In this document: positions 1-64,000 of the stretch, piece after piece | Numbering within the stretch: position 1 is the first letter of the stretch | How the letters are laid out: the number at the start of each line of letters is the position of its first letter | Assembly (NCBI GenBank): GCA_965262725.1 | Contig: OZ253555.1 | Coordinates: 1,184,001 to 1,248,000 of the forward strand | DNA length: 64,000 nucleotides | Direction of reading: 5' to 3' | Source: Dehalococcoidia bacterium | GTDB taxonomy: Bacteria; Chloroflexota; Dehalococcoidia; UBA2979 | Notes under the pieces: model-generated | Told to the model about the DNA's origin: nothing | Database searches by the model: none | Seen by the model: the letters and a program-made list of their open reading frames with translations, nothing else | Program-made: the position numbers and the translations under genes

Positions 1-6
1 GAATCG

Positions 7-550
7 GTGAGTGCCCAAGCGGCTAACTCCATCCAAGACAAGGTCCGAACACTACAACGCACGCTTTACCGGGCGGCCAAGGCCGACCCCAATAGACGCT
101 TTCATGCGCTCTACGACAAGGTTTATCGCAGAGACATTCTGGAGCGCGCGTGGGAGCAGGTGCGTCGCAATCGCGGCGCAGCCGGTATCGACGGCGTCAC
201 GCTCGCCGAGGTCGAGCGCTACGGCGTGGAGCGCCTGCTGGATGAACTGGCCACGGAACTGAAGGAGGGAAGATACCGGGTGCAGCCGAGCCGCCGGGTC
301 TGGATACCCAAGCCCGGTCGGTCGGAAGAGCGCCCGCTCTCGATTCCTTCGGTCCGCGACCGCATCGTGCAGGCGTCGCTGAAGCTCGTGACGGAGCCGG
401 TCTTCGAGGCCGACTTCCTGCCATGCAGCTTCGGCTTCCGCCCGAAGCGTTCGGCCCATGACGCCCTGCAGGTCCTCATTGACGAGGCGTGGCGGGGCAG
501 GCGGTGGGTAGTGGAGACGGACATCGCCTCGTGTTTCGAGTCGATACCGC
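7..550 (+). CDS. ltrA: Group II intron reverse transcriptase/maturase, 5' part (joins 1413-2206 after the inner intron is removed)
   Basis: RT0-3 motifs: AWEQVRRNRGAAGIDG, IPKPG..RPLSIPSVRDRIVQ, SFGFRPKRSAHDA, ETDIASCFESIP. Confidence 0.93.
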
Positions 551-1412
551 GTGCGTCCGGAAGTCGAAGGGGTGGTGACGTGATGACGTGACCGGTCCGG
601 AGACATGCTCGTTGCTGCCAGCCGGTGAGAGTCCGGCACGGGTAACTGTCAGGAGGCCCGTTAGCAGGTCGGCGGCGTGGACGGGAAACGGTCTGCGTCG
701 AAGCCCGACGTCAAGAGCCCTATGAGGGGGAGCAAACGTGCGGTCCGCAGCATGACGCGAAGTCTGCCGCGCCGTGAGACTCGCCTGTCTATTGACAGGA
801 CCAAGGAGGAGCCGAGCCCGGGTGGTCAGGGCGAAGGCCATGGACGAGGTGAAGATCCTGGAATGCAGCCTCAAGAAACCTCCCGGCGTATGGGACGTGG
901 AACGTACGGAAGGTAGCGACGGGAACCGGAGAAGCCCTCCCCGGCCCGGCACCCTGTGAGAGGGCGTCGGAGCGAGGCGTCCTATAACCGGTCAGAGCCG
1001 GGAAGTGGACAGCCAGCCGGAAGGGTGGCGGAGGGGGTCGTAGTACCGCTGGAGCCGGACGGACAACATAACCGCCGGTGATGGGAAGGACCCCTACTTT
1101 GTCCGTGCATGTTGCTGGGGGTGTGGACTGGTGAGTGCCCCTCGGGGCTAGCAACCACTTGGTAGGGTTCGAGGCTCTCCGCACATGCTGTACCGGCTGG
1201 CCAAGGCACGACCCACGTTGTGGGGAGCGCTGCATGCCATCTGGTGAAGGGCATCGGTGAGCCGGATGAGGGAGAACCTCACGTCCGGTTCGATGTGGCA
1301 GGGGCTGGAGACGGACGCTGCTATGGCCGTGGAGTTGGGCACCACCGGGAAACCGGCTTGGAACTGATGCGCCACCGCCTACGGCTCGCACCGCGCCAGC
1401 CCCTGACCCTAC
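551..1412 (+). mobile_element. ORF-less group II intron inserted in the RT gene (twintron), 862 nt
   Basis: Starts GTGCG at 551; domain V at 1259-1291; ends CCCTAC at 1412. Removal restores the in-frame ..TCG ATA CCG C|AC GAC CGT CTG ATG (SIPHDRLM). Confidence 0.93.
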
Positions 1413-2206
1413 ACGACCGTCTGATGACGGCCGTCGAGGAACGGATATGCGACCGCAATCTCCTGAAGCTGGTACGGGCGATGCTGCGTGCCGGTGTGAT
1501 GGAGTCGGGGGTCGTGCAGCACAGCGCGACGGGTACGCCGCAGGGCGGGGTGATGTCCCCGCTGCTGGCCAATGTCTACCTGCACCGGTTGGACCGGGAC
1601 TGGGAGGCGAAGGGTGATGGCGTGCTGGTGCGCTATGCGGATGACCTCGTGGTGCTCTGCCGGAGCCGGGAGGAAGCGGAGCGGGCGTTGGCCCTGCTGC
1701 GTGACCTGCTGGGTGAGCTCGGACTGGAGCTCAAGGCGGAGAAGACGCGCATCGTGCACCTGCGGGAGGGAGGCGAGGGGCTGGAGTTCCTCGGCTTCGA
1801 GCATCGCTGGGTACGTGCGAAGCGCAACAAGAATATCCAGTTCCTCGCACGCTGGCCCTCACGGCGAGCGATGCAGCGGGCGCGGGACCGCATCCGTGAA
1901 ATCACGGCGCGGTTGCGTCTGCTGCTGAGTCCCCGGCAGGTCGTGGAGGAAGTCAATCGCTACCTCCGCGGCTGGATGAGCTACTTCCGCTACGGCAACT
2001 CGGCGAGGGCGTTCGACGTCCTGCACTGGTTTGCCATGTGGAGACTCAAACTCTGGCTGGGGAAGCGGTTGCGTTGGCGGCGACGCCATCGCGGGCACCC
2101 GTTTCCCGTCGCCGACCGTCTGGGGCTCATCTCGCTAGCTGGACAGCGCGTCGTGGCACCACGGCCATATCGACCGTGGCGGGGCACCCCGCATGCCGCC
2201 CGGTGA
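1413..2206 (+). CDS. ltrA: Group II intron reverse transcriptase/maturase, 3' part (spliced product 445 aa; no endonuclease domain seen)
   Basis: GTPQGGVMSPLLANVYL, RYADD, EFLGF, maturase X-domain NRYLRGWMSYF. Confidence 0.93.
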
Positions 2207-2370
2207 AGGGCATCGGTGAGCCGGATGAGGGAAAACCTCACGTCCGGTTCGAGGCGGCAGGGGCTGGAGACGGACGATGCTACGGCTGTGGAGATGGGCG
2301 CCACCGGGAAACCGGCCTGGCAATATGCGCCACCGCCTACGGCTCGCACCGCGCCAGCCCCTGACCCTAC

Positions 2371-2510
2371 TCAAAGATCTGGTCCGCGGACTTGTGCCAG
2401 ATGAAGCGCCTCCGGTGCTCGTTTCCAGTTGCGACCCAAGCCTCCACTGAGCGGACCAGGCCTGCGAGGCTCGGTGCGATTGTTTTCAGCATTTGCAACT
2501 CGGGACACTA
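2371..2510 (-). mobile_element. IS630-like non-autonomous remnant (one end plus transposase C-terminal fragment), interrupted by the group II intron
   Basis: Minus strand reads CTAGTGTCCCGAGT, then a frame SLAGLVRSVEAWVATGNEHRRRFIWHKSADQIF resembling the IS630 transposase C-terminus (family resemblance from recall). Confidence 0.6.
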
Positions 2511-2511
2511 G

Positions 2512-4430
2512 GACGCTGGTGCCAAACTCGAGTCACGGCGGCCGCGGTCCGTGTGAGAGGGAGGTGTAGCGTCGGGTGGGCGCGGGCCGGGAGTTGCGCC
2601 GCCAGGGGGTGAGCGGGGCCGGCATCGACCCGGGATCGGGACCCCCGGACGCAGGCTCTCCCGCAGTGGCCCCCGCCTCCGTCTCCCCTACGAGGGCGCC
2701 GCGACCGCCCACCGGGTTGGTGTGTAGTGCAGCCCCAGCGTCGCCAGCCGCGCCAGGTTGACTGAGGCGGCGAGCAGGTTGTGGTCGGCATCGACCTTGA
2801 GACGGCCCCGGACACGGGCGACGCGGCCCCCGTGTCTGCGACGGGTCGTATGCGCCACCTTGCGTTCGACTATCGAGCGGACCGTGCGGTAGCCGGAGAG
2901 CCACCCGGGAGTCTGCTGGCGTGCCCGGGCGGCCGCGAGACTGGCCTCGTGGATCCCGACCTCGACGGTGCGGCCCGCAGGCGATGTGGTGCACTGGGCG
3001 CGAAGCGGACAGGGGCTGCAGGCGCCCCGGAAGTGGGCGGTCCCCGGGCCGTCGGAGGCGCGGCGAATCGGCACGGTCACCTCCGCGGGACAGGTGACGG
3101 TCCCCCTCTCCAGGTCGACGGTGAATCGCTCCTTGCTGAAACGGTGATGCGGTGCGGTCGCTCTCTGAGTGCGGCAGCGGGACTCGACCCCGTGCTCCTC
3201 CAGCAGCGACTGGAACGCGCCCGAGCCGTAGGCCGAATCGCCGTAGACGGTCGCCGTCCCGGTGCTCGCCTCCGCAGCCGGGTCGTCGGCATCGTCGTGT
3301 TCGCCTGCGTCCTCCAGCAGGTCCGTGATCAACTCCTCCGCGATATCCCCGTCCGCCACGTTGCCTGCGGTCACCGTGGTGTGGGTGATGAGCTCCGACT
3401 CCGGGTCGATCGCCAGGTGCCCCTTGTAGCCATCGAAGCCGTGCGCAGAGCTCTTGCGCCCGTGGCGGGCGTCGGGGTCCACGGTCGAGATGATGCGGTC
3501 CCTCGCCACCCGCCGCGCAATCACGAAGCGGCCGCCTTCGTCCTGCTCGAGGTCCTGCCCCACCACGGCCGCACACAGCTCGCCTGCCCGCGCAACGCGC
3601 TCGTCGAGCTCCCGTCCCTCCAGCACCCGGAGGCAGCTGGAGACATCGGTCGCCAGTTCGTCGATGAGCGCCCGCGCAGCCTCGCGGTCCTCCCAGTCAC
3701 ACGGAGGCTTGCCGGGAGCTCGATAGTCGTCATCGCGCCTCAGCACCGCCCGCAGCTCGGCCTCGAGCCCGGACTCACCGAGGCGCTCCGCCTCCCGCAG
3801 CAGCCCGCGGAGCGACGACCGGAGCAATGTCACCGTGTCCTGCGTCGCGACCGCGTCGTAGAGCGGCGTCGAGTCCAGCACTCGCTGCGCAGAGAGCAGC
3901 TTCGCCTCGCGCGCCACCACAAGCGTGGCCTCGAAGATGCGCCGGGGGCGCTCGGAGCGGGCGAGGCGCGCCCGCATCGAGACCAGGACCGTGTGCACGA
4001 AGCCCGGCGCGTCGTAGTCGAGTCCGCCGCAGGCGAACTTCCAGCGGGCGTCCCACTCGAAGGCCGCCACCGCCTCACGGTCGGACAGGCCGTGGAGACG
4101 CTGCAGCACCATGACCGTGGCGACCACCCGCGGGGGAACGCTCCGGCGGCCGCGAGCGGAGAAGAGGTCGGCGAACATCTCGTCGGGGAAGAGGCGTTCG
4201 CCGTGGCGGGCAAGGAGGGTCCAGATGGAGTTCCCGGGGAGCCTCTCAGCGACGTAGGCGGTGCTCTTGAAGAAGGTAAGGGGCTGCCTGGAGGTCTCTC
4301 CCTGTGTCATGAGCGAGACTTTCACTGCGAACAGAACTGATCACCAACATGATCGCATTCCGTGACTCAGTTCGCAACGATGCCCCGCCTCCAGAAGGCA
4401 CCCACCGCCCTACAAAAAAACACCAGGCTC
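2512..4430 (-). mobile_element. IS1182-family insertion sequence
   Basis: Imperfect terminal inverted repeats GACGCTGGTG (2512-2521) and CACCAGGCTC (4421-4430); CTAG direct repeats at 2508-2511 and 4431-4434. Confidence 0.85.
2688..4310 (-). CDS. IS1182-family DDE transposase
   Basis: N-terminal GRRSVPP..LSDREA, LDST, STVDPDARHG, GYKGH, YGDSAYG, Cys cluster CP..CSPCPLRAQC, RSIVE. Confidence 0.9.
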   Translation of the reverse strand: MTQGETSRQPLTFFKSTAYVAERLPGNSIWTLLARHGERLFPDEMFADLFSARGRRSVPPRVVATVMVLQRLHGLSDREAVAAFEWDARWKFACGGLDYDAPGFVHTVLVSMRARLARSERPRRIFEATLVVAREAKLLSAQRVLDSTPLYDAVATQDTVTLLRSSLRGLLREAERLGESGLEAELRAVLRRDDDYRAPGKPPCDWEDREAARALIDELATDVSSCLRVLEGRELDERVARAGELCAAVVGQDLEQDEGGRFVIARRVARDRIISTVDPDARHGRKSSAHGFDGYKGHLAIDPESELITHTTVTAGNVADGDIAEELITDLLEDAGEHDDADDPAAEASTGTATVYGDSAYGSGAFQSLLEEHGVESRCRTQRATAPHHRFSKERFTVDLERGTVTCPAEVTVPIRRASDGPGTAHFRGACSPCPLRAQCTTSPAGRTVEVGIHEASLAAARARQQTPGWLSGYRTVRSIVERKVAHTTRRRHGGRVARVRGRLKVDADHNLLAASVNLARLATLGLHYTPTRWAVAAPS

Positions 4431-5444
4431 CTAGGAGATGCCGCGCTCCGCGAAGAGTGCGCAGAGGTCGGCGATGCGGCAGGCGTAGCCCCACTCGTTG
4501 TCGTACCAGCCGATCGTCTTCGCCATTCTCCCGTCCACGATCATCGTCGCCGGCGCGTCGAAGATCGCGGAGGCCGGGTGCTCGCGGAAGTCGGAGGAGA
4601 CGAGCTCGTCGCGCTCGTAGTAGAGGTAGCCTTTCATCGGCCCCTCGGCGGCCGCGAGGAACGCCTCATTGATAGCTCCCTCGGAGACGCTCTGCTCCAG
4701 GTCGGCGACGAGGTCCACGACGGAGACCGTCGCGGTCGGGACCCGGAAGGCGACGCCGTTGATCTTTCCGGTGAGCTCCGGGATCACCTTCCCCACGGCG
4801 CTCGCCGCTCCCGTTGAGGTCGGGATGATGTTGTTGGCCGCGGCCCTCGCCCGACGGAAATCCTTGTGCTTCGCGTCCACGAGATTCTGATCGCGCGTGT
4901 AGGAGTGGATCGTGGACAGGAAGGCGCGCTCGATGCCGAACCCGTCGTGCAGCACCTTCACCATCGGTACAACGCAGTTCGTCGTGCACGAGCCCGCCGA
5001 GACGACGTGGTGGCGGGCCGGGTCGTACTCGTCGTGGTTGACGCCGACGATGACCGTCCAGTCCTCGTTCCTCGCCGGGGCGGTGATCAGCACCTTCTTC
5101 ACCGAATCGCGGATGTGGACCGCCGCCTTCGGGCCGTCCCGGAACGCCCCCGTCGACTCCACGACGACGTCCACACCAAGCTCGCCCCACGGTATCTGCG
5201 CGGGATCCTCCTGTTGCAGCACCCGGACCTCATGCGCCCCGTCGATCACGAAGCGATCGGCAGAGTCCTCGATCGGCGCAGGGAAGCGGCCATAGACGCT
5301 GTCGTAGCGCAGCAGGTGGGCGTGCATGTCGGCCGGTGTGCGCCCGTTGATCGCTACGACCTGAAAGTCGTCCCGGTGGTGGATATACCAGGAGCGCAGC
5401 GCGAGCCGCCCGATGCGTCCGAAGCCGTTAATGCCGACCCTCAT
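4431..5444 (-). CDS. gap: Type I glyceraldehyde-3-phosphate dehydrogenase
   Basis: GINGFGRIGR, SCTTNC, IIPTSTGAA, WYDNEWGY. Confidence 0.98.
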   Translation of the reverse strand: MRVGINGFGRIGRLALRSWYIHHRDDFQVVAINGRTPADMHAHLLRYDSVYGRFPAPIEDSADRFVIDGAHEVRVLQQEDPAQIPWGELGVDVVVESTGAFRDGPKAAVHIRDSVKKVLITAPARNEDWTVIVGVNHDEYDPARHHVVSAGSCTTNCVVPMVKVLHDGFGIERAFLSTIHSYTRDQNLVDAKHKDFRRARAAANNIIPTSTGAASAVGKVIPELTGKINGVAFRVPTATVSVVDLVADLEQSVSEGAINEAFLAAAEGPMKGYLYYERDELVSSDFREHPASAIFDAPATMIVDGRMAKTIGWYDNEWGYACRIADLCALFAERGIS

Positions 5445-5622
5445 CGTCACCCTCTCCGTGGCCCTGCGCCCCGGGTGCGTGTCGATTCTACCGCCGGGGC
5501 GGCGGATGCACGCGCACGCGGCCCCGGCCGCCAGTGTCTCCGCTCCCGCCCGGCTCGACCCCCGGTGCGCGAGCCCGGCGTGCCGGTGCCCTGGCCGGAC
5601 GGGGAGGCCGTGGGCCGCGACG

Positions 5623-8976
<3,354 letters not shown>

Positions 8977-9116
8977 GCCGTCCCCCTCTGCACCGGACAC
9001 GTAGACGGGCACGCCGCCGAGGTGCGGGGAGTATACACATGCCGCACTCAGCCCTGCGCCCGCCCGATCCGCCCGCGTCGTCCGGCGGTCGCGGCGCATC
9101 CGGGCGATGGCCGGGG

Positions 9117-9842
9117 TCACAGCGGGGGCTCGCTGGCGTCGCGGTCGTAGCCGCCGCGCCCGTAGCCGCCCCGCCCGAGGAGAGGCACGAAGCGCACGCC
9201 GCCGAGGCTGCGGCGCTCGATCGCGTCCCGCCGGCGGGTGAGCAGCCAGAGCTCTTGCCCTCCGAGGGGGCCGACCGGGATGACCAGTCGTCCCCCGTCG
9301 GCAAGCTGGTCGATGAGCGGCGGCGGAACGGCGGGCGCGGCGGCCGCGACGAGGATGGCGTCGAACGGCGCGAGCGCCGGCGCGCCGGGCTCCTCGCCAG
9401 CCGCCAGCACGCCGACATGATCCAGGCCGAGGTGCTCGAGCGTCGCCGCGGCCCGCCGGCGCAGCGCATCGACGATCTCAACGGTGACGACATCGCGCGC
9501 GAGCCGGGCGACGACGGCCGCCTGGTAACCCGATCCGGTGCCGACCTCGAGCACGCGGTCGGAGGGCTTCAGCGCGAGCGCCTCGGTCATCACCCCGACG
9601 ATCAGCGGCTGCGAGATGGTCTGCCTGTGGCCGATCGCGAGTGCCCGATCGGCGTAGGCGTTGCGGCGGACCTCTTGGGGGACGAACTCGTGCCGTGGCA
9701 CCGACCGCATCGCCGCCAGCACGCGCGAGTCGCGCACGACCTCGGCGACGCGCGCAACCATGCGCGCGCGCCGCTCGGCGAACGCCGGCTCCTCGTCGCC
9801 GTTCGCCGGGACTGTCCGGTCGTCGGATCTCCGCCCGCTCAC
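9117..9842 (-). CDS. pcm: Protein-L-isoaspartate O-methyltransferase
   Basis: QTISQP, VLEVGTGSGYQAA, GGRLVIPVG, VRFVPL. Confidence 0.95.
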   Translation of the reverse strand: MSGRRSDDRTVPANGDEEPAFAERRARMVARVAEVVRDSRVLAAMRSVPRHEFVPQEVRRNAYADRALAIGHRQTISQPLIVGVMTEALALKPSDRVLEVGTGSGYQAAVVARLARDVVTVEIVDALRRRAAATLEHLGLDHVGVLAAGEEPGAPALAPFDAILVAAAAPAVPPPLIDQLADGGRLVIPVGPLGGQELWLLTRRRDAIERRSLGGVRFVPLLGRGGYGRGGYDRDASEPPL

Positions 9843-9881
9843 GCTCCCATTGTGCGCCGACGCCGGGCCCTTGGCTGCGTC

Positions 9882-11768
9882 CTACAGCGAGCGCTTGACC
9901 GCCTCGGCGAGCCTGCGCGTGAATCCGACGGTGGCCGCGATCTCGTCGACCGAGGCGTCGCGCACGCCGCGCACGGTCCCGAAGCGGCGCAGCAGCGCCC
10001 GCTTCCGCTTCGGCCCGACGCCGAGGATCGAGTCGAGGGCGGAGCGCGTCTGCGAGCGGCCGCGCAGCGAGCGGTGATAGGTGACGGCGAAGCGGTGGGC
10101 CTCGTCGCGCACGCGCTGGACGAGGTAGAGCGCCTCCGAGTTCCGCGGGAGGCGGATCGGTTCGTCGAGGTCGGCGACGTAGATCTCCTCCTCGCGCTTG
10201 GCGAGGCCGCAGACGGGAATCGAGCCGAGCCCGAGGTCGCGCAGCAGGTCGAGCGCGGCCCCGAGTTGCCCCTTTCCACCGTCGATGATGACGAGGTCGG
10301 GGACTGCATCCCACGGTGAGCCCTCGCCGGGCGCGGTCGCGGTCGGCCGTGTAGGGCGACCCGCGCGCTCCCGGATGGCGATGGCATCGGGGGTGGCGAG
10401 GTGGCGGAAACGCCGCTCGATCACCTCGCGCATGGAGGCGAAGTCGTCTTGCCCGGCAACGGTGCGGATCCGGAAGCGCCGGTACTGCTGTGGGCGGGCG
10501 CTCCCCTCCTCGAACACGACCATGGACGCGACCGTGTTCGTGCCCTGGATCGTCGATATGTCGTAGCACTCGATGCGTTGCGGCCGGGCGGGGAGGTCGA
10601 GCTCCTCCTCGAGCAGCGAGAGCGCCTGCTCGGTCTTGTCGCGGTCGGCGAGCCAGCGCGCGTGGTGCATCGAGAGCGCCTGCCGAGCGTTCTCCTCGGT
10701 TGTCTCTACGAGGCGGCGGCGCTCACCCCGCACCGGAACCACCAGTTCGACGGCCCCGCCGCGGCGCTCGCGGAGCGCAGCCACCAGTCCCTCCTGGTCG
10801 GCTGGCTCGGTCGAGAGCAGCACCGTGCGGGGCACGTAGGTGGCGGACTCGTAGTACTGCGCGAGGAACGCTCCGAGCACCTCCGGGTCGCCCGCCTCGC
10901 TGGTGCCGTCGAGCGTGAAGGAGTCCGTGTCGGCGACCACAGTGCCCCGCGCGAAGAAGACCTGGACGCAAGCCTCGTCGCCTTCCCGGGCCAGTGCGAA
11001 GACATCCGCGTCGAGGGCGGTCGTGGTCGCCATTTGGCGTCGCTCCCCGGTCACGCGCTCGATCGACTCGATCTGGTCGCGGACGCGCGCGGCGCGCTCG
11101 AACTGGAGCCCCTCCGCTGCCTCCGCCATCTCCTCGCGGAGCCGCGCCACCACCTCGGAGGAGCGCCCCTCCAGGAAGAGCACGGTCTGGCGGATGACCT
11201 CGTGGTACTCGTCGGCGCTGCAGTAGCCGGTGCACGGCGCGACGCAGCGCTTGATGTAGTAGTCGAGGCAGGGCCGCGGATCGGAGCCGGTGATGGTCTT
11301 CGTGCACGAGCGCCACGGGAAGAGCTTCTTCACGACATCGAGCGTCCGGCGGACGGATCCGGCGGAAGCGTAGGGGCCGAAGTAGCGCGCCCCGTCATTC
11401 TCGACGCGGCGCGTGATCGTCACCCGCGGCCAGGGACTCCCGACGTCGACCTTGAGGTAGGGGTAGCGCTTGTCGTCCTTGAGCCGAACGTTGTACGGCG
11501 GCTGGTGCCGCTTGATCAGCGTGGCTTCGAGCAGCAACGCCTCGGCCTCGGAGCGAGTCACGACGTGATCGATGGTGAGCACCTGCTCGGCGAGCGTCCG
11601 CATCCTCGGTTCGAGGCTGCGCGACGACCCGAAGTAGGAGCGGACCCGCGTGCGCAGCTGCTTCGCCTTGCCGACGTAGATCACCTCGCCAGAGGCGTCA
11701 CGCATGAGGTAGACGCCCGGGCTCGTCGGGAGCGTTCGCACCTGCGAAAGGACGCCCGCGTCGGTCAT
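9882..11768 (-). CDS. uvrC: Excinuclease ABC subunit C
   Basis: GIY-YIG (PGVYLM..YVGKAK), UVR domain, RIECYDIS, IDGGKGQL, RDEAHRFA, HhH. Confidence 0.97.
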   Translation of the reverse strand: MTDAGVLSQVRTLPTSPGVYLMRDASGEVIYVGKAKQLRTRVRSYFGSSRSLEPRMRTLAEQVLTIDHVVTRSEAEALLLEATLIKRHQPPYNVRLKDDKRYPYLKVDVGSPWPRVTITRRVENDGARYFGPYASAGSVRRTLDVVKKLFPWRSCTKTITGSDPRPCLDYYIKRCVAPCTGYCSADEYHEVIRQTVLFLEGRSSEVVARLREEMAEAAEGLQFERAARVRDQIESIERVTGERRQMATTTALDADVFALAREGDEACVQVFFARGTVVADTDSFTLDGTSEAGDPEVLGAFLAQYYESATYVPRTVLLSTEPADQEGLVAALRERRGGAVELVVPVRGERRRLVETTEENARQALSMHHARWLADRDKTEQALSLLEEELDLPARPQRIECYDISTIQGTNTVASMVVFEEGSARPQQYRRFRIRTVAGQDDFASMREVIERRFRHLATPDAIAIRERAGRPTRPTATAPGEGSPWDAVPDLVIIDGGKGQLGAALDLLRDLGLGSIPVCGLAKREEEIYVADLDEPIRLPRNSEALYLVQRVRDEAHRFAVTYHRSLRGRSQTRSALDSILGVGPKRKRALLRRFGTVRGVRDASVDEIAATVGFTRRLAEAVKRSL

Positions 11769-11924
11769 GGGCGGATCGTAGCGTCTTTCACCCGCGGGAG
11801 GCGCTCGGGAGCGCCGGGCCCGTGTGCCGGCCGGGATCGGCTGCATGGGGACGGCAATTCGCGGGGACGCGCCCCCCGCCTGCGGCCCCTCCCGGCGCGG
11901 GCGTTGTGCCCGGAGGTGGAGGAT

Positions 11925-11988
11925 CGGCCTCACGGCCTCACGGCCTCACGGCCTCACGGCCTCACGGCCTCACGTCCCCACGTCCCCG
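11925..11988. repeat. 8-bp tandem repeat (CGGCCTCA)x6 plus 2 degenerate units
   Basis: Directly visible in the divergent uvrC/tRNA intergenic region. Confidence 0.95.
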
Positions 11989-12002
11989 CGCGTCGCGCGG
12001 CG

Positions 12003-12032
12003 TTGAACGCGCGGCGCGGCGGGGTCTACGAT
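12003..12032 (+). promoter_or_regulatory. Putative sigma70 promoter of the tRNA cluster
   Basis: TTGAAC-N18-TACGAT about 30 nt upstream of tRNA-Val. Confidence 0.5.
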
Positions 12033-12062
12033 GGTCGGACGCTGGGCCCGAGTCGGTCCGAT

Positions 12063-12139
12063 GGGCGGTTAGCTCAGTTGGTACGAGCGCTCGCTTCACA
12101 CGCGAGAGGTCACTGGTTCAAGTCCAGTACCGCCCACCA
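12063..12139 (+). tRNA. tRNA-Val(CAC)
   Basis: Cloverleaf; anticodon arm CTCGC-TT CAC AC-GCGAG; TTCAA T-loop; encoded CCA. Confidence 0.97.
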
Positions 12140-12177
12140 TCGAGGCTCAATCGAAGCGGGGGTGGCTGGTCGGACGT

Positions 12178-12265
12178 GCCGAAGTGGCGGAATCGGTAGA
12201 CGCGCTACGTTCAGGGCGTAGTGAGCCTTGCGCTCGTGTGAGTTCGAGTCTCACCTTCGGCACCA
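12178..12265 (+). tRNA. tRNA-Leu(CAG)
   Basis: Anticodon arm CTACG-TT CAG GG-CGTAG; long variable arm; encoded CCA. Confidence 0.97.
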
Positions 12266-12299
12266 TCGCCACCGCGCCTGCGAGTCGGGATAGGTACGA

Positions 12300-12375
12300 G
12301 CGCCCGTAGCTCAGTGGATAGAGCGCAGCCCTGCGGAGGCTGAGGCCGAAGGTTCGAATCCTTCCGGGCGTACCA
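12300..12375 (+). tRNA. tRNA-Arg(GCG)
   Basis: Anticodon arm CAGCC-CT GCG GA-GGCTG; D-loop AGTGGATA; encoded CCA. Confidence 0.95.
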
Positions 12376-12451
12376 CCTTCACCGTCACACGCCGCCACCG
12401 CCCGCTCCGCTACGATGGCGCGGGGACGAGATGGACGGAGAGGGGCGCGCG

Positions 12452-15139
12452 ATGGGTGTCGAGGCTGGAGGTCAAGCCGACCGCTTCGATGTCCGAGGCA
12501 TGATCACTGCCGCCGGCGCCGATCTCACCGTGCATCGCATCGAGGCGATCTGCGGGGCGCTGGGCGCCTCCGTGGACCGGCTGCCGTTCACGCTGCGGAT
12601 CCTGCTCGAGAACCTGCTCCGCAACGAGGACGGTCGCTCCGTCACGAGAGAGCAGATCGAGGCGCTCGTCCGCTGGGATCCCGCCGCGACGCCGGATACC
12701 GAGATCGCGTTCCGGCCCGCACGCGTCCTTCTGCAGGACTTCACCGGTGTTCCCTGCATCGTGGATCTCGCTGCGATGCGTGATGCGATCGCAGAGATGG
12801 GCGGCGACCCGCGCCGCATTAACCCCCTGCAGCCCGTCGATCTCGTCATCGATCACTCAGTGCAGGTCGATGAGTACGGGAGCAGCGCCGCGTTCCTGCT
12901 AAACGTACGCCGAGAGTTCGAGCGCAATCGCGAGCGCTACCAGTTCCTGCGCTGGGGTCAGGGGGAGCTCGACGGTTTCCGCGTCGTGCCGCCGGGAACG
13001 GGCATCGTGCATCAGGTGAACCTGGAATACCTCGCCTCGGGCGTGGTGGCGATGAACGGCGTCGCCTACCCTGACACGCTGGTCGGCACTGACTCGCACA
13101 CGACGATGATCAATGGGCTCGGCGTGCTGGGCTGGGGCGTCGGCGGCATTGAGGCCGAGGCCGCGATGTTGGGGCAGCCGGTCTCGATGCTGATCCCGCA
13201 GGTCGTCGGGGTGCGCCTCAGCGGCCGTCTGCCGGAGGGCGCCACCGGGACCGACCTCGTGCTGCGAGTGACGGAGTTGCTCAGGGAGCGTCGCGTCGTC
13301 GGAAAGTTCGTCGAGTACTTCGGCGAGGGGCTCGCCGAGCTTCCGCTCGCGGCCCGCGCGACCGTCGCCAACATGTGTCCCGAGTACGGCGCGACGGTGG
13401 GCTTTTTCCCTGTCGATGCCGAGACCCTCTCCTACCTGCGCTTTACTGGGCGCACCGACGCGGAGGTGGAACTGGTCGAGAGCTACTGTCGCGCGCAGCG
13501 GCTCTTCCGCACGCCGGAGACGCCGGATCCCGAGTACTCCGAGGTGTTGGAGGTCGATCTCGGGAGCATCGAGCCGAGTCTCGCCGGTCCGAAGCGGCCA
13601 CAGGACCGGATCCCGCTCGCGTCGGCCGCCGACTCCTCGCGAGCGACGATCGCAGAGGAGGTGGCCGCCGGCGCTGGGTCGGGACCCGTGCCTGTCGGGG
13701 ATGGCCCGGAGGCGTACGAGCTCTCGAGCGGCTCGGTGGTGATCGCGGCGATCACGAGCTGCACCAACACGTCCAACCCCGAGGTGATGGTCGGAGCGGG
13801 GTTGCTCGCGAAGAACGCGGTCGAACGTGGGCTCTCCACGCCGCCGTGGGTGAAGACGAGTCTCGCACCCGGCTCGAAGGTGGTCACGGACTACCTGCGC
13901 GACGCGGGGCTGATGGAACCCCTCGAGCAGCTCGGCTTCAACTTGGTGGGCTACGGCTGCACGACCTGCATCGGGAACTCCGGGCCGCTGCTCCCTCCGG
14001 TGGCCGACGCCATCGATGACGGGAAGCTCGCCGTCGCGGCGGTGCTCTCCGGCAACCGGAACTTCGAGGCGCGCGTCCACAACCGCGTGCGCTCCAACTA
14101 CCTCGCCTCGCCTCCGCTTGTCGTCGCCTATGCGCTCGCTGGTCACATGAACGTCGATCTAACGCGCGACCCGCTCGGGACCGACAGGGCGGGCCGTTCG
14201 GTCTACCTCCGCGATATCTGGCCCCGGGCGCAGGATGTGCAGGAGACGCTGAATCGCTCCGTGCGCGCCGAGATGTTCCGCAGCGAGTACGCGGATGTCT
14301 TCTCCGGCGATGAGGAGTGGCGCGATTTGCCGGTCCCCACCGGCGAGCGCTTCGCCTGGGACGGGTGGTCGACCTATGTCCGACGCCCACCCTTCTTCGA
14401 CGGGATGGCGCGCGAGCCGACGGCGCCCGGTGACATCGTCGGAGGGCGGGTTCTAGCGCTGCTCGGCGACTCAGTGACCACGGACCACATCTCGCCCGCC
14501 GGCGCGATCGCCGACGGCTCGCCCGCGGGGCGTTACCTGCAGGAGCACGAGGTGCCGGTGCGCGAGTTCAACAGCTACGGCGCGCGCCGGGGGAACCACG
14601 AGGTGATGATGCGGGGCACGTTCGCCAACGTGCGCCTGCGCAACGCCCTCGTCGAGCGCGAGGGCGGGTGGACGCGTCACTTCCCCTCCGGCGAGGAGAT
14701 GCTGATCTTCGATGCAGCGCAGCGCTACCAGACGGAGCGCGTGGCGCTTCTTATCGTCGCCGGTCGTGAGTACGGATCGGGGAGCTCACGCGACTGGGCT
14801 GCGAAGGGTCCGGCGCTGCTCGGCGTGCGCGCGGTGATCGCGCAGAGCTACGAACGCATCCACCGCTCGAATCTCATCGGCATGGGCATCCTGCCGCTCG
14901 AGTTTCTGCCTGGCGAGTCGCTGGCGACGCACGGCCTCAGCGGCACCGAGCGCATCGACGTACGCGGCATTGAGGGCGGCGTTACGCCCGGACAGTCGGT
15001 GACGGTGTATGGCCACACCGAGGCCGGACGGGAGGTGAGCTTCCCGGTGCGCTGCCGCGTCGACACGCCTGTGGAGGCGGAGTACTACCGCCACGGCGGG
15101 ATCCTCCAGTATGTGCTACGGGGTCTGCTCGCGTCATAG
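12452..15139 (+). CDS. acnA: Aconitate hydratase A
   Basis: [54 protein letters not shown]. Confidence 0.98.
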
Positions 15140-15267
15140 GGGGCGCTCGGCGAAGCGCGGCGAGGTATCCCCGGGCGGGGTGTCGCTCCCGACGCGGTCA
15201 TGCTCGTCAGCTGCTCCCGGCAGGCCGCGCCTGGGGGAGAGCGCTCCCGCCGAGGCGAGAGGCCCAG

Positions 15268-16707
15268 CTACGGTCGGTCCCGCCCGTGTCCGGCTGACGA
15301 CGCGGGCGGCCGGCGGTGCCGAGCTGGGGGTTCAGGGCGCTTCGCGAGGATGAAGAAGATCGATCCCAGCCCCCCCGCCAGCGCGAGCACGGTGAAGCCC
15401 ACCTCGTAGTTCCCGGTGCGGTCGGCGAGGAAGCCGGCGAGGAGGGGACCGCCCATCATTCCTGTCATCACGATGATCGAGGAGAAGCCCATGATGGTGC
15501 CGTAGGAACTGCGACCGAAGTAGTCGGCGCGGATCGCCATCATCAGGGGGCCGCGCGTTCCCCACGCCAATCCGTGCAAGACCGTGAACGCGACGACCAT
15601 CCAGAGCGAGTCGGCGAAGGCGAGCAGCAGCAGCCCCACCATGTGCATCACCATGCACGTCACGATGATGACGCGCTTCTCGAAGCGGTCGCCGAGGGAG
15701 GCGCCGCCGAGCTGTCCGGCCATCTGCATCGCGGTGAGGAGAGAGACAAAAAGCGCGGCCTCGCCGAGCGAGTAGTGGAGCCTTTCCGTGAGTTGCAGCA
15801 CGAGGTGCACCATCACGGCCGAGACCACGAGCAGCGCCGAGCCGTGCCCGAGGGAGACCATCCAGAAGGCGCGCGTGTGCATCGCCTCGCGCGCGGTGAA
15901 GTCGGAGTCCCCGCCCGGGAGCGCGGCCGCAGCGTTCGCGCCGACGCTGTCGTGCATCTCCTCGCGCGGGCGGCCGTCGACTGTATGGCCGTAGGGCTCC
16001 GGCCGATGACGGATGACGAACGAGAGCGGTATGCCGGCGGCGATGATCAGCACGCCCGAACCGAAGGCCGTCCAGCGCCAGCCCCACGTCTCCATCGCGA
16101 GCACGGTGAGAGGAACGAGCAGGCCGCCGATCGCGAATCCGACCTGTGACATGCCCAGCGCGGTGGCGCGTCGGCGCTCGAACCAGTTCACGATCGCAAC
16201 CGTGATCGCGAGCGGCCCCCCGAGGGAGGAACCGATCGCGATCAGGAAGAATGTCGCGTAGAAGGTCGCCGGCGAGTTGAGTTGGCTGAACAGCATGAAG
16301 CCCACGCCGAAGAGGACAAGGCCCACGCGCATGATCGCGGGCGGCCCGAACCGATCGAGCATCCAGCCCTGCAGCGGTCCGAGCACGCCGCTCTCGGCGC
16401 GCGCGAGGGCGAAGGCGCCGGAGACTAGCGCGCGGCTCCACCCGAATTCCTCGCGCAGCACCGCGGCATACGCCCCGAAGGCCTGCATCAGGAGGCCGGC
16501 GAACATGATCTGGATGCCGGCGCCCGCCGCGACGATCCACCAGCCGTAGAAGGGGCGCCGGAGCCTGAGCGGACCGCCGCGACGCCCGCGGTCGCCCTCC
16601 GCCGAGCGTGACCGCACGGGCGAACCCGGCGCGCCGTCGGTGGGGGCGGTCGGTCTCACCGTCACGCCGCCCGGGGAGGGCGTCGCGGAGGGCGGCGTTC
16701 GTGCCAC
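15268..16707 (-). CDS. MFS transporter (start uncertain)
   Basis: About 12 hydrophobic segments; FYGWWIV; GWMLDRFG motif A. Confidence 0.9.
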   Translation of the reverse strand: MARTPPSATPSPGGVTVRPTAPTDGAPGSPVRSRSAEGDRGRRGGPLRLRRPFYGWWIVAAGAGIQIMFAGLLMQAFGAYAAVLREEFGWSRALVSGAFALARAESGVLGPLQGWMLDRFGPPAIMRVGLVLFGVGFMLFSQLNSPATFYATFFLIAIGSSLGGPLAITVAIVNWFERRRATALGMSQVGFAIGGLLVPLTVLAMETWGWRWTAFGSGVLIIAAGIPLSFVIRHRPEPYGHTVDGRPREEMHDSVGANAAAALPGGDSDFTAREAMHTRAFWMVSLGHGSALLVVSAVMVHLVLQLTERLHYSLGEAALFVSLLTAMQMAGQLGGASLGDRFEKRVIIVTCMVMHMVGLLLLAFADSLWMVVAFTVLHGLAWGTRGPLMMAIRADYFGRSSYGTIMGFSSIIVMTGMMGGPLLAGFLADRTGNYEVGFTVLALAGGLGSIFFILAKRPEPPARHRRPPASSAGHGRDRP

Positions 16708-16711
16708 AGCC

Positions 16712-19291
16712 CTACTCCCGGCTCCGAGCGAAGTCGCGGCATCGGATCGCGCGCTCGAGATCGTCGTTCGCCTCGCGCAGGAGCCGCGAGAGGAGCGGCT
16801 CCCCTTCGACCGTGGTGAGAACGGAGCGCGAGAGCTCCAGCAGTTCGGGTTCGACGCGGTCGTCGGGGAAGAGCTGCCCGAAGAAGGCCTGCGTGAACTC
16901 GTGGTCGCGCTCGCGGGCGACCCGGGGGAGCAGGTCGAAGAAGCGCTCCACGTACGGGGCGAGCAAGTCGCGCTGCGCCGGCCAGTGGAAACCGCTCATC
17001 GCCGCGACCGTGAGATGAAGGGACCCGTAGCCTTCTCCGAGGAAACGCTCCCACGCAGCGGCCTTGACGGCGGGATGAGGAACAGACGTCTCGATGCGGA
17101 GCGCCGCCCGCTGGCCGCGGTCGGAGGGATCGCGTTCGCGTTGCGCGTCGGCGCGCGCTTCGGCGCCGGCGAGACCGTGGGCGGCGTAGCGCGCCGCGAT
17201 CTCCCAGCGCATCTGCTGATCGACCTCGAGCCCCGGAATCCTCGTGGCGCCGTCGGCGAGCTGGGCCGTGCGCTCAATGTCGCCGGGCGTGAGGGCGACC
17301 TGGATCAGCGTGCGCGTCCAGAGGATCTGCAGGTCGCCCGCGGGCAGCGCGGGGAGCAAGTCCCACGCCTGCTCGAAGAACGAGTGGGCGGCGGCCGGCT
17401 GGCGGTCCTGGGGCACGTAGCGCATGAGCGCGCCCTGCGCCGTGGCGAGCAGAGTCTCGACCAGCTCGACATCGCGCTCCACGGCGAGGTGGCGCGAGAG
17501 GGCCTCAAGGTAGTCCAGCGACGAGAGCTGCTGGTCGCGCACCATGTCCCAGAGCGCACGCCAGCAGAGTTGCCGTGCGAGCGGATCGGCGACATCGGGG
17601 AGCCGCTCCCTGGCGAAGGCGAGCGACCTCTCGTCGAGCGCGAGCTTGGCGTAGGCGTGGTCGCCGTGGTTGGGGAGCACGAAGAGGGGCACAGGTCGGC
17701 CGGCGGCGGCGGGAACGTCGGCCGCGGAGCCGTCGATGGAGGCGGGCAGCTCCTCGACGACTGCGTCGCCCGGGTGCTCCCCCTCGCGCCAGAGCCCGAG
17801 CGTGACGTGGTGCGGCCGAAGCGTGGGATGCTCGCCGGGCGCGCTCTGGGAGAGCCACAGCCGGCCGATGACCCCGCCGTCGGCCTCCCAGCCCGCGGCG
17901 ATCGTGTTAACGGACGGCGTCTCCAGCCAGAGCGCCGCCCAGGCGTGCAGGTCGCGCTCGCCGCCCGCCTCCCGGATCCCGGCCTCGAGGGCGTCGAGGA
18001 ACTCGCGCAGCGTGGTGTTGCCGAAGGCGTGCCGACGGAAGTAGAGGCGCATCCCGGCGCGGAAGCCCTCGATGCCCATTGCGGCGACGAGCTGCTTGAT
18101 GACGGCCGCGCCCTTGCCGTAGGTGATGCCGTCGAAGTTGAGGAAGGTCTCCTCGGTGCTCGCCACCTCGCCGGCGATCGGATGCGTGGTCGGCAGCTGA
18201 TCCTGCCGGTAGGCCCACGCCTTCATCCCGGAATTGAATGATTGCCACGCCGTCGTGAAGCGGGTGGCCGTGGTCAGCGCGAGGTAGGCCATGTAGGTGG
18301 CGAAGCTCTCGTTGAGCCACAGGTCGTTCCACCATCTCATTGTCACGAGGTTCCCGAACCACATGTGGGCCATCTCGTGGAGGATCACCTCGGCACGGGT
18401 GAGGCGCTGGTTCTCGGTGGGCGGGTCGCGGAAGATCAGCCGCTCCGAGTGTGTGACCGCGGCGACGTTCTCCATCGCTCCGGCGTTGAATTCCGGGACG
18501 AAGACCTGGTCGTATTTCCCGAATGGGTAGAGGTAGTCGAAGAACTCGACGAAGAAGTCGAGACCCTGGCGAGTGATCTCGAGGACCTCCTCCTCGTCGA
18601 GATGGCGCACGAGCGAGCGCCGGCAGTAGAGCGCCAGCGGGATGCCCGCGTGCTCGGAGCGGATCGCGTGGTAGGGGCCGGCGATGAGCGCGAAGAGGTA
18701 GGGTGCGATCGGCGGCGTCGGCTCGAAGCGCACGAACTGGCGCTCGTCGGCGATGTCGTCGCGGTGTTCCGCCGCCCCGTTCGCGATCAGCGCCCACGCC
18801 GCTGGAGCCGCGACCGAGAGCGAGAGTCGCGCCTTCAGGTCAGGCTGGTCGAAGCACGGTAGCAGGCGGTGCGCGGCGTAGGGCTCGAAGTTGGTGTAGA
18901 GGTACTCCTCGCCGTCCTCGGGGTCGATGAACTGGTGGAATCCGTCGCCAGTGTGGTCGTAGTCGCTCTCGTAGCGCGCCCGCACGACGTGCCCGCCGCT
19001 CGCCGTGAGCGCCGCGGCCGGCAGGGCGAGGCGGTAGCCGGTCCACGACGGGACGACGATGGCTCCGTCGATCTCCAGAGACTCGATCGCTCCGCCCCGG
19101 AAGTCGAGGAAGGTGTCGCCCTCGCCAGCGAGCCGGAAGCGAATCGTGACGTCGCCGCGGTAGCGCTCGGCACCGCCGGTGAGATCGAGCGCAAGTTCGT
19201 AGGAGACGTCGGAGAGGCGCGCGGCGCGTACCTGGGCCTCGATCTGCGTGAGCTCGTCGCGAGCGCTGCCGGCCGCCGCGACACTCTGCAC
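16712..19291 (-). CDS. pepN: Aminopeptidase N (M1 family)
   Basis: GAMEN, HEMAH(x18)E, FDGITYGKGA. Confidence 0.95.
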   Translation of the reverse strand: MQSVAAAGSARDELTQIEAQVRAARLSDVSYELALDLTGGAERYRGDVTIRFRLAGEGDTFLDFRGGAIESLEIDGAIVVPSWTGYRLALPAAALTASGGHVVRARYESDYDHTGDGFHQFIDPEDGEEYLYTNFEPYAAHRLLPCFDQPDLKARLSLSVAAPAAWALIANGAAEHRDDIADERQFVRFEPTPPIAPYLFALIAGPYHAIRSEHAGIPLALYCRRSLVRHLDEEEVLEITRQGLDFFVEFFDYLYPFGKYDQVFVPEFNAGAMENVAAVTHSERLIFRDPPTENQRLTRAEVILHEMAHMWFGNLVTMRWWNDLWLNESFATYMAYLALTTATRFTTAWQSFNSGMKAWAYRQDQLPTTHPIAGEVASTEETFLNFDGITYGKGAAVIKQLVAAMGIEGFRAGMRLYFRRHAFGNTTLREFLDALEAGIREAGGERDLHAWAALWLETPSVNTIAAGWEADGGVIGRLWLSQSAPGEHPTLRPHHVTLGLWREGEHPGDAVVEELPASIDGSAADVPAAAGRPVPLFVLPNHGDHAYAKLALDERSLAFARERLPDVADPLARQLCWRALWDMVRDQQLSSLDYLEALSRHLAVERDVELVETLLATAQGALMRYVPQDRQPAAAHSFFEQAWDLLPALPAGDLQILWTRTLIQVALTPGDIERTAQLADGATRIPGLEVDQQMRWEIAARYAAHGLAGAEARADAQRERDPSDRGQRAALRIETSVPHPAVKAAAWERFLGEGYGSLHLTVAAMSGFHWPAQRDLLAPYVERFFDLLPRVARERDHEFTQAFFGQLFPDDRVEPELLELSRSVLTTVEGEPLLSRLLREANDDLERAIRCRDFARSRE

Positions 19292-19489
19292 GGCCGTCTC
19301 GGGTGGACCACTCGGCCGGGCAGACGGTGGCGGACTCGGCACGCGATGGCCTCTCGTCGGGGCTCGGCGAGCATCGATGATAGCGAACGACGTTTCCAGT
19401 GGCAGTGTGGCCGGTCCTCGGGACCCGTACTCGTCACGCACGCGTTCGGTGTTAGGCTTCGGCGTCCGGTCGAGGGGGAGGAGGGGGCG

Positions 19490-19933
19490 ATGGTGGGCGC
19501 AGATGAACTGCGGCAGGCGATCCGGGGGGCGCTGCCCCCTCTGCGAGTCGCGATCGAGGGGGCCGGTGCGGATTGGGAGCGCGCCCCGGCGCCGAGCGAC
19601 GGATCGCGCGAGTCCGGCGAGGAGGACTGGTCGGCGCGCCAGGCCGCCGAACACGTGATCGGCGCCGAATACGCCTTCGCGCGAGCGATCGACGGCGCGC
19701 TTGGGCGAGAGTCGCTCGAGCGCCCCGAGATCGAGCTCCCCTCGGCCGCCGAGGCCCTCGCGGCGCTGGAGGCTTCATCCGCAGCTCTCGACGCGGCTGT
19801 GGCGACGCTCTCGGACGAGCAGCTCAAGGTCGAGACGCGCTTCGGACGCACCGTGGAGTGGGTGGCCGAGCTTGCTGCGAGCCACCGCTCGGAGCACGCT
19901 GCGCAGATCGAGGCGCTGGGCACCGGTGGCTAG
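19490..19933 (+). CDS. DinB-family protein
   Basis: RBS GGAGG; WSARQAAEH and C-terminal HxxxH(AAQI). Confidence 0.8.
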   Translation: MVGADELRQAIRGALPPLRVAIEGAGADWERAPAPSDGSRESGEEDWSARQAAEHVIGAEYAFARAIDGALGRESLERPEIELPSAAEALAALEASSAALDAAVATLSDEQLKVETRFGRTVEWVAELAASHRSEHAAQIEALGTGG

Positions 19934-20703
19934 GGTTCGCCCGGCGGTGGGCCGGCCGCGGTGCCGCCGGACGACGCCGTCCGTCGGCGCGGGACGACCC
20001 AGAGGCGCACGGTCGCGACGGACGCGAGCGTAGCTGCGAGCCCCCACCACGTGAGGGCGTACTCGAGGTGCGGGATCGTGTTGCGGTACGGCACGTAGCC
20101 CGTCTGCGGCAGCTCGCTTGGGCTCGGCGGCATGAGGGCGTCCGTGTCGAGCGGCGCATCGCCTTCGATCAGGCCCCAGGCGACCACCGGGTACGGGAGC
20201 GTCCCTGCCATCGAGGCGGGATGAAAGGATGTCCACCCCGCGTTCGCCACGAGCCGCGCTCCGCCCTCCTCGAGGTACCGGGCCATCCCCAGAGCCTCCC
20301 CGGCGGGCTCCGCGGCGAGGCGCATCCGCACCTCGCCACGGAGTTCCAGCGGGTACCACCCCCGGTCGACGAGCACGGCGGGCCCGCCGCCGGAGGGACG
20401 GAGCGGCACGATTACCTCCTCGCCCCGCGTGCCGAAGCGCACGCGGTTTGTGACGATGAGCGAGCGATCGAGGTCCCAGCTCCCAGTGATGCGCACCAGT
20501 CGGAAGTCGAGATCTCGGCCCGGCGGCGCCGCGTCGGCGCGCTGCAGCGCGATCGGCGCCGCCTCCGTCCGATCGCCGAGGCGATCGCCGAGGCGCTGCT
20601 TCTCCTGGTGGCGAGCAAACTGCCACGTGCCGAGCGCGATCAGCACGGCGAGGGAGGCGAGCAGCAGGATGAGCAGTGCCGGCGTACGGAGGCGCATCGT
20701 CAC
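19930..20703 (-). CDS. SURF1-family protein
   Basis: LGTWQ, VLVDRGW, HLEYALTWW. Confidence 0.9.
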   Translation of the reverse strand: MTMRLRTPALLILLLASLAVLIALGTWQFARHQEKQRLGDRLGDRTEAAPIALQRADAAPPGRDLDFRLVRITGSWDLDRSLIVTNRVRFGTRGEEVIVPLRPSGGGPAVLVDRGWYPLELRGEVRMRLAAEPAGEALGMARYLEEGGARLVANAGWTSFHPASMAGTLPYPVVAWGLIEGDAPLDTDALMPPSPSELPQTGYVPYRNTIPHLEYALTWWGLAATLASVATVRLWVVPRRRTASSGGTAAGPPPGEP

Positions 20704-20920
20704 GTGGACCTCTCGGCGTTGCCGCCGGGCCGCGTGCCCGAGCGGCCGGGGCGCTGCCCCAGTGTCGGAGTCTGCTCGACCGCGGGCAACGCGACTTCGC
20801 TTGCCGGCGCGGGGTTCGTTCGTTGCCGATCGCGCGCGGCGGCGCTGGCGGCCCTGCGGGACGAGCGATCCCGTCGATCCGGTGGTGATCGCGGGCGGGC
20901 GCGCTCACCCGATTCGATGC

Positions 20921-20991
20921 TGGACAGGTCACCGCGCGCTCGCTACAGTCCCCCGATAGGCGGCTCGCGGGAGGTGTCTCCCGTGAGCCGC
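20921..20991 (+). promoter_or_regulatory. Putative sigma70 promoter followed by a 14-bp hairpin
   Basis: TGGACA-N17-TACAGT; inverted repeat GCGGCTCGCGGGAG-GTGT-CTCCCGTGAGCCGC (20960-20991). Confidence 0.5.
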
Positions 20992-21078
20992 GTGGTGATG
21001 TGGGGCTCATCGGCACGACGAGCGAGGCGCTCCGACCGCCAATGCACGGACCCCGGGGTCAGGCGAGGGGTGTGACAC

Positions 21079-21999
21079 ATGGTAGGTGCGGTTCTTGCCC
21101 GTCGAGCGATTCAGGCGTTCTTCGTCCTCTTCCTGCTGGTATCGACACTCTTCTTCGTCTCACGTATGTCGGGAGACCCGGTCGTCATGCTCACCGAGGG
21201 TGCGATCGATCCGGAAGACGTGGAGGCACTGCGGGAGGCCTACGGATTCAACGACCCGATCGTCGTGCAGTACGTTCGCTTCCTCGGCGAGATCTCAAGG
21301 GGGGACTTCGGCGACTCGGTGCGGACCTTCCAGCCCGCCCGCGATCTCGTGATCCAGCGCATTCAGGTCAGCCTGCAGCTGGTCATCCCGGCCAAGATCC
21401 TCGTCATCGCCATAGCGCTACCGCTGGGGGCGGTCGCAGCCGTCAAGCGCGGCGCGATCGGCGCGTTCGCCATGATCATGGCCGTCGTCTTCCAGTCGGT
21501 GCCTTCGTTCTTCCTCGGGGTCCTCTACATCTTCCTCTTCGGGGTCACGCTGGGCTGGTTGCCGGTGTTCGGGACCGGAGGTGTCGAACACTTCATTCTT
21601 CCGGTCGCGACGCTGATGGGCTACCCGCTCGCGCGCTACACGCGGCTGATGCGGGCGCAGGTCTCCGAGACGTTGACGCAGGAGTACGTGCGCACCGCCC
21701 GCGCGAAGGGCCTCGCCGAGACGAAGGTGATCCGCAAGCACGTGATGCGTAACTCGCTGCTCCCGATCATCACGGTGATGGGCGTCGACATTGGGACGCT
21801 CGTCGGCAGCGCGATCATCGTCGAGGCGGTTTTCGCGTGGCCCGGGTTCGGCACGCTGGTCGTCGAGGCGGCGAAGACGCGCGACTACCCTGTGATCCAG
21901 GCGGCGGGCTTCACGATCGGTCTGCTGGTGCTCACCGGCAGCTTGGTGGCGGACTTCGCGTACGGTCTCATCGACCCGCGTATTCGCCGGAAGAGCTAG
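21079..21999 (+). CDS. Peptide/nickel ABC transporter permease (DppB/OppB-like)
   Basis: GDFGDS, EYVRTARAKGL, VEAVFAWPGFG, RDYPVIQ. Confidence 0.93.
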   Translation: MVGAVLARRAIQAFFVLFLLVSTLFFVSRMSGDPVVMLTEGAIDPEDVEALREAYGFNDPIVVQYVRFLGEISRGDFGDSVRTFQPARDLVIQRIQVSLQLVIPAKILVIAIALPLGAVAAVKRGAIGAFAMIMAVVFQSVPSFFLGVLYIFLFGVTLGWLPVFGTGGVEHFILPVATLMGYPLARYTRLMRAQVSETLTQEYVRTARAKGLAETKVIRKHVMRNSLLPIITVMGVDIGTLVGSAIIVEAVFAWPGFGTLVVEAAKTRDYPVIQAAGFTIGLLVLTGSLVADFAYGLIDPRIRRKS

Positions 22000-22058
22000 G
22001 AGCGAGAGCGCGCGGCAGCGGGCAATCGCCTGGGCCGCAGACGGGCAGGATGTGCTGA

Positions 22059-23048
22059 ATGGCTAACTCACCAATGGACATGGGCGGCATCGGTGGCGGT
22101 AGCGTTCCCGGTCCCGATGCCGGTGGCGCGGCCGCGCTCGGAGCCGCGCCCGAGGCGTTCCAGATCGCGGCGGCTCGATCGCGGTGGGACCGGCTCTGGA
22201 ACCACCGCATGGTGGTCGGCTTCGTCCGTTACCCACCGGCTGCCTTCGCGGTCGTTATCGTCTTCTTCTTCGTCTCGATGGCGATGCTCGGCCCATACGT
22301 GATCAGCTGGGATCCGGATAAGCCGGACCTGCGCAGCGCGCTGCAGCCGCCCGACTTCAGCCTCGCCGTGAACTCTCATCATCTGCTGGGCACCGACTCG
22401 GTGGGTCGCGATGTCTTCACGCGCATCCTCGTGGGCGGGCGCGTCTCGATCCTGCTGGGGATCGTCGGGGCGTCCGGCGCGGCCACCATCGGCGTGGCCC
22501 TCGGGATGACCGCGGGCTGGAACCGCGGTATCACCGGTGCGATCATCATGCGCTGGGCCGACCTGCAGATCGCGCTGCCTCTCCTCCTGATGGCGCTGAC
22601 CATCGCGGCCGTGTTCGGCCCAGGACTCCACATCTTGCTCATCCTCTTCGCCGTCTGGTTCTGGGGGCCCTACGCCCGAATCTCGGAGGGCTTGACTCTT
22701 TCGGTGAAGAACCGCGAGTTCGTCGAAGCGGCCCGGACGATCGGGGCGGCGCCGCCGCGCATCGTGGCGCGGCATGTCTTCCCGCACCTGATCTCGCCGC
22801 TGCTCGTGCTGTGGTCGTTCTCGGCGGCGATCCTGATCATCATCGAGGCGTCGCTCTCCTTCCTCGGCGTGGGCATCCCACCGCCCACAGCCAGCTGGGG
22901 ATCGATGCTCTCGGAGGGCCGGCAGTTCCTGCACCGCGCGTCGTGGCTGGCGATCTACCCCGGTCTGGCGATCTCGCTGACCGTGTGGTCGATCAACACG
23001 CTCGGCGACCGCCTGCGCGACGTGGTCGACCGCCGGCAGTACCTCTAG
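22059..23048 (+). CDS. Peptide/nickel ABC transporter permease (DppC/OppC-like)
   Basis: HLLGTDSVGRD, EFVEAARTIGA, EASLSFLG, SWGSML, LGDRLRD. Confidence 0.93.
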   Translation: MANSPMDMGGIGGGSVPGPDAGGAAALGAAPEAFQIAAARSRWDRLWNHRMVVGFVRYPPAAFAVVIVFFFVSMAMLGPYVISWDPDKPDLRSALQPPDFSLAVNSHHLLGTDSVGRDVFTRILVGGRVSILLGIVGASGAATIGVALGMTAGWNRGITGAIIMRWADLQIALPLLLMALTIAAVFGPGLHILLILFAVWFWGPYARISEGLTLSVKNREFVEAARTIGAAPPRIVARHVFPHLISPLLVLWSFSAAILIIIEASLSFLGVGIPPPTASWGSMLSEGRQFLHRASWLAIYPGLAISLTVWSINTLGDRLRDVVDRRQYL

Positions 23049-23313
23049 GAGAGACCAGCTGGCGAGGGGCCCATCGGGGCACCGAGGGGAAGCGCCGCCT
23101 CGAGGCGGCGCTTCTCTTTCTCCGCCCGGGGCGGGTGCCCGGACCATCCCCCTCTGCCGCTGTTGCGGCGCTACCGCGTTTCGCGTTTACTGACGCGGCT
23201 CACGGCCAGAGGCCGCTCCCGAGGTCGAGCAGGCTGGACGACGGGCGCAGCGTCGGCTCGCGCGCCGGCAGTCCGACGCGGCCGCCGGGGTCGCGGACAA
23301 GGCGAGGAGTTGC

Positions 23314-24147
23314 GTGATGACGTCGGTGACCGGGCAGTTCGTCTCGTACGAGACCGGCCAGCCCTACGAGACCTTGCTCGTGGAGGTGGTGGATCGCGTG
23401 GCGACCGTCACACTGAACCGTCCGGAGAGCGGCAACGCGCTGAACGCGCAGCTCCACGCCGAACTCGCCGACTTCTGGCAGGGGGCCCGCGACGACGATG
23501 ACGTGTGGGTCGTGATCCTCACGGGGGCCGGCCAGCGGCACTTCTGCACCGGCGCCGACATGCGCGAGGCGGCGTCGGGCTCCGAGGGGAGGCTGGGGAG
23601 CCGCCGCGTGATGGGGCTGCCGTGGCCGTACCGCTTCTTCAAGCCGATCATCTGCGCCCTCAACGGGACCACGGCGGGCGGGGGCCTCATCTTCGCGTGG
23701 GAGGCGCACATCACCATCGCCGCTGACCACGTCACGTTCCTCGAGCCGCACCTCTCCGTCGGACAGGTGCCGGCGAGCGAGATCTACGGCCTCGCCAACG
23801 GCGGGCTCCCCTGGAGCATTGGTCACCGCATGGCACTCATGGGGACTACGGGCGAGCGCGTCTCCGCCCAGCGCATGTACGAGCTCGGCGTCGTGTCGGA
23901 GCTGGTACCGGGCGAGCGGCTTCTCGAGCGGGCCCGCGAGCTGGCGGACAACGTGATGCAGATGTCGCCGCTCGCGACGCGTGCCTACCTCGAGGGCGCC
24001 TGGCAGATGCGGGAGGACGGCGCCGGCGTATCCGCCGGCAGCGCGTACGGCCACGAGCTCGGGCACGCGCTCCGCGCGACCGAGGACTACTCCGAGGGGC
24101 CGCGCTCCTTCGTGGAAAAGCGCCGCCCTGTCTGGAAGGCGCGCTAG
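23314..24147 (+). CDS. Crotonase (enoyl-CoA hydratase/isomerase) family protein
   Basis: TLNRPE, FCTGAD, KPIICALNG, EGPRSFVEKR. Confidence 0.92.
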   Translation: MMTSVTGQFVSYETGQPYETLLVEVVDRVATVTLNRPESGNALNAQLHAELADFWQGARDDDDVWVVILTGAGQRHFCTGADMREAASGSEGRLGSRRVMGLPWPYRFFKPIICALNGTTAGGGLIFAWEAHITIAADHVTFLEPHLSVGQVPASEIYGLANGGLPWSIGHRMALMGTTGERVSAQRMYELGVVSELVPGERLLERARELADNVMQMSPLATRAYLEGAWQMREDGAGVSAGSAYGHELGHALRATEDYSEGPRSFVEKRRPVWKAR

Positions 24148-24157
24148 GGCAGCCGCT

Positions 24158-26590
24158 GTGATTGCCGATCTCGTCGTTCAACTCGGACAGGGCCTGGCGT
24201 CGGCGCAGGCGGCGTTGCTGCTCGCCCGCTTCGGGGCGCGGACCGTCCGCATCGTCGGGCAGGGCGGGGCTCCCGATCGGTGGGACCGCTCCGAGGTCCT
24301 GCGCGAGGCGTATGCCTACGGTGCCGAGAGCTTCCACGCGGAGGGCGAGCTCGATGCGGAGGCCCTCGCCGTTCTGCTGGATCGCGCTGACGTTGTGATC
24401 GACGATCGCCCGCTCTCCTACTGGAGCGCGCGCGGGGTCGACCTGCGGGCGCTCTACGAAGGCGACAAGCCCCCTCACGCGATCTGGTGCGGTATCACGC
24501 CGTACGGCCTCTTTGGCATCGGCGCCGAGTGGGAGGGGACGGAGCTCACGGAGCAGGCGAGCGGGCCGATGCTGCTGCGTATCGGCGAGCCCGGGCGACC
24601 CCCGCTGCCGATGAAGGGTCCGCAGGCGGAGGTAGGCGCAGGCTGGCACGCCGTGGTCGCGATCGCCGCTCTCCGATTCTCTCGAGAGCGCGGCGGCCCC
24701 GGTGCGCTCCTAGACGTCTCCATCCAGGAGTGCCTCTACATGCACTCCGAGCTTGGTGCCGTGAACTGGTTCTACAACGGCCTCGAGATCTCACACTGGC
24801 TCAATGCGAAGCCCACGGCCGCCGCCAGCGGCTATCCCAGCAGGGATGGACGGACTGTCCACATGCTCTTCCACGACCGCGAGTGGCCGCGCGTGGCCCG
24901 CATGATCGGCCGCACCGACCTCGAGCGCGATGAGCGCTTCATGGCGCGATACAACCGCATGCAGCACATGGAGGAGATGGACGCACTCCTGATCCCGTGG
25001 TTCCTCGAGCGCACAGCGATGGAGGCGGTGGAGGCCGCGCAGGAGGCCGGCATGCCGATGTCGGTGGTGCGCTCGCCCGACGAGGTTCTGGACGATCCCC
25101 AGCTGCTGGCGCGCGGCAATTTCGAAGTGATCGAAGCCGGCGGGACGCGTGTCCGCTTCCCCGTCGGCACCGGCCGTCTCTCCGGCCACGACGAGGCGCC
25201 GGTGCGGCGGCTGAGCGCGCCGGCCACCCGCTCGCTCGGCGAGTTGCTCCGCGAGCTGTCCGAGCGGGCGCTGCCCGACCGCGTCGTCCCGGCCGGAGGT
25301 CGAGCAGGGCGCGACCCGCTCCTCCCGCTTGCCGGCGTGCGCGTGCTCGATCTCACCAATACCTGGGCGGCGCCAAAGGGCGCGACGATGCTCGGCGATC
25401 TCGGGGCCGAGGTGATCAAGCTTGAGGGCCTCGAGTGGATGGACATGCTGCGGGGATTCACCGCCCCGCCGCGTCCGCACCCGAGCTACCCGGGGCACGA
25501 GCCCGGCGAGAAGCCCTGGGATCGCTACGTCATGTGGCTGGGGCTCGCCCGCAACAAACTCTCCGCCGGCGTCGAGCTGACGCGGCCCGAGGGTCAGCGC
25601 CTCCTTGAGGAGCTGGTCGCTCGTTGCGACGTCGTGGTGACGAACATGTCGCAGGGGACGCGCGCGCGGCAGAACATCTCCTTCGAGCGACTGCGCGCCC
25701 TCAATCCCGGGATCGTCTTCGCGACGCTCTCGGGCTACGGCGAGGACGGGCCCCGTGGAGGCTGGCGGCTCTTCGGCGACGGTCAGGCGGCCTTCGCGGG
25801 GCTCTTCGTCGGGACAGGCTACGAGGGCGAGGGCTCGGCCCCGCTCGGTGCCTACGGCGATCCGGTGAACGGCATCGCCTTCGCGTTCCACGTTGTGCAG
25901 GGCCTGCGCGCGCGAGAGCGTACAGGGACGGCCACCCACGTCGATGTCTCCTGCGTCGAGACGTGCACGTCCTACTCGGCGGAGACATTGGTCGAGTCGC
26001 AGCTCGGCGTCCCGACCGAGTCTGGCGTCGGCTTCGACGCGCGGGGCGTGCCGGGCCGCTGGCCTCACGCTATCTACCGCTGCGCCGGCGAAAACGCATG
26101 GGTCGCCATCTCGTGCGGCACCGATACTCAGCGCGAGGCGCTCGCGGCCGGACTCGCGGCGCTCGGCGCGGAGGACGCCGCGGACGCGACCGGCCTGGAG
26201 GCTCTCGACGCGCTCCTCGCTGGCGTCTGCGCGGAGCGTGAGCCGTCATCGCTCGAGCAGCAGCTTCGCCCCCGGGGCGTTCCGTGCCAGCGCGTGACGC
26301 GCGCCCGGGACATCGACGCCGATCCGGTGCTTGCGGCTCGCGACTTTCTGACGTGGCTCTATCGTGATGATCTCGGAACCTACCCCGTGTACAGTGCGCC
26401 CTGGCTCGTGAACGGTCGGCGCCCCCCGATCACACACGCGCCGGCCGAGATGGGCGAGGACAACGGGTACGTATTCGCGGAGCTGCTCGGGAAGAACGAG
26501 GCGGAGATCGCCGAACTGGAGCGTGCCGGCGCGATCGGCGACAGGCCGCTCGTCGGCGCGGAGCTCGGCTTCCGTCCGACTCGCTCCTAG
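24158..26590 (+). CDS. Family III CoA-transferase (CaiB/BaiF), two fused domains
   Basis: PLAGVRVLDL, RNKLS, SGYGEDGP, AYGDPVNG; degenerate N-terminal copy (ITPYG, LDVSIQE). Confidence 0.9.
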   Translation: MIADLVVQLGQGLASAQAALLLARFGARTVRIVGQGGAPDRWDRSEVLREAYAYGAESFHAEGELDAEALAVLLDRADVVIDDRPLSYWSARGVDLRALYEGDKPPHAIWCGITPYGLFGIGAEWEGTELTEQASGPMLLRIGEPGRPPLPMKGPQAEVGAGWHAVVAIAALRFSRERGGPGALLDVSIQECLYMHSELGAVNWFYNGLEISHWLNAKPTAAASGYPSRDGRTVHMLFHDREWPRVARMIGRTDLERDERFMARYNRMQHMEEMDALLIPWFLERTAMEAVEAAQEAGMPMSVVRSPDEVLDDPQLLARGNFEVIEAGGTRVRFPVGTGRLSGHDEAPVRRLSAPATRSLGELLRELSERALPDRVVPAGGRAGRDPLLPLAGVRVLDLTNTWAAPKGATMLGDLGAEVIKLEGLEWMDMLRGFTAPPRPHPSYPGHEPGEKPWDRYVMWLGLARNKLSAGVELTRPEGQRLLEELVARCDVVVTNMSQGTRARQNISFERLRALNPGIVFATLSGYGEDGPRGGWRLFGDGQAAFAGLFVGTGYEGEGSAPLGAYGDPVNGIAFAFHVVQGLRARERTGTATHVDVSCVETCTSYSAETLVESQLGVPTESGVGFDARGVPGRWPHAIYRCAGENAWVAISCGTDTQREALAAGLAALGAEDAADATGLEALDALLAGVCAEREPSSLEQQLRPRGVPCQRVTRARDIDADPVLAARDFLTWLYRDDLGTYPVYSAPWLVNGRRPPITHAPAEMGEDNGYVFAELLGKNEAEIAELERAGAIGDRPLVGAELGFRPTRS

Positions 26591-26684
26591 CGGTGCCGAC
26601 GCCCGCGTATCGAGAGTGGTGGTCAGCGCCGCGTGAGGGACGGCCGCGTCCGTCGTCGTTGTGGAGCGGGGTGAGGAGAGCGAT

Positions 26685-27707
26685 ATGAAGTACGGGGTGA
26701 CGCTTGCGGCCGTGCCGGGCTCGAAGATGCGCGGCGTCTACGCCAAGAAGGCACAGGACGCGGGGTTCGATTCCGCCTGGACGGACGATAACCCCGCCTC
26801 GGATGGCATCGTGCATATGTCGGCAATGGCCGCCGGCGCCCCGGGGATCCGCGTCGGCTCCGGCATCCTGCGCGCGTTCCTGCGCAATCCGGTCACGGTC
26901 GCGTCGTCCTATCTGACGATGAACGCTCTCACCGAGCGGGGCGTCATCCTCGGCATAGCGACCGGCACCAAGCTCCAGAACATGTACCAGTACGGAATCG
27001 ACGTGCCGCGGCCGATTCACCGGTTGCGCTCCGTGATCGACATAGTGCGCGCCTTCTGGGCGTCGGTGGAGGCGGGTGAGACCTTCCGCTGGGATGACGA
27101 GTACTACAAGATCCGTGGTATCCGCGCCGTCCGCTCCGACCGTGCCGTGATCCGGCCGATCCCGATCTGGATAGCGGCCGTCAACGAGAACATGCAGCGC
27201 TTTGCCGGCGAGGTGGCCGACGGGCTCTGTGGCCATCCGACCGTCGGTGCCGACTATCTGCGCGAGGTCGTGAGGCCCAACATCGAGGCTGGCCGCGCGA
27301 AGAGCGGCTACGAGGCTCCGTTCGAATTCGGCGTCTGGGCGACGACGGTCGTCCACCCGGACAAGGACAAGGCCCGCCACCTGGCAGGCCAGACCATCGC
27401 GAACTACCTCTCGACGAAGAGCTACCAGGGCATCTTGCAGTACTACGGCATCGGCGATCGCTACGAGGCGATCCGCCAGGCGGTGCAGGTTGATCGCGAC
27501 ATGGATCGCGCCTCGCAGCTCATCGGAAGCGACGTTATCGAGCGCATCGCCATCACTGGCCCCGCGGACGAGGTGCGCGAGGAGCTGACCAAGCGGTACG
27601 TGGGCGTGGCGGACCAGGTCATCGTCGCCTCCGCCGGCAGCTTCGGCGACTCGCTGGAGGATCGACTTCGGACGATCGATGCCGTGGTGAGAGCCCCGCT
27701 CGAGTGA
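26685..27707 (+). CDS. LLM-class flavin/F420-dependent oxidoreductase
   Basis: AGFDSAW, RNPVTVA, ILGIATG, PIWIAA..AGEVADG. Confidence 0.88.
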   Translation: MKYGVTLAAVPGSKMRGVYAKKAQDAGFDSAWTDDNPASDGIVHMSAMAAGAPGIRVGSGILRAFLRNPVTVASSYLTMNALTERGVILGIATGTKLQNMYQYGIDVPRPIHRLRSVIDIVRAFWASVEAGETFRWDDEYYKIRGIRAVRSDRAVIRPIPIWIAAVNENMQRFAGEVADGLCGHPTVGADYLREVVRPNIEAGRAKSGYEAPFEFGVWATTVVHPDKDKARHLAGQTIANYLSTKSYQGILQYYGIGDRYEAIRQAVQVDRDMDRASQLIGSDVIERIAITGPADEVREELTKRYVGVADQVIVASAGSFGDSLEDRLRTIDAVVRAPLE

Positions 27708-27866
27708 TAGTATTCGGCCATCCGGGGCTCGGCGGGGGGGTGCCGTCCGCAGGCGAGCGACGCCAGCTCCCTCTAGGTCTCGGTCGAGGGAAGCGTCGAC
27801 CCCGGCGTCCGGGTGTGGCGCGCGAGTAGCAAGAGAGGGCCCGACTCGGGCCGAAAAGGGGGACAC

Positions 27867-28715
27867 ATGGCATTGTACGGCGTCGATCTCAGCAATATGG
27901 AATCCGGCATCTTCGAACTGCGTGGCACCACCGCCGTGGTCACGCTGAACCGTCCGGAGGCGCTCAACTCGCTGAACACCGCGATCCACCGCGACATAGT
28001 GGCGTGCTGGGACGAAATCAACCGCAACGACGAGATCCGCGCGGCGGTCGTCATCGGCTCCGGTCGCTTCTTCTGCGCCGGCCGCGACATCAAGGAGTTC
28101 GTCGGTACCTACGGTGCCGGCGAGGCGCAGGCACTCCGCCCGATCGACGACCCGGACCACGAGATGTTCGGGGTGCTCGCCAACCACTACCATGTTCGCA
28201 AGCCGCTGATCGGCGCGCTCAACGGCTCCGCGGTCGGCGGCGGCCTCGAGATCGCGATCATGTGCGACATGATCGTGATGGCGGATGACGCCTACATCGC
28301 GGACCTGCACGCGAAGATCAACGTGGGTGGCATGAACTCGATGAACACGTTCCTGCCGCCGATGATCGCGCGTGAGCTCACGATGACGGACCGGCGCCTC
28401 ACGGCGCAGGAGTGCCACATGTGGGGGTTCGCCAACTACGTGGAGCCGAAGGACCAGGTGCTCGACAGGGCGATCGAGATCGCCGAGGCGACCGCGCGGA
28501 TGGGCCCGGACTCGATCCAGCGCCTGAAGCAGGGCTCGATCGATGTCCAGCTCGCCTCGGGGAACATCCAACACCCGGAGTTCCGCGAGGAGCGACGGAA
28601 GATGGTCCGCCAGCAGATGTCGGAGACTGCCTCGGACCACGACCGTATGGAGGGCATGAAGGCGTTCGTCGAGAAGCGCGAGTCGCAGTACGATCGCCCC
28701 GTGAAGGCCGAGTAA
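27867..28715 (+). CDS. Crotonase family protein (paralog 1)
   Basis: LNRPEALN, FCAGRD, KPLIGALNG, GGGLE. Confidence 0.93.
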   Translation: MALYGVDLSNMESGIFELRGTTAVVTLNRPEALNSLNTAIHRDIVACWDEINRNDEIRAAVVIGSGRFFCAGRDIKEFVGTYGAGEAQALRPIDDPDHEMFGVLANHYHVRKPLIGALNGSAVGGGLEIAIMCDMIVMADDAYIADLHAKINVGGMNSMNTFLPPMIARELTMTDRRLTAQECHMWGFANYVEPKDQVLDRAIEIAEATARMGPDSIQRLKQGSIDVQLASGNIQHPEFREERRKMVRQQMSETASDHDRMEGMKAFVEKRESQYDRPVKAE

Positions 28716-28877
28716 CCGCCTCCACGAGCAGGTCACCGCAAGCGGGCCGGGGCACGACGCCCCGGCCCGCTTCGTATCGTCCGGCGTCCGGGAAGTGGCA
28801 ACGCCGCCCGGACGCTTCGGCTATGATGCGGGCGACGCGCTGGCCGGGAGCTCGCGCGATGGTGCCGAGGGGGGAAC

Positions 28878-29765
28878 ATGCAGTTCGGCAAGGATCTGGT
28901 CCGCGAACTCGGGCTCGACCTGAACAATCTCGAGGCCGCGACGTTCGAACGGCGCGGCGAGGTCGCCATCGTCACGATGAATCGGCCCGAGGCGGCCAAT
29001 TCGCTTAACACGGCGATGCACCGCGATGTCGTCGCGTGCTGGGACGAGATCAACAACAACGACGAGATCCGGGCCGCCGTGGTCACGGGCAGCGGACGCT
29101 TCTTCTGCGCAGGTCGTGACATCAAGGAGTTTGTCTCGACGTACGGCGAGAAGGACTCCGACGCCCTGCGCCCGATCGATGACCCGAACCACATCATGTT
29201 CGCGACGCAGTGCAACCACTACGATATCTTCAAGCCCCTGATCGTCGCGCTCAACGGCGCCGCGGTGGGCGGCGGTCTTGAGGTCGCGATCATGGCGGAC
29301 ATGGTCGTGATGGCCGACGACACCTATATCGCCGACCTGCACGCGAAGATCAACGTGGGCGGCATGAACTCGATGAACACCTTCCTCCCCCCCATGATCG
29401 CGCGCGAGTTGACGATGACGGACCGCCGCCTGACGGCGGAGGAGTGTCGCCGCTGGGGCTTCGCGAACTACGTGGTGCCGAAGGAGGATGTGCTGGAGAA
29501 GGCGATCGAGGTCGCCCAGGCATCGGCGCGAATGGGCCCGGACTCGATCCGCCATCTCAAGCGGGGTTCCGTGGAGCTGCAGCGTCGCTCCGGCAACCTC
29601 CGGCCTGAGGGCTACTACGAGCGGCGTCGCGAGAACCAGCTCAAGACGGTCGCTCTGGTGAAGTCCGAGAGCGACCGCATGGAGGGGATGCAGGCCTTCG
29701 TCGAGAAGCGCGAGGCCGAGTACACGGGTCCCGTCAAGAACGAGGCGCCCGAGCGTCTCTACTAG
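28878..29765 (+). CDS. Crotonase family protein (paralog 2)
   Basis: Same motifs; long stretches identical to 27867-28715. Confidence 0.93.
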   Translation: MQFGKDLVRELGLDLNNLEAATFERRGEVAIVTMNRPEAANSLNTAMHRDVVACWDEINNNDEIRAAVVTGSGRFFCAGRDIKEFVSTYGEKDSDALRPIDDPNHIMFATQCNHYDIFKPLIVALNGAAVGGGLEVAIMADMVVMADDTYIADLHAKINVGGMNSMNTFLPPMIARELTMTDRRLTAEECRRWGFANYVVPKEDVLEKAIEVAQASARMGPDSIRHLKRGSVELQRRSGNLRPEGYYERRRENQLKTVALVKSESDRMEGMQAFVEKREAEYTGPVKNEAPERLY

Positions 29766-30028
29766 CGCGGCGTCCCGGCGGTTCCCGGGGGGTGGTTGGC
29801 GTGCCGCAAGGGGGCCGCGTAGGGCCGCGTCGCCGAGAGCGGCGCGGCCTCATGCTGTGGGCCGGCCCCGGCTTCGGTGCTCTTCGGTGCCCCGGTCCGA
29901 GCATCACCGCGAACCGGCCGCCGGCTCGTTGCGTGCTCTCGGCCGCCCCGCCTAAGCTCCCGTGGTCGCGGAACTCGAGACGGCCGGCGTCCGGCGGTCC
30001 ACCTGCCTAGACGGAGAGGGAGCAGCGC

Positions 30029-31006
30029 ATGGGTACGAAGCTAATCGATGTCCACCGGCACCTCTGGGGTTACGACTGGTTTCCCCCGAGTCACCTCCCC
30101 AAGTTCAGCGCCGAGGGCATTGCGCGCCGCACCAACCGCACCCTCGGCGAGGTCCTGGAGCGGATCAAGCAGTCGCCCACGATGGACCCGACTGGACGGG
30201 TCGCGATCGAGGAGATGGACTACTACGGCATCGATGCCTCGATCATCATGGTGCTCGACTGGGGCCTCGCCTACGGGCCCGAGGAGGACAACCAGCTGCC
30301 GGCCGAGGAGTTCAACCGCCTCGCTCAGGAGGTGGTCCAGCAACACGCCGGGAAGCTGTGGGCGATGGCGAGCTACGACCCGCGACGCCCGCGTGCCGTC
30401 TCGCTCTTCGAGCAGGCGGTGAAGGAGTGGGGTGCCGTCGGGCTCAAGGTCTATCCGCCGAACGGCTACCAGGCGAACGACGAGCGGTGCTTCCCGCTCT
30501 ACGAGAAGGCGATCGAACTCGACGTACCGGTGCTGATCCACACCGGAGGCAACGTCTGGGCCTGGCCGGAGTGGGTCGAGCTGGTCGCGCGGCGCTATCC
30601 GGACCTGCGGATCATCATGGGCCACACGAATCTGCAGGCGCCGTTCGAGACGCAGGCGTACTGGCAGGGGCTGATGTCCGGCTCGCGCCATCGCAACATC
30701 TGGCTCGACCTCTGCGACTGGCAGGCCCTGGGCGCGGTGAAGGAGGAGAATCTCCCCGAGCTGGCCCGCGTAATTCGCGTATTCCTCGACTCGGTCGGAC
30801 CAGAGCGCATCGTGTGGGGCACGGACCTGCCGCAGGCCGGCGTTGGGAGCCGTGCACGCGCGCAGACGATGGCCTGGGCCGACTTCTTCCGGAATCTCCC
30901 GGAGTCCGGCGCCAAGTACGGCGTCCGCTTCACCGAGGAGGAGCGCGACGGAATCTGCCACGGCGCGGCGAAGGCGGCCTTCAGCAACATCGATTTCGGC
31001 TGGTAG
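30029..31006 (+). CDS. Amidohydrolase_2-family metallo-hydrolase (paralog 1)
   Basis: IDVHRH, GLKVYP, VLIHTG, MGHT, WGTD. Confidence 0.9.
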   Translation: MGTKLIDVHRHLWGYDWFPPSHLPKFSAEGIARRTNRTLGEVLERIKQSPTMDPTGRVAIEEMDYYGIDASIIMVLDWGLAYGPEEDNQLPAEEFNRLAQEVVQQHAGKLWAMASYDPRRPRAVSLFEQAVKEWGAVGLKVYPPNGYQANDERCFPLYEKAIELDVPVLIHTGGNVWAWPEWVELVARRYPDLRIIMGHTNLQAPFETQAYWQGLMSGSRHRNIWLDLCDWQALGAVKEENLPELARVIRVFLDSVGPERIVWGTDLPQAGVGSRARAQTMAWADFFRNLPESGAKYGVRFTEEERDGICHGAAKAAFSNIDFGW

Positions 31007-31193
31007 GCGCGCCGAACCGGGTGCCCGGCGGGCAGGCGGGCGCCCGACCTTCTCGCCGAAGGGTCGTCCCGATCCGCTCGTGCGCGGGGCTGTGGACAGG
31101 GGAGGCGGGCGGTGCCTAGGATGCCGCTGCTGCGCCCGGAGGATCCTGCGGGCCCGTTCGCGATATGAGAGAGCCGAGGAGGGAAGCGAGTCG

Positions 31194-32165
31194 ATGGTCA
31201 AGCTGATCGATGTGCACCGCCACCTGTGGGGTTTCGAGTGGTTCCCGCCGAGCCACCTCGGGAACAATGCAGCCGAACTCGCGCGCCGCACCGGCCGCTC
31301 GAAGGATCAGGTGCTGGAGCGGATCAAGCAGTCGCCCACGATGGAGGAATCCGGCTCCGGCGCCGTCGCCGAAATGGAGCACTACGGGATCGATCACTCG
31401 ATCATTCTCTGTCTCGATTGGGGGATGGCCTACGGGCCCACCGAGGATAACCAGCTCGACGTCGAGGAGTTCCATCTGAAGACGGCCGAGGCTGCTGCAC
31501 GCTACCCCGGCAAGCTGTGGTGGTTTGCCGGCGTCGACCCGCGGCGGCCGCGGGCGACCGCGATCTTCGATGACATGGTGAAGAACCACGGCGCGGTCGG
31601 CCTGAAGGTCTACCCGCCGAACGGCTACCAGGCGAACGACGAGCGATGCTTCCCGATGTATGAGAAGGCGATCGAGCTCGACGTTCCGGTGCTCATCCAC
31701 ACGGGAGGCAACATCTGGGCCTGGCCGGAGTGGGTCGAGCTGGTCGCGCGGCGCTACCCGGACCTTCGCATCATGATGGGCCACACGAACCTGCAGTTCC
31801 CGTGGGAGACGGGCGCCTACTGGCGCGGTCTCATCGCGGGTCGCGGCAAGCGGAACGTCTGGCTCGACATCTGCGACTGGCAGGCCCTGGGCGCACTCAA
31901 GGAGGAGAACCAGCCAGAACTCGCCAAGGTGCTGCGCGTCTTCATCGATTCGGTGGGGGCGGAGCGCGTGGTGTGGGGCACCGATCTCCCCCAGGCGGGC
32001 GTCGGGTCCAAGGCCCGCACCCAGACCGAGGTCTGGACGCACATCGCGAAGAACCTCCCCGAGTGGGGCGCTCAGTTCGGCGTCACCTTTACCGAGGAGG
32101 AGCGCGACGGGCTCTGCCACCGCGCCGCGATGGCGTGCATGTCGAACATCGACTTCCCCGACTAG
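31194..32165 (+). CDS. Amidohydrolase_2-family metallo-hydrolase (paralog 2)
   Basis: Same motifs; long stretches identical to 30029-31006. Confidence 0.9.
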   Translation: MVKLIDVHRHLWGFEWFPPSHLGNNAAELARRTGRSKDQVLERIKQSPTMEESGSGAVAEMEHYGIDHSIILCLDWGMAYGPTEDNQLDVEEFHLKTAEAAARYPGKLWWFAGVDPRRPRATAIFDDMVKNHGAVGLKVYPPNGYQANDERCFPMYEKAIELDVPVLIHTGGNIWAWPEWVELVARRYPDLRIMMGHTNLQFPWETGAYWRGLIAGRGKRNVWLDICDWQALGALKEENQPELAKVLRVFIDSVGAERVVWGTDLPQAGVGSKARTQTEVWTHIAKNLPEWGAQFGVTFTEEERDGLCHRAAMACMSNIDFPD

Positions 32166-32278
32166 GTTCCGCAGCGGTTCGCCGCTCGGCGGCGCGGGGG
32201 AGTGGTGTAGCGGTCTGCGCTGTCTCCCCCCGGTTATCTATGTTGCCCGACCCACCGCCGCGGGCTGGATGAGGATGC

Positions 32279-33388
32279 TTGGCGACGGTCGTGCGACTAC
32301 TCGCCCTTGAGCAGCTCCACGAGGCGGCAGGGGCGCGGTTCGCGCCCTTTGCCGGCTGGCACATGCCGCTCCAGTACCAGGGCATCGTCGCCGAGCACAC
32401 GGCCGTACGCACGGGCGCCGGTGTCTTCGACGTCTCGCACATGGGCCGCGCGATTGTCGAGGGACCCCTAGCCGCCGAGCGCATTCGCGCTACCGTCAGC
32501 TACGACGTGACGCGCCTCGCGCCGGGTGAGGGACACTACGCGCTCTACTGCACGGAGCAGGGGGGTATCGCCGACGACCTCTTCGTCTACCGCGTGGAGG
32601 CGGAACGGTGGCTGGTCGTCCACAACGCCGCGAACGCGGAGCCGGACTTCGAGCGCCTGCGCGCCGCCGCGCATCGTCCCGGCGCCAGCGCGCACGATGT
32701 GACGGGCGAGACGGTGATGCTCGCCGTCCAGGGACCACTCGCCCTCGACCGCCTCGCGATCGTGCTGGGCGACGGCATCGCCGATCTCAGGCCGAGGCGC
32801 TGCGCCGAGTTCCTCTGGCACGGCGGCCCCGTCCTGGTCGCCCGCACCGGCTACACCGGGGAGGATGGTGCCGAGTGCGTGATGGACGCTGCGCGGGGCG
32901 CGGAGCTGTGGTGGGCTCTGCTCGAGAGCGGCGTGGTGCCCTGTGGACTCGGTGCCCGCGACACGCTCCGCCTTGAGGCGGCGCTGCCCCTGCACGGGCA
33001 CGACATCGACGTCACCACGCACCCCCGGGAGGCACGCCTGGGGTGGACCGTGACGCTCGATGATGCGGCGCCCTTCGAGGGCCGGGCGGCGCTCGAGCGG
33101 CTCGCCGCCGAGCCCCCCTCCCGGTTGCTCGCATGCATCCGGCTGGAGTGGCGTGGCGTCCTCCGGGAGGGGCAACCGGTGCTCGATCCAGATCGGGCGG
33201 GCGCGCCTCCCATCAGCCGCTTGACGAGTGGTGCACACGGTCCGACACTCGGGGCCGGCATCGGCATGGCCTATCTCCCCCCGGCGCTCGCCGAGCCGGG
33301 CACGCCGCTCGCCATCGAGATCCGTGGTCGCGCGCTCCCTGCGCGGGTTGTCGCGCGCCCCTTCTACCGCCGCCCTCGAGGCGGGTAG
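32279..33388 (+). CDS. gcvT: Glycine cleavage system aminomethyltransferase T
   Basis: FAGWHMPLQY, FDVSHMG, RTGYTGEDG, GLGARDTLRLEA. Confidence 0.96.
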   Translation: MATVVRLLALEQLHEAAGARFAPFAGWHMPLQYQGIVAEHTAVRTGAGVFDVSHMGRAIVEGPLAAERIRATVSYDVTRLAPGEGHYALYCTEQGGIADDLFVYRVEAERWLVVHNAANAEPDFERLRAAAHRPGASAHDVTGETVMLAVQGPLALDRLAIVLGDGIADLRPRRCAEFLWHGGPVLVARTGYTGEDGAECVMDAARGAELWWALLESGVVPCGLGARDTLRLEAALPLHGHDIDVTTHPREARLGWTVTLDDAAPFEGRAALERLAAEPPSRLLACIRLEWRGVLREGQPVLDPDRAGAPPISRLTSGAHGPTLGAGIGMAYLPPALAEPGTPLAIEIRGRALPARVVARPFYRRPRGG

Positions 33389-33408
33389 AACGCCGAAGGG
33401 AGCAAGGG

Positions 33409-33804
33409 ATGGAGCTGCCGGCGGGGCTGCTCTACACGGCGGAGCACGAGTGGCTGAGCGTTGAGGGCGACCGCGGCACGATCGGGATCACCGACCACGC
33501 GCAGAAGCAGCTCGGCGACGTGGTGTACGTGGAGCTGCCCGAACCGGGGAGCCGCGTGGAGCCAGGGGCCGTCTTCGGCGTCGTCGAGTCGGTGAAGACA
33601 GTCTCGGATCTCTACGCTCCGGTGTCCGGCGAGGTGCTCGAGCGCAACGAGCGGCTCGCCGACGAGCCGGAACTCGTCAACGCGTCCCCCTACGGCGACG
33701 CGTGGATGCTGCGCGTGCGCATCGAGGACCCCCGACAGCTCGAGTCCCTGCTCTCACCGGAGGCCTACGACGAGTTCACCAGGCAGGAGCAGCGTGGCGC
33801 ATAG
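33409..33804 (+). CDS. gcvH: Glycine cleavage system H protein
   Basis: YTAEHEW, GITDHAQ, lipoyl site VESVK, NASPYG. Confidence 0.97.
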   Translation: MELPAGLLYTAEHEWLSVEGDRGTIGITDHAQKQLGDVVYVELPEPGSRVEPGAVFGVVESVKTVSDLYAPVSGEVLERNERLADEPELVNASPYGDAWMLRVRIEDPRQLESLLSPEAYDEFTRQEQRGA

Positions 33805-35239
33805 CGAGACGCACTCGGGCGGCGCGCCTCACCCGTACATCCCTCATACGGACGAGGACCGCCGCATCATGCTCAAGCGGATCGGCTTAGCGTCGACCGC
33901 GGAGTTGTTCGACCAGATCCCGGAGCGCTTCCGCGATCCGCCGATCGATCTCCCGCCCGCGCTCTCCGAGCGCGAGCTGGTCGAGTTCATGGGCGCGCAG
34001 GCCGCCGAGAACGCGGCGGCCCAGGTGCATCCGACGTTTCTCGGCGCCGGTGCCTACCGGCGGGCGGTACCCGTGATCGCCGGGAGCCTCGTCCAGCGAG
34101 GCGAGTTCGCAACCGCCTACACGCCGTACCAGCCCGAGATCAGCCAGGGGACGCTGCAGGCGGCCTTCGAGTTTCAGTCGGTCGTCTGCGAACTGACGGG
34201 CATGGAGGTCGCGAATACCGGCCTCTACGATGTCGGGAGCGCGACCGCGGAGGCTGTGCTGATGGCGGCGCGCATCACGCGGCGCCGCTCCGTTGCCGTG
34301 CTGGAGCCGATCCACCCCGGCACGCTCGACGTGCTGCGCACCTACGCCTACGCCGCCGACCTCGAACTCGACGTGATCGGCGCGCCTATCGACGCCGCGG
34401 ATCCCGCCGCCGGCGTCGCGACGGCTCTCGGGGAGCGGCACGCCTGCCTCGTCGTGCAGCAGCCGGACTTCCTCGGGGCCATTGTGGATCTCGAGCTGCT
34501 CGCCGGAGTCGCTCACGAGACCGGTGCGCTCGTGATCGCCGTCTGCGATCCGCTCGCGCTCGGCTTGCTGCGCCCGCCCGGCGATGCCGGCGTGGACGTG
34601 GTGACGGGTGAGGGACGCGACCTCGCCGGTCCCGTCGGTTTCGGCGGTCCCTCACTCGGGCTCTTTGCCGCCCGCCACGATCACCTGCGCCAGCTCCCCG
34701 GGCGGATCGTGGGCCGCACGAGGGAGCTTCACGGAGCGCAGGGTGCGGACGGAGGGGACGCGGAGCCGCGCACCGGTTACGTGCTGACGCTTCAGGCGCG
34801 CGAACAGTTCATCCGGCGCGAGCGCGCCACGTCGAACTTCTCGACTGGGCAGCAGCTGGTTGCTCTCGGCTTCACCGTCGCGCTCGAGACGCTCGGCCCG
34901 CGAGGACTGCGTGAGAGCGCCGAGCTCTGCTACCAGCGCGCGCACGCGGCGGCCGCCCGCATCGACGCGCTTCCGGGCTACTCGGCCGCCGGGCGCGGGG
35001 ATTGGTGGTTCCAGGAGTTCCTGCTGCGGGGACCCGTCGCCCCGGGGGAGCTGCTCGCGCGTCTTGCCGAGCGGGGCATCACGGGAGGGCTCGATGTCTC
35101 GGGACGCGCCGAACCGGAGGCGCGCGACGCAATCCTCGTGTGCGTGACCGAGGCGACGCCGCCCGGCCACGTGGACGCTCTGGTGGGGGCGCTGGCATCG
35201 ACCGGCGGGGGCCAGGCGGCAGAAGGTCCCCCCGCATGA
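33794..35239 (+). CDS. gcvPA: Glycine dehydrogenase subunit 1
   Basis: FLGAGAY, TAYTPYQPEISQG, LQAREQFIRRERATSN. Confidence 0.95.
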   Translation: MAHSETHSGGAPHPYIPHTDEDRRIMLKRIGLASTAELFDQIPERFRDPPIDLPPALSERELVEFMGAQAAENAAAQVHPTFLGAGAYRRAVPVIAGSLVQRGEFATAYTPYQPEISQGTLQAAFEFQSVVCELTGMEVANTGLYDVGSATAEAVLMAARITRRRSVAVLEPIHPGTLDVLRTYAYAADLELDVIGAPIDAADPAAGVATALGERHACLVVQQPDFLGAIVDLELLAGVAHETGALVIAVCDPLALGLLRPPGDAGVDVVTGEGRDLAGPVGFGGPSLGLFAARHDHLRQLPGRIVGRTRELHGAQGADGGDAEPRTGYVLTLQAREQFIRRERATSNFSTGQQLVALGFTVALETLGPRGLRESAELCYQRAHAAAARIDALPGYSAAGRGDWWFQEFLLRGPVAPGELLARLAERGITGGLDVSGRAEPEARDAILVCVTEATPPGHVDALVGALASTGGGQAAEGPPA

Positions 35240-36708
35240 ACGTCGTCGAGCGCGATATCGGCGCCCGCCTCGCCTTCGACCGCGGCGCACCGGGGCGACG
35301 GGCGGTGACCGTTCCCTCGTGGGAGGGGGAGCGCGCGCCGCTGCCGCCCGCCCGGCTGCTCCGCGATCGGCTCCGGCTGCCCGAGCTCTCGCAGGGCGAG
35401 GTCGTGCGCTACTACACGGCGCTCTCGCGATTGAACTATGGCATCGATTCAGGGACCTATCCGCTCGGATCCTGCACGATGAAGTACAACCCGAAGGTCG
35501 ACGACCTGATGGCAGCGCTTCCGGGATTCGCGGATGCCCACCCTCTGGAGGCGACGGAACGGGTCCAGGGGATCCTCCGCGTCGGCCAGGAGTTGCAGGA
35601 TGCGCTCTGTTCTCTCACCGGCTTCGCTGCGGCGAGCCTGGCGCCGGCGGCGGGGGCGCAGGGTGAGCTAGCCGGCGTCCTGATGGTGAAGCGCGCTCTC
35701 GCCGATCGCGGCGACCTCGCGACACGGCGCCGCGTCCTGGTGCCGGACAGCGCGCACGGCACGAATCCGGCGACGGCGGCGATGGCCGGCTTCACGGTGA
35801 CGCAGATCCCCTCCGCCGCCGACGGCTCCATGGATCGCGCGGCGCTCGAGAGCGAACTCGACGACAGCGTCGCCGCTGCGATGGTCACGATGCCCAACAC
35901 GCTCGGCCTCTGGGAGCGTGGCATCGACGAAGTGGCGGCACGGGTGCACGCGGCCGGCGCCTACCTCTACGCCGACGGCGCGAACCTCAATGCGATCCTT
36001 GGGCGGGCGCGCTTCAGGGATCTCGGTTTCGACGTGGCGCACGTCAACCTGCACAAGACCTTCTCGACCCCGCACGGTGGCGGAGGCCCGGGCGCCGGTC
36101 CCGTGCTGTGCGGAGCGGAGCTTGCCCCGTACCTCCCTGCCCCCGTCGTCGTGGCGGATGAGGTCGGCCTCTGTCTCGGGAGACCGGAGCGGTCGATCGG
36201 GCGCCTGCAGCAGTTCCATGGTTCATACGGCGTGCTCGTGCGCGCCTACGCCTACGTGCGGTCGATGGGGCTCGACGGCCTGCGGGCCGTCTCCGAGCAC
36301 GCAGTGCTGAACGCGAATTACCTGCGCGCGCTGCTCGTGCACGCGTACGACCTGCCGTACGACCAGGGCCGGGTCCTGCACGAGGTGGTGCTGGCGGGCA
36401 CCAGGCAGCGGCGCGAGCATGGGGTTCGCACGTACGACATCGCCAAGCGCCTCATCGACCACGGCTTCCACCCGCCGACCGTCTACTTCCCCCTGATCGT
36501 GGAGGAGGCGCTCATGATCGAGCCGACGGAGACGGAGCCCCGGGAGGCGGTGGAGGCATTCGCCGCCGCGATGCTCACCATCGCGGAGGAGGCGGCGCGC
36601 GACCCCGAACTCGTGCGCTCGGCACCAAGCGGCGCGCCGATCGGCCGACTGGACGAGGCGACGGCGGCTCGGCGGCCGGATCTGCGCTGGGTGCCCGCCG
36701 ACGAGTAG
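35236..36708 (+). CDS. gcvPB: Glycine dehydrogenase subunit 2
   Basis: YPLGSCTMKYNP, SAHGTNPA, NLHKTFSTPHGGGGPG, EPTETE. Confidence 0.96.
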   Translation: MNVVERDIGARLAFDRGAPGRRAVTVPSWEGERAPLPPARLLRDRLRLPELSQGEVVRYYTALSRLNYGIDSGTYPLGSCTMKYNPKVDDLMAALPGFADAHPLEATERVQGILRVGQELQDALCSLTGFAAASLAPAAGAQGELAGVLMVKRALADRGDLATRRRVLVPDSAHGTNPATAAMAGFTVTQIPSAADGSMDRAALESELDDSVAAAMVTMPNTLGLWERGIDEVAARVHAAGAYLYADGANLNAILGRARFRDLGFDVAHVNLHKTFSTPHGGGGPGAGPVLCGAELAPYLPAPVVVADEVGLCLGRPERSIGRLQQFHGSYGVLVRAYAYVRSMGLDGLRAVSEHAVLNANYLRALLVHAYDLPYDQGRVLHEVVLAGTRQRREHGVRTYDIAKRLIDHGFHPPTVYFPLIVEEALMIEPTETEPREAVEAFAAAMLTIAEEAARDPELVRSAPSGAPIGRLDEATAARRPDLRWVPADE

Positions 36709-36756
36709 CCCCGGCCACCGGCGTCCGTCGGCGACGCCTGGTCGGGGCGGCGCTCA

Positions 36757-37038
36757 CTACGGCCGGGCGGAATGCCCCCCGCCGGACATTGCCGGGAGGA
36801 TCTGAACCTCGGCGTCCTCGGGAACCGAGCGGACGAGGCCCGTGGCGGCGGTGACACCGTTCACGGCGAGCTGGATGCCCGGGCGCACCATGCCGTCCTC
36901 GACGATCAGCGCGTGGATGCCCGGGCACTCCGGATCTAGGTTCTCGATCACCTGCCGGAGCGTCGCCCCGTCGACCTCCACCGAGTGGCGGCCGCCGCAG
37001 AGCTGGCGCATCGACGCGGGGACAAAGACGATCGCCAT
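36757..37038 (-). CDS. MoaD/ThiS-family sulfur carrier protein
   Basis: Beta-grasp pattern, LAVNG, ILPAMSGG plus a short extension. Confidence 0.88.
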   Translation of the reverse strand: MAIVFVPASMRQLCGGRHSVEVDGATLRQVIENLDPECPGIHALIVEDGMVRPGIQLAVNGVTAATGLVRSVPEDAEVQILPAMSGGGHSARP

Positions 37039-37111
37039 CGACGGCCCCCCAGGCCGGCGACAACCCCGCGGGGAGCCGCCGGCTTCTCTCGAGGTTGCGC
37101 CCGCGTCGTGT

Positions 37112-39394
37112 CTACTGCTCCGGCAGCATTTCCTCGAGTAGCACGCGCGGCGAGGCGGGAAGCGTCCGCGCCCGCACGCCGGTTGCCTGGTAGATGGCGT
37201 TTGCGATGGCGGCGAGCGGCGGCACGATCGGCACCTCGCCCACTCCGCGCACGCCGTAGGGGTGGCCGGGGTTCGGCTCCTCCACCAGGATGGTCTCGAT
37301 CTGCGGCACGTCGAGCGTGGTCGGCATGCGGTAGTCGAGCAGGCTCGCGTTGCGCATTCGGCCCTCGTCGTCGTAGACGTACTCCTCCGTCAGGGCCATC
37401 CCGATGCCCTGTACGGCACCTCCCTGAATCTGACCCTCTACGTAGTCGGGATGGATGGCCGTTCCGACATCCTGGATCGCGGTGTAGCGCAGCACCTGCA
37501 CCTTGGCAGTATCGGGATCGACCTCGACGTCGACGATGTGGCAGGCAAAGGTGGGCCCGACGCCCTCCGGCGTGACGTCCGCCTTCCCCTGCACCGTGCC
37601 GCCGGTGTGGTGCAGTTGCCTCGCAATCTCCACGAAGCTCAGTGATCGCTCCTCGGGGCCGCGGATGACGCCGTCGTCGTCGTAGTGCACGAGCGAGGGG
37701 TCGACCTCCCAGATGAGCGCTGCGCGGGCCTCGAGTTCGCGGCGAATCTCGAGGCCCGCCTCGTGGACGGCCCAGCCGGTGGCAAACGTGGTGCGGCTGC
37801 CGCCGGTGACGGCCGTGTAGCCGATCGAGTCGGTGTCGACGACGATGGGCTTCACCTGCTCGTAGTCGATGCCGAGCGTCTCGGCGATCTGCATGGCGAG
37901 CGCCGCTCGCTGCCCGCCGATATCCACCGAGCCCAGAACCAGACTGACGGTGCCGTCGCGGTTGACGGTAGCGTAGGCTGACGACTCCAGCCCGCCGTTG
38001 CTCCAGTAGCCCATGGCGATACCGCGTCCTCGGTTCGCGCCCTGCAGTTCTGAGTTCCAGTGTGGACTCTCCTCGGCGGCCGTCATCACGGCCTCGTTGC
38101 CGATCGAGTGGAAGGCGGCGCCGTCGATGCGGCGCGTGCCGTCGACGGCGGCGTTGTGCTGCCTGAGCTTGAGCGGATCGATGTCGAGCTGCTCGGCGAG
38201 CTCGTCGAGGGTCGATTCCATGGCGAAGGAGCCGGCAGGAGCCCCCGGTGCGCGGTAGGCGGAGACCTTGGGCTTGTTAACGATAACGTCGTAGCAGTCG
38301 GCGCCTTGGTTAGGGATTCTGTACGGGGAGAACATGCACATCCCGCCGGCGCCGACGGGCGACCCGGGATACGCGCCGGCCTCGTAGGCGAGGTAGGCCT
38401 CGGCGGCGGTGAGTGTCCCGTCGCGCTTCGCGCCGAGCTTCACGCGGATGTAGGTGGCCGATGTTGGCCCGGTGGCGGTGAGCACCTCGTCGCGCTGCAT
38501 GATCATCTTCACCGGGCGGCCGGTCTTCTTCGACAAGACGGCGGCCATAGGCTCCATGTAGATCGGGATCTTTCCGCCGAAGCCGCCCCCGATCTCCATC
38601 GGGACGACGCGGATCTTGGAGACGGGGAGCTTCAGCACGCGCGCGAGCTGGTCCCTCATCAAGAAGGGGCCCTGCGTGGAGAGCCAGACGGTCAACTCGC
38701 CGCTCTCGTTCCAGAGCGCCGTCCCATTGTGCGACTCGATGTAGCCCTGATGCGCCGTGCCCGTCTCGTACTCGCGCTCGATCACGACCTCGGCCTCGGC
38801 GAAGCCCTGGTCGAGGTCTCCGATCTCCAGGCGCAGGTGGCTCGCGGTGTTCGGGATGTCGTTCTCGCTGCGCGGGCCAGGGCTGAAGCGTGCCAGCATC
38901 TCCACCGTATGCATGTTGGGGTGGATGCGTGGGGCGCCCTCGGCCATCGCCTCGTGGACGGAGAGCACCGGCGGCAGCGGCTCGTACTCGACCTCGATGA
39001 GCTGGAGCGCGTCCTCGGCGATGTGCGGGTCGGTCGCGGCCACGGCAGCGACCGCATGCCCGTGGTAGAGCGCGCGGTCGGAGGCGAGCACGTTGTCGAC
39101 GAGCCACTTCAGGTTCGAGGCGGTCTCGCCGAGGTCCGTGATCGCGTCCTCCGCGGCTGGGAAGTCGGCCTGCGTGATCACCGCCTTCACTTCCGGTAGC
39201 GCGAGCGCCTTCGCCGGGTCGATCCGCACGATGCGGGCATGCGCGTGTGGGCTGCGCAGCACGCGCCCGTAGAGCATCCCAGGCAGCCGGATGTCGGATC
39301 CGTAGTTGGCTCGTCCGGTCACCTTGTCGGTTCCGTCCGGCCGCACGGGGCGGGTGCCCACCACGCGATACGGCTTCTTGGCGGGGGCGACCAT
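37112..39394 (-). CDS. Xanthine dehydrogenase-family molybdopterin-binding subunit
   Basis: KVTGRANY, GGGFGGK, AYRAPG, GQIQGG, RGVGE. Confidence 0.95.
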   Translation of the reverse strand: MVAPAKKPYRVVGTRPVRPDGTDKVTGRANYGSDIRLPGMLYGRVLRSPHAHARIVRIDPAKALALPEVKAVITQADFPAAEDAITDLGETASNLKWLVDNVLASDRALYHGHAVAAVAATDPHIAEDALQLIEVEYEPLPPVLSVHEAMAEGAPRIHPNMHTVEMLARFSPGPRSENDIPNTASHLRLEIGDLDQGFAEAEVVIEREYETGTAHQGYIESHNGTALWNESGELTVWLSTQGPFLMRDQLARVLKLPVSKIRVVPMEIGGGFGGKIPIYMEPMAAVLSKKTGRPVKMIMQRDEVLTATGPTSATYIRVKLGAKRDGTLTAAEAYLAYEAGAYPGSPVGAGGMCMFSPYRIPNQGADCYDVIVNKPKVSAYRAPGAPAGSFAMESTLDELAEQLDIDPLKLRQHNAAVDGTRRIDGAAFHSIGNEAVMTAAEESPHWNSELQGANRGRGIAMGYWSNGGLESSAYATVNRDGTVSLVLGSVDIGGQRAALAMQIAETLGIDYEQVKPIVVDTDSIGYTAVTGGSRTTFATGWAVHEAGLEIRRELEARAALIWEVDPSLVHYDDDGVIRGPEERSLSFVEIARQLHHTGGTVQGKADVTPEGVGPTFACHIVDVEVDPDTAKVQVLRYTAIQDVGTAIHPDYVEGQIQGGAVQGIGMALTEEYVYDDEGRMRNASLLDYRMPTTLDVPQIETILVEEPNPGHPYGVRGVGEVPIVPPLAAIANAIYQATGVRARTLPASPRVLLEEMLPEQ

Positions 39395-39442
39395 GGTGCT
39401 TCCTTCCGTGCGGCGGCGCTGCCTTCAGCGCCCGCTCGCTCT

Positions 39443-39928
39443 CTAGCCCGCGGGAACGTCGACCCGGTCGGCGGCGTCCATGACGGCGGTGATGATCTTA
39501 TCGTAGCCCGTGCAGCGGCACAGGTTCCCGGCGAGCCAGTAGCGCACCTGCTCCTCGCTGGGACGGGGATGCTTGCTCAGGAGGGCGTGCGCCGCGACGA
39601 GGAAGCCCGGCGTACAGATGCCGCACTGCAGTGCGCCTCTCTCTAGGAAGGTCTCCTGCACAGGGATCAGCCCGTCGTGCCGGGCCAGTCCCTCCACGGT
39701 GGTCACCTGCGCGCCCTCGGTCTCGGCGGCCATCACCAGGCAGGCGTTCACGAGCCGGCCGTCTAGCATCACCGCACAGGCGCCGCAGTTGCCGTTGTTG
39801 CATCCCTCCTTGCTGCCCATCAGGCCGAGCCGATCCCGCAGCGCTTCGAGCAGCGAGTCGCGCTCGTCGGCGAGGAATTCCGTGGGTTCGCCGTTGATCT
39901 CGGCGGTGATGATGGTTCGGCTGCTCAT
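39443..39928 (-). CDS. Xanthine dehydrogenase-family 2Fe-2S subunit
   Basis: GCNNGNCGAC, QCGICTPG, GNLCRCTGY. Confidence 0.96.
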   Translation of the reverse strand: MSSRTIITAEINGEPTEFLADERDSLLEALRDRLGLMGSKEGCNNGNCGACAVMLDGRLVNACLVMAAETEGAQVTTVEGLARHDGLIPVQETFLERGALQCGICTPGFLVAAHALLSKHPRPSEEQVRYWLAGNLCRCTGYDKIITAVMDAADRVDVPAG

Positions 39929-40812
39929 GGGTGACTCGCGACCTCCTCGCCCCGGGCACGGCGCGCCGCGTCCCGCAGGGTGCGCTCCGTCAGCACGCCG
40001 GCCAGATGCCGCCGCTGCCGGACGGAGCCGCGCATGTCGTCGATCGGCCGCACCGCGGAGCTCGCGGCGGCGGCGGCGGCGGCGATGGTGTCGTCCGACA
40101 GCGGGTGCCCGACGAGCGCCTCTGTCGCCTCCTCCACGAGGAGCACGGTCGGTGCGGCGGCGCCGACCACGACGCACGCCTCGGCGACGTTCCCGCCATC
40201 GAAGCGCAGAGATGAGGCGACGTTGACGACGGCGATGTCCATCTCGTTCCGGGGGATGAACCTGAGGAAGCGTGCACCGCTCTCCGGTCTCGGCGCCGGC
40301 ACCTCGAGTGCGACCACGAACTCGCCCTCCTTGAGCACGTTCTGGCCCGGGCCCGTCGTGAAATGCGCCACGGGTACGCGCCGGTCGCCCCCCGGGCCGG
40401 CAATGATGGCGGTCGCGCCGAGCGCGATGAGAGGCGGAACGCCATCCGCCGCCGGCGACGAGTTGCAGAGGTTCCCCCCGAGGCTCGCGCGGCCCTGGAT
40501 TGCGGTTCCTCCGATCAGGGAGGTGGCGTCGATCAGCACGGGGTACGCTTTCCTGACGGCAGCATCGCCGTATATGCGGTAGCAGGGGGTCGCCGCGCCG
40601 AGGGTGAGTCCATCGCCATCCGCCCCGCGCACGGCGACCACTTCCGGGATGTGCTTGATGTCGACGAAGAGCGCGATCTCGTGGGTGCGCTCCCGCGCCT
40701 GGACGATCACGTCCGTGCCTCCGGCGAGGACGCGTGCGGTCGGCCCGCCGTCCGCGAGCAGCCGGGTGGCCTCCGCCACGTTCGATGCCCGCGCATACCT
40801 GAGGTCCTGCAT
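39925..40812 (-). CDS. Xanthine dehydrogenase-family FAD-binding subunit
   Basis: LAGGTD, ASLGGNLCNSSPAAD, PIDDMRGS. Confidence 0.95.
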   Translation of the reverse strand: MQDLRYARASNVAEATRLLADGGPTARVLAGGTDVIVQARERTHEIALFVDIKHIPEVVAVRGADGDGLTLGAATPCYRIYGDAAVRKAYPVLIDATSLIGGTAIQGRASLGGNLCNSSPAADGVPPLIALGATAIIAGPGGDRRVPVAHFTTGPGQNVLKEGEFVVALEVPAPRPESGARFLRFIPRNEMDIAVVNVASSLRFDGGNVAEACVVVGAAAPTVLLVEEATEALVGHPLSDDTIAAAAAAASSAVRPIDDMRGSVRQRRHLAGVLTERTLRDAARRARGEEVASHP

Positions 40813-40857
40813 CCGCGCCCCTTTCGCAGTGCCGACGACTCCGCCGTCCGCACGAGC

Positions 40858-41616
40858 CTACTCTGGCGCCGCCACGTCGTCACGCGGAGCGGAAGCCTCG
40901 CGGGCGAGTCGCTCGAGCAGGTCGGCGACCAGCTCCGGTCGGTTGAGGAATGGCGAGTGCCCGACGGGCCACTCCACGACGGCCTCGGCCAGGCGTGAGT
41001 TCTCGCGCTGGGCGTCCGGCCGGATCGTGCGGTCGCGGCCGCACACCACGAACACCGCCGGGATCCCGCGCCATGCCACGCTTGTCGGCCGCTGTCGCGC
41101 CTCGGGCGGCCGCTCCTGCGGCGTGAGCCGCGCGGTCGCCCACGCCGCGTCCTCATCCGAGCAGTCTGAGTAGAAGGCCGTCCGCGCGTCGGCGGGTTCC
41201 ACGATGGTGGTCCCGTCGGGCTGCGGGCGCAGCGCAGCCTGGTATGAGGGATCCCGGTGGAGCACGGGATCGACGCCCTCCTCGTCGGGCATCGAGGCGC
41301 AGAGGTAGACGAGACTCCGCACGCGCCCGTGTCCCGCCGCGGCTTCCGTGATGATCGGCCCGCCGGCCGAGTGGCCGACGAGCACAAGCGGTCCGGGCGT
41401 GGCGTCCAGCGCCGCGCGTACGAGCCGCGCGTTCTCGTGCAGGTCGCCGATCACGCGCCGGTCGGGCGCAGTTGGGCGGCGGCGATCCACGAGCACGGTC
41501 GGAACGCCGCGCGGCTCGAGGGCGTCGACCACGCGTTCCCACGCCCACGGCCCGTGCCCGGCGCCGTGCACGAGGACGATCGTCGCCGCGGAGCTCGCGC
41601 TCGTGTCGTCAACCAC
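40858..41616 (-). CDS. Alpha/beta hydrolase
   Basis: VLVHG, GHSAGG, GHSPF. Confidence 0.9.
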   Translation of the reverse strand: MVDDTSASSAATIVLVHGAGHGPWAWERVVDALEPRGVPTVLVDRRRPTAPDRRVIGDLHENARLVRAALDATPGPLVLVGHSAGGPIITEAAAGHGRVRSLVYLCASMPDEEGVDPVLHRDPSYQAALRPQPDGTTIVEPADARTAFYSDCSDEDAAWATARLTPQERPPEARQRPTSVAWRGIPAVFVVCGRDRTIRPDAQRENSRLAEAVVEWPVGHSPFLNRPELVADLLERLAREASAPRDDVAAPE

Positions 41617-42508
41617 GCGTCTCTCCCCCGCTTTGCGGGCCCGACGGCGCGGCCCAGCAGACTTGGATCCACGCGGCGAGCGAGGTGAGCGCCACGCCCC
41701 AGCCGTCCAGGCGCTCCCTAACCGCCGCCACGTCGACCTGGTGTCCCGAGCGCTCGCGCCAGCTCAGCAGCGCGCGCATCTGCTCCGGATCGCGGTCGCC
41801 GACCGTGTCGTCCGTGCGCTGGGCGTAGCGGACCGGCCGCCCGAGCGCGCGCGAGAATGCGCTGGCGACGGCCTCGAGCGTGAGTTCGTCGCCGGCGAGA
41901 TCGATCGCGGCCCCCTGCGTCTCCTCGGGTCGCGCAAAGACCTCAGCGACGACGGCGGCGATGTCGCGCACGGCGACGAGTTGCTGCCGCATCCCGGGGG
42001 CGAACGGGCCATCCAGCACACCTGCCTCGATGCGCTGGCGGCGAAGTAGGTAGTTCTCCATGAACGTCACTGGCCGGAGGAGCGTGTGCGGGACGCCGGC
42101 CTCGGCGAGGTACTGAGCGGCGCGCCACTTCACTTCGTAGTTCGTGACCCCGCTGCCGCCGTGCGCCGCCCCCGCCGAGGAGGAGTAGACGAGGTGTCGG
42201 ACGCCCGCGCCGGCGGCGGTGTCGGCCGCCCGGCACACTGATCGGAACTCGTGCTCCGGCGCGACGCCCGAGGGTTGCATCAGGAAGACGCCAGAGGCGC
42301 CGCGCATCGTCGCCACGAGGGAGGCCTCGGTAGTCCCGGTGGGGACGACCTCGACGCCGACCCGGGCGAGCTCGCGCGCCCGGGTCGAGGTGGTGTCGCG
42401 CGTCAGCGCGCGCACGCGCCACCCCCGGGCGAGCAACGCCTGCGACACGGCGTAGCCTTGTCGGCCGGTCGAGCCGAACACGACGACGGCGCTCCCGCGT
42501 CCGCTCAC
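41609..42508 (-). CDS. NmrA-family NAD(P)-binding protein
   Basis: VFGSTGRQG, LVYSS, LRPVTFMENY. Confidence 0.9.
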   Translation of the reverse strand: MSGRGSAVVVFGSTGRQGYAVSQALLARGWRVRALTRDTTSTRARELARVGVEVVPTGTTEASLVATMRGASGVFLMQPSGVAPEHEFRSVCRAADTAAGAGVRHLVYSSSAGAAHGGSGVTNYEVKWRAAQYLAEAGVPHTLLRPVTFMENYLLRRQRIEAGVLDGPFAPGMRQQLVAVRDIAAVVAEVFARPEETQGAAIDLAGDELTLEAVASAFSRALGRPVRYAQRTDDTVGDRDPEQMRALLSWRERSGHQVDVAAVRERLDGWGVALTSLAAWIQVCWAAPSGPQSGGETRG

Positions 42509-43470
42509 GGTTCCCTCCGCGGCCAGCCGTCTGCCGCGCCGCCGTCTGGATCCGCGCCGGCTCCGAAGAAGTCGAGCAGGGCGTGTGCGTAGAGGTCGGG
42601 GGCGAGGAAGGGAGCGGCGTGGTCCATACCGTGCAGGATCCCGGCCCGCGCGTTCGGGATCGCCTCTACCACCCGCGCCTGGTCGGCGAGGGGATCGGCG
42701 CCGGACCGGAGCCGGCCCGCGTCACCGCAGAGCACGAGCGTCCTCGCGCGAATCGCCGCCACGCGCTCCCACGTCGCGTAGCACTCGATGGCGGCCGGGG
42801 CCGCGGCCGGCCAGCCCGCGGGGCCGTACGTGTCGGTGCCGGGGCCCGAGGCCTCCGCGCTCTCGCTCCGTCCGAAACCGCCACTCGACGGGGAGTCGGG
42901 CGGCGTGCCGGTGCCGTACTCGCTCTGGAACACGGAGAGGAAGCGGCGCTGCGCCTCGTCGAGCGTGACCCGATCGAGCATGTCCGAGTAGCGCTCCCAC
43001 AGCGCCAGGAGGTGCGCGCCATCGGCGGCGGGGGGCTCGTAGGGGACGCGTATGTGGTGTTCCTGGCTCTGGGCGCGCGCCCCGGCCCAGTCGAGGAACT
43101 CGACGAGGGCCAGCCGATCCACGCGCTCGGGGAAGGCGGCGGCGGCCTCGGCGGCGATCACAGCGCCAGTCATGTGGCCGAGAAGATGCGCGCGCTCGAG
43201 ACCGAGCCCGTCAAGCAGCTGCGGGACGCGCGCGGCGTACTGGGCCACCTCGCCGTAGGGGACCGGCGGTCGCGCCGAGTCGCCGCAACCGGGTGTGTCC
43301 ATCGCGATCGCTCGCAACTGCTCGCCGAGCAGCGGGAGCACCGCGTGAAAGAGTTGCGGGTTGGGCGTTGAGTGCAGCAGGACCAGCGGCGGGAGCGAGG
43401 CGGACCCCGCCTCGTAGTAGTGGAGCTGTCCCTCGGGCGTGTCGACGAAGCCCCGGCGGATGGATGCGAT
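42505..43470 (-). CDS. Alpha/beta hydrolase-fold protein (likely ATC start; non-canonical nucleophile elbow)
   Basis: RRGFVDTPEGQLHY, DTPGCGDS, GHMTG; strong RBS upstream of ATC at 43470. Confidence 0.8.
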   Translation of the reverse strand: MASIRRGFVDTPEGQLHYYEAGSASLPPLVLLHSTPNPQLFHAVLPLLGEQLRAIAMDTPGCGDSARPPVPYGEVAQYAARVPQLLDGLGLERAHLLGHMTGAVIAAEAAAAFPERVDRLALVEFLDWAGARAQSQEHHIRVPYEPPAADGAHLLALWERYSDMLDRVTLDEAQRRFLSVFQSEYGTGTPPDSPSSGGFGRSESAEASGPGTDTYGPAGWPAAAPAAIECYATWERVAAIRARTLVLCGDAGRLRSGADPLADQARVVEAIPNARAGILHGMDHAAPFLAPDLYAHALLDFFGAGADPDGGAADGWPRREP

Positions 43471-43589
43471 TGCGCTCCTCCTCGCCCGCCCCCGCGCTAT
43501 GGCGGCGACTATAGTCGCTCGGCCGGCGGCGGCGTGCGCTACACTCCCCCGGCTCACGTTGAGCGCGCCGGTGAAGGAGGCGTCCACAG

Positions 43590-43916
43590 GTGATCTACGA
43601 GCTCCGTACGTATGAGGCCGTGCCGGGGAAGATGCGTGCTCTGCAGGCGCGCTTTCGCGACAAGACGCTTGCGATCTGGGAGAGACACGGCATCACGCCG
43701 GTGGGCTTCTGGACGTACGCTCACGGGGGGTGGACGAACCAGCTGGTCTACATGCTGCAGTTCGAGGATCTGGCGGACCGATCGGATCGCTTTGCGGCGT
43801 TTCGCACCGACCCGGAGTGGGCCGAGGCGGTGAGGGAGTCGGAGAAGGACGGGCCCCTCACGACGCGCACCCGCTCCGATTTCCTTCAGCCGACCGACTT
43901 CTCGCCGCTGAAGTAG
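43590..43916 (+). CDS. NIPSNAP-family protein
   Basis: MIYELRTY, F..DPEW, PTDFSP. Confidence 0.93.
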   Translation: MIYELRTYEAVPGKMRALQARFRDKTLAIWERHGITPVGFWTYAHGGWTNQLVYMLQFEDLADRSDRFAAFRTDPEWAEAVRESEKDGPLTTRTRSDFLQPTDFSPLK

Positions 43917-43956
43917 GGCTCCGGGCGGCGGCGGCGCCTGCCGGGGCTCCGGCGGG

Positions 43957-44736
43957 CTACCCCGTGAGGAAGGCGATGACCTCGCGCGCGAAGTGCTCGG
44001 GCTCCCGCGCGTAGAGCTGGCCTCCCACGTCCTTCACGAGCACGAGGCGGCCGTCCGGGACGAGGTCGACCGCGCGCTGATCCTCCTCGGCGAGCAGGTC
44101 GTGCTCCGGGGTGAGGAAGAGCGCCGGGCAGCCGAGCTTCGGCAAATCGGGAACAGGGTCGTAGCGGAAGGCCGCGTTGTAGGCCCAGTGGTATCGCTCG
44201 TGGTTGCCGACCATGTTCACGGCGGCGAGGGTCAGGAGCTCCAGCGAGGGCTCACCCCACCAGATCCGGCGGAAGCGATCCCAGGCGTACTGGAAATGGG
44301 AGCCGTCCGCGGCCAGTTCAAGCGGCGGCGCCCATGATTCCAGACGCGCGCGCCTCTTCTCCGGCGTGTAGGCGGGTATTCCCTGGAAGATTGCGTGGGT
44401 GACGCGGTCCGGGGCCGCCAGAGCGATGCGCAGGGCGATCGACGCGCCGGTGTGCGAACCGAAGATGGCGAACTGCTCCAGGCCGAGCGCGTCGATCGCC
44501 TCTAGGGTCGCCTCGGCGTAGACGGGGATCTCCTGCGCCTCGGGCGGCGGGTCCGACAGGCCGTAGCCGGGCGTGTCGAACGCGTAGGCGCGCAGGCGTT
44601 CGCCGAGCGGCGGCAGCGCCCACTGCAGGATGTCGGACGACTGCGGCGATTCATGCAGCAGCACGAGCGGCGGTCCGCTCTCGCCGTAGGCGCGGTAGTG
44701 CGCCTGCCCCCAACGGAAGTCCACGTAGCCGCGCAT
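43957..44736 (-). CDS. Alpha/beta hydrolase-fold protein (GSHTG elbow)
   Basis: GQAHYR, LLHESP, DTPGYGLSD, GSHTG. Confidence 0.88.
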   Translation of the reverse strand: MRGYVDFRWGQAHYRAYGESGPPLVLLHESPQSSDILQWALPPLGERLRAYAFDTPGYGLSDPPPEAQEIPVYAEATLEAIDALGLEQFAIFGSHTGASIALRIALAAPDRVTHAIFQGIPAYTPEKRRARLESWAPPLELAADGSHFQYAWDRFRRIWWGEPSLELLTLAAVNMVGNHERYHWAYNAAFRYDPVPDLPKLGCPALFLTPEHDLLAEEDQRAVDLVPDGRLVLVKDVGGQLYAREPEHFAREVIAFLTG

Positions 44737-44953
44737 GCCGCCTCCCTCGCCAGCCGCTCGTCGGTCACCGGCCCCGGCGGAGGGCCGAGGGCCTCGGTAG
44801 CACCGTAGCGCCCACGCACACGCGCTGTCATCGACCGCCGCCCTCGGCCCCTGGGAGGGGCTGCGCCGTCCCTTGACAGGCGGAGCCGCCGGCGGTGACG
44901 ATGCCCGCGAGACCGCCGACGGGGCGAAGCGGTTCTCGCGGGGAGCGTGCGCG

Positions 44954-46105
44954 ATGGGCCTGCGCGGCACGGCGGCGATTATCGGCGTCGGCTCCGTTAA
45001 GCCGGAGCGGCGCATGCCGGGGCGCTCGGGTATCGGCGTTGCCGCCGAGGCCGGGATCAAGGCTGTGCGCGACGCCGGCCTCCGACGCGAGGACATCGAC
45101 GGGTTGATCACCCAGATGCCCGGTGAGACGCCGACGGCGCTTGCCGAGTACCTCGGGCTTCGCCCCACCTGGTCGCACGGCGTCGCGATGGAGGGGGCGA
45201 CCGGCACGACCTCCGTCACGCTTGCCGCGATGGCTCTCGATGCGGGGCTCGCGAAGAACGTCCTCGTCGTGATCGGAGGGCTCGCACCCGGCGGTGACAT
45301 GCCGACCGAGGGCGGAAGCCGCCTCCGCGAGCAGTTCGACGCGCCCTTCGGTCCAGCATCGGGCGCGACGGGCTGGTACGCGATGATCGCGAACCGCTAC
45401 GCCCATGAGTACGGCCTCACCGACGAGCAGCGCGCCGCCGTGGCCGTCCAGCAGCGCGAGAACGCCCACGGGAACCCCAACGCCATCTTCAAGGGCATTC
45501 CTCTGACCATCGAGGACGTCGTCACCTCGCGAATGATCTCCACGCCGCTGCGGCTGCTTGAGTGCGTGATGCCCACGGGCGGCGCCGAGGCGGTGCTGAT
45601 GACCTCGGCCGATCGTGCCAAGTCCGGCCCGCAGGAGCCGGTCTATCTGCTCGGCTCCGGGATGGCCGTCGACCACTACACGCTGGGCGGGGCATCCACC
45701 CTGACGACCTCGCCGGTCGCGATCTCGGCGCGGCGTGCCTTCGAGATGGCGGGCCTCGGGCCGCGGGACATGGACATGGTCTCGCTCTACGACTGCTACA
45801 CCATCACCGTTCTCATCTCGCTTGAGGACGCCGGCTTCGTGCCGAAGGGTCAGGCGGGCGCCTTCGTCGCGAGCACCGACATCACCTACAAGGGCGAGTT
45901 GCCGGTCAACACGCACGGCGGACAGCTCTCCTATGGGCAGCCCATGGTCGCCGGCGGGATGTCGCACGTGACGGAGTCGGTACTGCAGATGCAGGGGCGA
46001 GCGGGGGACCGGCAGGTCGAGAAGCTCGACTACTGCTTCGTCAACGGGTGAGGGGGCTTCCTGAGCGAGATGTGCTCGCTGGTCCTCGGGAAGGACCCCT
46101 CGTAG
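44954..46105 (+). CDS. Thiolase-like (SCP2/Ltp2-type) protein with in-frame TGA at codon 366; candidate selenoprotein, 383 aa
   Basis: DIDGL, YDCYT, VNTHGGQLS. After TGA (46049-46051) the frame continues GGFLSEMCSLVLGKDPS-TAG, the family's final beta strand. Confidence 0.85.
46050..46101 (+). promoter_or_regulatory. Candidate bacterial SECIS hairpin
   Basis: AGCGAG-ATGTG-CTCGCT apical stem-loop (loop 18 nt after the TGA); lower pairs CTTCC/GGAAG and GAGGGG/CCCCTC. Confidence 0.5.
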
Positions 46106-46169
46106 CAGCGATGAGAATGCAATCGAGACCACCGGGCGGCCGTGTGCAGCGGGACGGGAGCTGATCCGG

Positions 46170-46589
46170 GTGAGCGAGGAATACGGTTTTCCCCTCCCGG
46201 TGCCGGGCGTCATTACGCAGCCCTTCTGGGATGGTCTGAAGGAGCATCGCCTCCTCGTGCAGCGCTGCCGCGCCGGGGGCCATCTCGTTCACTACCCGCG
46301 TGAATTCTGCCCGGTCTGCTACTCGGCGGATCTCGACTGGGAGCCCATGTCGGGCCGCGGGCGCGTCCACAGCTTCACGGTTGTGCACCGCGCCGCAAAC
46401 CCGGTCTTCCAGCAGGAGAAGGCACCGTACATCTTCGCGCTGATCCGGCTCGACGAGGGTCCGATCCTGACCTCGAATGTCGAGGGGATCCCGCACGAGG
46501 AGATACGGATCGAGATGCCGGTTGAGGTGTATTTCGACGACGTCACGGACGAGGTGACGCTTCCGAAGTTCCGCCCCGCCGCGCGCTAG
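46170..46589 (+). CDS. DUF35 Zn-ribbon/OB-fold protein (thiolase partner)
   Basis: PFWDG, QRC..HYPREFCPVC, SGRGRVHSFT, LDEGP, LPKFRP. Confidence 0.93.
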   Translation: MSEEYGFPLPVPGVITQPFWDGLKEHRLLVQRCRAGGHLVHYPREFCPVCYSADLDWEPMSGRGRVHSFTVVHRAANPVFQQEKAPYIFALIRLDEGPILTSNVEGIPHEEIRIEMPVEVYFDDVTDEVTLPKFRPAAR

Positions 46590-46686
46590 TGCACCGAGGC
46601 CGGGATGTACCCGGTCGCGCATATGTCCGGAAGCAAGAGTCTCGCCGCATATGGGATGCGCGCGAACGCGAGAAGGGAGTCACGGG

Positions 46687-47058
46687 ATGAAAGTCGCCTA
46701 CGTTTTCAGTACATCGGGGCATACGGCGAGCTATAAGCTCGGTCAGATGATCCTGCCGCAGTTGGAGGCGGACGGACACGGCGTCGAGGTCGTCGGGATG
46801 ATGTTCTTCGACGACAACACGTTCATTCTCCGGCGCGGCGACCCGATCGGCGAGCGCCTGGCGAAGCAGGCCGCCGAGAAGAACATCCTGCTGATGATGT
46901 GCGATGGCTGCGCGCTCGAGCGCGGACTCGCGACCGGCGGCACCTGGCCCGAGAAGAGCGTCGCGGACGGCACGGTCGACGGAATCCACGTCGGCTGCTT
47001 CCCCGATCTCTACCAGGCGCTCGCCGGCAATCCGCCGGATCACGTGATCTCGCTCTAG
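46687..47058 (+). CDS. SaoD/DsrE-family protein
   Basis: MKVAYVF, MILPQLE, GMMFFDDN, CDGCA, GCFPDLY (family recognised from recall). Confidence 0.8.
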   Translation: MKVAYVFSTSGHTASYKLGQMILPQLEADGHGVEVVGMMFFDDNTFILRRGDPIGERLAKQAAEKNILLMMCDGCALERGLATGGTWPEKSVADGTVDGIHVGCFPDLYQALAGNPPDHVISL

Positions 47059-47098
47059 CGGGACGTCCCGCCGAAGGCGGCGGGCTGAGGGGGAGCCG

Positions 47099-47872
47099 AT
47101 GCCAGGGGTCAGGGAGGAGCTGATCGGCGGGGAGATCGCGCTCGTCACCCTCGACTTTCCGCCGGTGAATGCGCTCACGCCGGAGGCCTTCCTCGACATC
47201 ACGGCCACGTTCGACTCCTATCTCGCGCGCCCCGAGGTCCGGGTCTGCGTGCTGACCGCCGAAGGGGAGCGCGCCTTCTGCGCGGGCGTCGACGTGCGCA
47301 GTCGCCTCCCCGAAGGGGAGACGCAGGCGAGTCCCGGGGCGCACTACCGCCGGGCGCGCGAGACCTTCAACGCCATCTACGAGAGCGCCGTGCCTGTGAT
47401 CGGGGCGATCAACGGCCCGGCTCTGGGAGCGGGTCTCGCCATCGCCGCATCGTGCGACTACCTCGTGGCATCGACCCGCGCGAGCTTCGGCCTCCCCGAG
47501 ATCGATGTCGGGCTGCTCGGCGGTGCCCGGCATCTGCAACGCCTCTTCCCCCAGGGCGTGACCCGGCGCATGCACTACACCGCCGCGCGGGCGACGGCCG
47601 AGGAGGCGTACCGGCACGGCGCGGTGCACGCCGTGGTGCCGCCGGATGAACTCCTCGAGGCCGCGCTGGCCGAGGCGCGCGTGGTCGCCTCCAAGATGCC
47701 GGGTGGTATCCGCCTCGCCAAGGAGACGCTCAACCAGATCGAGTGGATGGAGCTGAAGGCGGGCTACCTCTACGAGCAGACGCGCACCGAGATCCTCCAG
47801 CGCACGGAGGACGCCGCGGAGGCGAAGCGGGCCTTCCTCGAGCGCCGTCCGCCCCGCTTCACCGGGAGCTGA
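47099..47872 (+). CDS. Crotonase family protein, EchA20-like
   Basis: DFPPVNA, FCAGVD, YESAVPVI, FGLPE, GARHLQRL. Confidence 0.9.
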   Translation: MPGVREELIGGEIALVTLDFPPVNALTPEAFLDITATFDSYLARPEVRVCVLTAEGERAFCAGVDVRSRLPEGETQASPGAHYRRARETFNAIYESAVPVIGAINGPALGAGLAIAASCDYLVASTRASFGLPEIDVGLLGGARHLQRLFPQGVTRRMHYTAARATAEEAYRHGAVHAVVPPDELLEAALAEARVVASKMPGGIRLAKETLNQIEWMELKAGYLYEQTRTEILQRTEDAAEAKRAFLERRPPRFTGS

Positions 47873-47908
47873 GCGGCCGCGCTCGGGCGCGCCTGTCGGC
47901 GCGCCGCG

Positions 47909-48856
47909 TCACGCGGTGGGGGACGGCCCCGGGCGATCGGCCGCAGGCGCCGCCCGATCGCGACGTGCTCGAGCGGCCGCCGCTTGCTCAGCGGCGTGGT
48001 AGGAGCTGCGCACCAGCGGGCCGGCCTCGACATGCGCGAATCCGAGTGAGAGCGCGTAGTCCCGCAGCGCCTCGAACTCATCCGGATGCCAGTAGCGCGC
48101 GACCGGGAGGTGCTTCGCCGTCGGCCGCAGGTACTGCCCGACCGTGAGCAGGTCGCAGCCCTGCTCGCGCAGGTCCTCGAAGGTGCGGTGGAGCTGCTCC
48201 ACGCGCTCGCCCAGACCGACCATCAGCCCCGACTTCGTCAGCATAGTCGGGTCGATCTTGTTGACGCGACGCAGCAATTCCAGGGAGCGGTCGTAGCGAC
48301 CCTTAGGCCGAACGCGAGGGTAGAGCTCGGCCACGGTCTCGGTATTGTGGTTGAGGACGGCGGGCCGGGCCTCCACGACAGTCGCGAGCGCCTCGCGGTC
48401 CCCCTCGAAGTCCGGGATCAGCACTTCGACCTCGCAGGTGGGGCGGCGGTGACGGACCGCACGGATGCAGGCGGCGAAGATCGAGGCGCCGCCGTCGGCC
48501 ACATCGTCGCGGTTCACCGCCGTGATCACCGCGTAGTCGAGGCCCATCGTCTCGACCGACTGCGAGAGGCGCAGTGGTTCGAGCTGGTCGATGGCGCCGG
48601 GCCGCCCGGACGTCACGGCGCAGAAGCCACACGCGCGCGTGCAGGTGTCCCCGAGGATCATGAAGGTCGCGGTACCAGAGTTGAAGCACTCGCCGATGTT
48701 GGGGCAGCGTGCCTCCTCGCACACGGTGTGGAGAGAGCGATCGCGGAGCAGGACGCGAATCTCCTCGAAGCGCTCCCCGGAGGGGAAGCGCGCGCGGAAC
48801 CACGGCGGCTTGCGCTCGCGGACGCGTGATCGCCGGCTCGTCGGCGCGCTAGTCAC
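47909..48856 (-). CDS. lipA: Lipoyl synthase
   Basis: CEEARCPNIGEC, CTRACGFC, GPLVRSSY. Confidence 0.98.
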   Translation of the reverse strand: MTSAPTSRRSRVRERKPPWFRARFPSGERFEEIRVLLRDRSLHTVCEEARCPNIGECFNSGTATFMILGDTCTRACGFCAVTSGRPGAIDQLEPLRLSQSVETMGLDYAVITAVNRDDVADGGASIFAACIRAVRHRRPTCEVEVLIPDFEGDREALATVVEARPAVLNHNTETVAELYPRVRPKGRYDRSLELLRRVNKIDPTMLTKSGLMVGLGERVEQLHRTFEDLREQGCDLLTVGQYLRPTAKHLPVARYWHPDEFEALRDYALSLGFAHVEAGPLVRSSYHAAEQAAAARARRDRAAPAADRPGPSPTA

Positions 48857-49595
48857 GACCGACCCCTCCCGCGGGGAGCGGCACCGCGCCCTCCCCGGCC
48901 TCGGCCGGCACCAGCTCCGCGTCGAAGCGCCGCTCGAACGCCGTGCCGAGCGCCGCCTCCGCCTCGGGCATCGCCACTGAGCGCCCGAGCGCGCGCTCGA
49001 GCGATGTCACGCCCGCATCCCGTATGCCGCACGGGACGATTGCATCGAACCAGCCGAGGTCCGTGCTCACGTTGAGTGCGAGCCCGTGCGCGGAGATGCC
49101 CAGCCGGATGCGGACGCCGACGGCCGCGATCTTCTCCAGAATCCCGTCCGGTCGGCCGTGCGCCGTCCACACGCCGGGTCGGCCAGAAACGCGCTCGGCC
49201 GGCACGCCGAAGTCGGCGAGCGTGTCGATCACCGTCGCCTCGAGCATGCGTACATAATCCGCCGCTCGCAGTCCGCGCCGTCTCAGATCGAGGATGGGGT
49301 ATACGACGAGCTGGCCGGGGCCGTGGAAGGTGATGTCGCCGCCCCGGTCCACCTGCTCCAGCGCCGCTCCCCTCGCCACGAGCTCGGCGGCGGGCACCAG
49401 CAGGTGCTCGAGGCCGCGCCCGTCGCCGCGGCTTCCGCTGCGGGCGCCGATCGTGTAGACGGGGGCGTGCTGGAGCAGCGCGAGCCGCTCAGCCCCTCCG
49501 CCTGCGGCGAGCGAGGCGTGCGCGCCCTGCATCCACGCCCGGGCGTCGGCGTACGAGATGGTGCCGGGGCGGTCGAGAAGGACAGGGCTCGCCAC
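48849..49595 (-). CDS. lipB: Lipoyl(octanoyl) transferase
   Basis: QHAPVYTIG, DRGGDITFHGPGQLVVYP, KIAAVG, IVPCG. Confidence 0.96.
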   Translation of the reverse strand: MASPVLLDRPGTISYADARAWMQGAHASLAAGGGAERLALLQHAPVYTIGARSGSRGDGRGLEHLLVPAAELVARGAALEQVDRGGDITFHGPGQLVVYPILDLRRRGLRAADYVRMLEATVIDTLADFGVPAERVSGRPGVWTAHGRPDGILEKIAAVGVRIRLGISAHGLALNVSTDLGWFDAIVPCGIRDAGVTSLERALGRSVAMPEAEAALGTAFERRFDAELVPAEAGEGAVPLPAGGVGRD

Positions 49596-49736
49596 GCCGG
49601 TAGCGTACCTCACGAGCATGGCGGGTGGGGTAAAGTGTTCTCCCCTCGGCGGCGCGTGCCGCCTCGCGGCGGGGGATGATCTCCACGATGCGCGCCGCGG
49701 CGGGTGAGCCCGCTGCCGCGCGGAACGGGTGAGGCG

Positions 49737-52523
<2,787 letters not shown>

Positions 52524-52629
52524 CTCGCGCTCCCTGCTCCTGGAGCAAGGGAGATGCCCGCGAGCGCTCGATCGCGGAGAATCCGGCACGGCCGTGCCGC
52601 GCGCCCGGCCGGATCAGGTAAGGGGTGAG

Positions 52630-53976
52630 ATGGCCATCGTATTCGCGCTGCCCGAGCTCGGCGAGGGCATCGAGGAGGCGGACGTTCTCAGGGTGCTCGT
52701 CTCCCCCGGCGATACCGTCGAGGTCGAGCAGGGCGTCATCGAGGTCGAGACCGAGAAGGCGACCCTCGAGGTCCCCGCGCCTGCCGCCGGGCGCATCGGC
52801 GAGGTGCGCGTCTCGAGCGGCGAGACGATTCGCGTCGGACAGGTGATTGTGACGATCGAGGAGGCCGGGTCCGGTACCGCCGAGGCCGCTGCACCATGGG
52901 CGTCCGCACCGCAGCCCGAGCCCCCGCCTCTGGCTGAGCCGGAGCCGGTCGCAGTCGCGTCCGCGCCGGCTGCAGCTGCACCCCCGCCGGAGCTGGCGCC
53001 GACAGCGTCCCCGGCCGCCCCGGAGATGCCCCCGGCGACCCCCTCCGCCCCGCCGCCGGTGGCGGGCCAGCCCATCTTCGCCGCGCCTTCCGTCCGCACG
53101 TTCGCGCGCGAGATTGGCGTCGACATCCGCGAGGTCGCCGGGAGCGGGCCTGGCGGGCGCATCTCCCAGGAAGACGTCAAGCGGCATGCCAGGAGCCGAC
53201 CGCGTAGCGGCCTGGGCGGCGGGACGCCAGCGCCGGATGGCGGCGCCTCCGTCGATTTTGCACGGTGGGGCGAGGTGGAGCGGCTGCCGATGAGCCGCGT
53301 GCGCCGCACGACGGCGGATACGATCTCCCGCTCGTGGCGGAGCCCGCACGTCACCCTCTTCCAGAAGGCTGACGTCACCGAGCTGGAGGCGCTCCGCCGG
53401 AGTTATCGCGAGCGCGTCTCCCGGGCCGGTGGCGGCAATCTGACGATGGTGGCGATCCTGCTCGCGGTCTGCGCCTCGGCGCTGAAGCAGCACCCGCGCC
53501 TCAACGCGAGCGTCGACGCCGCGGCTCAGCAGATCGTCTACAAGAGGCACGTGCACATCGGCGTCGCCGTCGACACCGAGCGCGGACTGCTCGTGCCCGT
53601 GGTCCGCGACGCCGGCCAGAAGAACGTGACCCAGCTCTCCGCCGAGCTGGGTGACCTCGCGGTGAAGGCACGCGACGGGAAACTCGGCCTCGACGACATG
53701 CGCGGCGGGAGCTTCACCATCTCTAACCTCGGCGGACTCGGCACCGGCTTCTTCACGCCGATCCTCAACCCGCCCGAGGTCGGGATCCTCGGGGTGGGGC
53801 GCGCGGCGACGGAGGCCGTCTGGGATGAGAAGTCGGGCGCCTTTGCGCCCCGCCTGCTCCTGCCGCTCTCACTCTCCTTCGACCACCGCATCGTCGATGG
53901 AGCGGATGGCGCGCGTTTCCTCTCGTGGGTCGTCGAGGCCCTGGAGCAGCCCCTGCTCCTCGCGCTGGAGGGCTAG
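52630..53976 (+). CDS. aceF: Dihydrolipoamide acetyltransferase E2
   Basis: Lipoyl domain ETEKA, E3-binding domain, FDHRIVDG. Confidence 0.95.
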   Translation: MAIVFALPELGEGIEEADVLRVLVSPGDTVEVEQGVIEVETEKATLEVPAPAAGRIGEVRVSSGETIRVGQVIVTIEEAGSGTAEAAAPWASAPQPEPPPLAEPEPVAVASAPAAAAPPPELAPTASPAAPEMPPATPSAPPPVAGQPIFAAPSVRTFAREIGVDIREVAGSGPGGRISQEDVKRHARSRPRSGLGGGTPAPDGGASVDFARWGEVERLPMSRVRRTTADTISRSWRSPHVTLFQKADVTELEALRRSYRERVSRAGGGNLTMVAILLAVCASALKQHPRLNASVDAAAQQIVYKRHVHIGVAVDTERGLLVPVVRDAGQKNVTQLSAELGDLAVKARDGKLGLDDMRGGSFTISNLGGLGTGFFTPILNPPEVGILGVGRAATEAVWDEKSGAFAPRLLLPLSLSFDHRIVDGADGARFLSWVVEALEQPLLLALEG

Positions 53977-53980
53977 CGGG

Positions 53981-55459
53981 ATGACGGTAACCGCGTCGAC
54001 TAGGAGTGGCGGCGCCGCGGCGCCGCGTGTCGTCGTCATCGGCGCGGGGCCGGGCGGCTACCCGGCCGCGTTTCACGCCGCGCACCTCGGCATGGACGTG
54101 ACACTGGTCGACCCGGAACCCAACCCCGGCGGGGTCTGCCTCTACCGGGGCTGCATCCCGTCGAAGGCGCTCCTCCACGTTGCCGGGCTGCTGCGCGAGA
54201 CGGAGGCCGCCGCCGACTGGGGGCTGCGCTTCGAACGCCCGGACATCGACCTCGACGCCGTGAGGGAGTGGAAGGGCCGGGTCGTCGGGAAGATGACCGG
54301 GGGCCTTGGCGTCCTGACAAAGCAGCGCGGGGTCCGCTACGTGCAGGGCCGGGCGCGGCTCGCCGGACCCAACATGGCCGTCGTCGAGCTCCCGGAGGGC
54401 GGTGACCAGACCCTCAACTTCGACTACGCGGTGCTGGCCACGGGGTCGCGTCCGGCAGTCATCCCCTCGCTGCTGCCGGGTTCCTCGCTGGTCATGGACT
54501 CGACCGATGCCCTCGAGTTGATCGACGTTCCGCCGACGCTCCTGATCGTGGGAGGCGGCTACATCGGTCTCGAGCTCGGAAGCGTCTACGCGGCGCTGGG
54601 CTCACGTGTCACGGTCGTTGAGATGACGCCCGGACTCCTCCCCGGGGCGGACCGCGACCTCGTTCAGCCGCTCCAGCGGAAGCTGGAGGGCCAGTTCGAG
54701 GAGATCCTGCTCGAGACGCGTGTTGAGTCGATGCGCGAGCAGGACGGCGGCATCGAAGTCGCGCTCGCCGCCGCGAACGTCGAACGTCCCGTCAGGCGTT
54801 TCGATCGCGCCCTCGTCTCCGTCGGCCGCCGACCGAACTCGGAGAGGCTCGGGCTCGAGAGCACGCGCGTGCGCCTCACGGAGCGCGGCTTCGTCGACGT
54901 GGACCAACAGCGTCGGACGGCAGAGCCGACGATCTTCGCGGTCGGCGATCTGGCCGGCGAGCCGATGCTCGCGCACAAGGCGACGCACGAGGGCCGTCTC
55001 GCGGCCGAGGCGATCGCCGGCCGTCCGGTCGCGTTCGATCCGTCGGCGATCCCGGCGGTCGTCTTCACCGATCCCGAGATCGCGTGGACGGGGCTGACCG
55101 AGGCCGAGGCGCGCGAGCGCGGGATCGACGTGGACGTGCTGCGCTTTCCGTGGGCGGCCTCTGGCCGCGCGACGACGCTCGGACGCACCAACGAGGGCAT
55201 GACGAAGCTCCTCGTCGACGCCCGCTCGGAGCGAGTGCTCGGTGTAGGCATCGTGGGAGCCGACGCCGGCGAACTCGTCGCCGAGGCGACGCTCGCGATC
55301 GAGATGGGCGCTCGCGTCGACGACCTGCGCGGGACGATTCACGCGCACCCGACCCTCTCGGAGACGCTGATGGAGGCGGCTGACCTCTTCACCAACGCGA
55401 GCCCCCACTACGTCGATCGCAGACGCGAGCGAGCGCTCCGCGGGCGCCTTGGTGGGTAG
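53981..55459 (+). CDS. lpdA: Dihydrolipoamide dehydrogenase
   Basis: GGVCLYRGCIPSK, GGGYIGLE, HAHPTLSE. Confidence 0.97.
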   Translation: MTVTASTRSGGAAAPRVVVIGAGPGGYPAAFHAAHLGMDVTLVDPEPNPGGVCLYRGCIPSKALLHVAGLLRETEAAADWGLRFERPDIDLDAVREWKGRVVGKMTGGLGVLTKQRGVRYVQGRARLAGPNMAVVELPEGGDQTLNFDYAVLATGSRPAVIPSLLPGSSLVMDSTDALELIDVPPTLLIVGGGYIGLELGSVYAALGSRVTVVEMTPGLLPGADRDLVQPLQRKLEGQFEEILLETRVESMREQDGGIEVALAAANVERPVRRFDRALVSVGRRPNSERLGLESTRVRLTERGFVDVDQQRRTAEPTIFAVGDLAGEPMLAHKATHEGRLAAEAIAGRPVAFDPSAIPAVVFTDPEIAWTGLTEAEARERGIDVDVLRFPWAASGRATTLGRTNEGMTKLLVDARSERVLGVGIVGADAGELVAEATLAIEMGARVDDLRGTIHAHPTLSETLMEAADLFTNASPHYVDRRRERALRGRLGG

Positions 55460-55467
55460 GTGCCCGC

Positions 55468-56010
55468 CTAGGCGCCGGCCCGGCGCTCCCGCTCGTGCAC
55501 GGGTCGCTCGAGGCTGGCGCGCACGCAGACCTCGTCGATGAGCGCAGGCAGCCGCTCGATCCCGCTCTCGAGCGAGAGGTGCTCCCCCGTATGGGGGTGT
55601 AGCCGCCAGCGCACGTCGTCGTAGTCGGCGGCGCTCACCGACTCGATCTCCTCCCAGCGCAGCCGGCGCAGCTCGCGGCCGGCGTGCAGGGCGACGAGCA
55701 TCTCCCCAGTCAGTGCGACGGCCGTTGGCGTCCGGCGCCACGTGATCGCGACGACCGGCGCGGTCACGACCGTCATCGCGAGCATGAGGAGGCCGAAACC
55801 CGTCGCCTCGCCGATTCCGGCGAGCAGCCCCACGGCGAGCGAGGCGACAGCCGCGAGGAAGGGCAGGGCGAAGGAGGCGTTGTTCCACCAGTGCACGGGG
55901 TGCGGGTGCACGCCGACGACCCCGTCGAGGGCAGCGACCGCGCGCGCATCCGCCCCCCGGAGCCCGCGGGCCCCCTCCGTGGTGCCCCGTGGGCCGCCGG
56001 CTACGCCCAT
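55468..56010 (-). CDS. Membrane protein with probable bacterial PH-like domain
   Basis: Two hydrophobic segments followed by LRWEEIESV. Confidence 0.65.
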   Translation of the reverse strand: MGVAGGPRGTTEGARGLRGADARAVAALDGVVGVHPHPVHWWNNASFALPFLAAVASLAVGLLAGIGEATGFGLLMLAMTVVTAPVVAITWRRTPTAVALTGEMLVALHAGRELRRLRWEEIESVSAADYDDVRWRLHPHTGEHLSLESGIERLPALIDEVCVRASLERPVHERERRAGA

Positions 56011-56621
56011 GTCGAGGTGTCGACGACGTGGCGGTCGCGCTCCTCGATGCGCGCCGCGAAACTCTCCATCTCCACTCCGAGGCCGAGCGACATGCGGTTC
56101 ATGTAGTTGAAGAGCGCTGTCTCGTGGACGATGTCGACGATCTCCTCGTCGGTCCAGCCCGCATCGCGAAGCACGTCAATATGGCTCTCGCGTACGGCGT
56201 CCGGCCGCCGGGTCAGCAGGTCGGCGAACTCCAGCGCTGCCATCATCCTGGGCGGGAGATCCGCCCGCCGGAAGTTGGACTTCAGCTGCTGTGTCAGTTC
56301 GACGGCGCCCCCGGCGCCGCGCGCCCCCTCGGCGTGCCCGACCGCTCAGTAGCGGCAGCGGTTGGCCACCGAGACGACCGTGTCGATCATGTCGTGTTCC
56401 GCCTTGGAGAGGCCGGAGTCCTCGTTGCGGAAGCTGACCGTGTGAGCGAGCCGCCACAGCGCCTCCATCTGGCGCGGCCGGATCGACATCGCCACGAAGT
56501 TCTTGCGGATGCGCCTGCGGATCTCGGCGGGCTCCGACTCGCCCGTCATTTCCTGGTAGGCGCTCAGGATCTCGCCCTCCGCATCCTGCGGCCCGACCGT
56601 GCGGACCCACGCGATTCCCAT
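56001..56621 (-). CDS. AhpD/CMD-like peroxidase-related selenoprotein (C89-R-Y-U92), 206 aa
   Basis: VVSVANRCRY-TGA-AVGH; the frame continues into the CMD C-terminus (LRDAGWTDEEI, FNYMNR); RBS GGGAGG. Confidence 0.9.
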
Positions 56622-56671
56622 GCTGACCTCCCGTGCCTGGATGACTTCTGTTCCACCCCGGCGATCCCTGA

Positions 56672-57523
56672 TCACCCGAGGAAGTCGCGAACGACCTCCG
56701 CGAGTTCGCGCGGCTTCGTGAACACGACGGGGTGGCCCGCGCCCTCGAATGACTCGTAGCGCGCTCGCGGGTTGAGCGCCTGGAGCTCCTCCCACAGCGG
56801 GCCGTCGAGCGAGGCGCCGGCCCCGAGCCTCCGCGCGACCAGCGTGGGGACCGTCAGCGAGGAGAAGTCGGCGCGAAGGTCCGACTCCGGCAGGCCGCAG
56901 AACGTCGCCATGCAGGACATCGAGTCCGGATCGTTGCGGAAGCGGAGCGTCGAGCCTTCGGCGGGCATCGTGGCCGCCTCCGCCCAGCGGCGCGCCTTCT
57001 CGTCCGTGATCTGCCAGTTGAAGTGGCGCCTGCGGAGCTTCTGCGCCCAGGCCACGGCCTCGTCGAGGTCGGTGAAGCGCAGCGCGCGCTGGCGCTCGGC
57101 ACTCTTCTCAAGAGCGTCCTTGCTCCCGGATGAGGGGAACTCGGGCGGCTGGTCATCCATGATCAGCGCCGAGACGCGTTCCGGCTGCCGGGCGGCGATC
57201 CGGAGCGCCGTCGCCGCTCCGAACGAGCTTCCCATTACGACGACGGGGGCGCTGCCGATCTCGTCGAGCGTTGCGATCGCATCGTCGAAGTAGCGCTCGG
57301 GCGTATAGCCGTCGGGCGGGCCCCACTCGGTGCAGCCGTGACCGCGGGCGTCGACGGCGACGAAGCGGTAGCGGTCGGCGATGAGCTCCGCGAACTCGTC
57401 GGTTTCCTCGGAGAGCCCGCTGTAGATGTGGAAATAGGCGATCGTGCGCGCGTCCCCGGATCCCGACTCCCGGAGGCGTGTGCGGATCCCGTCGATGGTG
57501 ACGTAGCGATCGGTCGGTGTCAT
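56672..57523 (-). CDS. Alpha/beta hydrolase
   Basis: DARGHG, GSSFG, GAGHPV. Confidence 0.9.
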   Translation of the reverse strand: MTPTDRYVTIDGIRTRLRESGSGDARTIAYFHIYSGLSEETDEFAELIADRYRFVAVDARGHGCTEWGPPDGYTPERYFDDAIATLDEIGSAPVVVMGSSFGAATALRIAARQPERVSALIMDDQPPEFPSSGSKDALEKSAERQRALRFTDLDEAVAWAQKLRRRHFNWQITDEKARRWAEAATMPAEGSTLRFRNDPDSMSCMATFCGLPESDLRADFSSLTVPTLVARRLGAGASLDGPLWEELQALNPRARYESFEGAGHPVVFTKPRELAEVVRDFLG

Positions 57524-57604
57524 TGGCTTCCCCCTCGTCGCGGCGTGGACCCGCCCGGTCCCCCGGCGGGGCCATCGTAGCGCGGGCACTCGCTGCGGGC
57601 GGCC

Positions 57605-59005
57605 CTAGGGCGCCGGGAGCCGCTGGTGCCACGCGGTCGCCTGTTCGTAGGCGTGGGCGACGCGGCAGAGCATGACCTCGTCGAAATGGCGGGCGCCGAT
57701 CATCAGGCCAATGGGCAGGCCGCCATCGTCGACTCCGCACGGCACGCTGATCGCGGGGATGCCGGTCACGTCGTACGCCGCGGTGAGGCGCACGAGCCTG
57801 GCTTTGGGATCACCCTCGGCGATTGTGGGCGCGGTGCGCTCGGTCGTCGGGGAGACAAGCACGTCGACCGCGGAGAGCGCGGCGCTCGTCTCCTCGATCA
57901 AGAGCCGGCGCATCCGCTGCGCGTTGATGTACGTCGTGGCCGACACGCGGCTCACGAGCTCCAGGGACGCTCGAACATCATCGCCGTAGCCCTCGGGCCG
58001 ATCGCGCAGCCAGCGCGCGTGGTAGGCGCCGGCCTCGGCGAGCAGCGCGCGGTGAAGGCGCCCGCGCTCCATCCTCCGCATCTCGGCGAGCAGCGGCAGC
58101 TCCACCTCCCGTACCTCGGCCCCGAGCGCGCGCAGCGTCTCCACCGCCTCCTCGCAGGCCGCCCGCACCGGCTCGTCCACGTCAAGCCAGAGCGGATTGC
58201 GCGGCAGCCCGACGACGACGCCCTCGATGCGGCGCCCGAGCTCGGCCGCGGCGTCCGGCACCGGCTCCTGCGCGGAGCCGGCGTCGTCGGGGTCGTATCC
58301 GGCGATGGCGTTCAGCACGAGCGCTGCATCCTCGACGCTCCGCGCGAGCGGGCCCACGTGGTCGAGCGACCACGCCAGTGGGAGCACGCCCCGGCGGCTG
58401 ACGCGTCCGTAGGTGGCCATCAGGCCTACGACGCCGCAGAGAGCGGCCGGGATACGGATCGACCCGCCCGTGTCGGAGCCGATCGCCGCCGTCGCCGAGC
58501 CGACCGCGACCGCAACGGCGCTCCCGCCGGAGGAGCCGCCCGGGCTGCGCTCCGTGTCCCACGGGTTGCGCACGGGTCCGAAGTGCGGGTTGGCGCTGGT
58601 GGTGCCGAAGGCGAACTCGTGGAGGTTCAGCTTCCCCGGCAGCACTGCCCCCGCCTCCGAGAGCCGGGTGACGATCGTCGCGTCGGCCGTCGGGATGCGC
58701 TCGCGGAGGAAGCCGGAGCCGCCTGTGGTGGGGATGCCGGCCGTGTCGACGAGATCCTTGAGCGCTACCGGGATGCCGTGCAGCGGCCCCCGATCACGCC
58801 CCGCCGCCAGTTCGGCGTCCGCCTCAGCCGCCTGCTTCCGCGCGTGATCGGCGGTGACCCTGATATAGGCGTTGAGCCGGGGCTCGGTTTCCTCGATCCG
58901 GGCGAGGGTTGCCTCCACGAGGGCGCTCGCCGAGAGGCGTCCGGCCCTCAGCTCGGCGCCGGCGTCGCGGATCGAGAGCAGCGTGGGCGGGGTGCTCCCG
59001 CTCAC
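57605..59005 (-). CDS. Amidase signature family protein
   Basis: GIPVALKD, GGSSGGS, GSDTGGSIRIPA. Confidence 0.95.
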   Translation of the reverse strand: MSGSTPPTLLSIRDAGAELRAGRLSASALVEATLARIEETEPRLNAYIRVTADHARKQAAEADAELAAGRDRGPLHGIPVALKDLVDTAGIPTTGGSGFLRERIPTADATIVTRLSEAGAVLPGKLNLHEFAFGTTSANPHFGPVRNPWDTERSPGGSSGGSAVAVAVGSATAAIGSDTGGSIRIPAALCGVVGLMATYGRVSRRGVLPLAWSLDHVGPLARSVEDAALVLNAIAGYDPDDAGSAQEPVPDAAAELGRRIEGVVVGLPRNPLWLDVDEPVRAACEEAVETLRALGAEVREVELPLLAEMRRMERGRLHRALLAEAGAYHARWLRDRPEGYGDDVRASLELVSRVSATTYINAQRMRRLLIEETSAALSAVDVLVSPTTERTAPTIAEGDPKARLVRLTAAYDVTGIPAISVPCGVDDGGLPIGLMIGARHFDEVMLCRVAHAYEQATAWHQRLPAP

Positions 59006-59217
59006 CGCGCGCTCGGCGAGTCGCCCGCAATAAGGAGGTCGATCCTCAGGGCGGATGCCGGCTCGGTCTCTCCGAAGTCGTAGCGGTCGAGAAGCGACTC
59101 CCCGAGCCGTCGCCCCTCGACCGCGGTGAGTGGCCGCTCGTCCGGGTATGCGTCCTCGTCCGGGCGCGCTGGCCCGCGCGTGGACTCCGGCTCGGGGCCG
59201 CCCGGGCGTTCGCTCAT
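59002..59217 (-). CDS. Small protein coupled to the amidase (possible GatC/AtzG-like partner)
   Basis: RBS plus ATG; stop overlaps the amidase GTG (GTGA); LDRYDFGETEPA. Confidence 0.55.
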   Translation of the reverse strand: MSERPGGPEPESTRGPARPDEDAYPDERPLTAVEGRRLGESLLDRYDFGETEPASALRIDLLIAGDSPSAR

Positions 59218-59322
59218 CACGTCTCCCTCGAGCGCGGGCATGAGGATAGCAGAGACACTGGTATCCTCCCCGGGACCGGGCCGGGACGGCCGTCCCGGGG
59301 GCCACAGAGGTTGCGAGGGGCG

Positions 59323-60009
59323 ATGGAGCGCATCGTGCTGTCGCTGAACGTCGGGCGTTCGCGCCCGCTGCACCATGCGAGCGGTGAAGTGCAGAGCGCC
59401 ATCCGCAAGGAGCCCGTCCCGGGGGCGCTGGCGCTCGGCCCGCTCGGCCTCGACGGCGACGAGCAGGCCGACCGGCGCTCGCACGGCGGCGTCGACAGGG
59501 CGCTCTGCGTCTACCCGCGCGAGCACGCCTTCTGGTGGGCGAACGAGCTCGGGATCGAACTCGCCCCCGGGGGGGCCGGTGAGAATCTTTCGACGGTTGG
59601 CCTCCGTGAGGCCGAGGTCGTGATCGGGGACGTGTACCGCATCGGCGCCCTTTCGGGAGCGACGCCTGGACCGCTCATTCAGGTCAGCCAGCCCCGGCAG
59701 CCCTGCTACAAGCTCGCGGCCGCTCACGGTAGCCCGAAGATCGCGCTCGCCGTCCAGGAGGCGGGCGTGACCGGCTTCTACGTGCGCTGCATCGAACCGG
59801 GGCTCCTTCGCGCGGGAGCGCCGATCACGCTCGTCGAGCGTCCCGCGCACGGTGTGACCATCGCCGAGTCGAATCGCGTCATGCACCGCGATCGGGACGA
59901 CGCCGACGGGCTGCGCCGCCTCATCGCCGTGCCCGAACTCGCGGACGGCTGGCGCACCACCTTCGAGCGCCGACTCGGGGGCGGGCTCGAGACATCGCTC
60001 CCCGCGTGA
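59323..60009 (+). CDS. MOSC-domain protein (YiiM-like)
   Basis: SAIRK, GDEQAD..HGG, GENLST, QPRQPCYKL. Confidence 0.93.
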   Translation: MERIVLSLNVGRSRPLHHASGEVQSAIRKEPVPGALALGPLGLDGDEQADRRSHGGVDRALCVYPREHAFWWANELGIELAPGGAGENLSTVGLREAEVVIGDVYRIGALSGATPGPLIQVSQPRQPCYKLAAAHGSPKIALAVQEAGVTGFYVRCIEPGLLRAGAPITLVERPAHGVTIAESNRVMHRDRDDADGLRRLIAVPELADGWRTTFERRLGGGLETSLPA

Positions 60010-60025
60010 GCCCCCCGGAGTAGCG

Positions 60026-61327
60026 TCAGCCGGGAATGTACGCCGTCAGATCCGAGGCGAGCGTGAGCCCCGGAATGATGTGCGGGCCGGTGACGCCGAC
60101 CACGGTCACCGCCGGCGGGTCGGCGGCGAAGGCGTCCCGCCACGGGCCGAGAGCCGGCGCGATCTCACGCAGATCGGTCCCGAAGAGCTGCACGCGAACC
60201 ATGTCCGCGAGTGAGCCCCCCGCCGCCTCGCAGATCGCTGCCGCATCCTCGAGCATCGCCTGAAGCTCCTCGCGACCCGGGGAGACGACGAACGGCGACG
60301 CCGGGTGTGGTCTGGCCCGGGGTGTGATGCCGTCGTCGCCGGCGGCGTGGCGGCCCGAGAGAAAGAGGTACGGTCCGACCTTGAGCCCCTGCGGGGCGTG
60401 GAAGTGCGGGCGAGGCGCCCGCTCGGTCTCGATCACCCGCACCGGAATCTCGCTGTCGTCGCGGAGCGCGATGCAGTTGATCTCGACGCGTGAGCCCGTC
60501 ATCCCCATCTGGTCGATGGGTACTATCGTCGTCGCCGGCGGATTGTCGCCGAAGGTCCGCTCCCACACGTTCCGCAGTCCCGGCAGGTCGCGGCTGTCGG
60601 TCAGGTAGACGTTCGCCTTCACGATCCGCGTGACACTCGAGCCCGCCGCCCGGAGGTAGAGATCGAGCTTGTGCAGGTCGTAGGCGGCCTGCTTCTCGAT
60701 CTCGGACCCGTACCAGTAGTTGGGGTCGACCTGGACCTCGTCGGGTTGGGTGTGACCCAACGCGCCGGGGTAAGCGGAGCGCGTGACGAAGTCTGTGGGC
60801 GAGGACCCCGAGCACCAGAGCCAGTCGCCGTAGCGGATCGCGAGCGAGTACCCCGCCCGCGGCCGCGGCGCGTCCGGCGCGTCGATCGCCTCCTTGACAC
60901 GCCCCTCGGTCGGTACGACCGCGATGCCGTCGACCTGCATCGTCGCGCCCGGCACGAGCAGATCCTTGATCGCGAGCGCCGTCGATCCGGGCCGGTCGTG
61001 GGTGAGGTACCGGTCACGGACTGGCAGGTAGTGGCGGAACTGGTCGTGGTACGGCGTGAACTGGTCGATGCGGACCATGTTGTCGAGCGTCGTGCCTCCC
61101 GCCTCGAACAGCGCCTTCACCCGGCGGTAGATACCGTGCGTCTGGCGGTCCATGTCGTAGCGGTCGTAGGGGAAGTCGCGGGGCGGCCGCGAGTCGCCCT
61201 CGATGCCCGTCTCCCAGTCCGTTGCCATCGTGCCGCCGAGGAAGAGCCAGTCGCCTGCGAGGATCGCGGGCGCGGCCGGGAAGGGCGCTGCGGGTACGCT
61301 CGATACGCTCAGTGTCTGACGACTCAT
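60026..61327 (-). CDS. Protein with three tandem Rid (YjgF/RidA-fold) domains
   Basis: Repeated GDWLFLGG/GDWLWCSG/GPYLFLSG and AGTT/AGSS/AGGSL..MVR/IVK motifs. Confidence 0.85.
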   Translation of the reverse strand: MSRQTLSVSSVPAAPFPAAPAILAGDWLFLGGTMATDWETGIEGDSRPPRDFPYDRYDMDRQTHGIYRRVKALFEAGGTTLDNMVRIDQFTPYHDQFRHYLPVRDRYLTHDRPGSTALAIKDLLVPGATMQVDGIAVVPTEGRVKEAIDAPDAPRPRAGYSLAIRYGDWLWCSGSSPTDFVTRSAYPGALGHTQPDEVQVDPNYWYGSEIEKQAAYDLHKLDLYLRAAGSSVTRIVKANVYLTDSRDLPGLRNVWERTFGDNPPATTIVPIDQMGMTGSRVEINCIALRDDSEIPVRVIETERAPRPHFHAPQGLKVGPYLFLSGRHAAGDDGITPRARPHPASPFVVSPGREELQAMLEDAAAICEAAGGSLADMVRVQLFGTDLREIAPALGPWRDAFAADPPAVTVVGVTGPHIIPGLTLASDLTAYIPG

Positions 61328-61525
61328 ATCGCCCCCTTCGTCGGAAGAGCCCTCTTGGTCCGCCCCTCGTCGAGCGGTAGTCACAGGGCTCCCTGCACAC
61401 CGGTGCTCTCTCCGGGCAGAGCGCTCCCCATCACCCGGTCGGGCACGGCTCGCCGCCGGGCCCGCGCCGCCGGTCTCGATGCTTCTCCGTCCGGTCCGTC
61501 GGGCGTGGAGCCCGGCACGAGCCCC

Positions 61526-62959
61526 CTAGACGCCCCGCTTCCGTCGATCCTCGAAGCGACGCGGCTTCGACTCGATACCGAAACGCGTCAGCTCCTGCAG
61601 CTCGCCCGGCCCTCGGACGTCGACGGCGATCGAGACGGAGAGCTGCGCCCGCAGCGCGTCGGCGACGTCCGAGGCGATCGCCTCGCGTTGCGACGGGTCG
61701 ACGTGCTGCGCGCTCTCGACGTAGAGCGTCATCTGGTCGCGGCCCTCCACGCGATCGGCGATGCAGAAGAACTCGCTCCCCACGCGCTCGTCGCGGCGCG
61801 CCACGTCCCCGCAGGCCTCGGGCCAGACGTTGACGCCGCGAAGCTTCACCATCGTGTCGGCGCGCCCCTGCAGGAAGTCGATGCGGGTGAGCTCTGAGCC
61901 GCATTCGCAGCGCTCGCGGGCAAGCACGCGGGTCGTGTCTTTGGTGTCGTAGCGCACGACCGGGACGCCGGTCTTGTAGAGCGCCGTCGTGACGATGGAA
62001 CCCACCTCCCCGTCGGGGACGGGTTCACCTGTCTCGATGTCGACGACGTCGATGACGAAGGCGTCCTCCCAGAGGTGCATGCCGGCGCGAGCGGGGCACT
62101 CCGACGCCATCACCTGCGTCTCGTGCATGCCGTAGTTCTCGAGCGCCGGGACGCCCCACTCCTCCTCCACCAGCCGCGGGTTGCCGCCCATAGTAGAGAT
62201 GTGGGCGAGTTTCAGGTCGCGGCCGATCTCGAGCCCCATCTCTCTCGCGGTGTGGGCGAGCTGGATCACGTAGTCCTGGAAGCCGACGAGTCCGCGCACG
62301 TTCCAGTCGCGCATGATCTCGATCTGGCGCGTGCTCCTGGTCACGATGCCGGCGCTCGTCGTGACCGGCACGCAGCCCAACCACTGGTAGAGGGCCTCGT
62401 CGACGATGAACGGGCCGTTGTGCGTCGAGTAGAGCATCGTGTTCTGCACGGCGTCACCGGGCCGAAAGCCTGCGAGGTAAAAGGCGCGCTGCCTCAGGAT
62501 CGCCCCGACCTGCCGGTCGCGCAGCGTGTAGAGAGTGGGGCGGGGGCGCCCCGTTGTACCCCCGGACGTGTGGATGCGCACGGGCCCGGCGTCGGCGGTG
62601 TCTTCGAAGCGAACGCCCTGATAGGTGCCGAAGGGCGGCGTTCCCTCGATGCTCCGCCTGAGGTCGTCCACGACGTACGTCGGGAGCGCGCGCAGATCAT
62701 CGAGCGTGCGCACCTCTTCTGGACCCCGTACCCCGGCCGCCTGCCAGCGCTCGCGGTAGAACTCGGTGCCCCAGGCGTGGCTGACGCACTTCGCGATGCG
62801 CTCAGTCTGCAGTCGTCGCACCTCGTCCGGGGGGAGCAAATACGTGCCGTCGAAGAAGGCCGGCGCCGGCTCGTACTCGCGGACCGTCCCCTCCCAGTCG
62901 AGGGAGGAGTAGAGATACGGCACGCGCACGCCGGCCGTGTCGATCAGCGAGTTGCCCAC
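61526..62959 (-). CDS. Phenylacetate-CoA ligase (PaaK)-like adenylate-forming enzyme
   Basis: TSGGTTGRP, YGMHE, HLWED, VRYDTKD, GRADTMVKLRGVNVWP. Confidence 0.9.
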   Translation of the reverse strand: MGNSLIDTAGVRVPYLYSSLDWEGTVREYEPAPAFFDGTYLLPPDEVRRLQTERIAKCVSHAWGTEFYRERWQAAGVRGPEEVRTLDDLRALPTYVVDDLRRSIEGTPPFGTYQGVRFEDTADAGPVRIHTSGGTTGRPRPTLYTLRDRQVGAILRQRAFYLAGFRPGDAVQNTMLYSTHNGPFIVDEALYQWLGCVPVTTSAGIVTRSTRQIEIMRDWNVRGLVGFQDYVIQLAHTAREMGLEIGRDLKLAHISTMGGNPRLVEEEWGVPALENYGMHETQVMASECPARAGMHLWEDAFVIDVVDIETGEPVPDGEVGSIVTTALYKTGVPVVRYDTKDTTRVLARERCECGSELTRIDFLQGRADTMVKLRGVNVWPEACGDVARRDERVGSEFFCIADRVEGRDQMTLYVESAQHVDPSQREAIASDVADALRAQLSVSIAVDVRGPGELQELTRFGIESKPRRFEDRRKRGV

Positions 62960-63000
62960 GCCACCTCCGCCTCCCCTCCCCGGCGTCGTCGGACCTGCGC

Positions 63001-64000
63001 CTACGGCGCGCTCAGCCGGTCCGGAAGGTAGATTCCGCGGGTCGCCGGCTCATACGGGCCGGCGCCGCTCTTCTTCGGGATGACGCGAATGAGGTCGCGG
63101 CCCGCCTCGATCTTCGCGTCGAAGGCGTCCCGCAGGAAGTCCGCCATGTAGTAGTAGACATCCTCGCCGCCGAGCCCCTCGATCGCGGGGGGCGAGTGGA
63201 AGTCGTCCTCGAGCACCCACATCTCGCGCGGGCCCTGAATCTCCTCCCAGATCGGGATCGCCTCGTCGAGCGGACAGAGCGGATCGTACTCGCCGATCAC
63301 GGTGAGGGAGGGGCAGGTGATGCCGGCGGCGCGTCCCTCCATCGTCATTCTCACGGCCATGTCGTCGAAACGGTCCTCGTCGTGGGTGCCGGCCATGTAC
63401 ATGAACATCTGCTTGAACCGCGGCGAATCTTCCTCGAAGATCGCCCGCTTCGCCGAGAAGCACGCCGAGGCCGTCGCGACCGCGGCGACGCGCCCGTCGT
63501 GGGCCGCGATGCGCATGCCCCAGAACGACCCCATTGAGATCCCCGAGATGCCAATCCGGCCGGCGTCGACCTCCGGCTGTTCCACGAGCCAGTCGATAAC
63601 CGCTGAGCCGGCTCGCTCGTAGTTGTCGTCGGTCACGCGGATCTTCCGCATGTTGCTGGTGCCCTGGCCGGGCCCGTCCATCGCAAGCACGTTCATTCCA
63701 CGCTGCACGAAGGGGTTGCGGGTCGGCCGCGGGAAGGTCTCCTTGGTCTGATCCATTCCCGGGACCTCGATGACGGTCGGGGCGTTCGCCTCCCCGGTCA
63801 TGTGGAAGAGGCACTGGATCTGCCGACCCTCGAAGGGCACCTCGACCAGCCGGATCGGGTAGGGGGCGAACTCGATCACCTTCTCGTAGCACTCGAGCAG
63901 CTTCCCGTGCAGGTAGATCTTGTCGGGGTGATCGTCCCAGTAGAGCGGGTGCTGGGCGTCGCGGTAGAGATCGGCGGCGCGCCAGTAGTGCTCGAAGGCC
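63001..64000 (-). CDS. Alpha/beta hydrolase, FrsA/2,6-dihydroxypseudooxynicotine hydrolase-like (5' part outside window)
   Basis: PGMDQTKE, DGPGQG, GISMG. Confidence 0.88.
   Translation of the reverse strand, partial: AFEHYWRAADLYRDAQHPLYWDDHPDKIYLHGKLLECYEKVIEFAPYPIRLVEVPFEGRQIQCLFHMTGEANAPTVIEVPGMDQTKETFPRPTRNPFVQRGMNVLAMDGPGQGTSNMRKIRVTDDNYERAGSAVIDWLVEQPEVDAGRIGISGISMGSFWGMRIAAHDGRVAAVATASACFSAKRAIFEEDSPRFKQMFMYMAGTHDEDRFDDMAVRMTMEGRAAGITCPSLTVIGEYDPLCPLDEAIPIWEEIQGPREMWVLEDDFHSPPAIEGLGGEDVYYYMADFLRDAFDAKIEAGRDLIRVIPKKSGAGPYEPATRGIYLPDRLSAP

Follow-up and report, generated by a model that had tools for sequence, protein, structure and literature searches.

The window analysed here (64,000 nucleotides of Dehalococcoidia bacterium contig OZ253555.1, positions 1,184,001 to 1,248,000, forward strand) opens inside a group II intron whose reverse transcriptase (RT) gene is broken by a second group II intron that carries no open reading frame (ORF). 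The arrangement raises the question of how an intron that lacks an RT gene of its own can be supplied with RT when it sits inside the RT gene of its own lineage. The features on which the answer depends are as follows, in window coordinates unless stated otherwise.

G000:C1:1183435-1186370 (genome coordinates, + strand): outer intron, family A, which starts with GTGTG 566 nt before the window and ends at window position 2370
1-550 (+): outer-intron domain IV with the N-terminal portion of the RT gene; GTG start at 7, codons 1-181 at 7-549
551-1412 (+): inner ORF-less group II intron, 862 nt (genome coordinates 1184551-1185412)
619-755 (+): domain I core of the inner intron, Rfam group-II-D1D4-4, model positions 1-138 of 138
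778-783 (+): proposed EBS2 (GACUCG), pairing with CGAGUC at 5' exon positions -14 to -9
822-826 (+): proposed EBS1 (GUGGU), pairing with ACCGC at 5' exon positions -5 to -1
1131-1214 (+): RT gene remnant in domain IV of the inner intron, of which the start region, GTGAGTGCC, is left together with some 28 degenerate codons
1259-1291 (+): domain V hairpin of the inner intron, placed from the fold and two pairs with compensatory changes
1297-1412 (+): domain VI of the inner intron, unusually long (about 112 nt), placed from the predicted fold and compensatory pairs
1413-2206 (+): C-terminal part of the RT gene; rest of the split His codon, 263 codons (1415-2203) and stop codon (2204-2206)
2191-2370 (+): domains V and VI of the outer intron, with domain V at 2218-2250 and the 3' end at 2370; 91.7% identical to 1232-1412
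2371-2511: 3' part of a 187-bp IS630-type miniature element, whose terminal repeat ...GGACACTAG ends at 2511

The inner intron begins with GTGCG (551-555), of the 5' GUGYG type, and ends with CCCTAC (1407-1412), an AY-type 3' end. Rfam model RF02003 (D1-D4) matched it at 619-755 over the whole length of the model, scoring 102.8 bits where the gathering score is 49. The domain V/VI model, RF00029, matched 1257-1412 and ended exactly at 1412, with 37.5 bits (E = 3.8e-5), a score just below the gathering score of 40, which the outer copy, matched at 2216-2283, exceeds with 41.5 bits. The 3' region is predicted to fold into a domain V hairpin and a domain VI from which A1406 (-7), the predicted branch point, bulges out ahead of the CUAC end at 1409-1412. 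This fold had a z score of -4.64, none of 200 shuffled sequences folding as well, and compensatory changes were found at 6 of its 55 predicted pairs among four related 3' ends. Judged by sequence, every part of the ribozyme is present; splicing itself is predicted.

Removal of the 862 nt joins CFESIP to HDRLM through a split His codon, whose first base (c) lies at 550 and whose remaining bases (ac) lie at 1413-1414, and gives an RT of 445 amino acids (181 codons, 1 split codon and 263 codons). The same removal restores a 461-codon open frame in 9 of the 12 family A copies in the genome. The break, at codon 181/182 of 445, corresponds to position 83/84 of the 205-position Pfam RVT_1 profile and so falls in the middle of the RT domain: the N-terminal part represents profile positions 1-83, and the C-terminal part contains the YADD motif and the maturase (GIIM) domain. 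No downstream start codon could rescue a complete RT. An internal start at 1220 does open a 328-amino-acid frame that runs from the inner domain V/VI region into the C-terminal RT half, a candidate maturase-only protein to which we give no weight, since at 70.6% G+C chance is expected to produce open frames. RVT_1 and GIIM were the only Pfam domains of the 444- to 445-amino-acid RTs, in which the Pfam search found no endonuclease domain.

The outer intron has a D1-D4 region of its own (RF02003 match at genome coordinates 1183503-1183639) as well as its own domains V and VI, and a complete inner intron thus lies within the bounds of a complete outer intron in the same orientation, the arrangement that defines a twintron. 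The two introns evidently belong to one group II lineage: the first 544 nt of the outer intron match the inner element at 86.7% over domains I to III, and the 3' ends, domains V and VI, match at 91.7% over 181 nt by BLAST (inner 682-862 versus outer 1895-2074, equivalent to window positions 1232-1412 versus 2191-2370). An earlier note on this DNA had described a twintron within one intron family, on the grounds of the GTGCG and CCCTAC ends and separate domains V and VI of 551-1412, a 3' match of about 170 nt to the outer intron and the restoration of FESIP|HDRLM in a 445-amino-acid RT. The ends can be read directly and the domains are recovered by both Rfam models, the 3' match proved slightly longer than claimed, and the codon count agrees with the proposed protein, of which an uninterrupted orthologue exists.

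That orthologue, an RT of 444 amino acids (...VSCFESIPHDRLMAAVEE...), is encoded in another genome of the same genus (G003; locus L031, 249-1583, minus strand), and it reads FESIPHDRLM across the insertion site, so that the outer intron is seen there with its site empty. Only 1-659 and 1879-2073 of the G003 intron have a counterpart in the inner element, and to judge from this alignment the element is a full intron of the G003 type minus 660-1878, a single deletion of 1219 nt. The deletion joint lies at 1214/1215; RT codons about 29-434 are missing, and the start region in domain IV has been kept. Rfam gave one D1-D4 match per locus in L031 of G003, in L032 and L036 of a second genome (G008) and in L033 of a third (G018). 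The intron copies of G008 carry insertions of about 1.1-1.2 kb, and the RT gene of G018 carries an insertion of 2.2 kb.

The earlier note had raised the possibility of other copies of the 862-nt element, and these proved to be numerous. In the assembly searched, a single contig of 3.67 Mb that is 91.55% complete by marker genes, we found 28 copies (28 5' ends), 24 of them full length and 100% identical. Thirteen lie in the 12 family A introns, one of which holds the element as a tandem pair, three lie in the three introns of a second family, B, one lies in an RT gene of a third type, C, and the other 11 lie elsewhere. The RT-gene site is occupied in 12 of 12 A introns and 3 of 3 B introns. Uninterrupted helper copies, also envisaged in the earlier note, did not emerge: no uninterrupted A- or B-type RT gene was found in the 3.67-Mb assembly (0/15), and no empty inner site was found in this genome at up to three mismatches. 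Family B is about 80% identical to family A; the inner element inside B is nonetheless identical, which argues that it has been mobile independently. Four twintrons are identical over 2936 nt. We infer the activity of the inner intron from one line of evidence, the identity of its copies, which gene conversion, or the polishing of an assembly so rich in repeats, could have inflated. Elsewhere, an exact 24-mer over the 5' junction had 0 matches in genome_contigs and 0 in metagenome_contigs, collections from which records of the genome itself were possibly excluded. The open frames that span the ectopic sites carry no weight gene by gene, since long frames lie on both strands at 70.6% G+C.

We consider it likely that an ORF-deleted intron retrohomed into the RT gene of its helper lineage to give the twintron, with the consequence that RT supply would depend on its excision. 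The retrohoming target would be a conserved stretch of the helper-lineage RT gene. The twintron would be transcribed and its inner intron spliced out with A-type RT/maturase already in the cell, and only after this excision would the 445-amino-acid frame be continuous and translatable; the new RT would then splice and mobilize the inner and outer RNAs alike. RT supply for about 43 intron copies would in this way hang on the excision of the parasite from its helper, in a self-sustaining loop. New twintrons might be formed by either of two routes, in one of which the composite RNA would retrohome into IS630-type sites and in the other of which the outer intron would home first and the inner intron re-invade it at once. 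The dependence on excision is suggested by the absence of any uninterrupted A/B-type RT gene from this assembly, and the proposal in the earlier note that the RT would be made only after inner splicing gains strength from this count and from the position of the break in mid-RT domain.

There would be no real dependency if the inner intron, and perhaps the outer one too, were spliced and mobilized by RT supplied in trans, either by uninterrupted C-type introns or by an intact A-type copy that was left unassembled. The genome contains at least 10 contiguous C-type RT frames that could supply maturase/RT in this manner, much as the RTs of Thermosynechococcus elongatus are reported to act in trans on ORF-less introns (PMC2882425), and at 91.55% completeness the assembly could lack an intact A-type copy. 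Moreover, in a run from another sample (X7, of a kind guessed to be DNA), two contigs join L015 1499 to 2362 and skip 862 nt, which implies that uninterrupted RT alleles exist in nature; given this run, the occupation of every A/B RT gene may be strain specific. However, the C-type RT belongs to a distant family only 38-40% identical, its intron RNA falls into Rfam D1-D4 family RF02005 and not RF02003 like that of the inner element, the inner element has retained the A-type start region of domain IV, and an intact A/B-type RT gene is absent from an assembly consisting of a single contig. We regard supply in trans as unlikely. The insertion sites provide further evidence for the retrohoming of the inner intron.

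EBS1 paired at all five positions at 9 of 13 distinct insertion sites and at four of five positions at the remaining 4. EBS1 and EBS2 together paired at 8-11 of 11 positions at the 13 sites, against a background of 6.44 +/- 1.36, and the score was at least 10 at 9 of the 13 sites compared with 0.9% of 300,000 random sites; as the EBS assignment was derived from the RT site, it is the 12 other sites that test the pairing. The 5' flanks of the 12 inner copies outside A/B introns pair with both EBS1 and EBS2. Introns A and B have different EBS1/EBS2 letters, which match their own 5' exons.

The outer intron has a host of its own. The other 46 nt of the miniature element precede the outer intron, outside the window, and each of the 12 outer copies sits 46 nt in from an IS630-type end, seven of the hosts being 187-bp miniature elements. 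The intron is antisense to the IS630-type transposase gene and lies 15 codons before the transposase stop. Identical twintrons occupy IS or miniature elements of at least five different sequences, and these variants also provide 14 sites without an intron; the same twintron in differing hosts, together with empty sites of the same variants, argues for homing rather than cotransposition. Judged from these sites, IS630-type elements and the miniatures derived from them are the homing target of the outer intron, which enters them in antisense orientation.

Origin and terminus were placed from GC skew, the cumulative curve being lowest at 0.40 Mb and highest at 2.51 Mb. On this placement, 11 of the 12 inner copies outside A/B introns have the lagging-strand-template orientation (p = 0.006), and the favourable orientation is found at 10 of 12 occupied A sites versus 5 of 14 empty ones (Fisher p = 0.021). 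Such a shared replication orientation is expected for an intron whose RT, without an endonuclease, uses the replication fork. The genome offers a clean example of replication-strand-dependent homing, since orientation distinguishes the occupied copies of a target from its empty ones.

The system might instead be a recently dead fossil, in which saturation of the RT genes ended the supply of RT and left the identical copies as remains of a past burst. The count of 0/15 uninterrupted genes would fit such a history, as would the further breakage of 3/3 B copies and 3/12 A copies by IS elements and the 14 A homing sites that are still empty. Spliced RNA was likewise not found among the run contigs, none of which covers a junction: the RNA-labelled run X19 (share 0.07) and the guessed-RNA run X20 each gave three contigs on L015, and the only RNA-labelled run gave a 263-nt contig inside the inner intron. 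Against extinction, the 24 copies are without any difference and four twintrons are identical over 2936 nt, the tandem pair in one outer intron implies that homing continued after the site was occupied, and 9 of the 14 empty A sites are in the unfavourable orientation, which would explain their emptiness without death. We give extinction a slim chance.

It is very improbable that the twintron copies multiplied as mere passengers of transposing IS630-type hosts. Such transposition would account for the fixed position of 12/12 outer copies 46 nt inside an IS630-type end, and the seven miniature hosts would be movable in trans, but the host variants that hold identical twintrons include both full-length and miniature forms, empty examples of the same variants exist, occupancy of the sites depends on replication orientation, and neither the 12 inner copies outside A/B introns nor the B copies lie in IS630-type elements. 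A misassembly of two repeats, which the earlier note had kept in view, is barely credible even for an extremely repeat-rich genome whose short-read contigs break at the junctions with no 31-nt bridging, because both junctions recur in 15 genomic contexts, that is, in 15 separate intron copies, with the exact frame restored and the EBS/IBS pairing matched, and because the end of an X1 contig 2 nt into the inner intron can be read as a k-mer branch, an A/B difference lying 29 nt upstream.

The excision-dependent twintron, which we prefer to these alternatives, leads to a further proposal, which we put forward tentatively and with more doubt than confidence: the parasite may control each helper gene from within a conserved catalytic stretch and gate RT for more than 40 introns, and the composite may itself retrohome. 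If this were so, the helper could not easily change the catalytic stretch invaded, and retromobility would be a self-sustaining, cytoplasmically inherited on/off state, as excision itself needs RT. Loss of the RT protein would then silence the family for good, barring a restart by the inner intron's self-splicing or by a foreign RT, and the unit of retrohoming would be the composite twintron and neither intron alone. In this genome, 28 copies of the dependent element face 15 helpers; the element lies within the RT domain of every helper gene and looks freshly mobile, so that the relationship of parasite and helper is seen at its limit. The locus provides a natural system for asking how a retroelement's parasite regulates or throttles its host element, whether twintrons move as composites and whether splicing-gated RT synthesis can act as a bistable switch of mobility.

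The parallel that the earlier note drew with Methanosarcina introns and with cyanobacterial twintrons is apt (PMC4424553, PMC2882425). The closest known case is that of T. elongatus, in which TeI3, ORF-less and of family F3, interrupts the RT ORF of the family F1 introns TeI4a-e (Mohr, Ghanem and Lambowitz 2010, PMC2882425), and the arrangement described here is an extreme form of it. As that paper describes, the ORF-less introns of T. elongatus were derived by deletion from ORF-carrying relatives, occupy one conserved site in the helper RT ORF with identical inner copies, and leave in question whether mobility is composite or separate; some introns of that genome also home into insertion sequences (PMC2882425). 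The inner element described here shares the ORF deletion from the helper lineage with the domain IV start kept. In T. elongatus, however, the first two ATGs stand five codons apart and the insertion falls between them, which lets RT translation begin at the second ATG even if nothing is spliced, and two continuous ORFs (TeI4f and TeI4h) are present (PMC2882425). Here the site is in mid-RT domain at codon 181/182 of 445, neither a continuous helper RT gene nor a downstream start giving a full RT was found in the assembly, and the outer copies are also nearly identical.

The nested introns of Methanosarcina acetivorans (Dai and Zimmerly 2003, as summarized in the review PMC4424553) likewise arose by repeated site-specific homing into other group II introns, with nests of more than two levels. 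Those nests are up to five levels deep, contain no coding exons and are kept in balance through recombination (PMC4424553), whereas here a single ORF-less element predominates, with a copy in each helper gene; a three-level nest is present at G000:C1:732582-737446. RmInt1, which inhabits the IS630-family element ISRm2011-2 of Sinorhizobium meliloti, resembles the outer intron by description in its endonuclease-less RT, its IS630-type homing site and its preference for the lagging-strand template (PMC1802570, PMC8914252), but it forms no twintron, and the intron here is antisense and lies 15 codons before the transposase stop. The idea of cross-splicing in the earlier note arose from the presence of two similar domain V/VI modules downstream of one 5' splice site, as in C.te.I1 of Clostridium tetani, where repeated modules set alternative 3' splice sites. 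In C. tetani the modules are parts of a single intron and give rise to protein isoforms (PMC4424553), whereas here they are divided between two nested introns and the run contigs, none of which covers a junction, show no alternative one. A Trichodesmium twintron was dropped as a comparator, as no RT gene is involved in the case as described.

The host of the present twintrons differs from T. elongatus in being a bacterium of 70.6% G+C, and the nearest plasmid-borne RTs are those of Streptomyces and Rhodococcus, at 64-66%. A two-piece tblastn match on a Streptomyces plasmid (H7), which had the appearance of another split RT, proved to be two adjacent RT genes.

The 862-nt element without an ORF at window 551-1412 lies within the reverse transcriptase (RT) gene of a larger group II intron, in a genome assembled as a single contig (3.67 Mb, 70.6% G+C). 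Frame 1 reads ...DIASCFESIP as far as base 549, a His codon is split between base 550 (c) and bases 1413-1414 (ac), and the frame then resumes with DRLMTAVEE... and ends in a stop codon at 2204-2206. The inner element begins with GTGCG at 551 and ends with CCCTAC at 1412, and from a GTG at position 7 the restored RT comprises 181 + 1 + 263 = 445 codons, so our recount agreed with the ends and the 445-aa product given in the earlier note. Pfam assigns RVT_1 profile positions 1-83 to the N-terminal piece and positions 84-204, along with the GIIM maturase domain, to the C-terminal one, so the insertion interrupts the RT domain midway. The ETDIASCFESIPH stretch at the insertion point is presumably RT block 3, with a catalytic Asp. 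A Pfam search found no endonuclease domain in this RT.

Judged by its anatomy, the inner element has every part of a group II ribozyme. The Rfam model RF02003 (group-II-D1D4-4) matched end to end at 619-755 (102.8 bits; gathering score, 49), and the model of domains V and VI (DV/DVI), RF00029, matched 1257-1412, stopping exactly at 1412, with 37.5 bits (E = 3.8e-5), slightly below its gathering score of 40; the outer intron's own match, at 2216-2283, scored 41.5 bits. The predicted fold of 1250-1412 (−85.7 kcal/mol; z = −4.64; equalled by none of 200 shuffles) comprises the hairpin of DV and an extended DVI (~112 nt) in which the A at 1406, seven nucleotides from the end, is bulged. When the 3' ends of the inner intron, the outer intron (family A), a related RT-carrying family (B), and an intron from a congeneric genome (G003) were aligned, the same structure was predicted across all four, and 6 of 55 pairs were kept through changes on both sides. 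DVI is usually much shorter; the arm of ~112 nt is common to all four introns (window 1297-1412 and 2256-2370), and its extension is conserved with compensatory changes in support. This anatomy and the exact restoration of the RT frame bear out the earlier reading of the locus as a twintron.

The outer intron starts (GTGTG) at G000:C1:1183435 of this genome, 566 nt upstream of the window, and ends at window 2370, giving 2,936 nt with the inner element and 2,074 nt without it. The similarity of the two 3' ends noted earlier was real (91.7% over the last 181 nt) but was half of the picture, as the first about 550 nt match too, at 86.7%. G003 holds one full-length intron, 87% identical to the outer intron across all 2,074 nt, with an intact 444-aa RT that reads ...VSCFESIPHDRLMAAVEE... 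and an empty nucleotide site, ...CTTCGAGTCGATTCCGC|ACGACC.... Only positions 1-659 and 1879-2073 of this intron have a counterpart in the inner element, which is thus a single-deletion derivative: RT codons from about 29 to about 434 are missing, and domain IV keeps its GTGAGTGCC start region.

Searching the genome for further copies of the 862-nt element, as the earlier note had proposed, yielded 28 inner 5' ends, 24 of them belonging to full-length copies that are all 100% identical, and a total of 44 RF02003 matches. The remaining four inner copies were as follows.

Inner copies that are not full length
One copy: cut at position 857
Two copies: interrupted by IS elements that have target duplications
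One copy: split by another intron

The inner element occupies one and the same position in all 12 copies of family A, and all 3 copies of family B (~80% identical to A) carry the identical element at the homologous site. The uninterrupted helper copies that the earlier note had envisaged were not found for A/B-type RTs: a fuzzy search tolerating as many as 3 mismatches detected no unoccupied inner site in the genome, and tblastn with the restored RT detected no contiguous A/B-type match. At least 10 contiguous RT frames belong instead to a C-type family, the RNA of which matches RF02005 and the RT of which is 38 to 40% identical to the A type. One C-type RT gene (within G000:C1:1521918-1526026) also holds an inner copy, at 1524130-1524991, inserted at ...IYESGY|YGFSHGFRPG..., an RT position other than the A/B site. 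One solo copy lies at 1018206.

Some copies are nested further. One family A intron contains two identical inner introns head to tail with zero bases between them (G000:C1:549500-551223; positions 1501-3224 of extracted locus L052). Only the first 3'-exon base differs at the re-insertion site, and the arrangement suggests that homing recurred, via the intact 5' exon, at a site that was occupied before. At G000:C1:732582-737446 (L051, 583-5447), a family B intron contains the inner intron, which in turn contains, in its domain V loop and in the same orientation, a C-type intron of 1,923 nt (RF02005, 152.6 bits) with an RVT_1 plus GIIM ORF. Several twintrons and inner copies are also interrupted by three kinds of IS element with terminal repeats and 4- to 13-bp overlaps resembling target duplications.

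Examples of interrupting IS elements (G000:C1)
About 2.6 kb: 1591544-1594170, 2558516-2561136, 3121222-3123847, 291405-294032
About 1.4 kb: 1422686-1424103, 3124036-3125453
About 1.2 kb: 1391733-1392940

From the RT site and an alignment of the inner intron with A and B, we read the exon-binding sequences of the inner intron as EBS2, GACUCG (778-783), and EBS1, GUGGU (822-826). The EBS loops are exactly where the three introns differ, and each matches its own 5' exon (family A, CGGAU with AUCCG and CAAUU with GGUUG; family B, GAGUC with GACUC and ACCC with GGGU). At 13 distinct inner insertion sites, the 5' flank pairs at 8 to 11 of 11 positions, compared with 6.44 ± 1.36 at random genomic sites, and a score of at least 10 was reached at 9 of the 13, compared with 0.9% of 300,000 random sites; because the RT site fits by construction, only the 12 other sites test the pairing. 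This target pairing is evidence for movement of the inner element by reverse splicing.

Cumulative GC skew is lowest at 0.40 Mb, flattens to a plateau from about 1.6 Mb, and peaks at 2.51 Mb. With origin and terminus taken from these extremes alone, the sense strand is on the lagging-strand template for 11 of the 12 inner copies located outside A/B introns (binomial p = 0.006); the sole exception lies 26 kb past the skew maximum. The outer-intron target is favorably oriented at 10 of 12 occupied sites versus 5 of 14 empty ones (Fisher p = 0.021). This bias, with origin and terminus placed by GC skew, resembles the lagging-strand-template behavior reported for the endonuclease-less intron RmInt1 (PMC8914252).

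Every one of the 12 A copies sits in an IS630-type element, 46 nt inside its terminal repeat (CTAGTGTCC...), 5 of them in full-length (1,180-bp) and 7 in miniature (187-bp) elements. In the full-length element, the intron and the gene for a 380-aa DDE_3/HTH transposase are on opposite strands, with the intron site 15 codons upstream of the transposase stop. Since identical twintrons occupy host sequences of at least five variants, which also occur with empty sites (14 in all), the distribution argues for homing into pre-existing IS630-type elements and not for passive transposition. The miniature host ends at window 2511, adjoining GACGCTGGTGCCAA..., which flanks other copies of the element too, and region 2511-4325 appears to hold mobile elements nested within each other.

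Other features of the window
2688-4322, minus strand: gene for a 544-aa DDE transposase (DDE_Tnp_1_6, DUF772), within region 2511-4325
12063-12372, plus strand: three tandem tRNA genes (Rfam tRNA; 68.1, 52.9, and 72.0 bits)

Taken together, these observations make the twintron of the window one copy of a genome-wide system in which a nonautonomous intron has saturated its helper's gene. In silico removal of the inner element leaves a 461-codon open frame in 9 of the 12 A copies, and as read from this assembly, a full-length A/B-type RT is encodable only via that removal. In an active family, RT synthesis would thus hinge on inner-intron excision, a step that most likely needs the same RT. The twintron would be transcribed, the inner intron would be spliced out with RT assistance, and the restored RT would then be translated; splicing of the inner and outer RNAs would be followed by fork-dependent retrohoming of both. 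RT and excision would form a positive loop sustained by inherited protein. Alternatively, a C-type RT or an unassembled RT copy could act in trans. Four twintrons are identical across 2,936 nt, an identity that polishing or gene conversion could have inflated. The data are compatible with composite retrohoming as well as with separate homing followed at once by re-invasion, a choice that PMC2882425 also leaves open for Thermosynechococcus elongatus.

In the literature that we searched, we found no description of this particular twintron system. T. elongatus is the closest case and shares the principle of an ORF-less intron in a helper RT ORF: TeI3 lies within the RT ORF of TeI4a-e (PMC2882425), and the two ATGs that flank it there are five codons apart, so that RT synthesis does not require splicing. 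Three features set the present system apart from T. elongatus, where TeI4f and TeI4h have continuous RT ORFs (PMC2882425): an insertion point mid-RT that leaves no bypass, occupation of every one of the 15 helper genes, and near identity among the outer copies. In Methanosarcina acetivorans, according to a review, homing into other introns has produced nests up to five introns deep (PMC4424553). The nearest plasmid-borne RTs were those of Streptomyces and Rhodococcus.

Among 61 relatives searched at the DNA level and 99 genomes of the order searched at the protein level (each count includes this genome, and many of the genomes are fragmented, so that repeats may be unassembled), we found no other ORF-less copy and no other RT split at codons 181/182; an intact RT is present in both G003 and G008. 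In sequencing run X7 (from another study, its kind guessed as DNA), two contigs join positions 1499 and 2362 of locus L015, skipping exactly 862 nt (with one base of ambiguity; depth, 254; shorter side, 39 nt; what lies between is not known), and a further joint skips the whole 2,936-nt twintron, corresponding to an empty IS site. Uninterrupted RT alleles thus seem to exist in other populations, and saturation of the helper genes may therefore be specific to this strain. The RNA-labeled run X19 gave only one 263-nt contig, within the inner intron and with no spliced junction, from a kind of library that can contain DNA.

In two other genera of the same family, related RT genes are split elsewhere, at aa about 228 by a ~2.2-kb insert (G018:C24:29416-32985) and near the ORF start by inserts of about 1.1 to 1.2 kb (G008 loci L032 and L036). 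In run X1, two contigs carry the inner 5' end (before L015 1497) after a flank, ...CTCATCGAGATCGAC, that is absent from the present assembly, a hint that the population contains additional insertion sites.

Follow-up and report, generated by a model that had tools for sequence, protein, structure and literature searches.

A probable selenocysteine codon in a Sal-like, thiolase-fold gene of a Dehalococcoidia bacterium

The window analysed here, a stretch of 64,000 nucleotides from a Dehalococcoidia bacterium (assembly GCA_965262725.1, contig OZ253555.1, positions 1,184,001 to 1,248,000), contains a thiolase-fold gene whose reading frame carries a TGA codon close to its end. The features of the locus are the following, with positions counted from the first letter of the window:

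44954..46105, plus strand: Sal-like thiolase-fold gene of 383 codons, including one in-frame TGA (putative Sec366) and ending at TAG
45194..45196, plus strand: codon of Gly81, which stands where thiolases have their nucleophilic Cys and aligns with Gly89 of CtSal (PMC12329534)
45788..45799, plus strand: YDCY motif (Y279, D280, C281, Y282), equivalent to catalytic Tyr302 and Cys304 of CtSal
46049..46051, plus strand: in-frame TGA (putative Sec366), matching Thr389 in CtSal and, in classical thiolases, the Cys of CxG
46052..46102, plus strand: tail of 17 codons, encoding Gly368 of the oxyanion hole and the final beta strand (residues 372-379)
46064..46080, plus strand: core of a SECIS-like hairpin, 6 bp AGCGAG/CUCGCU with loop AUGUG
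46103..46105, plus strand: true terminator TAG (terminators of relatives, n=78: TAG 41, TAA 36, TGA 1)
46170..46589, plus strand: DUF35 partner gene, zinc ribbon and OB fold (Pfam zf-ChsH2, OB_ChsH2_C)
47099..47872, plus strand: crotonase-type enoyl-CoA hydratase (Pfam ECH_1), in the same strand cluster
56001..56621, minus strand: AhpD-type peroxidase-related gene, C-R-Y-U, TGA at 56346-56348 (TIGR01926 128 bits, cut-off 81.8)

The open reading frame starts at the ATG at 44954 and ends at the TGA at 46049-46051 after the residues YCFVNG, but the frame continues, as a first-pass annotation made from the letters had noticed, for 17 further residues up to the TAG at 46103-46105. The same annotation held that read-through restores the terminal beta strand of the protein, which is borne out by two observations: the Pfam profile Thiolase_C_1 is matched over its entire length (1-144 of 144) once the tail is included, and the AF2 model of the read-through protein (pLDDT 92.8; TM 0.93 to 9myr_A) forms the last strand (372-379) from this tail, with pLDDT values of 95-98 in the blocks covering residues 361-380. 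Its observation that the N-terminal catalytic Cys is absent was equally correct, the position being taken by Gly81 in the stretch AMEGATG, at a column where 134 of 150 family representatives have Gly. Further on, the codon of C281 is TGC (45794-45796), and both Y279 and C281 are invariant in an alignment of 61 rows in which Sec is written as C. Contigs of three runs, each belonging to a different study, cover 45400-46600 with 0 differences, TGA included. A contig of 206 nt in one run, guessed to be RNA, also covers the TGA, which is not proof of transcription. TGA is the commonest terminator of the host genome, where long open frames end with 1430 TGA, 971 TAG and 109 TAA, and both the NCBI annotation and gene callers stop these proteins at the TGA, as in P0006, a 'thiolase family protein' of 367 aa.

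Comparison with related genes revealed that the interruption is conserved. Column 366 is TGA in all 78 distinct related tails, never TAA or TAG, in genes whose mutual identity goes down to about 45% and which include a 92%-identical relative (L014) together with dozens of more distant ones. Of the 79 related loci, 43 carry the TGA type, with TGA at column 366 in 49 of 49 instances there. In 77 of the 78 relatives the tail measures 17-18 codons, and 77 of 78 finally terminate at TAG or TAA. Within this tail, residues are kept while their codons vary synonymously: the Gly at +1 is written with 4 codons, that at +2 with 3, the Leu at +10 with 6 and the Gly at +13 with 4, and the Val positions behave likewise among the 78 relatives, which indicates that the tail is translated. 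It is moreover homologous to the tail of full-length relatives with Asn at this column. Among 121 sampled genomes of the class there were 58 matches, of which 23 contain one or two TGA and no stop of another kind; 11 of the genomes have at least one TGA-type gene, some having three or four. The tree contains only 23 TGA rows, double-TGA genes being left out, so that the clade is pictured from that subset.

The first-pass annotation had proposed looking in relatives for either TGA or Cys at this column. Near relatives have Asn there, and sense-codon relatives as a whole are highly variable (Asn, Thr, Gln, Val and others); Cys was found in 0 of the 120 nearest proteins, in 0 of 120 pattern matches and, among 150 distant representatives, in no more than 2. 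The family has roughly 15,500 members. Neither a Trp nor a Cys sense codon, each one mutation away from TGA, was ever seen within the clade. A protein search with tail residues 340-383 returned a single candidate, the truncated P0002, and is uninformative on Cys forms. Five residues upstream of the TGA, Cys361 is present in 64 of 78 TGA genes and lacking in 14, a position that is mostly Ala in Asn-type relatives.

A second TGA, which the first-pass annotation had not seen, occurs in some of these genes at the Cys codon of the YDCY motif: across 80 relatives, column 281 is TGA in 33 and Cys in 47. The equivalent Cys of CtSal is essential (PMC12329534). Judged from the sequences, this apparent replacement of the YDCY Cys is the strongest support for reading these genes as selenoproteins. 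The hairpin at the second TGA (YD-U-Y) has an MFE advantage that is only modest (-9.4 versus -7.4 in Cys forms, p 0.0016), and its z-scores are not different from those of Cys forms (-0.10 versus 0.02).

Downstream of the first TGA, the hairpin that had been described from the letters (AGCGAG-AUGUG-CUCGCU, with its loop 18 nt past the TGA and additional lower stems) was recovered with RNAfold at 46064-46080, its stem beginning 15 nt past the codon and its lower stems lengthening it to about 46050-46101. Such a distance from the UGA is usual for bacterial SECIS elements. The fold of the window gene (MFE -30.4 kcal/mol) is more stable than that of its shuffles (-23.7 +/- 3.2; z -2.1), 9 of 200 of which fold just as stably. 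Across relatives, 70% of hairpin cells are paired, a level reached by 0 of 500 shuffles, and compensatory changes are seen at pair 20-28 (A-U in 14 rows, U-A in 13) and at pair 21-27 (G-C in 19, C-G in 7). Counted from the U of UGA, the apical loop begins at nt 19-23 in 41 of 41 distinct sequences, and its AUG is conserved in 77 of 78 relatives. TGA-type genes fold more stably than 36 sense-codon paralogues (MFE -10.9 versus -7.4, p 1.7e-6; z-scores -2.33 versus -1.12). However, numerous Asn-type paralogues form a hairpin at the same place, and the hairpin by itself is therefore not diagnostic. A bacterial SECIS was in turn sought with an Rfam scan of 45950-46200, which gave no match to a SECIS family and a single chance match to a miRNA.

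The proposal that this genome decodes Sec, suggested originally by a second UGA gene in a CxxU context, was supported on both counts. The gene at 56001-56621 is real, encoding an AhpD-type protein with the motif C-R-Y-U, and the genome contains a tRNA-Sec (71.6 bits, anticodon TCA) along with selA, selB and selD, the last of which itself carries a TGA. Among 40 other genomes carrying a TGA-type gene, selA is above cut-off in 37, and either selA or tRNA-Sec is found in 38; in the assemblies of the other two (G008 and G023) searches for selA, selB and tRNA-Sec gave no hit. Sec machinery was also considered as a discriminator between TGA-type and sense-type genomes and discarded, the two groups not being separated (selA in 37/40 versus 29/36 genomes with sense-type genes only), and the co-occurrence thus shows only that a necessary condition is present.

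How the UGA is read can be weighed from these data. That the TGA arose in sequencing or assembly, or by a recent nonsense mutation in a pseudogene, has a negligible probability, since identical contigs came from three independent studies and the same codon recurs in L014 and in dozens of distant relatives; that the TGA might be unique to this assembly is excluded by the 78 relatives as well. A genuine stop, leaving a product of 365 residues and a downstream conservation due to RNA structure or to coupling with the DUF35 gene, is what gene callers and the NCBI annotation imply by ending P0006 and its like at this codon, but it is hardly credible in view of a tail that varies synonymously around conserved residues, keeps a fixed length, is homologous to that of full-length Asn-type proteins and contributes both the Gly of the oxyanion hole and the final strand of the core; in addition, translation of the double-TGA forms would then stop near residue 280, before the catalytic loops of the C-terminal part. 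Read-through by a near-cognate or suppressor tRNA, leaky or programmed, with insertion of Trp, Cys or Arg, would suit the two genomes whose assemblies show no Sec machinery, and is nevertheless very improbable: selA or tRNA-Sec accompanies the gene in the other 38, the codon is always TGA and never TAG or TAA, TGA is an ordinary stop in the host, the Trp and Cys codons one mutation away never appear in the clade, and the hairpin, with its compensatory changes, lies as far from the codon as bacterial SECIS elements usually do. Decoding of the UGA at 46049-46051 as Sec, in the window gene and in dozens of its relatives, is on the strength of these sequence comparisons very probable. SelB and tRNA-Sec would carry it out, with the downstream hairpin directing them.

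As to what the enzyme does, its description as thiolase-like held for the fold, a true thiolase being disfavoured and the protein standing closer to the retro-aldolases of the Sal/Ltp2 type that work with a DUF35 partner. A DUF35 gene directly follows in 38 of 43 TGA-type loci and in 35 of 36 sense-type loci. No other fixed partner emerged when 60 flanking ORFs at 10 loci were scanned with Pfam; some of these loci have CoA-transferase III, SDR and ECH genes. The crotonase-type hydratase of the window may supply a beta-hydroxyacyl-CoA, a suggestion that applies to the local context only: an ECH-like neighbour is found in 4 of 43 TGA-type loci, and the arrangement of the window is kept only by L014, the one relative in which the adjoining DsrE/SaoD-like and NIPSNAP genes recur too. 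The neighbouring genes give no hint of steroids. A Shy-type Cys3His1 zinc ribbon was tried as a mark of the family and rejected, as it is present in the window and in L014 and most DUF35 partners have four Cys. From sequence likeness, the assignment of the window enzyme as a Sal-type lyase is favoured with slightly better than even confidence. Taken as a whole, the explanation that best fits the data is a thiolase-fold selenoprotein belonging to a Sal-like, DUF35-associated clade of acyl-CoA carbon-carbon lyases specific to Dehalococcoidia, and we consider it likely.

Such an enzyme would retain the catalytic set of CtSal (Tyr279, Cys281 in YDCY, Gln324, Gln329 and the oxyanion-hole Gly368) and would most likely be a dimer with one copy of the neighbouring DUF35 protein on either side. 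Its predicted reaction is the cleavage of a beta-hydroxyacyl-CoA, of the retro-aldol or a related Claisen type. Sec366 would stand two residues ahead of Gly368 and beside Cys281 at the alpha carbon of the substrate, because the acid/base Cys of classical thiolases occupies the same place. The likeliest role for it would be that of a selenolate acting as proton-transfer partner of the Tyr/Cys dyad; alternatively, it may form a reversible Se-S bond to residue 281, which in the double-Sec forms would be Se-Se. Column 366 is not catalytic throughout the family, since sense-codon relatives vary so widely there.

That Sec366 is a catalytic residue, as the first-pass annotation supposed, is a possibility to which we give somewhat less than even credit. 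In its fuller form, which we put forward tentatively, Sec366 and the Cys or Sec at 281 would rebuild a two-chalcogen site in a thiolase fold that lacks the N-terminal nucleophile, with the selenolate acting in acyl-CoA carbon-carbon chemistry as base or acid at the alpha carbon or as selenoester nucleophile, and with Sec having arisen from Asn and not from a redox Cys. On the other hand, Sec might have been inserted for redox gating or protection, so that a selenenylsulfide with Cys281 or Cys361 (a diselenide in double-Sec forms) turns the lyase off when oxidised, a doubtful option too. Almost all selenoproteins described so far are, to our knowledge, redox proteins, and Cys361 accompanies the TGA in the 64 genes counted above where Asn-type relatives mostly have Ala. 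Positions 281 and 366 are, moreover, alternative acid/base Cys sites of the superfamily and probably lie close together (PMC3406046, PMC12329534). Against gating speak the 14 TGA genes without Cys361 and the need of CtSal for a reduced Cys at the position of 281 (PMC12329534).

If the UGA is read as Sec, dozens of Dehalococcoidia genes that are now split or truncated would have their annotation corrected. Nearly all selenoproteins that we know of are oxidoreductases found through their Cys homologues. In this family near relatives have Asn at the Sec column, and methods that pair Cys with TGA would therefore miss it, a blind spot that explains why databases hold only truncated proteins; the deep-Sep paper itself states this limitation of discovery by Cys/TGA pairing. 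The genes also offer a natural series, with Asn, with Sec alone and with Sec at both sites, in which selenium can be tested at the acid/base position of a thiolase fold, and they would connect the breakdown of acyl-CoA with the supply of selenium in an abundant and largely uncultured marine and subsurface lineage. Were the two-chalcogen site real, this would be a selenoenzyme of a non-redox carbon-carbon lyase or thiolase reaction.

Among known systems, the AhpD-like, DsrE-like and peroxiredoxin-like selenoproteins and formate dehydrogenase resemble the window gene in having an in-frame UGA with a hairpin behind it and a host genome that contains selABCD. Unlike them, the window protein is neither a thiol oxidoreductase nor a metal enzyme, has no CxxU or UxxC, and has a sense-codon counterpart with Asn and not Cys; most selenoproteins known to us have plentiful Cys homologues. 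No NCBIfam model reaches its cut-off on the thiolase-fold family. A thiolase-fold selenoprotein is likewise not described in the literature searched, which included the main-text table of a 2026 review and passages of a 2022 review, two selenoprotein surveys and the Haft preprint, and the present family would make one.

The closest enzyme by sequence is CtSal (E 7e-84), the retro-aldolase of the bile-acid side chain of Comamonas testosteroni, which forms a complex with Shy-DUF35 (PDB 9MYR; PMC12329534), and the closest structure found by Foldseek is 9myr_A (TM 0.93, 41% identity). Both proteins have the YDCY motif with its Tyr and Cys, a Gly in place of the nucleophilic Cys, a pair of Gln (Gln347/Gln352 in CtSal, Q324/Q329 here), the oxyanion-hole Gly (Gly391, G368) and a DUF35 partner, which for the window protein is predicted from the adjacent gene. 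They differ in that CtSal has Thr389 where the window protein has the putative Sec366, and Gln161 in the oxyanion hole where the window protein has Gly137; its DUF35 domain is the tail of a MaoC hydratase, whereas that of the window is a stand-alone protein with a neighbouring hydratase of the crotonase type, and the host here is a Dehalococcoidia bacterium. The steroid aldolase TcLtp2-ChsH2(DUF35) (PDB 6OK1) is more distant (E 2e-47, TM 0.90), having in common a thiolase fold without the nucleophilic Cys, a DUF35 partner and the Tyr of a Y-D-x-F/Y motif; it lacks Sec and has YDHF and Tyr344 in place of YDCY and Met331.

Classical thiolases of the Zoogloea ramigera type and SCP2-thiolases have the same fold, with NEAF and HDCF, respectively, as counterparts of YDCY. 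Unlike classical thiolases, the window protein has no CxS nucleophile (Gly81), so that thiolysis through an acyl-enzyme of the Cys89 type is impossible. In the thiolase fingerprint CXG (residues 378-380) the Cys is the catalytic base, and NGG is equivalent to CXG (PMC3406046). This equivalence, together with the alignment of CtSal Gly391 with G368, supports the earlier recognition of the TGA-bearing loop as that of the CxG Cys, and U366-G-G368 would accordingly correspond to the fingerprint of classical thiolases with selenium replacing sulfur.

A conserved in-frame UGA, with translated sequence and a hairpin downstream of it, recurs in Sec-competent genomes in relatives of the window gene, whose own genome is a single contig of 3.67 Mb (G+C 70.6%). 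The gene and its same-strand neighbours are as follows.

Window gene and neighbouring features
ATG 44954 to TGA 46049-46051, plus strand: ORF of the window gene, residues before the TGA YCFVNG
17 codons in frame after the TGA, to TAG 46103-46105, plus strand: read-through tail
46170-46589, plus strand: DUF35 protein (zinc ribbon and OB fold), next gene 3' of the window gene
46651-47058, plus strand: DsrE/SaoD-family protein, immediately 3' of the DUF35 gene (NF040913, 190 bits, cut-off 152)
47099-47872, plus strand: crotonase-type enoyl-CoA hydratase

The longest ORF of the window gene opens at TTG 44873, with an alternative start at ATG 44954; the latter is preferred because it fits the N-termini of the relatives, which read M-[GST]-L-R-G. 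The read-through product has 383 residues and, tail included, covers the Pfam Thiolase_C_1 profile from its first to its last position.

Contigs from the runs of three different studies span 45400-46600 with no differences. Among the 120 nearest database proteins, 52 stop exactly at the TGA column, their identities ranging between 97% and about 49%, and the full-length ones carry Asn (66), Lys (1) or Ile (1) there. Of 79 related loci in species-representative genomes, 43 contain genes that stop at this column, 49 such genes in all and every one of them at TGA, and pooling these loci with those of a pattern scan gave 78 distinct sequences, all with TGA at codon 366 (TGA-type, as opposed to sense-type relatives with an amino-acid codon, Asn-type where it is Asn). 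The frame stays open for 17 or 18 further codons in 77 of the 78, which terminate at TAG (41), TAA (36) or TGA (1). Long open frames of the window's genome end most commonly at TGA (1430, against 971 TAG and 109 TAA); TGA is therefore an ordinary stop here, yet one avoided by the real terminators of these genes. Moreover, synonymous codons are spread over the tail of the 78 sequences, with four for Gly+1, three for Gly+2, six for a conserved Leu and four for a conserved Gly. To judge by its sequence, the tail after the TGA is translated.

Of 121 genomes sampled evenly from the same class, 35 held a close homologue and 11 at least one TGA-type gene. The 58 matches carried one TGA (14), two (9) or none (35), with no other internal stop in any of them, and some genomes of one genus had three or four TGA-type copies. 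Tandem Sec-type paralogues, two TGA-type genes within a few kb, were seen at five related loci (L015, L030, L043, L052 and L086), and L034 joins one TGA-type and one Asn-type gene over a few kb.

In the window gene, pairing around an AUGUG loop joins nucleotides 16-21 to nucleotides 27-32 (numbered after the U of UGA), and lower stems extend the helix. Across an alignment of 41 distinct sequences, the seven-pair helix was formed in 70% of cells versus 64.5 +/- 1.5 in shuffles, none of 500 shuffles being equal, and pairing fell to 26-52% when the 3' partner was slid. Two pairs show compensatory switches (A-U/U-A 14/13 and G-C/C-G 19/7), with S-E-M-C-S and S-V-M-C-T as coupled alternatives at the protein level. 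In 41 of 41 the distance from the U of UGA to the start of the apical loop is 19-23 nt, and the loop's Met codon is kept in 77 of 78 TGA-type sequences, sense-type relatives having mostly Gln. The minimum free energy was -10.9 kcal/mol in TGA-type sequences versus -7.4 in 36 sense-codon paralogues of similar G+C (p 1.7e-6), with fold z-scores of -2.33 versus -1.12. The stability of this hairpin should be read with caution, since it also forms at the same place in many Asn-type genes (e.g. L064:4141, L071:4141), and since the one that follows the first TGA of double-TGA genes exceeds its counterpart in Cys forms only slightly in stability, with no gain in z-score. In these sense-codon paralogues the hairpin may be a relic or a precursor. 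No Rfam family matched it.

The decoding apparatus and a second Sec gene were found as follows.

Sec decoding apparatus and second Sec gene
Window's genome: tRNA-Sec, 71.6 bits; ARAGORN type SeC, anticodon TCA
Window's genome: SelA, 543 bits
Window's genome: SelB, 285 bits
G000:C1:2792527-2793462 (window's own genome, outside the window), minus strand: selD, with one in-frame TGA inside the gene
56001-56621, minus strand: AhpD-type peroxidase-related gene, C-R-Y-U with TGA 56346-56348 (TIGR01926, 128 bits), the second Sec gene in the window

AhpD-type peroxidase-related proteins are a known selenoprotein family. Among 40 further genomes that carry a TGA-type gene, selA was above cut-off in 37 and tRNA-Sec was found in one more; assemblies G008 (locus L021) and G023 (locus L041), both with a TGA-type gene, yielded no selA, selB or tRNA-Sec. 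G008 is labelled Actinomycetota. As selA also occurs in 29 of 36 genomes with sense-type genes only, the machinery is a necessary context and does not discriminate.

In a tree of 62 rows, from which double-TGA genes were left out, the 23 TGA rows that passed the filter group with two nested Asn-codon genes, L034:4093 and L085:4111, into a single 25-row clade (support 80/91). Its sister is an Asn clade of 31 rows (98/95); neither of the two includes the Ser-type genes or the paralogues that the window's genome itself contains. AAC and TGA differ at all three positions; the path between them may have led by way of Ser and Cys codons, or a paralogue may have supplied the sequence by recombination. 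Apart from one Actinomycetota-labelled bin, every TGA-type gene seen belongs to a Chloroflexota record. When the Sec-type clade profile was searched against 1.84 billion representatives, column 366 was very variable in the 150 examined (Asn 31, Thr 16, Gln 11, then Val, Ser, Tyr, Phe, Ile and others); eight ended at the column and only two, P0135 and P0257, had a true Cys there, both without the YDCY Cys. P0123 (389 aa), the best full-length match, falls within the Sec clade, has Val at the column and reads Y-D-N-F-S instead of YDCY. In two pattern scans with identical flanks (up to 120 matches each), 62 family genes among the matches listed had TGA at the column, and no family gene listed had a Cys codon there.

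A selenoprotein clade within a known enzyme fold is thus well supported, and it is apparently undescribed. Thiolases are absent as a selenoprotein family from the main-text table of a 2026 review, from the main text of the deep-Sep and BSepDB papers, and from the available parts of the Haft preprint, a 2022 review and the GOS and Olavius surveys. A full-text search of the accessible literature found no paper with such a family; no NCBIfam release 20 model reached its cut-off (best NF004811, 320 bits versus 421), and NCBI names the truncated products 'thiolase family protein'. What is unusual in the clade is its Asn-to-Sec history together with its double-Sec members.

A DUF35 gene comes next at most loci, TGA-type (38 of 43) and sense-type (35 of 36) alike, and was the only conserved neighbour among the loci compared; CoA-transferase III, SDR or hydratase genes are present at some, and the SaoD/DsrE neighbour was found again only at L014, a 92%-identical relative. 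The flanking clusters (37115-40812, minus strand, and 47912-55456) encode a three-subunit xanthine-dehydrogenase-family molybdoenzyme, lipoyl synthase with a lipoate-ligase domain protein, and pyruvate dehydrogenase E1, E2 and E3.

The best solved relative of the window protein is CtSal, the bile-acid side-chain retro-aldolase of Comamonas testosteroni (PDB 9MYR, E 7e-84), followed by the putative thiolase 4U4E and the aldolase Ltp2 (6OK1). An AlphaFold2 model from 61 sequences (pLDDT 92.8, pTM 0.93), whose last two strands are residues 360-367 and 372-379, superposed on CtSal with a TM of 0.93. According to PMC12329534, CtSal functions bound to a DUF35 domain and cleaves acetyl-CoA off the CoA esters of 22-hydroxy bile acids; Gly replaces the thiolase nucleophilic Cys, Tyr302 and Cys304 of its Y-D-C-Y are both essential, a thiolate-stabilising role is proposed for Gln347 and Gln352, and the Gly391 NH and Gln161 form the oxyanion hole.

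Residues of the window protein and their CtSal equivalents, from gap-free alignment blocks
Gly81: Gly89
Tyr279, Cys281: Tyr302, Cys304
Gln324, Gln329: Gln347, Gln352
Sec366: Thr389
Gly368: Gly391

Unlike these, CtSal Gln161 is not kept, being Gly137 in the window protein. Sec366 stands two residues before the oxyanion-hole Gly. According to PMC3406046, the catalytic base of classical thiolases is the Cys of CXG (Zoogloea enzyme residues 378-380), whose place is taken in one thiolase-like protein by the Asn of an NGG motif. By this alignment, the N-G-G of Asn-type relatives and the U-G-G of the window protein are the CXG loop, and the first-pass annotation, which had put Sec366 in the C-terminal active-site loop, was therefore right in its placement: Sec366 occupies the position of the classical acid/base Cys.

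Many relatives, when read through, have an additional in-frame stop within Y-D-x-Y, including L019, L020, L021, L033, L035, L037, L039, L043-L045, L050, L055, L058, L061 and L086, among others. In 80 distinct genes with a loop TGA, this residue is Cys in 47 (TGC 40, TGT 7) and TGA in 33, by its codons a classical Cys/Sec pair, at the residue essential by mutagenesis in CtSal, the closest characterised enzyme (PMC12329534). With TGC 45794-45796 as its Cys281 codon, the window gene belongs to the single-Sec forms.

Altogether, the product would be a DUF35-bound, Sal-like lyase acting on beta-hydroxyacyl-CoA. The zinc ribbon of its DUF35 partner (46170-46589), C-x4-H-x8-C-x2-C, resembles the Cys3His1 type, reported only for Shy, the protein carrying the CtSal DUF35 (PMC12329534); most relatives' partners have four Cys. 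Sec366 would be an active-site residue next to residue 281, with which it may close a Se-S or Se-Se bond. Cys occurs at -5 from the TGA in 64 of 78 genes, a frequency that makes a resolving role possible. The selenolate of Sec366 would be ionised at neutral pH and may start or carry the proton relay, which in CtSal is assigned to the Cys thiolate and Tyr.
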